A stretch of DNA of 63,152 nucleotides, the filler included, from Diploschistes diacapsis (taxonomy: Eukaryota), in the NCBI GenBank assembly GCA_023645945.1. It is 7 parts of 7 records of this genome, joined end to end, with 100 filler letters (N's around TTAATTAATTAA, not from the genome) between each part and the next. Parts side by side here need not be neighbours in the genome. Positions count along the whole stretch, not along the records: positions 27,789 to 30,250 come from JALAIB010002198.1; 6 more parts are not named here. One strand, written 5' to 3'. This document shows positions 1 to 63,152 of the stretch, in pieces. Position 1 is the first letter of the stretch, and every line of letters begins with the position of its first letter. Made by a program: the position numbers and the translations under genes. The notes under the pieces are model-generated. The model was not told the origin of the DNA. It searched no databases and saw nothing but the letters and a program-made list of their open reading frames with translations.

Positions 1-702
1 GGATGAGAGGGTATGGAAGGGGGAAGCGTGGTGTGATAGGCGTGAGGTGTAGGGAGAGGATAGCTGTGGGCACGAGTTTGTGTCGTGGGAGAAAGATGGG
101 TAAAGTCGACGTTGCGCAAAATAATTAGAATGATTTCGTTATTCCCATTTAAGGTAGGATGACAAGGATGACGAGTAGGGGCTGTCGTGATGGGCTTCCG
201 TGATGATTGGTGATGATGATCTTGTTCGTAGGTAATGTCGTGTCAAGGTAGGGAAGGGAAGGACGTGATGTCGTGATGAAAGGCAGGGGCGAATCGTTCT
301 TAAAGGCCGTTTGGCGGCACGGGCGGGCACATCGGATCATCTGTGCCGCCGCTCAAGACTGGCCAATTACCTAGTACAAAAGTAGTTCTGGCGCATCAAT
401 GAGTTCGAGCATTACTGTTGCGTCACCCAAAGCCACCTTATTGCTATAGCTTCGTCACGCAAATAGACATCGTCTTTGGAGGACAACTCTCGCTCAAGAA
501 GAAGAAATTTCCCATTTAACAGATATCCATAGGCGCGCTATCCCCGCTCTACCATGCCTCTCTAGTAAGAAGTATAGAACCGACTCCAAACACCCAGACA
601 TATACAATCAACGCAGCGAAGTATCCCCAAACAAAGTTCTCCGAGGTTCAGGCTGCACTTTTTTCCACATAGCGTTCTTTCCGCTGTACACAAGGCTCCG
701 AA

Positions 703-3275
703 CTACTGCTTCTCAGACATCTCCGGCGGGCTCTTACCCCTCTTTCTCCCCTTCTCATTGAATGGCTCGTCCTTGTACCCTTCTTCCTCGGCATCGCTAA
801 AGATCTCCTCGTCACTCTCTCCAGCGAAAGCGTCATACAGCTCGCCACCTCTCCTCTTCCTACGGACACCTTCGCTATTTAGAGGCTGGCCGGCACCATC
901 CACGTCCTCGTCGTTGACCATTTCGAACTCGTAGTCAGCACGGCTGGGCCGGGCACGGCGTCTGCGCCAGATGCAGAAGAATACACCAAGCGCGATGCAA
1001 AAGGTCAGGATCGCGGTGATAGCGCCGTAGATCCACACTTGCGTGCGCGGAGAAACACCAAACGTAGGGAAGATTGATGGGAGTAGGAATTCGGAGCTTG
1101 GGGTGGCAGTCGAGCTGGCAGTCGATGTGCTACTGGATGTGGTAGTAGCAGTTACAGTTGCAGACGACAAGGTGGCGCTTGACGTAACTGTTTCGACGCC
1201 TGGCTTGCTATTGACGGGACGGTCAATGTGGTCGGTGGGAATGGGCGCAAGCGATGTTGAAGAAATGACGTTGACGCTGGTCGTTCCAACAATGGCGGGA
1301 TTTCCTCCTTGGTCGTCATCCTCGTCGTGGTCATTATCAAATTCTGTAGGCATTGGGTACGGCACGGCTTTCTTCGGGTCGATAGCCTCGCCCCAGAGAA
1401 GCAGCTGCCAGTCGGTAAATGTTCCAATGTTCTCATTCTCTATAGTATCCTTTACTATGACAGTCCAGTTACCAATACCAGGTTCACCCCTAGAATTTCA
1501 TCAGCCAAGAAATTAAGATGGAATCGTCACACTCACCAATGAAGAACAGACATAAATGTCCAGTCTTCGTAACCGGCATCTTTTTTATCGTGTCTTCTTG
1601 TTGCACTGAGATGGCTGACCACACCTTCAGGGCTCATGAGTTCCACACTTAAATCACCCCTACAAGTATGCTCTACGTTCATTGTCACTTGAACGTGTTC
1701 AAGTCGCTCAAGGTTGGCTTGCTGTATCATCTCTTTCGTGACCTCAAACGTACTGGCCAGGCCTTGGTCGCCTTGGGGAATGTCGTGCCTAACGTATTGC
1801 CAGGGAGACTTGTACCACGCCTGAGGCTTGACGGATTGCCAAGTCTTTGCCTTTTCGACCAAAGCGTACGCGTCGAGCTTACCGTATGCAAACGTATGGC
1901 TGTACTTTTTACCAATATACGTGTCTTGCCATTCTCCGTCTTCGAGGTTGATGGGGACTGCCGTTTCGACAATGAGATACTGAACATCTCTCCAGTTCAA
2001 ATCTAGACGGACGTTCACCACCAGGGCCAAGATCCCGGCCCCAAGCGGTGCGGCTGCAGATGTTCCTCCATGCCTATTGTAGCACTGATTGGAGCCAACG
2101 TCGGTGGTATGGATGGCATCTCCACCGCCACTGCTATAGGTCACAACAAGCGAAGCCGAACATTTCTCCGAGTAGTATGGATGGTGGCCGAACCGATCGA
2201 TAGCGCCCACGGTAACACTGTAAATGCTGTTCGTGTAACCATCGAAGTTGCAGTTGTCCTCGCTTGCAGCGCCATTTCCAGCAGCGAAGACAAATATGCT
2301 ACCTTTGCCACTGCGACCCTTTTCGATACCGTTCTGGATGGCACGCTTTATCAAAACACTCGGAGCATCCATAGCCATGCCATTGTCCGGAGGACCCCAA
2401 GAGCAAGAGTAGATCTGAGTCCTATCATAAGCGTAGTTAATAGCGACCGCTTCATCTTCGTCCGAAATCGACTTGGAGAGAATTCGCAGACCAGCCACTT
2501 TAGATTCGTAGGCAACCCCGACGCCGCACACATCGTTCTTCGCCGCAGCGACCTCGCCGGCACACCGAGTCCCATGATGATCGGCTGCTAGCCGTGGCCT
2601 CGGTTCGTCGACATGGTCATTGAAATCGTAAGATCCTTCTGCAAAATAGTTTTTCTTGAGGTCTTCGCTGTACATGTCCAGTCCATCGTCAATGATGGCA
2701 ACAGTGGCATTCTGGCCAAAGTTCCCATCCAACCACACTCCGGTCACGTTGAGATCATGTCCAAGCTGAACGGTATTATAAAGATGCCACTGTTCGTTCC
2801 AAATGGGGTCCGAAATTCCCAATTTGTTGGCAACTTCCAGTCGCTTTGCAACAGCTTCTTCGTCAGGGAAGGAAGTGTCGGTATCCGGAAGGAATGGATC
2901 GGCGCGGGCCGGAAGGGCAGGAATGATTCGTTTTGCGAGTCGAGGCTTCAGCGCTGACCTCGTGTGCCACAATACTCCATCGAGTCCCTCGGGAAGAGCC
3001 TCTCGTTTTCTCCTCTTCATCTTCAAATCAGCCAGTATGTTATCCGCGTCGTGTGTTCCCCTCTTTGCCGAGAACATGTAGTGGTCGTCCAGCTCGCCAA
3101 CTTTGCCTACCATCCGGACATTGAGTGCTTGAGCAATCTGTTCGGTGGAGGCTCCTCGGCGAAGGTGTAGCGTGAAGTAGTCGTTTTCCTCGTAATTCCT
3201 CGCCTTGAGCACATCGGCTGCGGCAAGATATTGAGACACTGTAGCGAGCAGCCCCACAAGCTTGAATATATGCAT
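703..3275 (-). CDS. KEX2: Kexin (subtilisin-like proprotein convertase), 2 exons (3275-1537, 1489-703), ~841 aa
   Basis: Signal peptide, pro-domain ending AKR, S8 motifs IIDDG / HGTRCAGE / GTSAAAP, P-domain, Ser/Thr-rich stalk, one TM helix, acidic tail. Intron 1490-1536 (GTGAGT..TAG) joins SVLHW to GEPGIGNWTV in frame. Confidence 0.97.
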
Positions 3276-4321
3276 GATGTCGAGGTTATTGACTCAATTG
3301 CCTTGTTCAACTGACGGCCATCAACTTGAAGATAGAGCTGTTAAGGAATTGAATTAGAGGTCAAAGGAATGAATGAATTCGTGCAGTCCGAAGGGGATCA
3401 GGACACTTGATCGATTTGTGGACAAAAAGCAGCGGGGCCGTTTAAGGCAGAGTCAAGGTCGAAGAGAACACTCAGAAAATGAGTGAGTTACAAAGAGACA
3501 CAAGTGGTCTACTGGTGCGAAGGTAGTGAAGGTAGGTCGAGATTCCAGGGGAAGGGCAAAAGGGACATCTGTCAGCGACAAGCGAAGACTACTATAAACT
3601 GGGCTGTGGCTTCTTGTTGGTTTGTTCCTTGGGAGGAGAAGTCGGGAGTTAAAATGCGGCGCAGAATGTTAAAAATTCGGCCCCACTACGCTTGTTTTCG
3701 AGCTCTACCATGCCGGGTTTTTTCACGTTTGGATTGCTTATTCTTACCAAAGCTACTTTCTCCCAGTATAACCGATTATTTATGCAACATTTGTGCAACA
3801 TTTGTGCAATATTAAAAAAAAATCCCTTTTCTAATCGATTAACCGTTAATCTGTCCAAACATAGCTTTGTACTGTAGGTTAGAAATTAGTAACGTTAAGT
3901 ACAGGACTCTTCACACACCCTAACGCACGCACTCGTTGAAAGCAAATTATTATCCGAAAGGCTCGCTTTGAGCCTATCACTATTGGCTGTGCTTGTTGTT
4001 ATGATGCATGGCATTTGACTGGTAAACGGGCGGTATCCCGTAGCTCCATCTGCCTTCAATAACCCCCTGCCTCCGGCTTTGACAATTCATTCACTTCAGT
4101 TAATTGGGTGGCTGGACTATAAGTCACATCTCGGCACTGCGTTATTCATTTTCATGCGCTTAATTTTGTTTCATTTAGCAAAGCTAGCAGACCCAACCGA
4201 GGTGGACAAATTCTCCTTGGGCTGCCGAAGTGCATTCTGTGCGGTCGAGAACAACTTCAAGAAAAGTCCTCATTGATCCCAATTGCCCATAGAAATCCCT
4301 ATGTCTTAATTCACATAATCG

Positions 4322-4379
4322 GTGAGTACTCAGTGACTTCAGGGTGCAATAGTTCGAGAATATACTAATCGCTTCTCAG
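4322..4379 (+). other. Probable 5'-UTR intron of the PhoD-like gene
   Basis: GTGAGT donor, ACTAAT branch point and CAG acceptor ending 25 nt before the ATG at 4405. Confidence 0.6.
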
Positions 4380-4404
4380 AACATCCTTCAGAAGGCTGCC
4401 CACC

Positions 4405-7400
4405 ATGGCTTCGAGCTTACCGCAAGCCAGGTATTTCGATGGTCCTGCCATACTGCATCGTATAAATCAGCCTCGAGGAACAGATCCAAAATACTCTTCT
4501 CAGGATGATCCGCCGCTGCCAGCTGACGGAGGCTTGGGGAGGGCAACATCGCGAAGGCGCAGAGCTAGGACCCATGATGATGCACAAGCTATAGATCAAC
4601 CAAATATACTTCCCTCAGCTCCAGAAGTTCCAAGATCATCACGGGGTGCGCTCCCGCTTTTCTACAGAGACCCTTACTTTGATAACGATGTGTACCCCGA
4701 GCAAGGCCCTTCCTCTAGATCTTTTGCAGCAAGAGCTGGAATGATCCCTGATACACTAACTCCTCAACGAACCGAGCCAGTAACTGCCGAACAACCTTTA
4801 GCAGCGGAGAAGAGAGGGTCGCGGCGTGGCAGTATCAAGCAAACTTCATACATAAATTATGGCGACGTGAAAAGTCCTTCGGCGCTCTCCTACCCTACGT
4901 CAGAACCAACAGATGCTCCAAACCTAGAACGTGGTAGTTCAAGTGCAAAGAGGCAACAAAGACCACCGCAACTCGTCCCTGTGAGTTCGATCACTGCCGA
5001 ACCAGACCGATCAGCGCAGGCGCCTTTGTCAGCTCCGGTACGTTCTGCAACATACAAAGCTTCTCCCCGCGAACCAAACGAATGGGCTGCCGAACGCTCG
5101 CCTCTGCAGAAACTTGAGGTCAAGTTGAATGACATTAGTAAAGAAGAGAAGCGGGCAAGGGTTGAACAGGCGGAAAAAAGATTGCGGGACGCACAGGCGT
5201 TCTCGGGCGCTCGACGATCTAGTCAGCCCATGGGCGTACCGATAAGGCAGGTGTCGTCTTCAAAACGCGCTGTCAGCGGCCCCTTGGTAGATCGAAGAAG
5301 CACAGATGGAGTTACAAAAGAGAGCAAGGGAATCGGTGGGGACAATCGATTCCCTGATCGTCAAGGCAGCGGAGAGCAACAGCTTCCAAGCTCCTCTGTG
5401 GCCCGACACGATCGCCCAGTCTACCCCATCCCAACCCGTTCATCTAGCCAAAGACAACCGGTGCAATCACAGAGCTCTACAGATTGGGGCCGACGTGTTG
5501 AAAAGACCCAAGGAGAAGATCGGGGTGTTAGATTTCATCATGAAGTTCAAGACATGAGCTCCGCGGGGAGTCCGAATCATGGTAGCGGAAACACTTGCGA
5601 AGGCGCAGCCACCGGAGCAGCCTTGCCTAAGTCCACTAGACAACAGGTCTTGACGGGGCAGGAGGGAGGACCTGACTATAGTGAGAATCTCAAGGAGAAA
5701 GCACTCGGTCCGCCGGATCCAGTTCCAGGCCACGCAGTCAGAAGCCACAAGGACGGGCTAAAGTACGAGGTCCCTCCACAAACTGCTGCTGGAATAGAAG
5801 CGAGGAAACAGGTTGGGTTCGGTAGCCGACTGGACGAGAAAACGGATATGCCGACGCACCATCGGCCGCATCTTTCGACTATCCTCCACTATGGGCGACA
5901 TGACAAAGCCACACCAGGAGCTTTAAAGCCTCCTGCAACGCGCCATCTTAATGAGTGGCGGACTGGGGCAATTGCACGCCTAACATTGATGGATTTGCAG
6001 CCCAACGTTGGGAAGAGCAAACTTGTTAAAAAGAAAGCCTGGTGGGAGAATCCGCAGCCTTCGAGTAAGAAGCAAAATCAATCGGAAGACTATGAGACTG
6101 AGGTTGACCCTGACGACGGATATATTGAAGGGCAAAATGGTATGCATAACTTTCCTTTTCGGTCCTAACGCGCTCGTGTATCTCTACAAATTCCAGCGGA
6201 CCTGTTTGCGATAGACCGGGCACTCGCTGCGAAGATGGAATATGCAGCTGTTGAAGAAATCGATTCTTATGCCGTCAATATATGAGACCTAGTTGGTTCC
6301 TTTGCGAGTGTAACATGGCGCATGGGCCGTTCATCTTACCTCGATCTCTATATCCATCTCATCGTTTCTAAGCACTCCTTTCAAGAAATTCTAATATGTC
6401 GGACGTGAATGAGAAAAGGCTAACCAAGGCCATGCGGACTGTCCGCATACGCTTTCCAACAGCTCCAGCCGTTTTTGATCCCCCTCTATATCTTGCCAGC
6501 GGGCCAATGATCCGATATACCGGCATGAAACGAGAGAAACCAGGGCAAGGCAACGGCATCGGGCAAGAGACATGGCGCGGGAGTATTATGATTGTTACCG
6601 CAGACGATCGGTCTACATATGAGCCGGCGCCATCCCTCCGACTATTTCATCAGCCGATGCAGCTTCTACCGCCACCTCCACCACACTTTGACGGCGAAGA
6701 AGGGGAGGCCCTGGAGGCAGAGTACGTGGATCCTATAGGAGGGTTACCTAGAATATCACGCACGGGGGGGACTGTTTACGTCAAGCCTGTAGAGGATTTA
6801 GAGGAAGGCAAAGATATATCAAGGATCGAAAATGATGACGGTTTGTACGAAGAAACACGAACAGCCAATGTTCCTACTTCGTATGGTAAAGCGGATGAAC
6901 TACTGGGACTTAGCCCCCATTCGCCTCACCATCGAAATCGAGTTGCTCAGAAAGAAGGTCGACAAGTAGGTCGGTATCGGGAGGTTAGAGGCGTTCGCTT
7001 GCATGCCGAACGGGGTCTAACATTCTGGAGGTTCAACCTGGAAGTGGAGTTAGGTGACAAGCAGCAACGTATTGCTTACAGGATCAATAGAGGAGCTTCT
7101 GTAGGGTTCTGGGTACCAGCAAGAGGCCAGACAATGAACATAATGTTCCACAGCTGCAATGGCTTTTCGATAAGCGTAGAGTATGTCGCAAAATCTTGCC
7201 ATTGTGTCGTGGCTAACAACCTCAGTTCAAACATGTTTTCAGGCCCCGACCCGCTTTGGCGCGACGTGATGAACGCTCACCAAATCAAGCCTTTCCATGT
7301 TATGATTGGGGGTGGTGATCAAATCTACAATGACGCCGTGATGAAGCAGACTCGCTTGTTTCAGGGCTGGTTGGAGATCAGGAATCCATTACACAAGCAT

Positions 7401-9945
7401 GAGGCTCCGTTTAGTCCGGAAATGCGCGACGAGCTCGAATCATTCTATTTAGAAAGATACTCGACGTGGTTCTCGCAGGGGCTGTTCGGTATGGCTAGTT
7501 CGCAGATACCGATGATTAACATATGGGATGATCACGGTAAGCAGAAAGCTTTCGCCTAATATGACTTCACTAATCGCTCAGACATCATTGACGGCTACGG
7601 CTCTTATCCCCACCACTTCATGAGCACACCGGTCTTCTGCGGCCTTGGAAATATAGCTTTCAAATACTATATGCTCTTCCAGCATCAAAGCGTTGTGGAT
7701 GAGGTCAGTTCTGATGAGCCAAGTTGGTTACTTGGAGCTTCGCCAGGACCCTACATCAATGAACTGAGTAGGAGTGTCTTCATGTCCTTGGGCGCGAAGG
7801 TCGCATTCCTCGGGTTAGACTGCAGGACAGAACGCATGGTACGATAAGAAGCTTCTCCGGTTCGTACCACGCTGACCAACCAACAGCGGGACGAAGTATT
7901 GAGCGAAGCATCTTATGACCTAGTCTTTGATAGACTTCACAGAGAGCTTGTCAAAGGAGAAACGAAACACCTAATCGTTCTGCTCGGCGTTCCTATCGCA
8001 TACCCTCGCTTGGTCTGGCTTGAGAACGTGCTAACAAGCCGAGCGCTAGATCCAATCAAAGCTCTTGGCAGAATGGGCCTCTTGGGGAATGTAATGAATA
8101 AGTTCGATGGAGGTGTTGAAATCCTGGATGACCTTGACGACCATTGGACGGCGAGAAACCATAAAGAGGAAAGGAATTGGTTTGTGGAAGAACTTCAAGA
8201 ACTCGCTGCAGAGAAGTCCGTTCGTGTGACAATATTAGGGTATGGTTTCACCTTGTCTCTCTCATATTATACACTGCTAATGACTAGAAGTGGCGATGTC
8301 CATCTCGCAGCCGTCGGTCAGTTTTATAGCCACAAGAGGCTTATGTTACCAAAAGACCGTGACTTCCGGTACATGCCCAACATAATATCTTCTGCAATTG
8401 TTAATACACCTCCTCCGGATATGATGGCAGACATACTAAACAAGCGCAACAAGATCCATCACCTCAATGATGAGGTAAGCCCTTATGATACGCAGCGTGT
8501 GACGGTGTGACGACATTCATCGCTAATGGTAATAGACTGCCGAGGATATGATTCCAATGTTCACGCATGATGTTGATGGAAAGCCGAGGAACAATAAGCG
8601 CTTGCTTCCGAAGAGGAACTGGTGCGCTATTGCTGAATACCATCCCGGATCCACGCCCCCACCAACACCGCCATCACTCTCGCCCACGGCATCCGAAGAT
8701 TCCCTTCCTCAGGAACCACAACGGCCGAGCATGATCCAACGTACCCTTTCTTTAGGAAGAGGCGAGTCGAGGCCTGCTAAGTTAATCCGCCGGCTTTCTC
8801 TAGGGGGTAAAGATCCAACTTCGCCCCAGGCCAACACTCCTACATCATCCAGAGGGGCCCCAGTCGAAGACTCGCCACTAACCTCACCACACGAATATAA
8901 CCGAAGACATCCGGCACCTGCACCTCCGCAACCTACTCACTATGACTCGGCGCCGATCCCAACGCGACCGATCAATATGTTTCAACGCCGACCCACCAAC
9001 CTCTCCGAGAAAGCTGCAGCAAAAGGAGGAGCTATTGGCGAGCAGGTTGATCTCGAATACGGGCTGGACATTTCCTTAAACTGCGAAATCAAGCAGGGTG
9101 ACCCAAGCGGCAGTACAGAGCAATATAGACTGCTTGTTCCAGCGTTATTCTATGACGGCCCTCTCCCTGAGCACAAGCCTAGGAAACGAAGTATCTTGAA
9201 GCGCTTAGGCAGTGTGAGAGGAAACGGGAGTAAGCATAACAGAGAAGACTGGAGTGAGAACGGAAGCGAGCACCATAGCGATGCCGAAACCGTCAGTCAT
9301 GTCTCAGATGAGCCTCAATCTGGAGGCAGGTTCCGCAGATTAAGCGGCGTCTTCTCGAGACCTACTACCCTGCTTCAGAAACAACCATCTTCGCAGCCTG
9401 CCATAAAGGCTGCACCACCTTTCGTGCCCCGACCACGGCCGCAGCAGACATCACCGTCTGTTGCGGCTCCTGCTCCTTTCCAGCCTCGCCCTCAGGTAAC
9501 GACACAAGCTCCGAGACCCTCACTCACAGCAGCTTACCAGCAACGCTCCTTTCCAGGACAGCCCAACTCACCGTCATACACTGTAAAGCGTAGCCCCGCA
9601 GCAAACGCAGTTACTCACGTCTCAAGCCCGCTCCAGCGCATTCCACCAGCAACAGCATCTGCACCTCCTGCACCAATCTCCCACAACCAAACAGCACCTC
9701 TAGGTTACGATAGCGACGACGTCTCCGACGAGGACGATCTCGACACGGTGAAGCGCTCTGGGAGCAGATTCAGCCGCAGCGGCGCAGCCAAGTTCTTTGG
9801 CGAAGACCTACCGGCCAATGGGGTGCCTCCCAACAACCTGCCGATAAACGGTAGCGGAACAGGCAAACAAAGGAGATCTAGTGGCGGGTATGGAGGGATT
9901 GATGCTTGGCAGGAAAAGAAGAAGGGGTGGAAAAGGTTCTTCTAG
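4405..9945 (+). CDS. Large fungal PhoD-like metallophosphatase-domain protein with disordered N- and C-termini; multi-exon
   Basis: Motifs FHSCNGFS, GGGDQIYND, WDDHDIIDGYGSY, DDLDDHW, GDVHLAA. Introns inferred at 6140-6462 (or 6140-6372), 7181-7225, 7537-7581, 7839-7886, 8240-8290 and 8475-8535, all GT..AG and frame-restoring. Confidence 0.85.
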
Positions 9946-10659
9946 GTACGCAGAGAGAAAGGGGTAGTGTGTTTCCATAGGGGAGCTACTGTTTATTTCA
10001 GTTTTGGGTTGAAGAAAGCGAGTTTATGTTCAGCGCAATTGTTGCTTTGGATACTGTTACCAGTTTACATGTTGTCTCTAATGGTATTAGTAATTGTAAT
10101 GACAAATATGGCCCTGGCCAATGAGCCAGAACGGGCCGTGATATAAAGTTCTTTTTTCTCGCTCGTCGAATCAGTCAATATATCGTTCGTTCATTTTGCC
10201 GAACTCTGAATCTAGTTCTCTAAAAGCCTGAACTCATTTTGCATACGGGGCGCAGAAGAAGCGCTCCATGGAGGCTCAACGCTTCAGGCATGTTTAGACC
10301 TCTTGCTCAATTGACTTGCACGTATTCACAAACTCCTTCCTTCTTGCCGCACCAAAGGTGCATCGTTGATTCTATATTCCGCCTTTCCTAATGCTCTTCT
10401 TTCAACTCTATATAAACTCTGACCTCCGTCCGTCCTTTGTCTATACTATGCATTCCCTATATTCAGAGCCTGAGCATGTGCTACATGATTTTTCCTTTCC
10501 ATCCATCTTAACTTGTTTACTCCGCCCTATGAATCAGCATACCGCTTCACTCACTTAGCGGACAATCACTTCACCATTCCAACACGGATAGCCACACTGC
10601 TCAATCAGACATTATTGCTATTGTTTCACCTACGTTCCCTTTTCGGACAAACTCGGGAC

Positions 10660-12038
10660 ATGATGAAAAGTGCTGTTATTGGGCTGGCAGCCGCTGCGCT
10701 GTTGAACAGTGCAAGCGCTGCCGGTCACGGTCATCATGGACTAGGCCATGCCGTCTTCCATGAGAAACGCGATTCTTCGCTCAGTACAAGCGCTGCTCCT
10801 GCTGATGGTGAATGCGTGGTTGTTTGGACAACTTGGTATGGAGAAGCGAGCTGTAGGTGCCTCCTCCAAAGTCTTTGATGACTAGAAGGCTCCCTGGGCA
10901 CTGTCATGAGAGTAGATGTTGACTGTTCGACAGTAATTACGGAGCCAGCACCTTCCACGACCTCGGTTTCAACAACTTCGACTCCTGTGCTGAGCTCTTC
11001 CACCTCCATTTCAACGCCTTCGACTTCTGTGCCGAGTCCCTCCACCTCTATTTCTGCTGCTCCTTCACCCTCGGTGTCCCCTCAAATCCACGTTGGTGTC
11101 ACCAACTCTGGCTCGAACGCATCAGGTCAAGCCAACGCTCTCAACAAAGCCGTCAGCAGCAATGGAGCCATGGGCATGACCTGTAAGGAATCCTAGACCA
11201 CAGCATACCGCACTCTTAACTAACACACAAAGACTCTCCCTACACTGGCACCAGCAGCAGCGACAGCTCGTGCAAAAGCACCGACCAGATCAACAGCGAC
11301 ATTCAGGCAATCCACGCCGCAGGCTTCAACTTGGTGCGCATCTACGCAACCGACTGCAACCAGCTTGAAGCTGTGCACCAAGCCACACAGTCGCTCTCCA
11401 TGTCCATGATTATCGGTGTCTTCTTCAACTCTGCTGGCTCTGCGCAGTCTGACTTCGTGGATCAGATGGGTAGTATAACCTCCTACTTCGAGTCCCAAGG
11501 CGGCTATAGCGGCATCGATCTTGTTATTATTGGCAATGAATGCATTTCCTCCGGTATCTGTTCCGCTGGTCAGCTTTCAAGTTTCTTGGCCCAGGCACGC
11601 TCCTCGCTTGCAGGCTCTGGCTACCAAGGTCCAGTCTCGACTTCCCTCATCCTTAAGGACTGGCTGGATAACCCCAGTCTATGTCCGGATGTCGACGTCC
11701 TCGCTTCCAACATCCACCCCTTCTTCTCGGACAATACGGTTAGCCCCAATGGTTCCGGCGACTACGTCGACTCGCAAATCCAGCTGGTACAGAAGGCGTG
11801 TGGTAATGACGGTAAAGCGGTGGTGGTCACGGAGTCGGGCTGGCCGACCCAGGGACCGGCGAATAATGGCATGACGCCCAGTGAAAGTAACCAGCAGGCT
11901 GCTATCGGCAGTCTTAGGGCCAGCAATAATGCAAAGGCAATCATGTTCTTCGCAAACGACAATGATCTGTGGAAGGCAGGGCCCGCGGTGAAAGAGTACG
12001 AGCTTTACTTTGGGTGCCTGGGGCAGTTCGGGCAGTAA
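10660..12038 (+). CDS. GH17 cell-wall beta-glucanase/transglucosylase (Scw11/BtgE-like), 3 exons
   Basis: Signal peptide, His-rich pro-region ending EKR, Ser/Thr linker, GH17 motifs TYSPY, VRIYATDC, IGNE, NIHPFF, TESGWP. Introns 10853-10933 and 11183-11232. Confidence 0.92.
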
Positions 12039-12829
12039 TTAAAGAGCCTTTGCTGCCAATGAAAGCTACGAGCGGTTTTGTTTGGCGTTTTTACAGGCAT
12101 TTGTGGGCTACAGAACCTTATCTGGATACCCCTGGTTCTCGGTCTCAGCGCGTCGACTTTATACCGGCGTTGTTTCTTCGGGTGGCCACTCTCTGACTCT
12201 GTTGGACTCTGCAGTCATGCCGGATTTCCCACGATTGACAAGATCACGGCAACGTGGCGCTTGGGCTACTTTATAAGTACGGCGCCCCTTTGAGGTTTGC
12301 TGGCTATGGATGGGACGATATGGGAGGACTTTGAATTACTTCCTGTTATTCTCCAAAAGAACCAGCTGCTGTATAGAGTGTAAATCAAAACACCTGCTTT
12401 GAAATTTATTCTGATGCGCTGTTTCAAGGTTTAATCGGGCAGAACTTCCCCTGGCCAAACTTTGAAATGCCCTTTGCAGGCTAGGTACACTTATGGCTAG
12501 AGCTAAGCCAAGAAAGGCCAAGAATGGAAATCTCTGCGTCTGGACTCTACACTCTGCAGGCGTATAAATCATGCCTTTGGACTTCCCCATAGCTATCCTC
12601 ATACTCTCTTTGTTTGACCCTCGTTTTTAGCAATCATGGCCTGTGGTTCTTGCTGTTCCTGTTCTTCATTGTTGACTTGATGACTGCAATGTTCCTTTCT
12701 GTTTAGCATTATCCACACACACCTCCATGGCAGATGAGTCTCGGCACTCATGCAATACTGAGCGAGTGAATCCATCAGGACTGATCTTCCTCCTCTCCTT
12801 TTCCTCTAGATTCACCACTTAATTCAAAG

Positions 12830-14647
12830 ATGCTTTCGATTCTCTCCTTACGGGAGCACGCAGGGATAACGACCTTGCTTCGCCGCCGGACAACTTTTAT
12901 AATACTCGCTTTCTCCATCGTTTTCATCTACTATACTATTTTCAGCATCCCTAGAGCTAGAGTCTTGGCATCATTCCGCATTAATGCTGATAGTTTTAAA
13001 TTGAGCAAATCGCCATGGGCGCAGCGCAAGCAGCACTTTCCGGTTACTTCGTTTCAAAAGCTACCTTCAGGCCAACCGCTTTCATTACCCAAGGTACAGC
13101 ATGACTTCCCTCCCGAGACCAGCGCCGCCAGAGAACTCAGAGAGTCGAGGCTGGCCGCTGTGAAGGATGGTTTCGCGCATGCCTGGCAGGGCTACAAGAA
13201 ACATGCTTGGCTCAAGGATGAGGTCAGGCCGTTATCCGGAACTTTTCGCGATTCTTTTGGCCATTGGGCGGCCACACTCGTTGATTCACTCGACTCCTTA
13301 TGGATCATGGGGTTCCGAGAGGAATTTGATGATGCCGTTGCTGCTGTGGCTGAGATAGACTTCGATACCTCGACAGCCGACACGCTCAGCTTGTTCGAGA
13401 CTACCATACGCTATTTAGGGGGATTGCTGTCCGCTTATGATCTCAGCCAGAATGCCGTGCTGCTGCAGAAAGCATTACATCTGGGTGAAATGTTGTATAC
13501 AGCTTTTGACACGCCAAACCGCATGCCGGTGCCATATTGGGATTGGAAGAATGCTAGGGATGACGGGTCTCAGGAACCGTCCGCTCATGCTGTTAGCGCG
13601 GATGTTGGATCTTTGACTTTGGAGTTTACGAGACTATCGCAGCTGTCCGGCGATCCAAAGTACTTTGACGCCGTTCAGCGAATCAGTGATATTTTCTCCA
13701 AGCAACAGAATGAGACTGCACTCCCCGGGCTTTGGCCGGTATTTGTCAACTGCGTCAACGAAGACTTTAACTATGGAAACCAATTCAGCCTTGGGGCGCT
13801 CGCCGACTCTCTTTACGAATACCTACCCAAGATGTATATCCTTTCTGGTGGCCTCCTGCCCGACTACGGTAGGATGTACGAGGCTTTCGTGCAAGCCGCG
13901 AAGAAGCACGTGTTCTTTCGGGCCATGAATCCAGAAAACAGAAAACTGCTTATTCCTGGGAATGTGAATGTTTGGGGCGGCCAGATCGATCTCGACCCCG
14001 CCGCTCAGCACCTCGGCTGCTTTGTAGGCGGAATGATTGGGATAGGCGCAAAGGTGTTTGGCGGCGAGCAGGACCTCGAAATCGCAAAACAACTGACGGA
14101 AGGCTGTATCTGGGCATACGAGTCCCTACCCTCGGGCATTATGCCGGAAATAATGCACGCCACACCCTGCCCCGCGACAGGCGATTGCGCCTGGGACAGC
14201 AGGGTCTGGCACCAGGCGGTGCTCGCCCGCGGTGGCCTCTCGGCCAACATCACCGCGCAAGAGATCATCTCCCGCCGCAATCTCCCTCCGGGAATCACCC
14301 AGATTTCCGACAGTAAGTACATTCTACGCCCCGAAGCCATCGAATCAGTTTTTATCATGTACCGCATTACGGGCGATACACGGTGGCAGGACAAGGCGTG
14401 GAAGATGTTTAAGGCCATCGAGAACGCGACAAGGACGGACATTGCACATGCCGCCTTGCAGGATGTGAGCTTGAAAAAGCCGGTGCAGGTGGACTCCATG
14501 GAAAGCTTCTGGACAGCGGAGACGCTGAAGTACTTTTACTTGGTATTTAGCGAGCCCGAGCTGGTCAGTCTGGATGAGTTCGTGTTCAATACAGAGGCGC
14601 ATCCGTTCTTGAGGCCGACGGCGAGGAAACGCTGGTGGTCGAGGTGA
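12830..14647 (+). CDS. Class I alpha-1,2-mannosidase (GH47), type II membrane anchor
   Basis: Motifs TLVDSLD, FETTIRYLGGLLSAY, DSLYEYL, RPEAIES, MESFWTAETLKYFYL, FNTEAHP. Confidence 0.96.
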   Translation: MLSILSLREHAGITTLLRRRTTFIILAFSIVFIYYTIFSIPRARVLASFRINADSFKLSKSPWAQRKQHFPVTSFQKLPSGQPLSLPKVQHDFPPETSAARELRESRLAAVKDGFAHAWQGYKKHAWLKDEVRPLSGTFRDSFGHWAATLVDSLDSLWIMGFREEFDDAVAAVAEIDFDTSTADTLSLFETTIRYLGGLLSAYDLSQNAVLLQKALHLGEMLYTAFDTPNRMPVPYWDWKNARDDGSQEPSAHAVSADVGSLTLEFTRLSQLSGDPKYFDAVQRISDIFSKQQNETALPGLWPVFVNCVNEDFNYGNQFSLGALADSLYEYLPKMYILSGGLLPDYGRMYEAFVQAAKKHVFFRAMNPENRKLLIPGNVNVWGGQIDLDPAAQHLGCFVGGMIGIGAKVFGGEQDLEIAKQLTEGCIWAYESLPSGIMPEIMHATPCPATGDCAWDSRVWHQAVLARGGLSANITAQEIISRRNLPPGITQISDSKYILRPEAIESVFIMYRITGDTRWQDKAWKMFKAIENATRTDIAHAALQDVSLKKPVQVDSMESFWTAETLKYFYLVFSEPELVSLDEFVFNTEAHPFLRPTARKRWWSR

Positions 14648-15786
14648 CGCAGGCTGGGGTGTCAGATTGTTTTTAAAGCGAGCATTGAAAAGCGCTTAGC
14701 AGGGCCATCGGAGCAATGCGGACCTCTACGGACTCGCCTTTAGCAGGCATGCGTGTCTACAAAGTTGCCTTGAGCATCTTGAGCAGGAGTGCCTGGATGT
14801 TTTTGTCGCATAGAGCTGACGAACGACTTCGACTGCTAGCTGCAATGGTGAAAGATTATATAATAGCTTTTGCTATCTTGCAGCCGTGAGCTTCAACCCG
14901 AGCTTCTGCATGTCACATTAAGCTGGTTACGCGCTGGACGTTCGGGAAAAGCTATAGCTCATACGATACTCTCTACTTTGGAAGCTTGAAGATGCCTCAA
15001 GTAATATCAGGGTCAAGACTTCATCCAGGGAGCATTAAAAGGCTCCCATGCCGTGCGCTTGGTCTTTTTATACTTTCAGGAAGGAGCCATAGGCTTATCC
15101 TAGAGAGCGACGTCTATCAGTATAGTAAATATATGCATGCTAAAGCCAAAGGAGCCCACCAGGGCGATGTCAATAACAGGGGCGTGGTATTTCAGACTAG
15201 CAAGTTGAAGCGCAAGATACGCAGGAATTAATAAGCGCAATAACCGTGCCCATACTCCGACAACAAATAAATATTACAAGGTTAAGATGCTTTTGGCGTG
15301 TTCCATACTCATATGGTTCGATGAGCGAAGGAATCATTTGCATGCTGACACTTTGTTTGAGGAAACTCACGTAGCATATACGACCGTTCATGGTTCCATA
15401 CCATGCTGTAAGGAGCTTATCGGAATTCTGCGGGAGATTCAAACTTCTTTTGCCATGACGACGCACATGAAAAGTCAGGCCAGAACGGGGCCCCAATCTT
15501 GGAATCAGCAAGTGCGTCCTTGAATACATGGGTAGGTGCGCGTATGCTGAGTTGTATGGGGCAAGTACTTAATTAAGTTCTATTATTCTTGAAGAATCAA
15601 CGCTGTTCTGTGGGATTCACAAATCCTGGCAGAGAAAGAAGGCTGCGATCTGTGCTACCGTCAAGTATCCAGTCAATCGCCCCTTTTTCTCACCACCGGA
15701 GCTTGTCTTTTTCATTTGAGTTGTGCTGCTACCTGCCACAAAATCCTAATCAGGTCTTTACATCATTTCTCGATCCTGGATTCACA

Positions 15787-17638
15787 ATGTCTATATCCTC
15801 CTCAGCCCAAGCGATGAACGTCTCCATCCTGCTCGTCGAATCCCTCCACGCGGCAGGCGTCAAATACGTCTTCGGGATCCCTGGAGCAAAGATTGACGGA
15901 GTCTTCAACGCCTTGCTAGACCATCCGGAGATCAAGCTCATAGTTTGCCGCCACGAGCAGAATGCCGGCTTCATGGCCGCCGCCGTGGGCCGCCTGACGG
16001 GGACGCCGGGCGTCTGCATCGCTACCTCTGGCCCTGGAGCCTCGAACCTTGTATGTAGGGTCACCTGATGTTTGCATCTGCTTTTCTCACCTTCCCCAGT
16101 GCACCGCCCTCGCAACGGCAACCACGGAGGGTGACCCCGTGGTAGCTCTCATTGGCGAAGTACCGAGGAAGATGTCCCAGAAGCACACGCACCAGTCCAT
16201 GCGCGCCCTGGATATGCTCGAGCCCATCACCAAGAAAACCATCGCCATCCACGTCGAGGACCAGAGCGCCGAGGTCATGCTCGAAGCGTTCCGATCTGCA
16301 AACTTCTACCCCAAAGGCGCTGTCGTGGTGTCCGTGCCCCAGGACGTGGCCTCTCTGGACTCCAAGATCCTCCCATTCCAGCCTGAGGCATTCCGCAGCC
16401 CCCTTTTCGGGCCGGGCAACAGTGAGCAGATGGAAGGCTTGAAGCGCATGCTCGAATCGGCGAAACTGCCCGTCTTGCTGCTCGGGATGCGGGCCTCAGC
16501 GCCGAAAGTCGTCTATGCGATCCGCAGGTTTCTGCACGCCTGTCCAATACCGGTGGTCGAGACGTTCCAGGCCGCCGGTGCGGTACCGCGGGATCTCGTG
16601 CACCTGTTCTATGGGCGCATAGGGCTGTTCAGGAACCAGCCGGGCGACAGGTTGCTCGCGAGGAGCGACTGCATACTGGCTGTGGGCTACGATCCCTTCG
16701 AGTACGACGCCAGCAACTGGAATCCTTTGGGAAAGCTGCCGGTCGTACATGTGGACTACCAGACGTGTAGCTACGACTTTCACTACCAGCCGCGGCTGGA
16801 GCTGCTGGGGAGCATAGCGGAGAACTTCGAGCTGCTGAATCGGACGGTGACGGCAAACCCGGCCGAGAGCACGCAGGGCTACTTGAAGGACCTTATGGAT
16901 GAATTCACCGCGTGGAAATCCACCGAGTCCGCGGCCCGCAAGGGGAAACCCGTGCAACCGCTGCATTTTGTGCGGAAGCTGCAGGAGCTGCTGGACGCCA
17001 GGGACGAAAAGGACGGCGGGGACACGCAGGTTGTGACGGACGTGGGCACGGTGTACATCTACATGATGCGGCACTTCTACGCGTACGAGCCGCGCATGCT
17101 GCTGAGCAGCAACGGCCAGCAGACGCTCGGCGTCGGCCTGCCATGGGCGATAGCAGCGAACCTCGTTCAGGATCCGCCGTGCAGTCGGCGCGTGGTCAGC
17201 GTTTCCGGGGATGGGGGGTTCATGGTACGTTCTTCTGCCCCCGCCCCCCCTCCTTGTACACTCATCAGCCCGAATTGGGTAAAGCACGCGGCTGATGTGA
17301 TGCCGCAGTTTTCATCTCAGGAGCTGGCGACGGCCGTCCAGCAGGGCTGCAAGATCACGCACTTCATCTGGAACGACAGCGCGTACAACATGGTGCAGTT
17401 CCAGGAGGAGATGAAGTACGGGCGCTCGTCGGGCGTCGCGCTGGGGGGAATCGACTTTGTCAAGTACGCCGAAGCGTTTGGCGCGAAGGGGCTGAAGGTT
17501 CGGGAGGAGGGGGAGATGGAGGCCGTGATGAGGGAAGCATTGAGCGGGCACGAGGGCGTCGTCGTCGTGGACGTGGCGATTGATTATCAGCAGGCGCAGG
17601 AGCTGGCGGGGCATGTCATTCCGGAGGAGTGGTCGTGA
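15787..17638 (+). CDS. Catabolic (AlsS/BudB-type) acetolactate synthase, ThDP-dependent, 3 exons
   Basis: Motifs [44 protein letters not shown], and the ThDP motif SGDGGFM..WND. Introns 16051-16099 and 17225-17308. No obvious mitochondrial presequence. Confidence 0.92.
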
Positions 17639-19931
17639 TGACAGAGGAATAGAGCACGGGGAGGCGCTTTATGGTGTGGGAATACGATTCATGCAGGCAT
17701 GGCTCTTCACGAAAGGGAACCAATGCAATTGAATAACCTTCAAATGGGTTACAAATACAAAATGCCATTTCTAGAATGTGTTCAGGCTTTTTAGCTCACG
17801 GCATCTCAAGACTGTGGGCCCGAGGCATCTTCCTTTTTCGACCGGTCTTCCTTTTTTCTTTTCCTTGTAAATCAAGTAACATGCTCAAGCCTCAAAAACT
17901 TGCAAGCTGCTAGATTCTGCAAATTTTTTTCATATATTTCGTACATTGTGCACAGTGGAAAACCTGGCCTGAAGCTTTATTAGGTACGATTCCCCATGTG
18001 CCAACCTACTACCCACCTACTAGCAACGCACCGATAATGGGACCACCACCCCCCCGTCGCATGATGATGCGAGCACTTGGAACTTGGGCCTTGCAATAGA
18101 CGTCGTGGATCTACCCGCGTAGATCGATAATAAATACGTGGGTTTCATTGTTAAATTACAAGCAATATCTGCGTTCGCGCAATAGACTGTCGTCAATATC
18201 AATTTCCAACTTTTTTTAAAAAACTAATATTTGTAGATTTGAAATTTGTCTCAGGCACGTGTTTGTATTCTGGAGTTTTAACTTTCTTGGGTTTATGCGA
18301 GGATTTCATTTAGCCCGTGTAACAAACATTGGTAAATTCAATTGTACATGGACAATGCACAGATTCCATTGTAAAATACCGCCCACACGTTACGAAGCTG
18401 TAACTTTCGTAGATTTATTGGGGCTTGTTCATTTTGCCCGCGGTACATCCAGACCTCCTTACCGACCAGGTATTTCAGGACGACTAAAGGCTGCTCAATA
18501 ATATCGCTGATACAACGGGGCAGGCTGTTAAAACCCCCCAATATGCTCGACGACGCTACGAAAGACCGAGCTTAGAAGATAGGCCAGGCATCGCACACCA
18601 ACCAAATTCTGGCTGCAAATAACCTTCAACGCTACTTGGACGCCTTCCCGCATACCCTCAATTTGCCAAGACCAACTGAGTGGTTGCAGCGCAGGCCACG
18701 GGCCACGGTGTGAACATTTTCCTTGGAGAACTGTGGATATTCACTGCGGACAAAAGTATTGGGTCGACGACGGAACACAGAACTGGCATTATTGGACGGT
18801 CTGGTACCGTTTCTGTAATTGCGTATTTGGTTAGCGTCATGGCCGTTTTGTGCAAACATTCATTAACTCCTCATCTTCATCTTCATCCTCAACCCTATCA
18901 TTGATTCGCACTTTCAGTATCTCGGAGGCATTGACACGGGAGGGCCTGCTACCAGATATCCGGGCTTACTGGCGATAATACTAATGAGAGGCAGTGATAA
19001 GAAGAAGAATAATTGCTATGCTCGTACGTTACCATCACCGTTCCACCACCACTGTTATCGTTGCAGGGCTGCGGGCCAACCATCTCCTCTTTCATTTTGG
19101 CATGAATTATTCACCTAGCCGTCATTTGCAAGTCCCGTAGTGTTGGAGGGCAGATGCCGTCTTTTACTCTGGGGCCCATCTCACCGGCTCTGTTGATATC
19201 CGTTGACTTCGGGACATGATAGTCCTAGGTGTAAGATGTGGCCGGGGCTTCATCTCCCATGGGTCCGGCTGGTCCTCGACAAGTTGGAGGACGAAGAAGA
19301 CGACCCGGCCATTCAGATGCTGGTTTGCATGATTATATTCGATAATTGTGGTAGTAGCTGGGGTTGCTACTAGGGTTGCTGGTTGGCAGGTGTTGCAGCA
19401 GGCGTCATCTATGACGATGGCGCTTGGCATCTACTGTATATAAGTAGATTGAAATTGAATGAGGAAGAAAGAAGTCAAAAGTATGAAATTAATCTTTAAC
19501 TCGCCTGCATAAAAAATATATTTCATAAAATTCATAAAACTGATATAATTTGTTTAAACATCGGGACATGAATTTATTTAAATTATTTAAAAATAAGGAT
19601 TTTAGAATTAGTATGAAATATAGCTAGACCCTGTTTAGCTCGACATACCTACCATACTGGTATTATTGATAATTCGATCTAAACATAAAATGTTCCACAC
19701 TAGCATATCCCAGCATATAATGAGTTGCTGTAATGAGTACTACCAGCTGTTAGCACAGTTTAACCCAACTGAACGAGCCCCTTCCCTTCAGGTCCCAGTG
19801 AGTGAGTGTGCTTTCCCCCGTCCTTCACCCGTTCCCCGTTCTGCCCCCCCGTTCAACCTTCCCTCTGCATCTCGGCAACGTTGAATTTTCTTTTCCATCA
19901 CTGACCTTATACACTCGTTTTGATCCAGGTA

Positions 19932-19962
19932 CATCCATCCATCCATCCATCCACCCATCCAC
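19932..19962 (+). repeat. (CATC)n microsatellite upstream of RAX2
   Basis: catccatccatccatccatccacccatcca. Confidence 0.8.
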
Positions 19963-20258
19963 GACATCATCACCCCATCGCTCACTTTGCACCTTTCTCA
20001 ATACTAACAATACTGTACTTCGTTAGTTAATTCATCATCCCGACACCGTTTCTTTAGCCCCGACTTGACTCATTCTTCGGAATTCCATTTTCGCGCGATT
20101 GCTCAGCCAAAGCAGCATGCGTGTGAGCGCGCGGTGAAGTCGACTTTCAAAACATCACCTACCTCCATCGCCCGCCGTTTCGTCTTCGAGGACTGCGATA
20201 TCCATTGCAAGAGCAGGGCTTCACAAAGTCCCCCGGCTCTGGCCAGGCAGGGCGAGAT

Positions 20259-23200
20259 ATGAGGCTGCCTCGTTTCTCGGGCCCAGAGGCCTTTGGCTTT
20301 CTTTCCATACTTTCTTTCCTGTCCATAAATCCTACATACGCCATCAACTTCACTCCTGTCCCGAGTCCGAATTTGGATCTTTCGCAATTAGGTCGGGTTG
20401 CCTTGACCGGCAACTTTGACTCCCTCGCGCTTTACACCTACCAGAATCAAAACGCAACCCAAATCAGCACAAATGGCAGCCAGGCGCTCTCTGCACGCTT
20501 GCCCAATGGAGATTTCCAGAGTCTGGCCATGTCCGATGGTGCCATCAATGCAATGTGTCCATTCTACAGAAAGACCGGCGGTCTCTATGGGGTGATCATT
20601 GGTGGGAACTTCACGAGCATTGGCAACGTCGAAGTACAGGGGATTGCGTTGTACAACGTGACAGATAACAGTGTGATTCCGCTGCCCGGTCTCAATGGTT
20701 CGGTCAACAGTGTCTGGTGCGACCAACAGACGGACGCCGTCTTTGTCGGTGGAGATTTCAAGGGCTCGAATTCGGCGAATGCTCTCGTTTGGTTCGCGCT
20801 GACAGGATGGTCCAACATGCCTTTCCAAGGCTTCAATGCTCCCGTCAATGCCATCACGCAGGCGACCAACGGCAACATCATATGGGGTGGTTCGTTCACG
20901 GGGCTTGCAAACATGTCGACCCCGACAGCGCAAGATGAGCAAATCGTCAATCTGTCCAGTGCCAACATCTCCGCAACTGGCTCCACGTCAACAGCTGGGT
21001 TCGGTGATCCACAGAACATCATTTGCAAGACGGACGGCCAGGACGGTCCCAACAGCACTTGGCTTTTGCAGGACGAGACACCTGGCTCCTTTGGCGCGGA
21101 TTTCAACTTCGGCTTCCAGCCGACAAAGCTTCGACTGTGGAACACACACCAGGATGGACGCGGAACCAAGACCTGGCGCTTTACCAATAACCCCAACTCC
21201 ATCCTGCGCTTCTACTTTCTGGATCCGGACAACAACAACCAGAACTCGACCTGCGACCAGACCTGCCCACTGTCGAGCAATCCCAAAGTCCAGTTCCAGG
21301 ATTTCTATTTCGAGCCCTCTATAGGGATTAACAGCTTTTCCATCGACATTTCTGACTGGTATGGGAGTGGAGGCGGCCTTGATGGCATCGAGTTGTTCGA
21401 GAATGGTAAGGATGAACCTGAGCCGTCGATACGAATCCCTCTAATCTGGAAGCAGACATCTATGCATACGCCGTATCGGATCTCAATGAGCCCCAGTGCG
21501 AGACGGCTTCGTCTCGCTCCGGTGCAACTTCGACCGGGCCCTGGACCGTTACGCCGTCAGGAAACAGCGTTGCTGAGTACCTCACCGCCAATCTTACCGG
21601 CCCGGGAGTTGATTCCAGTTCGGCTTCCGTGACGTTCTTACCGGACATCAAGCAAGCTGGCAACTATACCGTCACCGTTTATACCCCTGGATGCAAGCAA
21701 GACAACACTTGCGGCCAGCGTGGCCAAGCTAATATCACGGGCATCTTCACCGCTACCGGAGCGGCAAAGCCCGTCCAGGCGACGATCTTTCAGACCAACG
21801 ACTTCGACAAGTACGATCAAATATACAACGGCCCCGTCGACGCCAGCGATGGTTTCCGACCCAGCATCATCCTGTCGCCTCTGGACAGCCAAAACAGCTC
21901 CATCAGCCTCACGGCGCTCAGGGTCCGCTTTCAGCTGGAAGACCCTTCAAGCATCGGGCTGAACGGACTGTACGAATATGACCCTAGCAATGTCACCGCC
22001 AACACCGATTTCAAGAGGTCGAAGATAGACTCGATCGGTGTCGCCCTCGACCAAGGCGCAGACGTCAGAAGCGTGGTTCCCCTCAACGGTGCTGTATGGG
22101 TTGCCGGGAATTTCACATCGCAGAATGCATCCAACATTCTAGGGATCGCTCCAACCAACGATACCATCATCCTTCCTGCCGGTGGTTTGAATGGGGGCAT
22201 CAACGTGCTAACCCCGTACAGCGTTCTACTCTTCGCGGGTGGAAGCTTCAACGATACCAACGCCACCCATACCCCAGGTCTCACGAACGTTGCACAATAC
22301 GATACGAACCAAAAAACTTGGTCGGCACTGGGCAACGGTGTCAACGGTCCGGTCACGAGCATTGTGGAACTCTCCATGAACATTACTGAAAACGTTCCAG
22401 AAGAGTGTATCACGGTGAATGGCCCTTTCACTCAGGTCCTTGCAACAGATGGCCATCCAGCCTTTACTGTCGATGGTTTCGCTATCTGGGTCCCTGAGCG
22501 CAACGCTTGGCTCTCCAACCTCGGTTTGCCAACGGAAGCGATCGGTGGCCAGCTTACCATGAGCGTCAACGTAACTGGCAGTATGCCGTTGCTCTCAGGA
22601 ACCATCGCATCGTTTGGAATATCGCTCAGCGACTCGGCCGAGCTGACCGCCTCTTCCGGCGTTCCGGCTCTTGCTCCGAGCGGACTGAAAATCCAACAGG
22701 GTGCAGGTAACACGGGGTTGCAAAAGAGAGCTGCTAACGCACACACTGCAAACGCTACTGGTGTCGTGACGGGGCTCATCGACACTACCGGAGGCCGCAA
22801 CCTTACTATTTTTGGGGGTCACTTCGATGCACAGAGCTCGAACGGCGCGAATATTTCCAATTTGGTTATCATCAACGACGCGAACAATCAATCCACTGGA
22901 CTGCCTTCGAGTGTCGACAGCAATTCCACCTTCGTATCGCTTTCGACAAATGGTAATTACCTCTACGCTGGAGGTGTCGTCACCGGCGATGCCAATGGAA
23001 CTCCAATCAATGGTCTCGTGGTCTGGGATATGGCCAGTTCCACTTTTAATTCATCGTCGCCGCCCGCTCTGGGCGGCGGCACCGTATCCGTCAACGCCAT
23101 CGCCACGAGGCCCAACACGGAAGAACTTTACGTTGGTGGTGTTTTCGACTTTGCCGGTAATTTAGGGTGTCCTACCGTGTGTTTCTTTACTGGCGGTCAG

Positions 23201-23986
23201 TGGTCAAGGCCCGGTACCGACCTCAACGGCGGCAATGTGACGGGCATGCTGTGGCAGGGGAACAACAATCTGCTGGCCGTCGGCTCTGGCCTGACCGTCG
23301 GCACCCAGCAGTCCAGCGTTGCGGCTTACGATGCGGCCGGTCAGTCCTGGTCCATTCCAAATGGAGCTTCAAACATCCCTGGACCCATCTCTGCTTTGTC
23401 ACCCGCAAGCAGCGATGGCTCATCCTACTGGGTAGCGGGCCAGGACCCGCACGCCAACCCGTTCCTGATGCTCTACAGCAACAACAATTTCCAACCAGCG
23501 CCGGCTCTTGGAGCCCAGTCCTACATTCGGGGCCTATCGGTTCTTTCGTTGACCCAGCAACATGCGTCCAATAATTTCATCGATCCTTCGTTGACCCTCC
23601 TGGTAACGGGAAATCTCGTTCTTCCCGATTTCGGCAATTGCTCGGGCGTTCTCTTCGACGGGAACAACTACACCGCGTTCCTGTTATCAAACGAGGGAGA
23701 TGGCCCTGGTAGCGTCGGCCAAGTAGTCGCGGAGCAACCGCAATCCTTCAATACCTCCGTCAGCCACTTGGCTCTCGGCTATGTCGTTCTGATCGCGCTG
23801 GCTATCGCTCTTGCCATCATTTTCCTGTTGATGGCCCTAGGCTTGTTGATCGAGCGCCGCCGTCGCAGGGCGGAGGGCTACCGACCAGCTCCGCAGAACT
23901 ACTTTGAGAAGACTGCGAACATGAACCGCATCCCACCGGAGCGGTTATTCGGCAACCTCAACGCGCCGAATGCTCCCAGAGTATAA
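20259..23986 (+). CDS. RAX2: Polarized growth / bud-site selection protein Rax2, 2 exons
   Basis: Signal peptide, NLDLSQLGRVALTGNFD, PTKLRLWNTHQDGRGTKTWRF, YTPGC..QTNDFDKYDQIY, repeated GGxF beta-propeller motifs, C-terminal TM (GYVVLIALAIAL). Intron 21406-21455. Confidence 0.95.
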
Positions 23987-24857
23987 GGTGCTGTTGGATG
24001 CGGTGCTGCGGTTTCCTTGTGGCAAGAAACCGAACAAAGAACGAATCATGATACCCCATGCCTGTACGGCTTTGCTTTGTTATCCACCATCACTTACATT
24101 CTCCATTTCAAGCGTGGCGTTTGAGACGTTTTATGTTCTTCTGCGAATGCGGTTGCATTCGCTCAACTTCGCTTCGATTTCTACTACATTGGTCTTGAGG
24201 ATATCTTCTAATCAGACAGGCTCTGTTCAAGGGGGGAACAGGGAAGCAAAAGCTGGGGACAGAGTAATTGATAATGGAGTGTGCCTTATAGAGAGCTACC
24301 CTTCTTAATGCCTTGGCTCCATGCAGCGAGTTTACGGTCCTTTATTTTATGTAAATACACTTTCTTACTTGTATCGATGGGTTGAGCTCAAAGGTAGAGA
24401 GGACAGGTGGTGATAGGCTCAGTGGGATTGGAGCGATGTCGCGAACGGAGATCGCTACTTCTGCGCTAGGGAGGTTGATAGAGTTACTCGACCTGCTCGT
24501 TAGCTCTCCTTCGAGAGGTGGAACTTCATAGAAAAACCAATATATAATCATTTTAAATTCAACACTACTTGAGCTCCGTGTCTTGCGCAATCTCAAGCCC
24601 CTCACTTCGACATGCAGTCTAGCGACCATCCGAGCGCGGGATTTCCCCCTCTTACAAATCAGCGAACGCCTAAAAAAAAACATTTAAAATAATATATATA
24701 AAAAAAACAAAAAACAGCGGCATCCCAACTCTCTCTCTCCTTACGTCCTTTTAGATACGGTCGCCCCTGATACTTTTCCGCGCCCCGGGACCCACCACCT
24801 CTCCAAGCCGCTACGTTTACAATCTACGCCACAAAAAAAAAAAAAAAAAGAAAGGAA

Positions 24858-25038
24858 ATGGGCGGCGGTCCCCCCACCGCTGCTGGCCAGCGGCTCAACG
24901 GCCACCTCCTCTTCCTCCTCGCCTGGCCCGAGCCCAAAGACGTCACGGACCGCATCAGGCGCCGCTTTCCCCGCCTCGCCGTCACGTACAGGCGCGTTGG
25001 CGGGCCCAAGAGTCGCGAGCCGCGCGATGTGCCGGATG
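24858..25038 (+). CDS. First exon of a probable D-isomer-specific 2-hydroxyacid dehydrogenase, truncated by the contig end
   Basis: The N-terminus MGGG..LLFLLAWPEP..IRRRFPRLAVTY..VPD resembles fungal D-2-hydroxyacid dehydrogenases. GTGAGT donor at 25039; the contig ends at 25126. Confidence 0.55.
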
Positions 25039-25126
25039 GTGAGTTTCTTTTTGGTTCCCTGTTTGGTTTTGGGGTTTTGGGTTTGGGGTATTGGATGGTT
25101 AGGTTGCGTTGGGGAGGGTTAAAGGG

Positions 25127-25226
25127 NNNNNNNNNNNNNNNNNNNNNNNNNNNNNNNNNNNNNNNNNNNNTTAATTAATTAANNNNNNNNNNNNNNNNNN
25201 NNNNNNNNNNNNNNNNNNNNNNNNNN
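25127..25226. other. Artificial contig linker (N44-TTAATTAATTAA-N44); also at 27689-27788, 30251-30350, 32813-32912, 58032-58131, 60593-60692
   Basis: Six identical 100-nt spacers with stop codons in all frames. Confidence 0.99.
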
Positions 25227-26126
25227 GTCATACCGAACGAAATCAAACGAGTTAATTATCGATTCAAATTATTAAAAGACGTAAAGATTTATTTAATATT
25301 TTATTTCCGATATTTCGAATTTATATATCTAGATATACCGTTATAAGAAACCTTCTATTTCGAATTAAATAACGAGAACGAATACGAAGTCGAAAAGATT
25401 CTGGATAATAACCTTAAAAGATTTTTTATTAAATAAAAAGGATATCCGTCGGATTAAAATACATAAAAACCCTTATTAAACCTAAATAATTACCGAAATA
25501 AAATTAAAGAATATCGGAGACTCATTAAAACGAACGGAATGTCTTAATTATCGTCCGCATCTTTAAACACTTCAATCGTAAGCCAAAAATCGAATAATTT
25601 ATTTAAAGATCTATTAACGCGATAATATCTCCCGCTATAAGATCCTCGCCGTTATCCTTTAATTATTAAATAAGATAACGAGTTTTTATGATCGTTTCCT
25701 TTTACGCCAATTCTTAAATCTTACGCTTTTTATTAATTCATGATTATATCTTAAAAAATTCTTTAAATTTTTAATTTCTATCCCGTTTTAAAAACAATAA
25801 TTTCGTAACCTATTAAGTACGAACCTTATTTAACGGGAACTACGAGCGAAAGAAACAAGATCTTTTTACACGGATATATTTAGAATACTTATTTAAAATC
25901 AACGGTAATATTAAAAGGAATCATAAAAAAAATAAACAAGAATTATAGATTATTTTAGAAAAATATCGAAAAAATTCAATTTCGTCGATAAAACGCAAAC
26001 GTTTCTTTCTTCTATTACGATATATGATCTTACGTTAACGACGAATACAGGAAACTATTATAAAAATATTAAATAAGGACACGATTTCGTTTATATAATT
26101 AAACCTTTTAACGAATTATCGGATCG
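25227..26126 (+). mobile_element. RIP-degraded Gypsy chromovirus (family A, copy 1): integrase C-terminus, chromodomain and antisense ORF relic
   Basis: Reads ENEYEVEKILD...KRFFIK*KGYP (chromodomain); near-identical to 28280-28520; AT-rich with many TAA/TAG. Confidence 0.9.
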
Positions 26127-27560
26127 TGAAACGCCAGCGCAGGTATGGGATACTACACTACCGGGGGCTAAACCTGATCCGAAGGGATTACGTGTAGCTA
26201 AACATCTGTAAATAAAAGGTCTCGATTCGAAAAACTAAAAAAGAAATTATCTAAATAAGAAGATAACAGGAATAAATAGTGTGTAAGTGCCAGCCCTACA
26301 GGGTTCGGGTCCTACTCGTTTACACAGCCACCTCCTAACATCCTTGGCACGGTTGGTACCCGTCATGTGATTCTGGTGGCTTGGTACGCCTGGGATGATC
26401 TGTTTCACTACCCTTTTTTCTAGATGTTTGTATTTCTTACAAACGCGATGATAGCTTTTTTAATCAATATCCATCTCGATCTTTATTTCTTTCGTTAATT
26501 TGTTTAAAAAGATACTTATTATTCTTTCGTAATAGATATTATCGTCTTCTTAAACCTCTTTCAGCGGTATCCTTACTTAAACCTACTTTTAGATTCTATA
26601 GGAAAACGTGATCGTCGTGATAGTCGATATTGTTTTATTTTGAAAACTCGCTCCCGTTTGTAATCCTTGCTAACGTATACTGTCTATCCCTAGGCGTTGT
26701 TAATTATAAAGATTTCACCTTTTCGGGATTTAATTAATAAAATTTCCATAAAATATCGAGAATATTTTCGAAATTAATGGCGGGATCTTAGCTATCGTCG
26801 GGTAATTATTCTATTTAACGTACTTTATATTAAACGTTTATTCCTCGTCCGGGACTTCTTTTGGCGTCGAGGATCTCTTCGAGCTTTTATTCTTTTCCAG
26901 CCTCTATTTCTATCGGGAGTGATCTAAGATGCGTTTATTTTTTTAAAAGTTTTTGCGGGTCTTTTATAAACAGGAACGCGTGAAACGTTTTAAACTATTT
27001 TATCGACGCTAATAAATCCAGTTCGAAGTCGATTTCGCTTATCTTTCGTAAAACGTTATAAAGGCCGTTCTATTTATTATTTAACTTTTTACAGGCCCGG
27101 GTGATTCTGATATTGCGTATATTTAATTAAACCGAGTCGCCGAAATTGATCTTTTTAACGAAGCGACGGTGTTCGTCCGCGTATCGCTTTTATCGTTATT
27201 AAACTAATATTATATATCTTTTAACGAAATCTTAAATATTTTATATGATTTCGGCGATAATATTAACATCTCGGTTACCTATTCTTTCCCGAGCAGTAAC
27301 TCCCTGCTCCGCTATTTTATCGATATCGAAAGACATCCGGGGTTCGTATCCCCTAATAGCGAAAAATAACGAACATCTCGTCGATTCATTTTCAGCCGCG
27401 TTAATAACAAATTCTGTTATGGGTAACAATCTTCCCCAATCCTTCTGCGAGTAGTAGACGAAGGTTCGTAAATATCGTTCTATTTTTTTATTAATATTTT
27501 TAATCTATTCGTCCGTTTGTAAATAAAAGGCCGTCGATAGCTTAAAACGGATATATAATA
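26127..27560 (-). mobile_element. Second Gypsy chromovirus (family B) inserted in opposite orientation: 3' LTR 26127-26407, PPT, chromodomain, integrase C-terminus
   Basis: LTR bounded by TGAAAC...GTTTCA, with a purine tract (GAAAAAAGGGTAG on the minus strand) next to it. Minus strand reads LEEILDAKR..*YKVR*..PDDS*DPAINFEN (chromodomain) and LPITEFVIN..FFAIRGYEPR (integrase). Confidence 0.85.
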
Positions 27561-27788
27561 TCTCGTATAGATACTATTATAATAATAATATACCGCTTAT
27601 TAAAAGAAAGGTATTATATCTTTTATAAAATAAGAAATAAGGGTATAAAAGCTAAAGTAATGGTCTGGTTATTTTATAAATATATATGNNNNNNNNNNNN
27701 NNNNNNNNNNNNNNNNNNNNNNNNNNNNNNNNTTAATTAATTAANNNNNNNNNNNNNNNNNNNNNNNNNNNNNNNNNNNNNNNNNNNN

Positions 27789-29684
27789 TATCACATATAG
27801 ATAGATCGAGTTGTGAGAATTCATAGATAACTTATCTAAAAAAAATCATCAGCGATAAGGACAAGCTCTTTACCTCGGGATATTAGAAAATCATGATGGA
27901 AGCGTTCGGCACGAAACTGAAACATTTAAACGCTTATTATTTATAAATAGATGGTTAAATAAAAAGAATAAATTAGATTCTCGAATAATATTTACGGCAT
28001 TACGTCAATTAGAATATGGACAATTAGGTTAAACTATTATCGAACGCCGAATACTATCTTAACAACAGATACAGAGAAGTTAAGAAGATTCAGAATATAT
28101 AATCACTTAATAATAAGATATTAGAAAATGCTAAGAGATTAGCGATCTTAAGGAAGAATCTTTAGTTAAAAAAGGGAGATAAGGTTTATTTATATACGGA
28201 TAATTTCAGGACACGTAAATCCTTTAAGAAATTAGATCACGTCAAAATCGGACCCTTCTTTATCAATAAACAACCCGTCGTGCTAAACGAAATTAAACGA
28301 ATTATCTACCGATTCAAGTTACTAAAGGACGCGAAAATTTATTCAATGTTTTACTTATAATACCTCGAACCTATATATCTAAATATATCGTTATAAGAAA
28401 CCTTTTATTTCGAATTAGATAACGAAAACGAATACGAAATCAAGAAGATTCTGGATAATAACCCTAAAAGGTTTCTTATCAAATGGAAAGAGTACCCGCC
28501 GGAATAGAACACGTAAGAATCTATCAAGAATTTATAAAAGATAAAAAAAAGAAAGTTAGGCTTAAAAGGCCACTAACGAAAGAAAAACATATATACGATA
28601 TTTTTTATATTATATTTATATTTTCGAGGACTTCGATAATAAATTAAGGGTCGAATAATTTTATTTAAAGGTTCGTTAATGCGAAAGTATTTTTTATTGA
28701 TAAATTTTCGCCGTCGTCTTTTAATTATTAAATAAAATAACGAGTCTTCGTGATCGTTTCCTTCTACGTTAATTCTTGAACCTTACGTTTTCTATCAATT
28801 CTTATTTATATCTTAAAAAGTTCTTTAAATTTCTAATCGCGATCCCGTTTTAAAGATAATAATTTCGTAGTTTATTAATTACGGATCCTGTCCAACGAAA
28901 ACTACGAGCGAAAGAAATAAGGTCTTTTTAAACGGATATATTCAAAACATTTATTAGAATCAACGTCAATACCAGAAGGAATTATGAAGTAAAAATGATC
29001 GGAAACTAAATAAGAATCATAGATTATTTTAAGAAAATATCGAAGGGATTCGATTTTATTGGCGAGACGGAAACGTTTTTTTTTTTTATTGCGATATATG
29101 ATTTTGCGTTAACGACGAGTTGAAGGATCTATTGTCGAGAAACGGGAAGAAAATTAATTTCGTTTATATAATTAGATCTTTCGGTTTATTGTCGGGCCGA
29201 CAATTCCGAAGGAGGGGGATAATATTACGATCTAGGTTACTGGCCTATCACGTTCTAATTACTTACTAAAAAACACTCACTGACGTTCGGGTCACGTGAG
29301 TTGTTGGAACGAGCGGCGCCGTTTTATGCGCTCGGTAGGAGCAATGGGCGGCGCTCTTTCTATTTTATGAAAGCTATTATCGGCGCTTCCTTCGCTTTGG
29401 TAAAGCATAGGAAGCTGGCGTTGGTGTTTTATAGGAAACTTAGATATATAATCTTTTTTTTAGACATACCTTTATTCGGTATATTTATTTTTATAAACAT
29501 CTTAAATTATTATTCGGGATTAATTTATATTCGTTACTTCTATCACCTTAGAGCCTTCTTTCTAGAGATAGTCTAAAACCTATGATTGTTCTATCTTCTT
29601 TTCCTGCCATACTCCTCTTCTAACAGAGACCAAACCTATCTTGATCCTACTCGTGTATACCTTGTATAGATAGAGATCATAACA
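27789..29684 (+). mobile_element. RIP-degraded Gypsy family A copy 2: partial integrase, chromodomain, antisense ORF, PPT (29208-29219) and 3' LTR (29223-29684)
   Basis: KKLDHVKIGPFFI (GPF motif), ENEYEIKKILD..FLIKWKEYP, PPT gaaggaggggga, LTR T(G>A)TTACGATC...GAGATCATAACA. Confidence 0.92.
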
Positions 29685-30250
29685 GTACATTCCACGTTAT
29701 AATAATTTAATAATTCATAATCGTAGGCTAGCCGTAATAATTCCGATTTAATATCGTCGTTCTTTAAAATATATATACGGTTCTTATAATAAAGCAACCT
29801 TATATTATTAAAATATTATATCTTTTTAACTGCGACACCAGAACGGCTGAATTACGAGATAAATTTATTATTCTTCTTAATAAAATCGTTAGCTATATAT
29901 AAGATACGTATTAAGTCGAATAGTTTCCCCGTCAATAAGACATCGATAGATTCCCGTCTCGTGATATCTTTCACGAATACTCGCGGAATAAATAAATATT
30001 CTACTATTAATTTTTTTTAAATAAGCAGCGTTTCAGCTGACCTACGATAAATTTACGATATTCAACTGTCTTTCTCGCCCTTCGGGTTTTTTAGTCTAGA
30101 TATATTATTCGAGGCTGATAATACTCTATCCGAACCCTTCCGAATAAATAATATTTTTATTAACTTACGATAAACCTGCGGCGTCTCGCCGTCGTCCTTA
30201 TTTTCCGGGTTTTCTAATCTAGACATTTTAAAGATTAATAACATTATATC
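29685..30250 (-). mobile_element. RIP-degraded Gypsy pol fragment (RNase H end to integrase Zn-binding region), host of the family A insertion
   Basis: Minus strand reads RKGSD..SR then LLYYKNRIYILKNDDIKSELLRLAYDYE, consistent with a RIP-mutated LRLAHDH. Confidence 0.7.
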
Positions 30251-30350
30251 NNNNNNNNNNNNNNNNNNNNNNNNNNNNNNNNNNNNNNNNNNNNTTAATT
30301 AATTAANNNNNNNNNNNNNNNNNNNNNNNNNNNNNNNNNNNNNNNNNNNN

Positions 30351-30791
30351 AATCCCTACACCTTCGTAAAATGTAGTTGAAAACAGATTTAGTTTCGTAC
30401 AAATAATTTTATACGTGGTTGTGATGCTCAAAAGCTCGCTTAAAACCATCTAGCGCATTTGCATTATAATGTAGTGAACCGCTTTGTGGGGTGATCCGTT
30501 ATGTGGTGGAACACGTTAACGTGTTTCACCAGGAAACGGGGTCACCCCACGAAGCGGGTCACAATCCTTGCACCTTCGTAGAACGTAGTTGAAAACAGAT
30601 TTAGTTTCGTACAAATAATTTTATGTGTGGTTGTGGGGCTCAAAAGCTCGCTTAAAACTATCTAACGCTTCCATATTTGTACGAAGCTAAATCTGTTCTC
30701 AACTACACTACCCCGTTCTTCGGCCTTTTTTTGATTACATTATATGTAGTGTTCCGCTTCGTGGGGTGTTCCGTTTCGTGGTGAATCACGT
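30351..30791. repeat. Composite direct/inverted (foldback, MITE-like) repeat
   Basis: ~100-bp direct repeat at 30351 and 30563, an inverted copy of its core at 30675-30706, and an imperfect palindrome with ~45-bp arms centred on GTTAAC (~30515-30520); one arm recurs at ~30748. Confidence 0.8.
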
Positions 30792-31081
30792 TACTGCTTT
30801 TTTCAATTATGACATTAGTAAGTACTCGAGTTTCTGGAACATACTTTATCCGCATGTTTATGCTTAGGGGAATAATAATGTTTCCGGATAATCTTTTACT
30901 GATGAATACGTAAACGTTCATGAATAAATGCTTGAGTATTTATTCAAGCATTTCTTCAGTATTGGATACTGAGTACACTCAAAAGTATTTGAGTATCGTA
31001 CTCGTCATCACAACTGCCTGAAGGAGAGCAAATCTCCACTCCTGACTTGACAATCTCGCCGGGGCGGCACATTCATTGAAA

Positions 31082-32812
31082 ATGGCTCCACTGCTTCTTG
31101 AAGAACGGTCAACTCCACTAGCAGGAAGAGGCTTGTTCACGGCCAGAGAGATTCAGCCATGTTCTCTCCTCTTAGAAGATAAGGAGCCCTTCGTGGCGGT
31201 ATTGGACTCGCCTCTGCTTACAAAGGCATGTGCCTGGTGCTTCGTCTATCTAGAGGAAGCAAACCCTGAAGATGGAGTGAAGCTGAGCGTATGTAGTGGA
31301 TGCAAAATCCTCAGATACTGCAGCAAGGTAAGGGATGGAGCTCTCGTGGTATTTCATTGAAGGGTTACACTGTTGACATTGGCCCATTGCCGCAAGTTCA
31401 TTGTCAATCTAGATGCTTGAGTGATCAGATGCCGCGCTTCAAACGGACACGCTGGTTACCATGTATAGTCGTGTATCTTAACATCAAGCGTCCAAATCCA
31501 CCTGACCGTCTTTGTCTAGGCGTGCCAATCGACCTCATGGAAGCACTCCCACAAGTACGAGTGCAGAATCTATAAGAATCTCTATCCGCAGGTCCTCCCG
31601 AACACAGCTCGAATGATTTTGCAAGTCCTGCTCAAACAGCAGCACAATGCTATATCCAAAGAAGACTGGGTTCAATTCCTCAAGCTGCAGCACCACATGG
31701 GCAAGATCCAGGAGAGGGCCTCCAAAGGAAATGAATACTTAAAGGATACCATGCAGAACCTTCAGCTTATGGCTCGAGCCGGCAAGGAGTACTCGGGCTC
31801 TAATGAGAGTCAAGCCCTCGTCGAAACCCTCGTCGGGCGGCTTCTAACAAACACGCAAACTCTTACGACACCCCTCTTCACCCCACTGGGCCTCGTCCTC
31901 TCCCTCCGAACCTCGCTCCTCAACCACTCCTGCGCCCCTAATACAGCAATGACTTACTCCCACCGCACCATCTCCCTTCGCGCCTTGCGCCCTCTCCCAA
32001 AAGACACCGAACTAACGATCTCTTACATTGACACTACTCTCCCCCTTTCCACCCGCCTCTCCGAGCTCCAAAACAGATACCATTTCACCTGCGCCTGCCC
32101 GCAATGCTCCTCCTCCAAAACCCTCAACCATCCGGACCCACACCTAGCGCTCGGCCCACTGACCACGAACCCCTCCCTCCGCACAGAACTAGGCCTCCAA
32201 GTCTCAGAACTTCTCGCACGCGCCCGAACGCTCTCGCCACGAGACTCTCTCGCTCCCCTCGCCAAAGCCTACCAGCTCTTCAAGTCCCACCCCACCTTCC
32301 CTCCATTCCTGTCTCCGCTACAACAAGTCCGTCTTGACCTTACAATAGCCCTCATGGCAAACGGGCACTGGACACCCGCGCTAATCCAGAGCCTGATAAC
32401 GCGCTACCACTCCGACCCGATCCTCTACCCAGAAGCCCACCACCCCGCGCGCGTAGCCCGCGCCTGGGTCCATGCCCGGCTAGCGGGCCAAGTAGGCCAC
32501 GCCGCAAACGGTGCCCCCTCTTCGTCCGGCCCTGGCAGTGCCAACCCTGAGCCCGACATCGGCGACGAGGAGGTCGAAGCTGCGCGCGCGCTGTCGGTTA
32601 GGTTCAGGCTCGACTGGGGCGGCGTGGTGTGGGCGCTAGTCAGCGAGGTGAGCGGGAAGATTCTTAAGAGTCATGGTGTGGAGAGTAGGTTGAGCAGGGA
32701 GGTGGGGAGGGAAATGGGAAGGCTGAGGGAGGAGGTCAGGATGAGAGGCGGGTCGGAGCCGGGGAGTTGGGAGGTGGAGAGGGTGGAGGAGGCGCTGAAG
32801 GAGGTGGGGAGC
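31082..32812 (+). CDS. SET and MYND domain protein (SMYD-like lysine methyltransferase), 3' end cut by the contig end
   Basis: GRGLF, CAWC..CSGC..YCSK|ACQ..W..HKYEC (MYND, intron 31328-31519), LNHSCAPN, ELTISYID, post-SET FTCACPQC. Confidence 0.93.
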
Positions 32813-32912
32813 NNNNNNNNNNNNNNNNNNNNNNNNNNNNNNNNNNNNNNNNNNNNTTAATTAATTAANNNNNNNNNNNNNNNNNNNNNNNNNNNNNNNN
32901 NNNNNNNNNNNN

Positions 32913-33124
32913 TCTTAATATATTTATTTTTATAAATAGTTTTAATTAAAGTTCGGGATTAATTTATATTCGTTACCTTTATTATCTTAAAACTATCTTT
33001 TAGAAATTAGTATAGAGCTATAATAGATCTACTACTTCTTCTTATTTACACTCTTCTTCAACCGAGACCAAACTTACCTTGATCTAGACCTCGTGTCTAC
33101 GTTGTAGAGATAGAGATCATAACA
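32913..33124 (+). mobile_element. 3' part of a family A LTR
   Basis: Matches ~29475-29684 and ends GAGATCATAACA. Confidence 0.85.
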
Positions 33125-34448
33125 TAAAGCTATTTAAATTTCTAAATATTCAGTCAAATTGCATGAGTAGGGGTGTAGGGATACAATGTTATTAAAAAAA
33201 AGCAGGGGTTTGAGAGTGTAACCTTTGATATAATGTTTTTTAGGCATTAATCAAGGACAAGGGGTTTGGGGATGCAATCCCCACAATAAAAGAAAGGCAG
33301 GGGTTTGGGGGTGCAACTCCCAATAATCTATCCAGTTTTTAAGCCTAGATTTTGTTGAAAGTGGAAGTAGGATGACTAAATAGGCAAGTAATGACTAGGG
33401 GAATAACTGCTGAATACAATAATAATGCTTTATTATTGTAGGAGGTAATAAATGAAGATGAAGATTAACTTGATGGAGATGAAGACTAAACGCTATAAAT
33501 GATGGGAGATGAAAGATGTTTTATAGATACTTTCACCTGATTATTACTAGTAATCAATATCACCTCATAATCTCCGATAATGTTAGATCTCCTAATCCAA
33601 CATTGTTTGTCCCACAATCCAGCATCCATGGACCAAAACATTGGATCTAATTATCCAACATTTATTGGATCCATGGTCCAAATATTATTGGATCATTAAT
33701 TCAATAATCCAATATCCTTTCTAGTAGCTTAGTAGGACGATCGATCATTGCTAGTAGGTCAATAATGTTGTATAAGGTCTAGACCAATCTAGAACCTTCG
33801 GGTCCACTAGTTGCTTCGTCAGATAAACTAACCCATGTAGGTTAATAATCTGACAGATTTTTTACCTAATACTTACTGCTTCGCTTAGGAACTTGGAGGC
33901 TACTTGCTCTGAAGCATCTCTCGAGCTCTTTGTGTGGGCCCTGCCTGTTCTCGTGCGTCCAGCCGTGTTTCAGTGCGATGTCAGCCTCTCCTGAGACTCA
34001 CCGCCTAGCCAGGTAGGGACTTAAGACACGGTACGTCAAAGGAATATAGGATTCAAAAGGCGCGGGAAATCGCGATCCCAAGACTCTTGATGCGTGCATG
34101 TTCCGCCTCACTCCAAGGACTCTAGGGCTAACCCTCCCTAGAGGTACTACACATCTGTCAGGGACGCCGGATGTGACCCTATCAAGCTTTCCGCATGGCG
34201 CCCGAGACTCGGAATGAATGCAGGCTCGAAAGGAGTACAAGTAGCTCCGGTCGTCCCGTTCGATGAGGGTTCTGTACCCAGGCCGTCAAACCCCTACAAT
34301 TCATCCCAAGTTAAACTCAACACCCTTTGTGCCAATCATTCGTCCCGAGTTCATCCTAAATCGAGCTCGACACTTTCTCTTCTCCTCTCCTCTATTCTAC
34401 CATCCGTCCATTCAACCAGACTCGGCCTTTCTTCCTGTTACAATCGAA

Positions 34449-34715
34449 ATGCAATTCCGCTTGGCTCTCCTCCTCTCCGCCGCGGCTGCCGTCGCGAGCG
34501 TCGCTTCCCTCCCCAGCGCCAACAACGATCTTCTGGTCGCTCGCGCTTGTCCGGCGGCTGGCGCCTCCTGTTCATTGTGTCCCAACGAGGTGGCGGGCTG
34601 CGAGGTTGACGTTGCGCGTGTAAATACCTGCGTGTGCACGGGCTGCAACGTTGCGTGTATCCGCTATCATTGGTGGCAAAGGGGAATGAAGAAGCTTAGG
34701 AGCAAGCATGTGTAG
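34449..34715 (+). CDS. Small secreted Cys-rich peptide (88 aa precursor, 8 Cys)
   Basis: MQFRLALLLSAAAAVASVAS signal, short pro-peptide ending LVAR, Cys-rich core, cationic tail. Confidence 0.7.
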   Translation: MQFRLALLLSAAAAVASVASLPSANNDLLVARACPAAGASCSLCPNEVAGCEVDVARVNTCVCTGCNVACIRYHWWQRGMKKLRSKHV

Positions 34716-36104
34716 ACGAGGGGAGGGATGGGGCCGGAATGGCGGCTTGAACGTGGATGGGATGGGATAGGGTAGGGGTGGAGATGTTGGTAGAGGCTGT
34801 AGTGCAGACTGCAAATCAATATTTCCGATATTTATATCATGAGCATCAGTGAGACTATCATGTTGTTAGGAGTCTAAAAGCCTGCAGTCTTTAGGTGACA
34901 CGTTCAATCATCAATGTTGCGAGGAGAAGTTACTGGTGCCGAGTCAATCCCTCTATTCACGGTCTCCGAAGCAATGCGGCGAGTCTATCTCGGAGGAACG
35001 CTCAACCTGAACAAAGTACTGTACGAAACCAAGTATCGACAGGCGTAGATCAGCTCAAGCACGGCGGATGTCCCACTTCATATCCTTGATACTGACCTCC
35101 TCGCCACTCTTCTCATCATAATCGTACCAATCGCCCTGATCCAAGTCAATGCCCGAGAACTTCGTAGAGGACTCGGATCCCGTCGCGGTCCATTCACCAC
35201 CCTATTCGACTCGTCAATCCAAAAAGCACACGGTTTGCGAAGCCAAAAAAAAAAAAAAAAACCCATACATCCGGCTTGAACTCCACAAACTCGAGTCCAC
35301 GGCAGTCGATCCGGACAAGCCGCTGCGGCTTGGGCGGCGACTCCTGCACATATTTGCCCGGCGCGTCCACGATGCTGGCCGTAGATTCACGCTGCAAACA
35401 GCCATGAGCACAACGCTCCTCCTCCTCGTGAAAAGGAACCACAAAAAAAACCCCCAAAAAAAATAAACAAGCCAAGACAGCGAACCTTGCACACCTTGCA
35501 CCTCCACACGAAATTGGCCTCGCCCCGACTCCCCGAAATCTCGTTGGAATCCTACAGCGGACGTCTCAACTCGCCGTCTCACTCGAGCAGGGGGGGGAGC
35601 ATGGCATTTTATTTTATTTTTCGTACATGGCGGCTGATCCCGACCCAGTTCGGATGCACTTCGCGGCAGGACGTGCACTGGACTTTGAAAGTGTAGTAGT
35701 AAGGGCTGTCTGGCGTGTCGACGGGCTCGAGGTTCGTCACGCTAGGGATTTGATGAGCGAAGCGCTTCATGGGGAACTTTGGTCGCACCCGTTCAGATCG
35801 GCTGTCAGAGCGAGGGCGTACATCTTTCTTATTTTCGAGGGGGTTGTGTGGGCTCGTGGGTTGTTGGGAGGTTTTTTTGGTGTAGAGAGCTTTTCGAGAT
35901 TCTTACGAAGCCGTTGAGGTCAAGAGTGTCCTTTACTGGCATCGGAGAATGGTTAATCCGATACTCGCCCTGGCGCACCACTGGCTGAGGTTTCCTCCCG
36001 AAACACATGGACTCCCCGCAGAAGGGATCTTGCCCAGCATCTTATATGCCCATAGAAATCTCTTTATTATATCTTTACAAAGGTGCCCAAGATAATCTTC
36101 TAGC

Positions 36105-38066
36105 CTAGACACCAATCTCGTCCGCGATAGAGTTGATGAACTCGCATCTCTCCAGGATCTGCTCCCACTCCAGCGCCTTTACCCGCTCATCGGCATCTCC
36201 TTCTACACTGTGCGCCGCTCCCTTCCGCATAACCTTCGCACTTCCCGTTCCCACTGGACCACCGATCACATTGATAGTGGCCTCGTCAGGATAATCCCTT
36301 TCCGTAATCCTCTCGTAAGCAGGTGGCCAGTCGCTTAGCACGTTCTTGCTCTGCGACTGTGTCGGATCGCCTGAGTAAGCGAACGCAGCGATGCTACTAC
36401 TGAGCTGGGCCGCAAGGCGTTTCTGCTCAGCGCTGTTGTCGCCACCTCCCGCGACATGGTTATTAAGTGCGTACGGTATGTCGGACAGATGGCTGACGCG
36501 CCAGAAGGGGACGCCAATCGTGTCGAAGACGGGGCCGAAGCGTGTTTGGTTCATTTCGTATATGCGAACGTTATTCGAGGGCGCGGAGCCGTGTTTCGCG
36601 TACTGCCATGTGAAGTCAAGGACCGGGCAGGTGAACCACATGTCGCGGTTGATCTGTGCCGCACGATAGTAGTGCGGGGACAAAGAGGATCCAGGAGGGA
36701 CCATGTGCTCAAATTCCGAGGCAGGATAGACGGCGAGGAACTTTTCTAGGGATTGATGGGAGAAATTAGCAATAAAGGTCGAAAAGCTGGCCAGGACGGA
36801 AGCGTCATCTGAGGTACTAGGAGGAGGATACCAGGCGCCATCGTTGGCGACCCATGAGGCTATCAGGGGTATGCCTGGAGGAGTATCAGCACCCTTAATA
36901 AACGGACAGTAACCGTAGTTGCGATTCCCTTATCGGAAAGCCAAGTTCTTCCCGAATCGCCTATCTACTGACTTACCTTTGACGAAGTTGCCAGATCGAA
37001 GTGATAGTGATGGCCTTTCCATGATATAGTCTGCATCGTAGCTCGGGTAAAACGATAGCTCCCCAAAAGGTGGTCTCAATTGGCGTGAATAAGCAACTGA
37101 TACATTCATAAGCTTCTCCATTGGCACTTCTTGTAAGCAGGCGATGGTCGCTCTGGAGTCGGGATCTGACTTAATACAGTCCAGCGACCTAGCCACCGTT
37201 GCGGTGTTGTTTGCTACGAGATCGCTGTTAACATTGAAATTGAGCCCACTCGCTCCGGACATCATGATCGCCTTTTGGAAAGGGACGCCCCGGATTCCCT
37301 TGTAGGAAGTCAGGTGTAGACCGATGGAACTAGCTCCAACGCTCTGGCCCATGGCTACGATGTTGTCCGGATCTCCTCCGAATGCTCCAATGTTGTCGTG
37401 TATCCATTCGAAAGCAGCATGTTGGTCTCTCAAGCCACTGTTTCCGTGTTTCGATTTCCGTAGCGCGCCATTAGCAGCGAAGCCAAACATTCCCAGTCGG
37501 TAGTTGATGCCCACAAATACGATGGGCTGGCCGTTCCGAGACGCCTGGCGAACCAGACCTCCGTGATCGTAGAGTTGGTCGTACGTGGTGCCGAGGGCAA
37601 AGCCTCCTCCATGGATCCAGACAACCACCGGCAGCTTCGCTCCAGCCGCTGTTCCATGCGGACGGGTGATCCGTAGGCTTAGGCAGTTTTCACTGATATT
37701 TGTGACAGGACTAGTGAAAGGGAAAGCGGCATCTCCTAAGCCCTGTGGGCAGACTGCTCCTGGGGCCGTAGCGTCAACCAGCGTACCGGTAGGCAAATAA
37801 AGCCGTCTGGGTGGGGCAAATCGGTTTGGGCCTGAGGTATCGTCTGCGTAGAAGATATTGAAGAAATTGTCGTTTCCGTTCGAGACAACGCCCTGATAGG
37901 AGATACCCGTAATTTCATCTCTCACCAGTGCCACGTAGACAGAGTTGAGATAGGGGAGGTTACGTATACAGTATTGCCAGATCCCGCTCGGGATGAAGAG
38001 TAGAACCGGGAGGAGTAGGAAGCCGAATAACAAGGGTTGTTGAAGGATACCTAAGCTTGGAGGCAT
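36105..38066 (-). CDS. Type B carboxylesterase/lipase with hydrophobic N-terminal segment, 2 exons
   Basis: SENCLSL, VWIHGGGF, NYRLG, FGGDP, GQSVG nucleophile elbow, SHLSDI. Intron 36875-36976. Confidence 0.92.
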
Positions 38067-38720
38067 ATTCAATCTCTTCGGTAAATAAACATTAAAAAGA
38101 AATACGTGCAGTAAGTGAATCAAAGTAGGAATCAAAAAAAGGGGAAATTGTATCTATGGATGACTGGGAGACACTCCATTACCCGTCCGGCTATCAAAAT
38201 TAGCCATTAGGGGTTCTAAATACTCACTATGTTGCCCTGCCTTTATCTCCTTAATTCCTCTTAACCCGATCTTTTCATTAAAGTTTCGGTAGCGTAGTTG
38301 AATGATGAAGGCAACCGCTGGTAGACCTTTCGAAGATTAATATTCTTTACTTCAGGCTTGCAACCTGGCCTAATCCTAAAGCGGCTAATTATATTAATAG
38401 CTCCTGCCCTTGCCGTAGTACCCTGCCCGACTTGTTCCCAGAGGCAGGACTGCCATAGCGAGACAGTCGAGATCCAGGAAGATGATGAGGGAGAGGCCAT
38501 CTTGTCGTCGTCGTCGTGGAGACGTGAGGAGTCAAAGAGAGGAGTGGGGAGGAATTAGACGCTTGTCTAGCGTGGGGGTGAAGGGAGCAGAAAGTGCTTT
38601 CCCCGGAAAATCTCTATTGCCGCGTAAGTTAGGTAGACTAGAGCTGGTATAGTATGCGGGACTTGTCATTCACGATAGAAGCTCTGTGCTTTGCATATCT
38701 CGTGGTTGGCATAAGGGCAG

Positions 38721-41606
38721 ATGCAAGCAATCTGGAGTAGGGCTTTGCAATTAAAGTCACCATGCAGCTGTTCCCTCTGCACTTCCCCCGGATCAGTGCT
38801 TTCTCGACGTGGAAATATCCGACCTATTCGACGAAGACAGTTTGGTGATTACTTTACGGCATGTTATTCTTCCATTCTAGCCACCGCTGTCTGCTTCGAT
38901 GCCAAACGAAAGCAGGATAGGAGGGACAGGCTTGACCAAGCAATCGACCAAGTTCAATGGGAGGTGGACACTCTGAATGAGGATCAACGGAAAAGATTGG
39001 AAGCAATCGGCTATGGAGGTCAAGAAGACTTGGAACAGCTTCTCCGGCGCAAATGTCCGCCAAGGGATCTCCACAAAGAGACTGTGGACTTTTATGGACC
39101 TGAAAGTCATCAAAAGGTCAAGGCTTCAACCCTGTCAGATCAGCCAGTACGATTCAGAGAAGCCCCGCCTGTTCATAAAGCCCTCATCCCCTTCGAGGAT
39201 GAACATCGTGCTTTTGCATTGGGTCGAAGAAATGTGGGACACAACATATCATGGGAGAATGTAGCAAACACTATTGAGGAACAGGAAGAGATATCTACGG
39301 AAAGCACTCAGAAACCAAGGAGCGATTCCCGGATGAGGACAGAAACACGTGCAGTTGATTCAGAGCCAAGCGTTAGAAATCAGAGTGAGACGATAAGCTT
39401 CGATAATGCAACACAATCCCATTCATTACCACAAGGGAAACAGGAATTCCGTATACTGAATTATCCAAAGTTATCGTGGGAGCATCTCAATAACGCACAT
39501 TCGGTGCCCGAACCTGCTGTCAGTGAAAGCATTGACGAGAACTCTGTCGATGCCGTTCAAGAAGGTAATCGCCATAATGAAGCCCGTCACGCCTCATCGG
39601 CAAGTCTATTGTCTAAGACGGAGGTATACAAACTTCTGCTCAGCTCTTCTAGTCATCACCAAGGCCGCTGTTCGGAGGATGTCTGGAACTCCCAAGAGAC
39701 CCCTTTCCTTCCGGATCGGAACAGGATGCAACGAGAAGCGGCAATAGCTAGGCTAGCATATACTCTAATAATGTCATACTTGACCTCACCGGAAGTGGGT
39801 CAGGGGCATTGGCCTGGAACCATTCGCTTGGATGTTCCGGGCAGACGTTGCTTTCATATTTCAAACGGTAACAGGGCAGAGCTTACTCAAAAGATTGAGG
39901 ATCTGGGACACAGACTTCGTGTTCTAGCAGGTCTGAGAAGGAACCTCCCAGCTCTATTATCCCTGGAAGACCTGTCATATCCCAGGTATCAAGCCTTCGG
40001 GGAACAGGACCGAGACGCAGAAGCAAATTATATTGCCGTTCAGAATGATGCACTGTTGGAAATCTTCGTTCAGTCATCATCTCCGAATGAGTTATTCTCG
40101 AAACTATGCTCTACCCTGCTGTCCCAGTCATTTGCGCCAAACATCCATACCTACAATCTTCTCATAATCCGGCTCTGCCATGCACAATATTTCGCGGCAG
40201 CAGAATATGTGATTGGCGCGTTGAATGCGAGCAGCATAAACCACAACGAAGTAACTTATGCAGCCGTGCTGAATTGCTATAGCTACTCAGCTCAGTCATC
40301 TTCTTTCCGAGCCTATCTCAATCGCATGGATGGGATTGCTGGCTGTGGGGTGAGGACGACGTTGGACGAAGGAAAAGTATCAAATTCGCTACAGCCAGAA
40401 TTATACATGCAGCAAGCACGAGATATTCACTCTGCATCAATGAGCACAAATGTTGAGGACGCAACCATGTACAAAGAGAAGGCGATGAGAAACTCTGATG
40501 TATGTGAAGCAATCATCCTGGGCTGGCTTGACATCGGGAATCTTGACAAAGCTATGAAGGAATACTCCTCAATGCTTGCAAGCGGTCTGCCAACAAGGAA
40601 GAAAATTCTCGAAGCATTCCTGAAGTATAGCGTGAAGACGGCAAATTGGGAAGTAGGACGATCAGTGTGGGAACAGATCAAATCATCTTCGCGACCGGTA
40701 TCAGTCATGACTTACTACTGGATGCTGCAGCTTTGTGCTCTTTGTGAACAACCCGAGCAATTCGAGTCAATCTTACAGGACGGCCTACATCACGACATTC
40801 TCAAGGCTCGACTTTTATTCGGTGACTTCATGCTCACCGACAAGAAGCGCAAGCAGCTAAGAACTAGGGCGTTTGCAATATGGAGGCTGGAACAGAGAGT
40901 GTGGATTCCCGGCCTAACAATTGCACCATGCTTGGAAGCGCTTGAAGAACAGCCTCAATTGCCAAATCTGTATCTAATGGTCCTGGTTAAGTTTCTGGAC
41001 CTAGTGAACTCCAAAAATGCAGAGGTTGGCCGGTGTGCTAGCAACTGGGGATGGGCTGTTGTGGCTTCGCGTGAGCTGGGTGACCTTCAGAAGAAGGGGT
41101 TACTCCGAGACAAGAGAATGTCGAGTAGGGCCGTATGGTCTTCGACGAAATTAAAAGCAGAACAGTCGTCGAGCCAACGTACAGGACGAGGCGCCGCAGT
41201 TATGCTCTCGAGCGAGCCTCCTCAGACCCAGCTTTTGCCCAAGGTTCCCTCAATACAGCCTTCTTGTTACCGACAGAAAGACGATTTGCTCACTGTCGAT
41301 CTGACAAAAGCTCTTGATAGCAAAACGGCCGATCTTCTCCAGTCCTACTTATCTAGGTTTCGAATCGAGCAAGACAGTTCCGGACTGGACAAGCCTGAAG
41401 CATCCGATCACAGCGAACCCACAGCTGGCAAGCTCTTGGATATTTCAACAAAAAAGCCCCAGTATCCATCCGCCTGTAGGACGACTTCATCAACCACTGA
41501 CTCATATGTCCGTAGGGTGACTTCAACCACGTACCTACATATCCGCAGGGTAACTTCAACTACCACAGACCTATATATCCGCAAGCTAGAGGAAAGCCCT
41601 CCATGA
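38721..41606 (+). CDS. Fungal pentatricopeptide-repeat protein, probably mitochondrial
   Basis: Basic N-terminus, YSSILATA..DAKRK segment, PPR-like motifs PNIHTYNLLI and NEVTYAAVLNCY. Confidence 0.8.
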   Translation: MQAIWSRALQLKSPCSCSLCTSPGSVLSRRGNIRPIRRRQFGDYFTACYSSILATAVCFDAKRKQDRRDRLDQAIDQVQWEVDTLNEDQRKRLEAIGYGGQEDLEQLLRRKCPPRDLHKETVDFYGPESHQKVKASTLSDQPVRFREAPPVHKALIPFEDEHRAFALGRRNVGHNISWENVANTIEEQEEISTESTQKPRSDSRMRTETRAVDSEPSVRNQSETISFDNATQSHSLPQGKQEFRILNYPKLSWEHLNNAHSVPEPAVSESIDENSVDAVQEGNRHNEARHASSASLLSKTEVYKLLLSSSSHHQGRCSEDVWNSQETPFLPDRNRMQREAAIARLAYTLIMSYLTSPEVGQGHWPGTIRLDVPGRRCFHISNGNRAELTQKIEDLGHRLRVLAGLRRNLPALLSLEDLSYPRYQAFGEQDRDAEANYIAVQNDALLEIFVQSSSPNELFSKLCSTLLSQSFAPNIHTYNLLIIRLCHAQYFAAAEYVIGALNASSINHNEVTYAAVLNCYSYSAQSSSFRAYLNRMDGIAGCGVRTTLDEGKVSNSLQPELYMQQARDIHSASMSTNVEDATMYKEKAMRNSDVCEAIILGWLDIGNLDKAMKEYSSMLASGLPTRKKILEAFLKYSVKTANWEVGRSVWEQIKSSSRPVSVMTYYWMLQLCALCEQPEQFESILQDGLHHDILKARLLFGDFMLTDKKRKQLRTRAFAIWRLEQRVWIPGLTIAPCLEALEEQPQLPNLYLMVLVKFLDLVNSKNAEVGRCASNWGWAVVASRELGDLQKKGLLRDKRMSSRAVWSSTKLKAEQSSSQRTGRGAAVMLSSEPPQTQLLPKVPSIQPSCYRQKDDLLTVDLTKALDSKTADLLQSYLSRFRIEQDSSGLDKPEASDHSEPTAGKLLDISTKKPQYPSACRTTSSTTDSYVRRVTSTTYLHIRRVTSTTTDLYIRKLEESPP

Positions 41607-41756
41607 ACAGGTGAAAGGTCGGCGTTAGCTCGGACTTTACCCCACAAAATACGAAGCTTCAGCTACGTCAAGGACTTTCAGAAACAGAAGGAGAGCAGAT
41701 GATCGAACCTCATCTTCTCACCGGCCAGCAGATATATACAGGCTACAATTGTGATT

Positions 41757-42572
41757 ATGCCTCCTTCAGGACTCGCGGTTCTTATTGGCGCCGGGCCCAA
41801 CACGGTCAGTGTTTAGAAACTTTCCACGCTTCACCAAGCTTAACATCGCGCTACGCAGGGCACCGGTATAGCTCGAATCCTATCGTCTCCCAATCATGGC
41901 AACCTTGCTGTCGCGCTGTTAGCTCGCTCGCTCGACAACCTTGCCAGCGTGAAGCGCACGGTACTTCAAGCCAACCCTAACTCTGTCATCGAGACCTTTT
42001 CAACCGACACTCAACCAGATAACATTTCGGCAGCTTTCAGCGCCATCCAGTCGCACTCGTCTTTCGCCAATCTCAAGCTTCGCATTGCCATCTACTCTAT
42101 CAAACATTCTTCCAAAAAACCATTCCTAGAAGAAACACATGCTGAGTTCACTCGAAGCCTAAACGAGTATGTGGGTGGCGCTATGGTTTTCGGACAAGAA
42201 TCCATCAAGCGCTTCTTCGCCGACCACGGAAACGACTCATTATCAAGCGGCGCGCCGAAGAAAGGCACGCTCATCTTCACCGGAACACTCGGTGCGCTGA
42301 GGACGAACGCGGAGTTCTCTGCCTACGGCGCCGGAAGAGCCAGCGTGCGAATGCTTGCGCAGGGACTGGCCAAGGAATACAGCGCGAAGGGCATCCATGT
42401 CGTGCATAGCATTGCAAACGGCAGAATCGCAGACAAGGACGGCGAGGAACAGAGGACGGGCCTGCACATGAGTGCGGATGCGGTGGGCAAGGAGTATCTG
42501 CATCTGATGAACCAGGAGCCGACGCTGTGGACCCATGAGTTGGACCTTCGTCCCGCGCAGGAAAAGTTCTAG
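41757..42572 (+). CDS. Short-chain dehydrogenase/reductase, 2 exons
   Basis: IGAGPNT|GTGIAR (intron 41805-41858), GTLIFTG, YGAGRASVRMLAQGLAKE, WTHELDLRPAQEKF. Confidence 0.9.
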
Positions 42573-43147
42573 TTGAGATTGATATAGAAAGCAAATGTTA
42601 CCTTATCTAGCTTACTAAAGGAGATAGCTAATCATCTCAAAGCGCATGATTCCTGCCGCCGCTTGAAACTTCCATATACCGATGCGTCATGTTATGCACG
42701 CCGTATTCGGCCCCCTTTGTTCAAGGCGGTCTGCCTATTTCGATATAGCTGACGCTTCATGCCTCAAGTTCCGTGTTATTGTTAACATGGCGTGCATACC
42801 ATATACCCATGATATCACCGTGCCGGCGCATTTCCAACTCGACTGCCTCAGCATAGTAACCCTAATTTAACCTGTAATAGCCTCAATCTCAAGATCGTTC
42901 GCTAGGACAGTCTCAACCCTAATCTCGTTCCGTATGGTAGTCCCAATCTCAATCCCATCATCCCCAATATATCTCTCCCTCAATTCCCTTCTCCCCCTTT
43001 CTTCCACACATCGACTTACTTCATCGCATACTCCCTCGTCCATCACGACATCCTCCTTCAACAAGCGAAACACTGCAGCCCCATCAGTACCCACCGCCCA
43101 AACATCGCTTCAGCAAGTCCCAGTACCCCAAAACACTCTCCATCGCC

Positions 43148-44821
43148 ATGGAGGATCAAGTATTACTCCCCAGCTACGCGATCCTCGCCGAGGACGCGCG
43201 CCGGCAAGGAGCGTCGGTGACGTACGCCGACTTCGTCCGGGTCGTGGGCCCCCGGATCGAAGCCGCGCAGGACGTAGGCGCGCGGGCCAACGCGAGGAGT
43301 TTCGACGGCGGAAACTCACAGGACGGCTCCCATCCGGGGCTCCACTTCGCCCAGTCCGTCGTCGACAGGATCGTAGCGGCATACCGGCAGCAAACGGCCG
43401 ACCCGGCCGTCGACAGGATCCTGGAGCCACATCGGCCCGAGCACGGCTCCTACTACGTCGATGGCTCCTCCGACGACGACGAAGAGGAAGAAGAAGAAGA
43501 CCGTCCCCAGCGCATCTACCCGCTTGACGGCGTCGGCGGAGCCCTGGCCGGCGAGGCATGGCAGCAGATGTTGGACGCCATGCAGGCCGAGGCCATTCTG
43601 GCCGAGGAAAACGCTCCGGCTTCTCGAGACCAGGAGCAACACGTGCACAGCCCGGAGCCTCCGAGCAGCTCGCCCCCGTCGCCACCGCCCAGCTACATTG
43701 ACCTCGGCTTGTATGATCCCCGCGTTCAACACGCTCTCCGTGTCATCAACCACGACGCCTTGGTCGCCACTCTCCGCGATCTTCGAGATCGGGGGCGGGG
43801 AGCTGAGGACGAAGCGCGCCCCGCTAGCGTGCACAGGTCGGATCCCCCAACAACCCCCTCCGCACCTCGACCGCGCCGCAACTTCGAATCGCGCAGCTCC
43901 ATCCGCTCTTTTCGCCGTTCCCTCCCCGACATCCAGACGACCCTCTTTCGCGCCCAAGACCTCTTAACCGAGTGGCGCGCTCTCCGGGAGCAGGAGCAGA
44001 TCGCAGAGAGCCGGCACTGGGAGCGCGCTCTTCGCGATCAGGAGCACCGAGACAATGAGCGCGCTCTCCGCGACCAGATGGACCGGCACAGGGCCATCCG
44101 GCAACCTAGCGGCGGAACCTACCAGCCGCGCAGGGACTTCGGGCCGCGGGATCGGCGAGATCAGCGCAGGGTGGATGAGTATGAAGCGCCGCGCGCTCGG
44201 ACTGAGGGCACGCGGAGGCCTACGCCGCTGTTTCCGCTTCGGGTCACGTCTGGGTTGAGATCGCCGCACCGGACAAGAAGAGAGGTCCCGCCTCTGGAAG
44301 CTCCGTTCGCGAATTTACGGCGGCCGCGGCGCATTCGTCCAGCGCTCGCTGCGCGTCCGGGCATCTCTCTTCAGGATACGGAGGAGGGTACCAGCGGCCC
44401 GGACGTCGCCTCGAGCATTACGACTTTCCCCGCTTGGAACACACAGCAACGGCAAAGGCGTGATGCTGAAGCAGCGCTAAGCCTGCTGGACTGGCCTGAT
44501 GCCCCTTGCTCTGTACTAGCACCTCAACCAATCGAGGAAAACGGGGAGGAGGAATGGGGTGAAGGAGAGGGCTTCGACGATACAGACTCGATTATGAGCG
44601 AGGTGACGGACTGCGATACGACGGCTGGAGAGGATGGGTCTGTAGTGGTGAGTACAGACGATGAGGATGGGGAGGGCTCTAGCGATATACACTCGATAAT
44701 GAGCGGAGTGACGAGCTGCGATACCACGGCAGGGGAGAATGGATCCGTGTTGATGACGGATGATGAGGAGATGGGCGCTTGGGAGTGGGATTCGCTAGTT
44801 GACGAGCTGGAGTTTAAGTAA
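43148..44821 (+). CDS. Hypothetical 557-aa low-complexity protein with internal repeats
   Basis: Long, GC-rich, uninterrupted ORF; acidic, Pro- and Arg-rich blocks; no recognisable domain. Confidence 0.65.
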   Translation: MEDQVLLPSYAILAEDARRQGASVTYADFVRVVGPRIEAAQDVGARANARSFDGGNSQDGSHPGLHFAQSVVDRIVAAYRQQTADPAVDRILEPHRPEHGSYYVDGSSDDDEEEEEEDRPQRIYPLDGVGGALAGEAWQQMLDAMQAEAILAEENAPASRDQEQHVHSPEPPSSSPPSPPPSYIDLGLYDPRVQHALRVINHDALVATLRDLRDRGRGAEDEARPASVHRSDPPTTPSAPRPRRNFESRSSIRSFRRSLPDIQTTLFRAQDLLTEWRALREQEQIAESRHWERALRDQEHRDNERALRDQMDRHRAIRQPSGGTYQPRRDFGPRDRRDQRRVDEYEAPRARTEGTRRPTPLFPLRVTSGLRSPHRTRREVPPLEAPFANLRRPRRIRPALAARPGISLQDTEEGTSGPDVASSITTFPAWNTQQRQRRDAEAALSLLDWPDAPCSVLAPQPIEENGEEEWGEGEGFDDTDSIMSEVTDCDTTAGEDGSVVVSTDDEDGEGSSDIHSIMSGVTSCDTTAGENGSVLMTDDEEMGAWEWDSLVDELEFK

Positions 44822-47800
44822 CTGGGGGAAGTTGAGGAACGGAAAGAATGGTGGAAGTTCAACAGCACCTGTTGGTAATTAAGTGGAGCTTGTAAACCTG
44901 TTTCTGTAGTTGATAAGTGTCTCTGAGTAGCGCTCGCCATCGAGGTTTATCTAGTTTAAACCCCTCTTATACCTGTAAGCAATGTATGTCCGATGTATCC
45001 TAAAGTTCCAGAAGAGTACTGTGAGACTTTTCATGGCTTCATCGCCAAGTAAATAGTACTGTTGTATACAGAACGTCGTTTAATAGAGGTAGCTGCCGCC
45101 GTAGTTAGCTAGAAATCTCCAGGTGGGAAGAGGTAAACTTATAAAAAAAATGGCCACCTTCTCCCTCTGCCAGAAGCATCAGGAGAAGATGGTGGATGCC
45201 TCCTCGGCCAGTCCATCACAACTTCCCCACCCCAGACGCCTCTTCGCCTCATCATACCAAAGCCGCCTGCCCCCAAGGCAAAAACCTCAATATGTCACTC
45301 GTAGCAGAACAGCGACATCCTCTCAGGAACTCAGAAAGCATCCTCAGCGCCACGCTCGTTGCCTTACTGCCAACTCATCATGTCCGTGACAACATCCACA
45401 TCCCTCGCCAGCAAAGGCGAATCAAGAGAAAACCGCACAACTTAGCTCAGGACCGGCATCTCGGTAGACACGTACGAAACGTTGATCCCCACTCTGGAGA
45501 GGCCCTATCTCGATGCAGGAGAACCCTGAGCGCTATTGGCATATTGACCCATCATCAACCTTCCCTAGTTCGTTCAAACAGATGCCAGATTTTCAAGATG
45601 CGTTGGTGATAGCTCGGCAATTTATCGAGCACAACTCCTATGCTCACAAGAAAAAGCACGAGACTAGCAACCCTGGATTGTACTGCACGCGTTCAAACGA
45701 ATATCCCAGCGTTCTCCCAAAGAACCAACGGCCTGGTAGCAGTATTGAAGTTCAGACATCCTCACCACGCGAAATTGAATCGCGGCAACTTCTGCCTTGG
45801 AGATTCCAACATGTGTCTAGATGCTCCTTTCGTTGATAGTTTCCCCACCCGTCACGATTTCCTCCAGCCAACTTGAATCACCAGAGAGTCACCGACCTTA
45901 GTCTCAAATCTCAAACCCTGCAGAGCAGGCTCATCTCTTCGTATGTGTAGCATTGCCCTCAGAGACAAGTCTTTGCTTCCTCCACCATCAAAAAAAGTCG
46001 ATAGCGGGGCAGTAAGCGGACAAAGCACGTCTACAAAAACCGCTTTCTTCTCCCAAGGGAGGCATTGTGTAACGCTGCCAAAGGCCACGAAACATATGAT
46101 CGGCGCTCAGCTTCAACCTCTCTGCCGCGCGAAGAAGGACCTGATTGATGCGGCTGATAGAGACCTGAGAATCAGCCAGCTCTAGACTAGTGTCAGAGCT
46201 GGGGTTGCGAGCATTCATTAGAAACGATAGGTGAAATGGAGAGACAAGGTCGGCGGTTGCCTGTAGGGAAGTCGTTTTAGAAGCCTTCTGTTATGTTGTC
46301 TTCAAGACTTGAAGCCATCAACAACAGTGATGCCATAGCCCTCTGTGACCACCAGCGAAGACTAAGCCCAGCCTCCGTCAACTGTATTCGGGTATTCCCA
46401 GAACACATTGTTCGAGGTAAAAGGTAGCTGACAAAGCCAGACGTATCGCAACTTCTCCTAACAACGATCAGGAGGGTTTGCAAAGATTGTGCGGTTTTTC
46501 GTGAATCTGTTTGTGGCAAGAGACTTCGCTTCAGATCTGCTACCAACAGCAAAGGCCGATCAGGCTTCAGCAGAAGCTGATTCCGACGAAAGAACTCCAT
46601 TGCATGTCTGATTCTTATAGACGCTCAATCTGAATGTAACGCTTTGATGACGGGGAAGCCGGAGTCCCACTGCGGGAGCATTCTCCAAGGTCTCCATGCG
46701 ACTCAGTATTCAACCAAGTCAACGACTTCCCTTTGTCTTTCTTCCAGGCTCTTCATCCTCGCATGCATCAGCAAACCGTCCCATAGTACCAGGGTATTTT
46801 GTTCTTTTCGACAGGTCGTAGTGTTTCTCCTGCGCGGAGAACTTAGCCTTTCGGACACATGAGTCCATCTAGTCGGAACTACCCAACGCGCCGTTGGCTC
46901 TCGTTCAGCACCACCATACTCGAGCAAAAGCCCGAGTCACCGATGAGCCTTACCAAGAGTTAGAGTACGCGAAGGACAACCGAGTTCCGCAAGACTGAAA
47001 CCGATAATCACTTAGGGTTAAGTTCCAGATCCCCATCCTCCCTACACGCCAATGCAGGACCAAAGTTACCTTGAGACCGTGCTATGAGGCTCTGGATGTC
47101 TTGATAGCAGAGGCATATGTGCAAGGCGCGCGAAGCATTCCAATGACTTAAGAGTATTGGAAGACAGGATCCGGGAGCTATATGAAAGGCGAAGTGCTGG
47201 TAATGTGAAGCCTGGGCAGGCAAGAGATGGATAGGAACGGGACTTTCGAGATTAGCCAAAACCCTTTGAATGATGATTGGCTGATGGAGTCGTGGTGGAA
47301 GGCAAAGATAGTACTTTCAACGATCACGTCTAGGACATAATTGAGGTCGTCCATAGCGATGTGCTTGCTGATTGAAGGTTTCAGGAAGGATGATGGAGGT
47401 TGAAACTCGCTAAGGCTGGGTTCGTGCACTGCGACGCGGTGTGGCATGTCGCGTCAGCCCAAAAGGGTTAGCGTCACATGTGGCGTATCAACTTTGAATT
47501 TATCCATCCTCGTCGTAAAAGGGCCTCTCCAGAAGCGCAGACCGCTTCAACCGAAAAGCTGTAGGGTTCTGGGGTATTGTTCCATAAAGCACACAGTCCG
47601 TACCATAATATGCTACTGGGCTAACGATTGCGAACGGTCTGAGCTGTACGACAGATAGGAGCTACTGGCTTCGTTCAGGAGTGGAATTATAATGGACACT
47701 CTTAGACTCAAGTGTATGTCGTTGTTGAACGGTCCTAGTTCGATAAGTATACTAACTCCAGCGCCTGCTCAAGGCCAAAGGGAGGTGCGGGTATCAGTAA

Positions 47801-48004
47801 GGGGCTCTTGTTCTCGCAGTCTATAGATGCATAGATTTCAGGGGTTTGAGTTCGCATATGGAAGAATTGATATCAATCTTCAGTCTATATCATATTTCGT
47901 GAATCTGTCTACGTACATTGGTTTTTTGGGAGAGGGTTCTAGTACATGCGCTGTGGAATACTCGATACGTCTGCCATAATCGAACCCCCATGCTGAAGGA
48001 TCTT

Positions 48005-48864
48005 TTACCATGCAAATTGGTTGTCGTTGTAAGACTGGAATGTTCCCGAGGTTTTCTGCTTCGTGGCTTTATCGATCTAGGGATTCCATTAACCAATACC
48101 AATGGTGCACTTGATTGCTTCACTCACGTTCTTCAGTATCCCCTTAACGCTATCATCAATCGTCACAGGAGCGGACTCCAGACCCGCCACCGCTGCCCCA
48201 GCGTTACCCATATCCGTCTGCACCCATCTTTTGATAAGAGTCAGTAACTGCACAATCATGGTCCACTGTTTAATAAATGAACAGCTTACCCAGGATTCAA
48301 GGCGTAGATGGTAATCTTCTCGTTTTCAAAGTGAGCTTTCCTCAAGAAATAGTTCAGCCCCGCCTTGCTCGTCCCATACGCCAAACACGGCATGGGAAAC
48401 TTCTCCATATCCCCAATCGAGCCTGCAAGCGACGCAATGCCCACGAACTTCGCGTTCTCGCTCTTTTCGAGCAGCGGCAGCGTCGCCTGGAACAGCGCTA
48501 TCTGGCCCACTACATTGACCGCGAAGTGGCGCATGACTTCGTCGAGCTTGATGTCGGCGACGGGCCCGTAGTGGTCCGCGATTGCGGCGTTGGCGATGAC
48601 GACGTCGATCTTCTCCAGCTCGGCTTGGTCCCGCAGCTGGGAGATGGCGGCCTGGGCATCGCTGGGAATGGAGGCGTCGATCCTGATGACGCTGATCTTG
48701 GAGTTTTCGGCGGCCTCGATGTCGGCGAAGACTTTGGCGCTCGTGTCCGGGTTGCGGACGGCAGCGATAACGTTGGTGTTGGGTCGTGCGAGGAGTGTGG
48801 TGGTTAGGCCAAGGCCGATGCCGCGGTTAGCGCCAGTGACGAGGTAGGTTGTTGGGTCGGGCAT
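48005..48864 (-). CDS. Short-chain dehydrogenase (Nor-1-like ketoreductase subgroup), 3 exons, 248 aa
   Basis: TGANRGIG, IANAA, YGTSKA, NPG|WVQTDMGN. Introns 48228-48289 and 48077-48127. Confidence 0.92.
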
Positions 48865-49583
48865 TGTTGTGTGGGTTTGGTACGTAAGATTGGGGATAGG
48901 AGAAAAGTAGGAAGCTGCTGTGCTATAAAGACCAGCGGTTGATCTCTCGTAGAGTGATGGTAGCGTGAGTGGTTGAATGGAAATGCTTCTTTGATAGGTC
49001 TGTGGAACGAAGGGCACTTTGGTTGTCTATATACTTTGTGCAATTCCCCTGGGCCCGCTAAAGCACTCTATACAGGATCCACTAAAGGCAATCGCACCTT
49101 GGACGTTAAATACCCGGCAGAAGTCCCTGAAACCTCGGTATTGAAGACCTTCAGAGCTAAATGTCAAAGGTGCTGAGCGGGCTTACCAATTCCAGTAGTC
49201 CATCGGATAACTTCTGCGTTTCCCGATGAGTTGTCCCATGGCCCATGGGCCCATGAGTCCATGACATATCGAGCTTGAACTGTTACGAATGGAGCACGCA
49301 AGGTCTAGCTGCTCCACTCGTCAGCTTAGATGGAAAACAAGACCAATAGCAGTGTGCAGTGTTTATCCAAACTAGGCTGGCCAGCACTTCCACGGACACC
49401 GCCACGGACACCGCCACGGTGGCCGTGGAAGTGTCGGATACTATATGGTAGTTGTCGCTGTCGGTATGAGTGTGAGAAATCATTTAAATTAAAAAAAAAA
49501 GTCTAGCCAGTTCAGCCCCCACGGCAAACTATCCTATGACATTTTCTCCTTCCATCTTCCTCATCTCTAATTAGCAAAACATA

Positions 49584-50276
49584 ATGAAGAACTTCCTACC
49601 CCTTCTCCTGCTCGGCAACGCCGCCCTTTGCTCCGCCTCCCCATCCAAACCCCGCATAACCACCATCACCGTCTTCACCACCACTACAGCAACCGCAACC
49701 ATCACCACCGGCACCGCGAGCACCTCCTACATCTTCCTCCCCGGCGGTCCCCCAGCCTCAAAACGAGCCACCAATAACGACACCGATCTCACTGCCGGGG
49801 ACACCCCGGACGCCAAAAAGCCCCCAACAGCAACCACCATCACCAAAACCACCACAGTCTACACCACCCTGACCGTCGACGCCAGCCCCACCACAAAAAC
49901 CATCTACCCCTGCTCCGCACCCCTCCCCTCACCCGGCCCCGCATATGGTGACTACGCCTACCCCTCCCCTTCAGACCTTGGCCTGGCGAACAACCTGTAC
50001 GGCCCGTCCACGTCCGAGGGCGTGTCGCCGACGGGCTGCTGCAACGCGTGCCTTTTCGGGGTTGAGAACTGCGTGCAGGCGTACTGGTACAGCTACGAGG
50101 GGTGCGTGGTCAGCCAGGCGACGAACACGACCGGCAAAGGGACAGGGAAGGGGGTGAGTGCGGTGTGTCCCGTAGGCACGCTGGCGGGATTGACGTATGG
50201 GCCGGATGTGCAGCCGGCGTTTAGAAGTACGGGGAATATCGTGGGGCCTTGTGGGGTTGGGTATGATAATTTCTAG
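49584..50276 (+). CDS. Secreted Thr-rich protein with a Cys-rich C-terminal domain (230 aa)
   Basis: Signal peptide, two T-rich blocks separated by a KR site, CCNAC..NC..GC..C..C domain. Confidence 0.85.
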   Translation: MKNFLPLLLLGNAALCSASPSKPRITTITVFTTTTATATITTGTASTSYIFLPGGPPASKRATNNDTDLTAGDTPDAKKPPTATTITKTTTVYTTLTVDASPTTKTIYPCSAPLPSPGPAYGDYAYPSPSDLGLANNLYGPSTSEGVSPTGCCNACLFGVENCVQAYWYSYEGCVVSQATNTTGKGTGKGVSAVCPVGTLAGLTYGPDVQPAFRSTGNIVGPCGVGYDNF

Positions 50277-51154
50277 TCAAAAGATGGGCAGGAGGAGAAG
50301 GGACAGGCGTGGGGGAGGAATATGGTTAGGTGAAAGGGCGTGTGAGACTGGTGTCTGAACAGCGTTTTCGTCACCCCTTGATAACCTACCAGGTAGGTTG
50401 CTCTTCGACTAATGTATGATGTGTGATGTTTACTTTCACAAGACTAGATCCTGCTCGCCCTATGATTCTAATCCCTCCAATCATATATCTTTGTTTGGGT
50501 ACGTTTGGCAACTGAGGCTCCTAAAGCAGAGGTAGTTGAAGGCTAAGATGGTTTAAAGAATGGATAGGGTGAGCACCGCGTCGAATTAATGTCCAAATGG
50601 GGATTGAGATGCTGCTGACCTCCTGAAACCCTACGAACGAGGCATGTGACTGGTATGGAAGGTAGATATTAAAGCTTAACTGCAGCTCCCCGTGTCCGTG
50701 GCTAGGGGGAGTTCATATACTCCAACAAGCCGAAAAGGTTCCAGCCTAGGACAAACCAGCATCCTGCTTTTCAATGCTACCTTCATTAGCCAGATCATTT
50801 AAGCGACATGTGGTTGCTGTGATACGGAATGGATTAGAGGAAAGCTGCAAAGATTTGAAGCCGTGCTACTAGCCTGAAACGGCGATTTAAAGCCACACTT
50901 CCTTTTCTAGGTATGCCAATCAACACCTACTAGGTATAGGTATGCTATAAAACCTCCTCAAAGGTATACCATCTTCAGGCGATGGTCTACAGGAGATCAT
51001 CTTCTAGTGTTGCTTCGTTGTTTCGGTCGCCTGAAAGCTTCCATAGCATATCAAACACCTATACACCGATTCTGGTCTCAAGTTTGTGGACGTACATCCC
51101 ATGTCCCGCGCAGTCTCATCGGAAGCTAGGACTATACGACGATAGCCGCTGAAG

Positions 51155-54100
51155 ATGAGATCAAAAGCCGCTGAACGTTTCGTGGAACCGGCATTAGGGA
51201 AAGGTGTGTACTTGTAGTATCGAAAGTGCATGCTAAGTGAGAGCTAATAGGAATTAAGAAATCATACTTCAATCTAGAGCCGATTCTGTATTTGACGGAC
51301 TAGTTCCCCAACTTGATGTATCTTCTCCGAACGATGTGCCTGAATTCCAACAAGTCGTTTTTAAAAGCACTACGTCTGCTCGGAGTTATGCATCGTGCCT
51401 TATTGGCAGCTGAAGGTCCTCAACAAGTGAACCAAGCGCTCCATACCTCAAGCAACCGGACCCTTGTTGATGGATCGCTCGGTCTCATCTCTCTCGAAGG
51501 AATCTACCCCTACTTACAACCAGGCGTCGGTGTGCCCGTCGAGTCCCGAGTAAAACCACTTCTACAAAATGGCATTGTTGGTACCACTATCGAGGTGCAA
51601 AGCCCTCCGCAACGGCTTCAAGCTTCTTCACTTCCGTGGCGTTGCAGCTCACCAAGCTAGCTGTCGGCGAGCTAAAAGGGCTTGTCAGTATTCTACTGAA
51701 AGAATTGTTGTTGATATCCTTGCGGCATTCTCGCAACTCACCTTTGGCACACATACCGGTTCATTGTCTCGGCTTTTTTCCGCCCCCGATTTTGATGAAT
51801 TTCGTAGCTAGGTACATCTATTACCGATGTTTTGCAAGCCGTCTTCAAGCCCATCTAAGGTGGCTGCAGTATACCGGTTGCGCCTCTATTTCCTGCTTTA
51901 TGTCTCTTATCCACCATAATGCTCCCTTCTAGCTCAAATCTCCTATCTCTACTTCATTATCTCTTTTGCCGATGCGGTCTGGTGGTGTACGCCAGATAAT
52001 CTACTTCGTTTCGAAGTCAACCCATGGAGCCGTTGCCGAAAGGAGTGAAGCCAAGCCTCGAATCTATTGTCCCTCAAGGCTTTGAACCATATCACGAGGC
52101 TGTTGTCTTCCGTGCCATGATCTGCGTGGGCAAATAATTTCTTTCCTACAATTTCAATTGAGCTACTGAGTTTGCTAGATGATACCGACAAAACCCTGCA
52201 ACAAATGGCAGCCTTCGTAGTCAATCAAGGGATCCTCAGTCGTAGAGCTATTGAAGCGCCTGGTACCCGGGGCTGGAGCAACCTGGTCGAGCCTCTCTTT
52301 GATATTATCAGACCAAGAGCGCAGCAGGGTGCACAGTCGGGACCTGTGACCCTCGTACAGTCACAAGGCCTTCGAGTGGCGGTTCCGGAAACTCTCAAAG
52401 ATAATTTTGTCTCATCCTAACCCAGAGCTTACAAAACGTCTGATGAGTCCTTTGTTGCTTCTCATGTGGCCTATACACAGTGAAGCCCGAAGGGTATCTG
52501 AAAAAATCGAAACAACTACTACAGTGCTAAACGGCTTCTGCAACAAACAGGTGGGTTTCTGGGCTTCATCAATCTCCTTAACAATCCTTGTTGGGACGGC
52601 CAACCCCAATGGCGGTACAGCTTGGATGTCTCGAACCACGTTGAGATTGTTCCACGTCTTAGACATGGACCTCAAAAGGTTATGCAGTTGCGTTGTTCGA
52701 GTTGACCATGAGGAGGGTGCAACTTGTTTCGTTGAGCTCCTAGAGAGTTCGTCAAATGTCAAAGATACGGGCAATATTTTTTTTTCACGTACTCAAAGGA
52801 TGACTTGAAGGTGGCATAACAAGTGAAGAAACAATTGAAGATATACTCCTACAGTCTTTTATTTACCCGCTGGTTGTCCAGCAATTGATCGCCAGACAAA
52901 GATCGAAGATTGTTTCGGAGCCTTCGCAAATTATTGAGCTTGTCTATGAGAGCTTGAATGTGTGCATATAACAGAATGCTAGGGATCGAACAATGCGGGA
53001 GGCAGAGACGCTTGACTGGAACTTATTTGGTTCAACAACCCGAGTTACCCAGCCGGTCAAAATGTCTGGCGAGGAACAATGGGAGTCTGAGGAGGCAGTG
53101 TCCATCTGTTCGAATTTGCTGACGATGCTCTTACCGAATCCTGAGCAACAACCAGAACCAACTTCAAAGGCGGCGGGCGAAAATCTACGCTCCACGCTAT
53201 TTGTCATTGTCCCCAAATCAGAGGATTGTCGCGCTCATCGGCGACGTCTCCACAGGAGTTATTGTCTCGGTTTCAACCGAAGCCCAGCACGCAACAGTCT
53301 TGCTCGAAAATATTACAAATCTGCCGTCGGATAGAAACGCTGCACAATACAGCCATGAGCAACCTGACTGCGCGCCCAAGTTCCCATCCGAGCTCGGCGG
53401 ATCTCACAGCTCGAATCACTCATCAATCCAAGGTCCTTCGTGATCTCAGTACCCTATCGCTCGGCGATCACTCTCATCTTGATGATTCAAGACGAAGAGA
53501 GCTTCGTGTATCTTTCCGCCGTCAAGGCACTTGCATCTCCAGCACGCCTGGACGCCGTTGCCGTAACGAACCAATCGATCGACGTATACCAAGACCATCT
53601 CGAAGAGCCATCTTTAGACGCCCGACTGCGCGTGGGACAAGCAATGCAGTCCATCATCCAAGAGCTCGGGCCCGCGTTATCGCAGCAGGCTGGAGACAAG
53701 CTTAGCAACGCACTGCTCCGAATCGCATCGCAAGACGGCGGAGCTCGTGGCCAACAGCCCATGCCAAGCGCAAAGGCGAAGATGGAACGAGCGCCGGAAA
53801 AAAGGAAACGTTCCTAAAAGTAAATAAGGCACCGACGTCGCCCAGTTTCTCTGGCTCACACTCCGAGACCGAAGACCTGCGCTCCCAAATGCGCGTAACA
53901 GCCCATGCTAGAAGGCTGGCAGGGACGACCCAGGCGAAGAAGACGTTCGCGCTCGAGCCAGCGCGCTGTCTATCTTCGGTGCAGTTCTCGAACACGGCGG
54001 TCCCGGCATGGTGGGGCGAGTATAATACCTCGACAATTTTGGATGTGCTTCACAACGCCCTTAAAGGCGATCCTGCGCAGGGCAGCCGTGCTGGATTTCC

Positions 54101-54400
54101 TGTCTGTACTCCCAGGCCCTGAGTGCCTCGAGTGACCATGTCGGATCCATGGGCAGTGTCGGCGGCGCCGGAAGGAACGTTGATGATATGGTGGCGTTGC
54201 TGCAGCACCTAAAGACTGCAGACAGACACGAGACTGTAAGAGGTCACGCGGACAGCGTGCTTGAGAGCCTGGAGGCTTGGAGGGAGGAGATGCTGCAGAG
54301 GATGATTGCGAGGGAAGCGATTAGGTTTGGGCTGGAGGGAATTGTTGGAGATTGAGAGGGATCGAAGTCCGATGTGGGTGGTGAGGTTAGTAGGGGAAGC
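51155..54400 (+). pseudogene. RTP1: Fragmented RTP1/TANGO6-like (RNA polymerase II assembly factor) pseudogene; boundaries approximate
   Basis: Pieces in different frames: LISLEGIYPYLQPGVGVP, QDEESFVYLSAVKAL..LDARLRVGQAM, RRAAV, VRGHADSVLESLE. Many frameshifts and in-frame stops (for example TAG at 51930-51932). Confidence 0.8.
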
Positions 54401-54768
54401 CGTACGATGGCCGAAGATTGGAGAGGTTGGGGTGAAGACAATAAGAGTGTACAAGGGTAGGCATGGGAGACTGTTCTATACCAGGAAACCATGCGCGATG
54501 TTCGCTGAGGAGTCCCAGGTGGCCGAAGCGAGGAGCGAAAAGGCAATGAGTCGCTCCTTGACTGCGCTGACAGTTGGCGACAAAGCCTCCTCTATTCTTC
54601 CCAAGAATCGCACCGCATTTACAATCACTCTCAGCAATGAATGACTAAAACTGCAAAATTGTACGGCGTTTTGCTGAGCAAACAGAAAGTAATGACATTT
54701 GTTCATCACACTTGCTCGCTAGCACGCTCACAGAGACTGGGATAGTTGGCGTCAAATCCTCGAGCTTG

Positions 54769-55972
54769 TCATGAAATCTTAACAGTCATTTTGCCGAAGT
54801 GGTTTTGTCCCCACTCGAAAAAAAGTCAGCCTCGTGTCAAGCAAACAATCGCACCGTACAATAACTCACCATGTGCTCATAAGCCTTCTTCAAATCCTTC
54901 CAGTCAAATTCCGCCTCATCCACGACCGGCTTGATGCCATTCGCCTCAATGGCTTTATTCATATCCTCGAACATCGTCCTCGACCCTACCATCACACCCC
55001 GAATAGTACACAGGTTCAGCAGTGGGCTCATGATCGTCGGTCCTCCCTCGGTCCCACCAACGAAGCCGATGAGCGAGATTACGCCCTCGCATTTGATGCC
55101 CTTGAGCGCTTGCTCCATGGACTTTGTGCCGCCGACTTCGATAACGATGTCAACACCCTCGCCGCCAGGGGTGAGTTTCTTGGCGCTCTCGCCCCAGTTC
55201 GTATCCGTCTTGTAGTTAATAATGTGGTCAGCGCCCAGCTGCTTCAGCTGCGCGGCCTTGGAGTCGGAGGAGGTGGTGGCGATTACGTTGCAACCAGCTG
55301 CTTTGGCGAACTTGGAATGCAGAGTCAGCCTCACTCACGGACACCTTACCAGCGGTGCCAGGCCACTCGAGATGAAGCCACGCTTAAAACAAAACGTACC
55401 TGAATCCCAAACGTGGAAACGCCTCCCGTTCCCTCTGTGAGCACCCACTGCCCCGGAATTATTGCCTTGCTCTGTAATCCATACAACGCATTCCACGCCG
55501 TCAGCGCCGCACAAGGCAACGTGCTGCCCTGCTTGAAATCCAGACTCTTCGGCAAGCTGACCAGCCCATACTCGCCAAAAACCCCATACTCCCTCAACAC
55601 GCCGTCCATCCCTCCGCCCAGTGTCTCGAGAGCCATATTTCCCTGCAAGGGCCCGAATTGATGCAGGGGCCCGAACTACGTGAGGACCTTGTCGCCGGCC
55701 TTGAAGCGGGTGACTTGCTCCCCCACGGACACGACTGTGCCTGCGCCATCGGAGCCGGGCACAACATTCTCACGCACAGGGAGAGGATACAGGCCTTTGG
55801 GGATGATGAGGTCTCGGTAGTTGAGGGAGGCATAGTGCATGTGCACGAGGACATCGTGGGAGCCGATTTTGGGAACAGGCGTGGAGGATTCGAAATGTAG
55901 CGAGTCGAAGCCGCTTCGGCCCTTGATTACCCATTGGGCAGTAGAGGTGGGCAACTGCGTCGATTCCGACAT
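54769..55972 (-). pseudogene. MDR-family (zinc-type alcohol dehydrogenase-like / NADPH:quinone reductase-like) gene with an in-frame TAG at 55676-55678
   Basis: ASLNYRD, PGSDGAG, TLPCAALTAWNAL, GTGGVS, HFGK. Introns 55311-55399 and 54814-54869. Reads DKVLT*FGPLHQ. Confidence 0.8.
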
Positions 55973-56696
55973 TTTGTCGAGGCAGGAGCTTTGAAGGTTC
56001 AGCTGGAGTCGGAGACGTTGAAGAAGAAAGACTTGGAGCTCGAGATGTCCGGCGGCATTTATAGAAATTGAGGCCCCGGCTTCGATAAATCATCCCACGT
56101 TATCTGGAGCGATGAGTGATCCGAGTTGACAGGGTGGTTGGTTGCATCAGGCATGGCAGGTTTTGACCGATTGTCCCAATGGGCGGGCATGACATCACCC
56201 AACACAACCAAAAACTTATTCAGAGTTGAGAAGGCGAACTCTTTGTTCTCAGAATAACGTCTGATTGCTTCCATGATGGCAGAGTATGAGGGAAAGAGGC
56301 CCCCTCTGAAAGATTCGTTACAGAGTAGAAACTCTAAAGGATATGATGGGGTTGACTCTCTCCCCCCTGACGTGCCTCCCATTGGATAAATCGAACGTCT
56401 ATCATGTTTAGGGCTGAGAATCAGATTCGAAATCAGCAACGAGATCGGGCTTCGTGTATCATGGTCAAGCTGCTTATACTACATGCATTGAGAGATAGAA
56501 GTGAATAGTTCGGTTGATGACAATTGTATCTACCGGAGCAGACCGCTATTAGCGGCACTGCTTTGAAATCCGCTCGAGGATGTGGCTTACAAAGACAGGT
56601 CTCGGAGCTAGATAGCAAATCCAGATTCTAGGACAGCTTCCTTCCCACATTTCCGTCTGATAACTAACCATATATCTCTTCGGTTCCTGCAGCAGC

Positions 56697-57100
56697 CTAG
56701 CCAGGGCACACCCCCGCCGGTACTGTCGTGGTCGTCACTGCACAGCCCGTGCGACACGTCGATGTTGGACAAGGCAAAACGGTCGTAACGGTGGGGGTGT
56801 GTTGACAGAACATGGGCAGAGGCGGACAAGATCCCGTAACAGTTTCGAGGACGATGCATTGGGGTTCAATGCACATGGTTGGGGTCTTGGCCGGGGCTGG
56901 CGTAGGACAGGGCGGCGTCCGAGTGGACGTCACCGTTATCGGGCAGGACGGAGAGCTTGTGGAAGCAACTTTGGCAGCTTCGCCAGCCGGCATGGCGAGA
57001 GCCGCTGATAGAGAGCTAGTGATGATCGTAAGCTGCTTTGCAATGCTGTCTGAGTGGACGGCTTGGTAGCTTACCGGAGAAGAAGCAAGGAGCAACGCAT
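56697..57100 (-). CDS. Small secreted Cys/Thr/Pro-rich protein (114 aa, 10 Cys in the mature part), 2 exons
   Basis: ATG at 57100; intron 57016-57074 (GTAAGC..CTTAC..TAG) gives the signal peptide MRCSLLLLRSLSAALA in frame with the Cys-rich ORF. Confidence 0.75.
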
Positions 57101-58131
57101 GCTGCCTGGTTATGCCTGCTTTGTTAGAGAAGTGAAGGGAGCGACTTAGGGATGGCACAGGATCATGGGCCGCAAAGGCCCCTTTAAGAGGTCCTCTCAA
57201 CCTTGCTCACCATTCTTCATCCCGCTCGCGGCTCGCTCCAGATCTCTTCTGGTAGCCACGATGAACCTCACACACGGCCCCAATGGGTTGTCGCACAGCG
57301 TTCGACCCAACGTATGTGTTCAATCAGCAAGAGTGAAACCCGGCAGTCTTTCGTCTACATTGCCCTTCTTTGGTCTAGGATACTGCTCGCACTTGGCGGA
57401 AGTGGATAAACGTGGCTTGCGCGCACGGCACACATGGACGCCTACACATCTTCCCAATCAAGGTCCGGGCGGAAAACCTGCTGCCGTAGGCGACCCGTAC
57501 CGTCGGTGCGAAGATACGAAAGTCCTCGAGGTCCAAAAAGGTCGAGATCTTCTCTTACCCTGTAACAAAGGAGGTGGTTTGTCCTGGGTGAGTTTTGTCG
57601 TCGAGTGAGTGGGTCGCAGCAACCCCCTCGTGCTGGGTTCTTTTTTGTTGGCTAGTGCAATACACGTGCTCTGTTCTCGCCCCTTCAGGCACGAAAAACA
57701 AAAACCCCTGTTCAATGCAACGTACGACGGGGAGAACACGTTTCTCCGTTTTTTTCAGGGAGTATGCCTCATTTAGTTCTTCATAATGCTGAGAGACGTG
57801 ATCTTACTGCCTGTTTAAAAAAAAAAACACTCCGAGGCTACAAGCCTGCGCTGCTGAGCCCCATCGGAAAGCATTCGATATTCTCAACGAATTAATCTGT
57901 AATAAACGATTCGGTAGAACACTCCGAATACGCAGTCCCCGCAGAACCAACTCTGCAGTCAAAAGCAATGGGAATGCCGCCCCTAAACACCCCCCACCCC
58001 CTCAACGAAGTAAACTAAGTAGCCACTGGACNNNNNNNNNNNNNNNNNNNNNNNNNNNNNNNNNNNNNNNNNNNNTTAATTAATTAANNNNNNNNNNNNN
58101 NNNNNNNNNNNNNNNNNNNNNNNNNNNNNNN

Positions 58132-58642
58132 ATAAACAAATCTACCCGGTTATAAAATAAATATTTAATACAAACATTATTTACGGCTAGAATTAAATAA
58201 CATACTCGAAACGGAACAAGCCCTTTCTATCTCCTTTATAAAATAAAACTTTACCTACCGAACGATCCGAATAAGATACGTTTTAATAAACTCGAACCGA
58301 ATTTAACAAAATAATTCAATCGAATTTAAAAAATTCATACCGTACGCGCGATAACTAATAAAAAATTAATAAACAAGGCTATTAAACATTAAATAATACG
58401 AAATAATACCGTAAAAAAACACGACTTTTAAATAAAATAATACGTATTATTACACAATAAAAATCATAAAAAATTCAAATCGAATTAATACGACCCGTTT
58501 AAAATTTTATAAATTCATATTTTAAAAACGTACGCCCTAGAAAAACCAAATAAAAAGATCTTAAAGAATCTAATTCACGATAATAAACTCGTACGCGCTT
58601 ACGACTATAAAAATTTAAATAAAACGTAATAAAGCATAAAAG
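58132..58642 (+). mobile_element. Heavily RIP-degraded Gypsy integrase C-terminal fragment
   Basis: Reads KKFKSN*YDPFKI, consistent with a RIP-mutated WYGPF motif; extreme A-richness. Confidence 0.65.
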
Positions 58643-58979
58643 TGTTATGATCTCTATCTATACAAGGTATACACGAGTAGGATCAAGGTGGGTTTGGTCT
58701 CTGTTAGAAGAGGAGTGTGGCAGGAGAAGAAGATAAAGAAGTTATAGGTCTTAAACTCCCTCTAAAAAGAAGGTTTTAAAATGATAGAAATAACGAATAT
58801 AAATTAATCCCGAATAATAATTAAAGATATTTATAAAAATAAACACGTTTTTTTTTACGAAGATAGAGTCGTGTTTATATATAATTAACTCGCTCGCCGT
58901 TTATCGCAAGTTTAACGAACGGTGCCCTCAAGATTCGCCGCTTATAAGAATAAGCGCGATCATCGAGCGGTGGCGAAAG
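58643..58979 (-). mobile_element. Family A LTR interrupted by a second family A element
   Basis: Starts TGTTATGATCTC, follows 61179-61514, then breaks at another TGTTATGATCTC. Confidence 0.88.
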
Positions 58980-60592
58980 TGTTATGATCTCTATCTATAC
59001 AAGGTATACACGAGTAGGATCAAGGTGGGTTTGGTTTCTGTTAGAAGAGGAGTGTGGTAGGAGAAGAAGATAGATCAGTTATAGGTCTTGGACTGTTTCT
59101 AGAAAGAAGGTTCTTTAATGATAGAAGTAACGAATATAAATTAATCCCGAATAATAACTAAGGATATTTATAAAAGTAAACACGTTTTAGATTTATAAAG
59201 GCCATAACGACGTTCTTATATAATTAACAGCTCTTTTAATAAAATAAATAAATAAATGAATAAAATTACCGTTCTTTTTTTCTATTTACGATCGGGTAGA
59301 ATAATCTTCCAGACCTTTTATTCATTACGTGACCCGCGTCACCCTAATTGGACTATATATAAAGAATGGTTGGGAAGTGCCCGACTAATTATTGCGTGTT
59401 AAGTACTACCGATTAATACTTTGGATCGTAATATTATTTCTTTTTTTTAGCTTTGTCGGCCCGATAAGCACCGAAAAATTAATATAAGTATTAAATAAAA
59501 GAGAATCTTAAGTCGTAAGACAGCGATGTTTTTTTTATCTTCGATATAAAAGAAACGTTTAGGTTTTATTATTCGTTTTCGGGGTTTCCTGGACATATTA
59601 TTTTATAATTATTGTTTATTCTTTTACGATTATATTAGGATGTTTTCGATCTCGGTAAAGTATGCTCGTTATATTGAGTCCGATAGGAAGGATTGCGTTT
59701 TTATTATATGAAAAGTAATTGAACGGACCATCTTTTCGAAAAGAAACGAGATCGAGAAAGATGAGAAGCTTGTTGACGAGGATAATGAATAAAAAAAAGA
59801 ATTAAAAAAATAACTTCGTGAGGTTAAAGATTGTCGTTTTTAGCGTAAACGTCGTATTCGTTGTAATCGAAAGGTTCTTAAACTAACAGAAGATCGCGCG
59901 GACGCGTAAGCGAAATATTTAACAAAGGAGTTGGATTTAGAATCGTCCGAGGCGTACGCGAACGCTTAAGAAGGCGTACTTTCGGAGTTCGATTTAGAAT
60001 TATTAAAACTAGCCGTAATGTCGCCGGTTTAGTTAAATTAATTTTTAAAGGATAAGGTTCTTATCCTTCTAGATTAAATAAGTCTGCGATATTCCTTTAT
60101 CTTATTTCTATAATTGCTCAAATTTTCTAAAGATTCCCACGTGTTTTATTCTGATGGGTATCCTTTTTACTTAACGAGGAATCTTTTGGGGCTATTATCT
60201 AGAATTCTTTTAACTTTATATTCTTTTTCGTTATTTGGTTCGAAATAGAAGGTTTCTTATAACGGTATGTTTAGATATGCTGATTCGAGGTATCGGGAAT
60301 GAAATATTGGGTAAACTTTCGCGTTTTTTGGTAATTTAAGTCGATAATTAACTCGTTTGATTTCGTTCGGTATAACGGATTGTTTATCGATAAAAAAAAG
60401 TCCGATCTTGACGTAATCGAATTTTTTAAAAGGTTTACGTATTTTGAGGTTATCCGTGTATAAATAAATCTTATCTTTTTTTTTTAATTGAGGATTCTTT
60501 TTTAAGATTCTTATTCTTTTAATATCGTTTAATGATTCGTTGTTTAGCGATTGTGTATTTTAAACTTTCTTAATTTTTTTGTGTTTGTTATT
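58980..60592 (-). mobile_element. Gypsy family A copy 3: 3' LTR 58980-59433, PPT, antisense ORF 59526-60077, chromodomain and integrase end
   Basis: Reverse complement of 60070-60592 matches ~28065-28540; LTR ends conserved. Confidence 0.92.
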
Positions 60593-60894
60593 NNNNNNNN
60601 NNNNNNNNNNNNNNNNNNNNNNNNNNNNNNNNNNNNTTAATTAATTAANNNNNNNNNNNNNNNNNNNNNNNNNNNNNNNNNNNNNNNNNNNNCAATAGGA
60701 TCCACTAAGCCCTATAGACTTGCACTACTCCCGATTAGGATTAGCAGGAACCCCAGTAGGTTCAGCTGAACTGAACCTGAACCTGAGGTTCAGCTGAACT
60801 TCCCAGCCATGCATTCTGCCTGCCTGCTCAACACTAATTAATAAAAGTTAAGTAATAGATTGGCCGTATTCTGGCCAAGTATAAGCAAAACATT

Positions 60895-61178
60895 CTAGAT
60901 TTAGTAAGTATCGATATCTGTAAACCCTTTTTAAGGTCATTTAATAATAATTAATATTTTAGAAAAATTGTCGATAATTACTCGCGAAGAATTTGATTTA
61001 TTCTTTATAAAACTCGGAAGGATATTATTTATATTTTATAATTCTAGAAAATGAATGTAGAATTTTAAAACGATAAGTAATTGAAAGCGATGCGTTTCGA
61101 TAATGTATTTAAATTAATTTCTATAATCGAGGATTGAGGGAGAAATTTAAGAATTTAGATGGAATCGATAGTATTATA
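60895..61178 (+). mobile_element. RIP-degraded Ty1/Copia integrase core fragment, interrupted by a Gypsy LTR
   Basis: Reads LDLVSIDICKPF..IVDNYSRRI*F..LKAMRFDNV, consistent with RIP-mutated DICGP, DNYSR and RSDN motifs. Confidence 0.8.
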
Positions 61179-63152
61179 TGTTATGATCTCTATCTATACA
61201 AGGTATACACGAGTAGGATCAAGGTGGGTTTAGTCTCTATTAGAAGAGGAGTGTGGTAGAAAAAGAAGATAGAGTAATTATAAATCTTGGACTGTTTCTA
61301 GAAAGAAGGTTCTAAAATGATAGAAGTAACGAATATTATTAATCCCGAATAATAACTTAAGATATTTATAAAAATGAATACGCCTTCTTCCACGAAAATA
61401 AAGTCGTGCTTATATATAATTAACTCGCTCGTCGTTCATCGTAAATTTAACGAACGATACCCTCGAGGCTCGCCGTTCACGAAAATAAACGCGATTATCG
61501 AGCGATAACGAAAGCTTACTCGCCGCTTACGAGAATAAACGCGAGCAGTAAACGTATCACGTGACCCTTAATCCCGTAATTGATTTATATATAAAACTAA
61601 AACATATTAAATCTAATATTTAGATCGTAATATTATTCCTTTTTTTTAATATTATCGGCCCGATAATTCGTCGAAAGGTCTAACATAAGTATTAAATAAA
61701 AGAAAATTTTAAGTCGTAAGATAACGATGTTTTTTTTAACTTCTCGTAACCGATCCGTCGAATAAATCCAACTTTCTCGTTCTATCGCTCGTCATAAAAT
61801 CCTTATTATTTCTTCTTATAAATATTATTTTTTTAACGATAAGTCCTGTTTCGTTATATCATTTAATTCTAAAATCCTAAAATATTCGGAATATATACGC
61901 CGTAATCGTTCTTACGTAAAAATATTATAGATTCGCCTAAAACGGACATAAGATGTATTAAAACGGTTTATATAAAAAAATATTGATCGGTTTCTTAAAC
62001 TTACTCGTCGTATCGAGCGGAATAAACTTTTTTTATAAAAAATATAAACCCGTACCGATATAAAGATAGAATGTTTAACGGAATCATTGATTACGGAAGG
62101 TGAAAACCTAGGCCGTATTATGATTAATATATCGATATTTAAGGCGGAGATTCTCGACGGAAATCCATCTTTTTTCGCTGATGACCCCGAGGAATTACCT
62201 TCGTTGAGTAGGGGCGTCGTTACTTAGCTTTCTTGATTAGTTCGTTAGTCTTAAATTGACCAATTTATTGCCCAAGGAGTTTTCTTATATTTCTCTAGCT
62301 TGCCCTTATAGTTAATTAGGTTCGTTGAGGGTTCTCACGTGTCCTAATCTTCCGGGTATCCTTTCTACCTTACTCGGAACTTTCCATCCTTATGGTTTAT
62401 AATCCTTTCGATTTCGTATTCGTTTTCGTTATCTGATTTAAAATAAAAGGTTGTTTACAATGGGATGTCTTAATATACTGACTTAAGGTGTTTAATATAA
62501 AACATTGGGTGAACTTTCGCGTCCTTTAGTAATTTAAGTCGATAGCTGACTTTTTCGGTTTCGTCGGATATTAAAGGTTACTTATCGACAAGAAAGGGTC
62601 CGACTTTGACGTGATCTAGCTTCTTAAAGGGTCTACGTGTCCTAAGATTGTCCGTATATAGGTAAACCTTATCCCCCTTTTTCAGCTAAAGATTCTTCCT
62701 TAAAACCTTAATTTTATTAATATCATTCAATGCTTCGTTATTAAATAATATCGTATTCTAAATCTTCCTAATTTCTCTATATTTATTATTAAGATAATAT
62801 TCGGCGTTAAATAGTAATTTTATTTAGTTATTTATGTTCTAGTTAACGTAATACCGTAAATATTATTCTAAAGTTTAGTTCATTCTTTCTGTTTAACCAT
62901 CTGTTTATAGGTGGTAGACGTTTGAATGTTTCAGCTTCGTGTCGAACGCCTCTATTATGGTTTTCTAATATCCTAAAGTAAAGAACTTGTTTCTATTATT
63001 AATGATCTTTTCTGGATATTTATGAATAATAAACGTTTAAATACTTTAATTTCGTGTCGAACGCCTTTATTATAATTTTCTAATATTTTAACGTAAAAAG
63101 CTTATTTTTATTATTAATGATTTCGTTTAAATGTCCATGAATTCTTATAATT
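61179..63152 (-). mobile_element. Gypsy family A copy 4: 3' LTR 61179-61632, PPT, antisense ORF 61727-62227, chromodomain, integrase part
   Basis: Minus strand reads KKLDHVKVGPFLV and DNENEYEIERI..*KGYP; LTR ends conserved. Confidence 0.92.

Follow-up and report, generated by a model that had tools for sequence, protein, structure and literature searches.

Small dimerising regulators can be encoded in antisense near a 3' LTR, as is the case for HBZ, a bZIP protein of the human retrovirus HTLV-1. An antisense promoter has been placed in the HTLV 3' LTR (PMC7264820, available sections), and antisense genes between pol and the 3' LTR are known, from the available sections of PMC7264820, PMC4227169, PMC5987419 and bioRxiv 2021.04.13.439636, in plants and in the Botrytis gypsy element Boty, whose antisense gene brtn is credited there to Zhao 2011 (Virology 417:248). 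The maize Grande gene23 is described as nuclear and as having its own promoter, and the role of antisense genes in this position is called an open question (PMC7264820, same sections). Among DNA transposons, the VANC proteins of the Arabidopsis VANDAL elements co-evolve with their targets (PMC5735166, available sections).

Here we describe a comparable gene in a window of 63,152 nt, filler included (the whole stretch of DNA analysed), from Diploschistes diacapsis (GCA_023645945.1), where it occupies positions 28605-29132 within part JALAIB010002198.1 (27,789-30,250). We read it, with a probability of about 95%, as the RIP-type dead copy of a true third gene of an ascomycete clade of Ty3/gypsy chromoviruses, running in antisense from inside the polypurine tract towards the end of pol. 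By position and orientation it is an antisense additional ORF between pol and the 3' LTR (the aORF-3R class). BRTN of Boty is alike in belonging to a fungal chromodomain gypsy element, in lying in antisense between pol and the 3' LTR and in its unknown function, and differs in that no zinc cluster figures in its available descriptions, the two being set side by side by description only. No relative named BRTN occurs among the best 120 of 285 and two supplements of PMC8365987 do not contain 'brtn'; the present family may be the BRTN family. Grande gene23 shares the position, the orientation and a conservation comparable to that of other element genes, whereas the plant elements, in the available sections of PMC7264820, have SMC or Transposase_28 domains or no similarity, and no six-Cys cluster. 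HBZ likewise derives from an antisense gene near a 3' LTR, but as a bZIP protein of a human retrovirus it is not expected to be homologous. Our literature search, beyond whose reach most subscription papers lay, turned up no account of an antisense protein with a zinc cluster from gypsy elements of fungi.

The window contains host genes (Rax2, GH47, PhoD and a subtilase by Pfam, with no drug-resistance family among the 21 host frames scanned) and two AT-rich islands at ~25.2-31 kb and 58.1-63.1 kb, both CpG-rich and TpA-rich, the first of which holds the 28605-29132 copy. Since pol remnants lie on the plus strand on one side of this copy and a polypurine tract and LTR on the other (Table 1), it is the 3' internal region of a Ty3/gypsy chromovirus relic, on the strand opposite pol. 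The relic carries SH3_Tf2-1 and Chromo, its RT lying beyond an assembly gap, and the order of pol domains in intact relatives is RVT_1, RT_RNaseH, Integrase_H2C2, Chromo (Pfam). The LTR that follows the polypurine tract is a repeat common to the sister loci. A family profile matches all four window copies (E 6.8e-14 for 28605-29132) and further subfamilies elsewhere in the genome; the window itself holds three, namely A (at 28.6 kb, with the sister), B (59.5 kb) and C (61.7 kb).

Table 1. Features of the antisense-gene locus and of its relatives in the window
Feature	Position	Strand	Remarks
Antisense accessory gene, dead	28605..29132	-	175 codons + stop; start mutated; 11 internal stops in first 170 codons
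Six-Cys Zn2Cys6-like motif (x2-x6-x13-x2-x6)	28917..29021	-	Cys survives at position 4 only in this copy
Long helix (predicted coiled coil), ending at the seventh conserved Cys position, codon 28739	28737..28916	-	From models of intact relatives
pol 3' end: SH3_Tf2-1 and chromodomain remnants	28175..28576	+	Pfam PF24626 E 2.5e-4, PF00385 E 2.6e-6
Leader of antisense gene	29133..29187	-	TATA-like word ~36 nt before start, partly mutation-made in this copy
Short hairpin adjoining polypurine tract	29188..29204	.	Place and loop kept, stem variable
Polypurine tract	29208..29222	+	By sequence and position; same place in intact elements
3' LTR, 462 nt	29223..29684	+	First ~260 nt (U3 by position) subfamily-specific; last 200 nt common to other subfamilies
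Sister copy (L007), also subfamily A, 76% identical	25544..26058	-	Frameshifting indels
Subfamily B of antisense gene, divergent, dead, tail-to-tail with pol	59526..59975	+	Profile E 5.7e-4; ends approximate
Subfamily C of antisense gene, divergent, dead, tail-to-tail with pol	61727..62152	+	Profile E 3.9e-14; 3' end approximate

The leader of the sister copy is cut by a nested LTR (26127-26340) of a second chromovirus family without an antisense gene, seen at 26127-27680 on the minus strand, and copies L010 and L011 are interrupted by what seems to be this LTR again. The 200-nt LTR end recurs five times in the window (29484-29684, 32919-33124, 58643-58843, 58980-59180 and 61179-61380) with differing U3 parts, and the occurrence near 33 kb, which lies among host genes, may be a solo LTR.

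An earlier note on this DNA had read the minus strand as a six-cysteine motif in which most cysteines appear as tyrosines, and our codon comparison bears this reading out: the six positions fall on codons 29021, 29012, 28991, 28949, 28940 and 28919 with the x2-x6-x13-x2-x6 spacing, and the reciprocal codons are as claimed, position 4 being TGT in 28605-29132 and TAT in the sister, and position 6 TAT and TGT, respectively. Among the four window copies, positions 2, 3, 4 and 6 are indeed each Cys at least once; the sister has TGT at position 2 and, having lost 13 nt and gained 1 nt between positions 2 and 4, is uninformative on position 3. Searching the D. diacapsis genome returned at least 13 matches, including 28605-29132 and the sister, and once the 12 other copies are added all six positions are Cys in at least one real copy: position 1 in L006; 2 in L006, L007 and L008; 3 in L004, L008 and L009; 4 in the 28605-29132 copy, L004 and L006; 5 in L004; and 6 in L006, L007 and L008. 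The gene ends first given also stand, with ATG at the 29132 codon in six of the 12 other copies and the stop at codon 176 in all five long copies, and LKDDGENL here and LITEGENL in the 61727 variant both lie on a family motif behind a seventh conserved Cys. The [C/Y] spacing occurs twice in 9,848 nt of AT-rich repeat DNA of the window versus a mean of 0.09 in 200 shuffles, 1% of which reach 2.

Comparison of 28605-29132 with the six frame-intact sisters (of 12 found) revealed that 491 of 502 differences are transitions, and that ten of the 11 stops in its first 170 codons are open in some sister. Nine codons in this stretch are Tyr or Cys, and seven of these are Cys in at least one of the 10 sisters compared and also in P0002, the intact protein described below, while the remaining two are never Cys (His, Arg or Tyr in the sisters, Phe in P0002), which shows that the Tyr/Cys test discriminates. 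The proposal that the tyrosines are mutated cysteines is therefore upheld by the transitions and by the presence of all six positions and of the seventh Cys in sisters and P0002, and the possibility raised with it, that Tyr might be ancestral at the remaining positions, is contradicted by Cys at all six. As for the consensus over copies that the same note had advised, comparison does recover the cysteines but a plain majority fails, Tyr being the majority at all six positions because mutation runs one way. Since differences between copies are almost exclusively C:G to T:A transitions and TpA is gained (TpA/ApT is ~1.0-1.1 in the repeat versus 0.6-0.9 in most genic bins), the 28605-29132 copy is RIP-mutated. 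Every antisense-gene copy seen in the D. diacapsis genome is broken or truncated. In the repeat islands transitions are frequent beside T as well as beside A and CpG is spared (CpG ratio >2), a pattern broader than classical CpA-biased RIP. The subfamily B motif (59604-59696) has x5 and x7 replacing x6 and x6, and the first loop looks shorter also in the subfamily loci L019-L024.

The broken copy itself matched no Pfam family, and a word-index search with broken copies found no relative among 1833 candidates; relatives were then found by a full HMMER search, in which a profile of seven broken copies, with X at stops, was run against 1.84 billion representative proteins. It returned 39 proteins, of which P0004 was dropped as a false, low-complexity repeat match; P0021 and P0032 (57 and 68 aa) were left out of the reading. 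The best match, P0002, aligns with 28605-29132 without a gap (53 of 164 residues identical, 32%, E 4e-34) and has Cys at all six motif positions and at the seventh. A second round, covering protein lengths of 61-461 aa, extended the family to at least 285 relatives. Those that are named are annotated in UniRef as hypothetical or Zn(2)-C6 domain proteins and come from what we take to be Dothideomycetes and lichen-forming ascomycetes, with many accessions for one relative sequence in Pyrenophora tritici-repentis. P0009 and P0012 are annotated as Quercus suber and probably represent fungal DNA in that assembly. In IMG/VR no relative of the antisense protein was present among 174 candidates, nor did 11 pol-related loci there give a match.

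In all 23 metagenome loci (13 of which also served to build the profile used for this positional test) the antisense gene lies tail-to-tail with the C-terminus of pol, just downstream on the opposite strand. An independent Pfam check found retroelement pol domains in the frame tested at 18 of 19 loci; at the remaining one that frame belonged to a flanking HET gene. At 18 intact loci the antisense gene consists of one uninterrupted exon of 165-179 aa, and the start codon of intact loci lies 43-104 nt from the LTR edge. These 18 of the 23 loci were used for dN/dS (leaving out L045, which is split across contig ends, and the degraded L046-L049): values were 0.05 for L028/L029 and 0.12 for L031/L032 at dS of 0.34-0.40, compared with mostly 0.18-0.29 for pol pairs, and pN was below pS in 152 of 153 pairs. 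Judged by these intact relatives, the antisense gene is a real, selected accessory gene. The Gag frames of intact elements are long, at 640-748 codons (L027:2622-4856, L028:465-2681, L038:252-2171 and L043:1157-3400), and two of these four contain a weak WCCH motif match far behind the zinc knuckle.

The spacing C-x2-C-x6-C-x8..15-C-x2-C-x6-C is found in 125 of 130 intact relatives, with a middle spacer of 13 in subfamily A of the window, and fits the PF00172 pattern (C-x2-C-x6-C-x5..16-C-x2-C-x6..9-C). The intact protein, of 160-185 aa, comprises a basic N-terminal helix, the six-Cys cluster, a coiled coil of 52-59 aa and an acidic aromatic tail; the N-terminus is net basic in 104 of 120 relatives. 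For an intact relative (pLDDT 84), whose domain was also modelled alone, AlphaFold predicts an N-terminal helix followed by two short helices in the cluster and a single helix of ~60 residues. In a structural search 7 of 48,161 chains reached Z 2, six of them titled Gal4, Pho7, Ppr1, AlcR, Leu3 and Hap1 and one titled DNA-binding protein, with a best Z of 2.6 (Gal4 and Pho7, rmsd 1.9 over 36 residues); another structural search gave up to Z 3.1, Foldseek a probability of 0.92 for Pho7 at E 0.26 (top matches at E 0.26-0.46), and profile-profile alignment to Zn2Cys6 with hhalign a probability of 44%. The structural searches with these models point only to Zn2Cys6 proteins, but weakly. A PDB sequence search yielded nothing under E 0.03 (Leu3 at 0.56), Pfam Zn_clus matches 35 of 130 relatives at E<=0.1 (best 2.7e-4) with the unrelated Cys-rich Bunya_G1 likewise matching 35 of 130, and none of 36 relatives reaches the Pfam gathering score of 21 bits for PF00172 (best 18.7).

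Comparison with 24 Zn2Cys6 motifs from D. diacapsis host genes revealed where the family departs from the canonical type. The Cys2-Cys3 loop holds a mean of 0.58 K/R in relatives versus 4.12 in host motifs, its position 4 is Gly (48%) or Asn (34%) versus Lys (88%), and the proline that 21 host motifs invariably have before Cys4 is absent, the last two places being Leu (93%) and Lys (79%). Conserved instead are a helix before Cys1 that bears Arg (96%) and Glu (93%), the Glu after Cys4 (95%), a basic Cys5-Cys6 loop and a Trp motif behind Cys6 (Trp 99%). A dimer model scored 0.55 versus 0.01 for the best control, with runs agreeing in at least 93% of contacts at pLDDT of at least 75, by a mark that 21 of 30 solved pairs pass but none of 23 single chains (17 of 29 and 0 of 30 for eukaryotes); the job contained zinc, left the alignment unused, and the pass may reflect likeness to solved coiled coils. 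The modelled contacts (95-120, 105-105, 91-123) are antiparallel, unlike Gal4-type dimers. The protein thus resembles Gal4, Ppr1, Leu3, Put3, Hap1, Pho7 and AlcR (PF00172) in its six-Cys spacing, predicted fold, coiled coil behind the cluster and acidic tail, but is much shorter at 160-185 aa, is without the basic Cys2-Cys3 loop and the proline before Cys4, has an extra conserved N-terminal helix and an antiparallel dimer model, and falls below the Pfam cut-off. Going by the models it plausibly works like a small Gal4-type regulator; because the basic recognition loop and the proline are missing and the dimer is modelled antiparallel, we do not file it with the Zn2Cys6 factors: it is Zn2Cys6-like, not a canonical Zn2Cys6 factor.

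To compare the gene and its flanks across subfamilies we counted transversions, which the mutation process does not make, with U3 and R-U5 assigned by position only. Between window subfamilies the share of transversions is 0.5-2.5% for the final 200 nt of the LTR and 2.9-10.8% for pol, but rises to 20-22% for the antisense gene and 17-20% for U3, near the 23-25% of shuffled sequence; within subfamily A they stay below 1% in gene and U3 alike. Subfamilies B and C have the leader between gene and U3 in common (2.2%), whereas the sequences flanking it on either side differ. For the intact pair L027/L043, transversions are 1.6% in pol, 20.8% in the gene and 26.6% on the U3 side (shuffle level), with 92% identity in pol and 62% in the gene, while L028/L029 are alike throughout. 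Such near-random difference in both gene and U3 suggests a regulator-plus-target cassette; linkage and recombination alone would also move the adjacent gene and U3 together. When gene and pol trees were compared (without the near-duplicates L029 and L040), a gene tree constrained to unite L027 and L043 could not be rejected (p-AU 0.118); the gene tree is mostly unresolved, and a Mantel test gave rho 0.28 (p 0.049, n 12).

We propose that the protein would be made from a promoter at the 3' LTR or leader, dimerise via the coiled coil and then enter the nucleus, where the dimer would act on the U3 of its own element and keep that element transcribed, as an activator or an anti-silencing factor; the acidic tail would recruit host machinery. 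Any contact with DNA would be made by the N-terminal helix, which is conserved, and by the cluster's second half, not by a Gal4-type recognition loop, and as the gene adjoins U3 both would be inherited and exchanged as one regulator-plus-target cassette. We hold the action of a nuclear dimer on its own U3, be it activating or anti-silencing, to be a tentative proposal a little short of an even bet. Doubtful is its bolder form, in which the clade would carry a miniature zinc-cluster regulator with non-Gal4 recognition, antiparallel and two-headed, whose gene and cognate U3 are exchanged as lock and key so that only its own LTRs are activated or shielded in a VANC-like manner. VANC, going by the available text on it, is alike by functional analogy only, in that the protein encoded by an element and the sequences it targets diverge jointly from one related element to another; it belongs to plant DNA transposons, and its function has been shown whereas that of the antisense protein is one we infer. 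Element pairs with like pol and unlike gene and U3 make a test of cognate versus non-cognate combinations simple.

The antiparallel dimer model would suit an adaptor that is no transcription factor: a rod, capped by zinc clusters at both ends, might link two partners (such as the two LTR ends, or a host chromatin protein and the integration complex) or, through direct contact, block a protein of host silencing. The basic recognition loop is lost while other surface positions (the Glu after Cys4 and the Trp) remain strongly conserved, and the coil is fixed at 52 or 59 residues in 120 of 120 relatives, both of which fit such a rod. The adaptor leaves unexplained, however, that gene and U3 diverge jointly in elements whose pol has changed little (2.9% transversions between A and B), and the elements already have a chromodomain for targeting; we consider it questionable. 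A self-limiting regulator, by which a nuclear dimer, or an antisense RNA overlapping the 3' end of pol, damps the element's own transcription or copy number as in some retroviruses, seems rather unlikely to us. The antisense frame does overlap the end of the pol frame in 14 of the 16 intact loci measured, the joint variation of gene and U3 suits a repressor as well as an activator, and antisense-RNA and retroviral accessory-gene models have been discussed for such ORFs (PMC7264820, available sections). Strong selection at the protein level nevertheless rules out an RNA-only role, and 119 of 120 relatives carry a net negative charge in the tail behind the seventh Cys. Acidic aromatic tails are more typical of activation domains.

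Alternatively, the gene would be a piece of a host Zn2Cys6 transcription-factor gene that the element captured and carries along as a passenger, or as cargo acting on host genes. This draws on its kinship of fold with host Zn2Cys6 proteins and on the UniRef naming of some relatives as Zn(2)-C6 domain proteins, but it is improbable given that the antisense position is fixed in all 23 loci, that selection on the gene matches that on pol in strength and that no closer host relative is among the matches at the 61-461 aa searched. An artefact, be it a Tyr pattern arisen by chance in mutated, AT-rich DNA or a frame that shadows a gene on the other strand, can practically be dismissed, for although Tyr is common in such DNA and prevails among the copies at all six positions, intact proteins match without gaps and with Cys at the same seven positions, the pattern is rare in shuffles, and selection acts in the antisense frame. 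On its own the dead 28605-29132 copy adds little; the accessory gene it stems from has a predicted fold that is recognisable and hundreds of intact natural members. Its relatives are entered in fungal genomes as host 'Zn(2)-C6' or hypothetical proteins, which may inflate transcription-factor counts.

Next to the leader, the hairpin adjoining the polypurine tract has one wobble pair per strand and three other mismatches. In intact elements it recurs equally far from the LTR, its loop conserved and its stem entirely different, and in 10 of 18 intact elements, relatives that are not independent of each other, it folds better than shuffles at p<0.05, compared with 3 of 16 and 0 of 17 controls. It is also present in elements without the antisense gene, namely L077 (folded) and L076 (by eye, the computed fold being different). 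The hairpin is a general cis element beside the polypurine tract, for which we found no description in the literature. The CGG-N1-CCG palindrome at 29188-29204 was rejected as a binding site of the protein, its stems being variable, CGG not being kept and the hairpin occurring in gene-less elements too. On the sense strand of the element the loop contains GG, and stems are compensatory across distant elements (the leaders of L027-L045, L076 and L077). Of 15 intact leaders, 7 have a TATA-like word 37-48 nt ahead of the start (shuffles average 0.6 and reach at most 4), which hints that the leader might contain a promoter. A CCCCGC-like word, which we take to resemble the CreA/Mig1 box, stands ~30 nt ahead of the start codon in 7 of the 15 (shuffles average 1.3 and reach at most 6).

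Follow-up and report, generated by a model that had tools for sequence, protein, structure and literature searches.

Is a frame littered with stop codons, lying antisense to the pol gene of a decayed retrotransposon, the remains of a real gene, and if so, of what kind? The question is raised by a 2.46-kb contig (30% GC; JALAIB010002200.1, G000:C1337) of Diploschistes diacapsis, which occupies positions 58,132-60,592 of the window, that is, of the whole 63,152-nt stretch analysed here, in which contigs are chained by N linkers. The first-pass annotation had proposed at 59526..60077 a divergent variant (type A here) of an antisense six-Cys ORF at 61727 (type B), carried on the same pol backbone and shaped by protein-level selection before RIP. 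A type C lies near 29021.

The type-A element and its dead antisense gene

The carrier is a fungal Ty3/gypsy chromovirus, with a chromodomain-ended pol, an LTR with TG...CA ends and an adjoining pyrimidine run (plus strand) that constitutes the polypurine tract (PPT). Its pol C-terminus matches Pfam Chromo (37.6 bits, E 2e-9; cut-off 25.1), an SH3_Tf2-1 match falls under the cut-off (E 3.5e-4), and 0.5 kb of pol is all that is present before the contig ends. We set the LTR limit where likeness among copies breaks at an identical base, with unrelated flanks beyond. Decay on this contig is of the RIP type, C-to-T loss being greatest at CpA (0.62) and least at CpG (0.31). The features of the three elements are these:

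58643..58979, minus: truncated LTR of type B, adjoining the type-A LTR without a gap (85% to 61179-61514 across 337 nt)
58980..59433, minus: type-A 3' LTR, its end set by copies with unrelated flanks
58980-59184, minus: putative R-U5, common to types A, B and C (from segment identities)
59185-59413, minus: putative U3, type-specific (from segment identities)
59325..59362, plus: candidate outward promoter in U3
59414..59542, plus: block common to types A and B (LTR terminus, PPT, palindrome, leader, ATG; from A/B identity)
59434-59448, minus: PPT, purines on the minus strand, within the A/B-shared block
59457-59463, plus: CGGCCCG palindrome core, within the same block
59526..60077, plus: type-A antisense ORF, 183 codons, RIP-dead, with the pol chromodomain on one side and the 3' LTR on the other
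59604..59711, plus: six-Cys cluster C27, C30, C36, C46, C49, C57 and W62, with x5/x9/x7 spacing (from codon tallies; 7 intact relatives are spaced alike)
59709..59972, plus: predicted long helix over residues 62-149, probably a coiled coil
60080..60592, minus: pol end, SH3-like domain and chromodomain (the latter ~60083-60205), tail-to-tail with the type-A ORF
61179..61632, minus: type-B 3' LTR, whose U3 has a 26-nt repeat and GCTCR motifs
61727..62227, plus: type-B antisense ORF, x6/x11/x6, end approximate (tallies, profile match)
28620..29102, minus: type-C antisense ORF, x6/x13/x6, cluster start 29021, limits approximate (profile match)

The type-A ORF starts 93 nt inward of the LTR end (59526 vs. 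59433). In the U3 beside it, motifs conserved among copies point to a possible promoter directed outward, comprising a TCACGTG-type box (59325-59331; exact in 12/25 A copies, in RIP-degenerate form in 25/25) and TATATATAA at 59354-59362; the U3 TATA is seen in 25 of 26 A copies. The A/B-shared block has 85% identity between the types, or 96% in purine/pyrimidine terms, and its palindrome is present in 23/28 A and 25/27 B copies. DNA likeness between the types ends just past the ATG (59414-59542 vs. 61614-61743), as first proposed from inspection by eye.

The frame, described as 184 codons, consists of 183 codons and a final TAA, with nine internal stops. In the window copy two Cys codons survive (Cys30, TGT; Cys57, TGC) and Trp62 reads TGA. 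We compared 30 A copies (from 40 matches and 149 candidates) and found that they keep the reading frame and that each Cys site is TGY in some of them (3, 7, 10, 9, 7 and 22 copies at sites 27, 30, 36, 46, 49 and 57), the remaining codons being TAY with the exception of one AAT; no copy retains more than four Cys. The spacing C-x2-C-x5-C-x9-C-x2-C-x7-C-x4-W read through the mutations was thus borne out, as was the derivation of the TGA from TGG, which stands at codon 62 in 6/30 copies. Other copies read Gln or Trp at eight of the nine internal stops; at codon 106, all 29 copies that span it have a stop. Every antisense ORF copy found here is RIP-dead; even the intact relative P0024, searched against this assembly, gave 87 matches with stops in all 87. 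The type-A ORF is a real gene, and its window copy is dead and without present function.

A second type-A subgroup (L019-L023, L025, L026, L028-L030; 74-80% to the window copy) has distinct N-terminal residues and some U3 differences. At the start of the contig, at 58132-58642 (plus), another element has left an integrase-like reading, identified by eye and damaged by RIP. It is interrupted by the truncated LTR of type B that abuts the type-A LTR, a case of nested insertions. A more divergent LTR piece of the same family (76-78%) lies at a contig start, at 32921-33126.

Intact relatives, homology and selection

Eighteen A copies, used for a HMMER scan, returned 23 matches. Among the intact relatives, P0001 (183 aa) carries the exact A motif, a spacing shared by P0024; P0024 and the damaged window copy share 56% identity over 167 aa, and the P0024 residue is present in at least one A copy at 145/171 sites. 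The motif occurs in 70 of 112 gathered proteins (62 x6/x6, 7 x5/x7, 1 x7/x6), counts that include redundant members; thinning left 41 motifs (34, 6 and 1, respectively). In an alignment of 47 rows, truncated ones among them, five of the six Cys are at least 90% conserved, and C46, C49 and C57 do not vary. The proteins are 160-200 aa long and have a basic N-terminal helix, a Zn2Cys6-like head, a long helix and an acidic tail, the fold being predicted; in P0001 the helix is modelled over residues 62-149, in agreement with the longer helix that had been read after the cluster. Protein names among the listed relatives were uninformative for this ORF family, and the Atlas returned clusters from ascomycetes, one of which bears the automatic name Zn(2)-C6. 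Of 21 pattern matches in metagenome contigs, 5 are relatives: three lie tail-to-tail with a chromodomain pol end, and in the other two the contig ends inside the ORF, with an LTR and PPT upstream.

The A and B profiles align with a probability of 95%. Since RIP bias might inflate this match, we rebuilt the profile from 27 intact x6/x6 proteins with no A-type member; of 18 frames, it matched those proposed for A, B and C (E 1e-8, 3e-11 and 2.5e-12) and no other, the next best reaching E 0.41. Judged from these profiles, the type-A ORF is homologous to type B (61727) and type C (29021), a protein-level similarity beyond chance Tyr spacing. The claim that the Cys register is kept relative to 61727 did not hold: spacing is 2-5-9-2-7 in A, 2-6-11-2-6 in B and 2-6-13-2-6 in C, and the first Cys site of type B is TGY in 0/29 copies.

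Selection was assessed on transversions only, since RIP makes none. Omega was ~0.39 for the A ORF (22 synonymous, 55 nonsynonymous; p=4e-4) and 0.36 for the B ORF (p=0.017); other A frames gave 0.62-1.83, none significant. The Cys part of the A ORF alone showed no significant constraint (omega 0.65, p=0.27), and the pol control was not significant either (omega 0.6, p=0.14). The excess of synonymous transversions, confined to this frame, and the intact relatives with six Cys and the Trp support purifying selection on the protein before RIP, as the first-pass annotation had it.

Three ORF versions on one backbone

We compared segments of A, B and C as purines vs. pyrimidines only. Agreement is 0.91-0.96 at the pol end and 0.98-0.99 in the inner LTR part (the putative R-U5); in the LTR-end/PPT/leader block it is 0.96 for A/B and 0.84-0.85 with C. 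In the ORF it falls to 0.60-0.65, no higher than against the unrelated L061 and L062 (0.60-0.71), and in U3 it is at about shuffle level. Transversion distance at the pol end is 3.2% for A-A, 2.6% for B-B, 2.9% for A-B, 3.6% for A-C and 3.0% for B-C (13 A, 9 B and 5 C loci; best local alignments, biased to well-matching parts), and the ORF differs by 2.3% within A. The common backbone that had been claimed is therefore upheld, and on stronger grounds than the sequence alone could offer; types A, B and C are indistinguishable in pol end and R-U5, and the ORF diverges far more than the adjacent pol.

In a tree of 31 rows, A groups with P0024 in the starred x5/x7 clade, and B and C form long, unplaced branches. 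U3 could be assigned at 56 of the 64 loci with upstream room (a U3 match is absent at the other eight) and agrees with the ORF type at 56/56 (24 A, 26 B, 6 C), pairings that represent three lineages and not 56 events. At least three deeply divergent ORF versions, each tied to its own U3, thus stand on one backbone. The pair L062 and L065 (87% alike in R-U5, 84% in the PPT block and 49% at the aa level in the ORF, with U3 alignable in part) may present a milder form of this divergence of U3 and ORF.

A fourth copy in the window, at 25590-26110 (minus; G000:C1332, L100), is of type C, with a frameshifted Cys region, and faces a pol end. Within the type-B element, a 92-nt pol stretch occurs twice, 115 nt apart and 82% alike (62915-63121). 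At 60693-60831 a stretch richer in GC carries GTTCAGCTGAAC palindromes and has a 95% identical counterpart in L050; such stretches occur in L015, L025 and L050, in L025 inside an insertion at the LTR terminus, and this one is possibly a small mobile element escaping RIP.

Candidate function and competing explanations

Zn2Cys6 domains follow the pattern C-x2-C-x6-C-x5-12-C-x2-C-x6-8-C. Like the Gal4-type factors of PF00172, the ORF proteins have six Cys, with two CxxC pairs, ahead of a helix, and most relatives share the x6/x6 spacing; unlike them, they measure merely 160-200 aa, have an extra N-terminal helix and are borne by an element. Type A departs from the pattern with x5 between Cys2 and Cys3 and is x5/x7 overall, where 62 of 70 motif-bearing relatives are x6/x6. 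A PF00172 search matched none of the RIP copies or A-type intact proteins; it matched 6/16 members of alignment A6 (best E 1.9e-4), and L062 scored 11.4 bits (cut-off 21). The best fold matches of the predicted protein are Hap1, Pho7 and Gal4. None of the 41 motifs has Lys at the Gal4-Lys18 equivalent; Asn stands there in eight and His in three (His, Asn or Arg in 14/41). In type A, a His codon at Cys2+4 occurs in 12/30 copies, although the shortened loop makes the Lys18 equivalence unsure.

The antisense layout is already known from brtn in Botrytis Boty, likewise an additional gene in antisense, flanked by pol and the 3' LTR, in a fungal element with a chromodomain at the end of its pol (PMC8365987, PMC7264820, PMC4227169, PMC5987419, in passages that cite it). 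Those passages mention neither a zinc cluster nor U3-tied exchangeable versions; the likeness is one of layout. None of the gathered protein matches carries the BRTN name, brtn is absent from two supplementary files of PMC8365987, PMC3248453 mentions neither zinc, GAL4, antisense nor Boty, and in the literature searched a zinc cluster in such antisense ORFs is not described. The plant aORF-3R genes (Grande gene23, RIRE2, Retand, PvRetro13) share position and orientation, but belong to plant hosts and have other domains reported for them (SMC, Transposase_28), with no six-Cys cluster reported in the relevant passages of PMC7264820; the same passages credit gene23 with its own promoter and nuclear location, and call the function of aORF-3R, and of antisense extra ORFs in LTR retrotransposons generally, an open question. 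Retroviral antisense genes offer an analogy alone, with no sequence kinship implied. HBZ is the antisense protein of HTLV. There too an antisense unit arises from the 3' LTR (an HTLV antisense promoter is cited in PMC7264820) and may encode a regulator of transcription in its own element.

Our best overall explanation, to which we assign a probability of about 0.48, is a chromovirus accessory gene in shuffled U3-plus-ORF cassettes, whose protein regulates its own U3. The gene lies opposite the gag-pol strand, between the chromodomain and 3' LTR of a Ty3/gypsy chromovirus. We consider it probable that strand transfer and template switching among co-packaged RNAs brought old 3' cassettes onto a shared pol/R-U5 backbone. 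In first-strand transfer, the R-U5 of one co-packaged RNA is joined to the U3 of another (passages of PMC6894440), and a single additional switch at the pol end would then carry U3, PPT and ORF along with one another; the PPT block shared among types would require more switches, or constraint. With its Zn2Cys6-like head and probable long coiled coil, the protein probably regulates its own LTR. The fuller version, in which the outward U3 promoter transcribes the gene and a protein dimer acts on that U3 to set transcription, falls a little short of even odds; it would account for the joint movement of U3 and ORF. We think it unlikely, though worth stating, that chromoviruses encode a Zn2Cys6-derived factor exchanged with matching U3 sites as an allelic cassette, the x5/x7 clade being a re-spaced cluster with its own specificity; if so, one element clan could run several independent regulatory circuits.

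The accessory factor might instead lack sequence-specific DNA binding, its zinc head and coiled coil binding the element's Gag/integrase or a protein of the host (one that silences or restricts, or, as a decoy, host zinc-cluster factors), with versions maintained by host conflict and U3 carried by linkage. We hold this as a tentative alternative: the base-contacting Lys is missing in 41/41 motifs, the third position of the A-type loop is Asp or Glu in 7/7, the P0001 helix spans 88 residues, longer than Gal4-type dimer helices, and the ORF is deeply diverse despite the uniform backbone. Against it, His (Put3) and Asn (Pho7) serve at the Lys18 position (PMC6265462) and His/Asn/Arg occur there in 14/41 motifs, the C5-C6 loop is basic in 31/41, and U3 diverges along with the ORF, in L062 vs. 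L065 included.

Evolution in place, with ORF and U3 changing much faster than pol and R-U5 and no cassette exchange, seems improbable. The L062/L065 pair does look intermediate; however, pol distance between types equals that within types while the ORFs differ at 35-40% of purine/pyrimidine sites, within A the ORF differs by just 2.3% and shows purifying selection, and A stands closer to the foreign P0024 than to either B or C. On these data, exchange of old cassettes is preferred to in-place divergence. That AT-rich RIP debris spaces Tyr codons this way by chance, or that the ORF is a captured host transcription-factor fragment without function, is scarcely credible: RIP does create Tyr codons, and the window copy has 2/6 Cys and nine stops, but the same motif in intact relatives, the frame-specific profile match, the selection signal and a position conserved in unrelated elements refute this reading.

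With a recognisable head domain, intact natural members and three versions with three U3s, the family would allow a cognate-vs.-non-cognate test of a self-made regulator. Further cassette types may be represented by ORF relatives ~30-35% identical to P0024 (G000:C1693:327-731, C1277:1876-2223 and further weak matches), of which the L062 protein also matches two.
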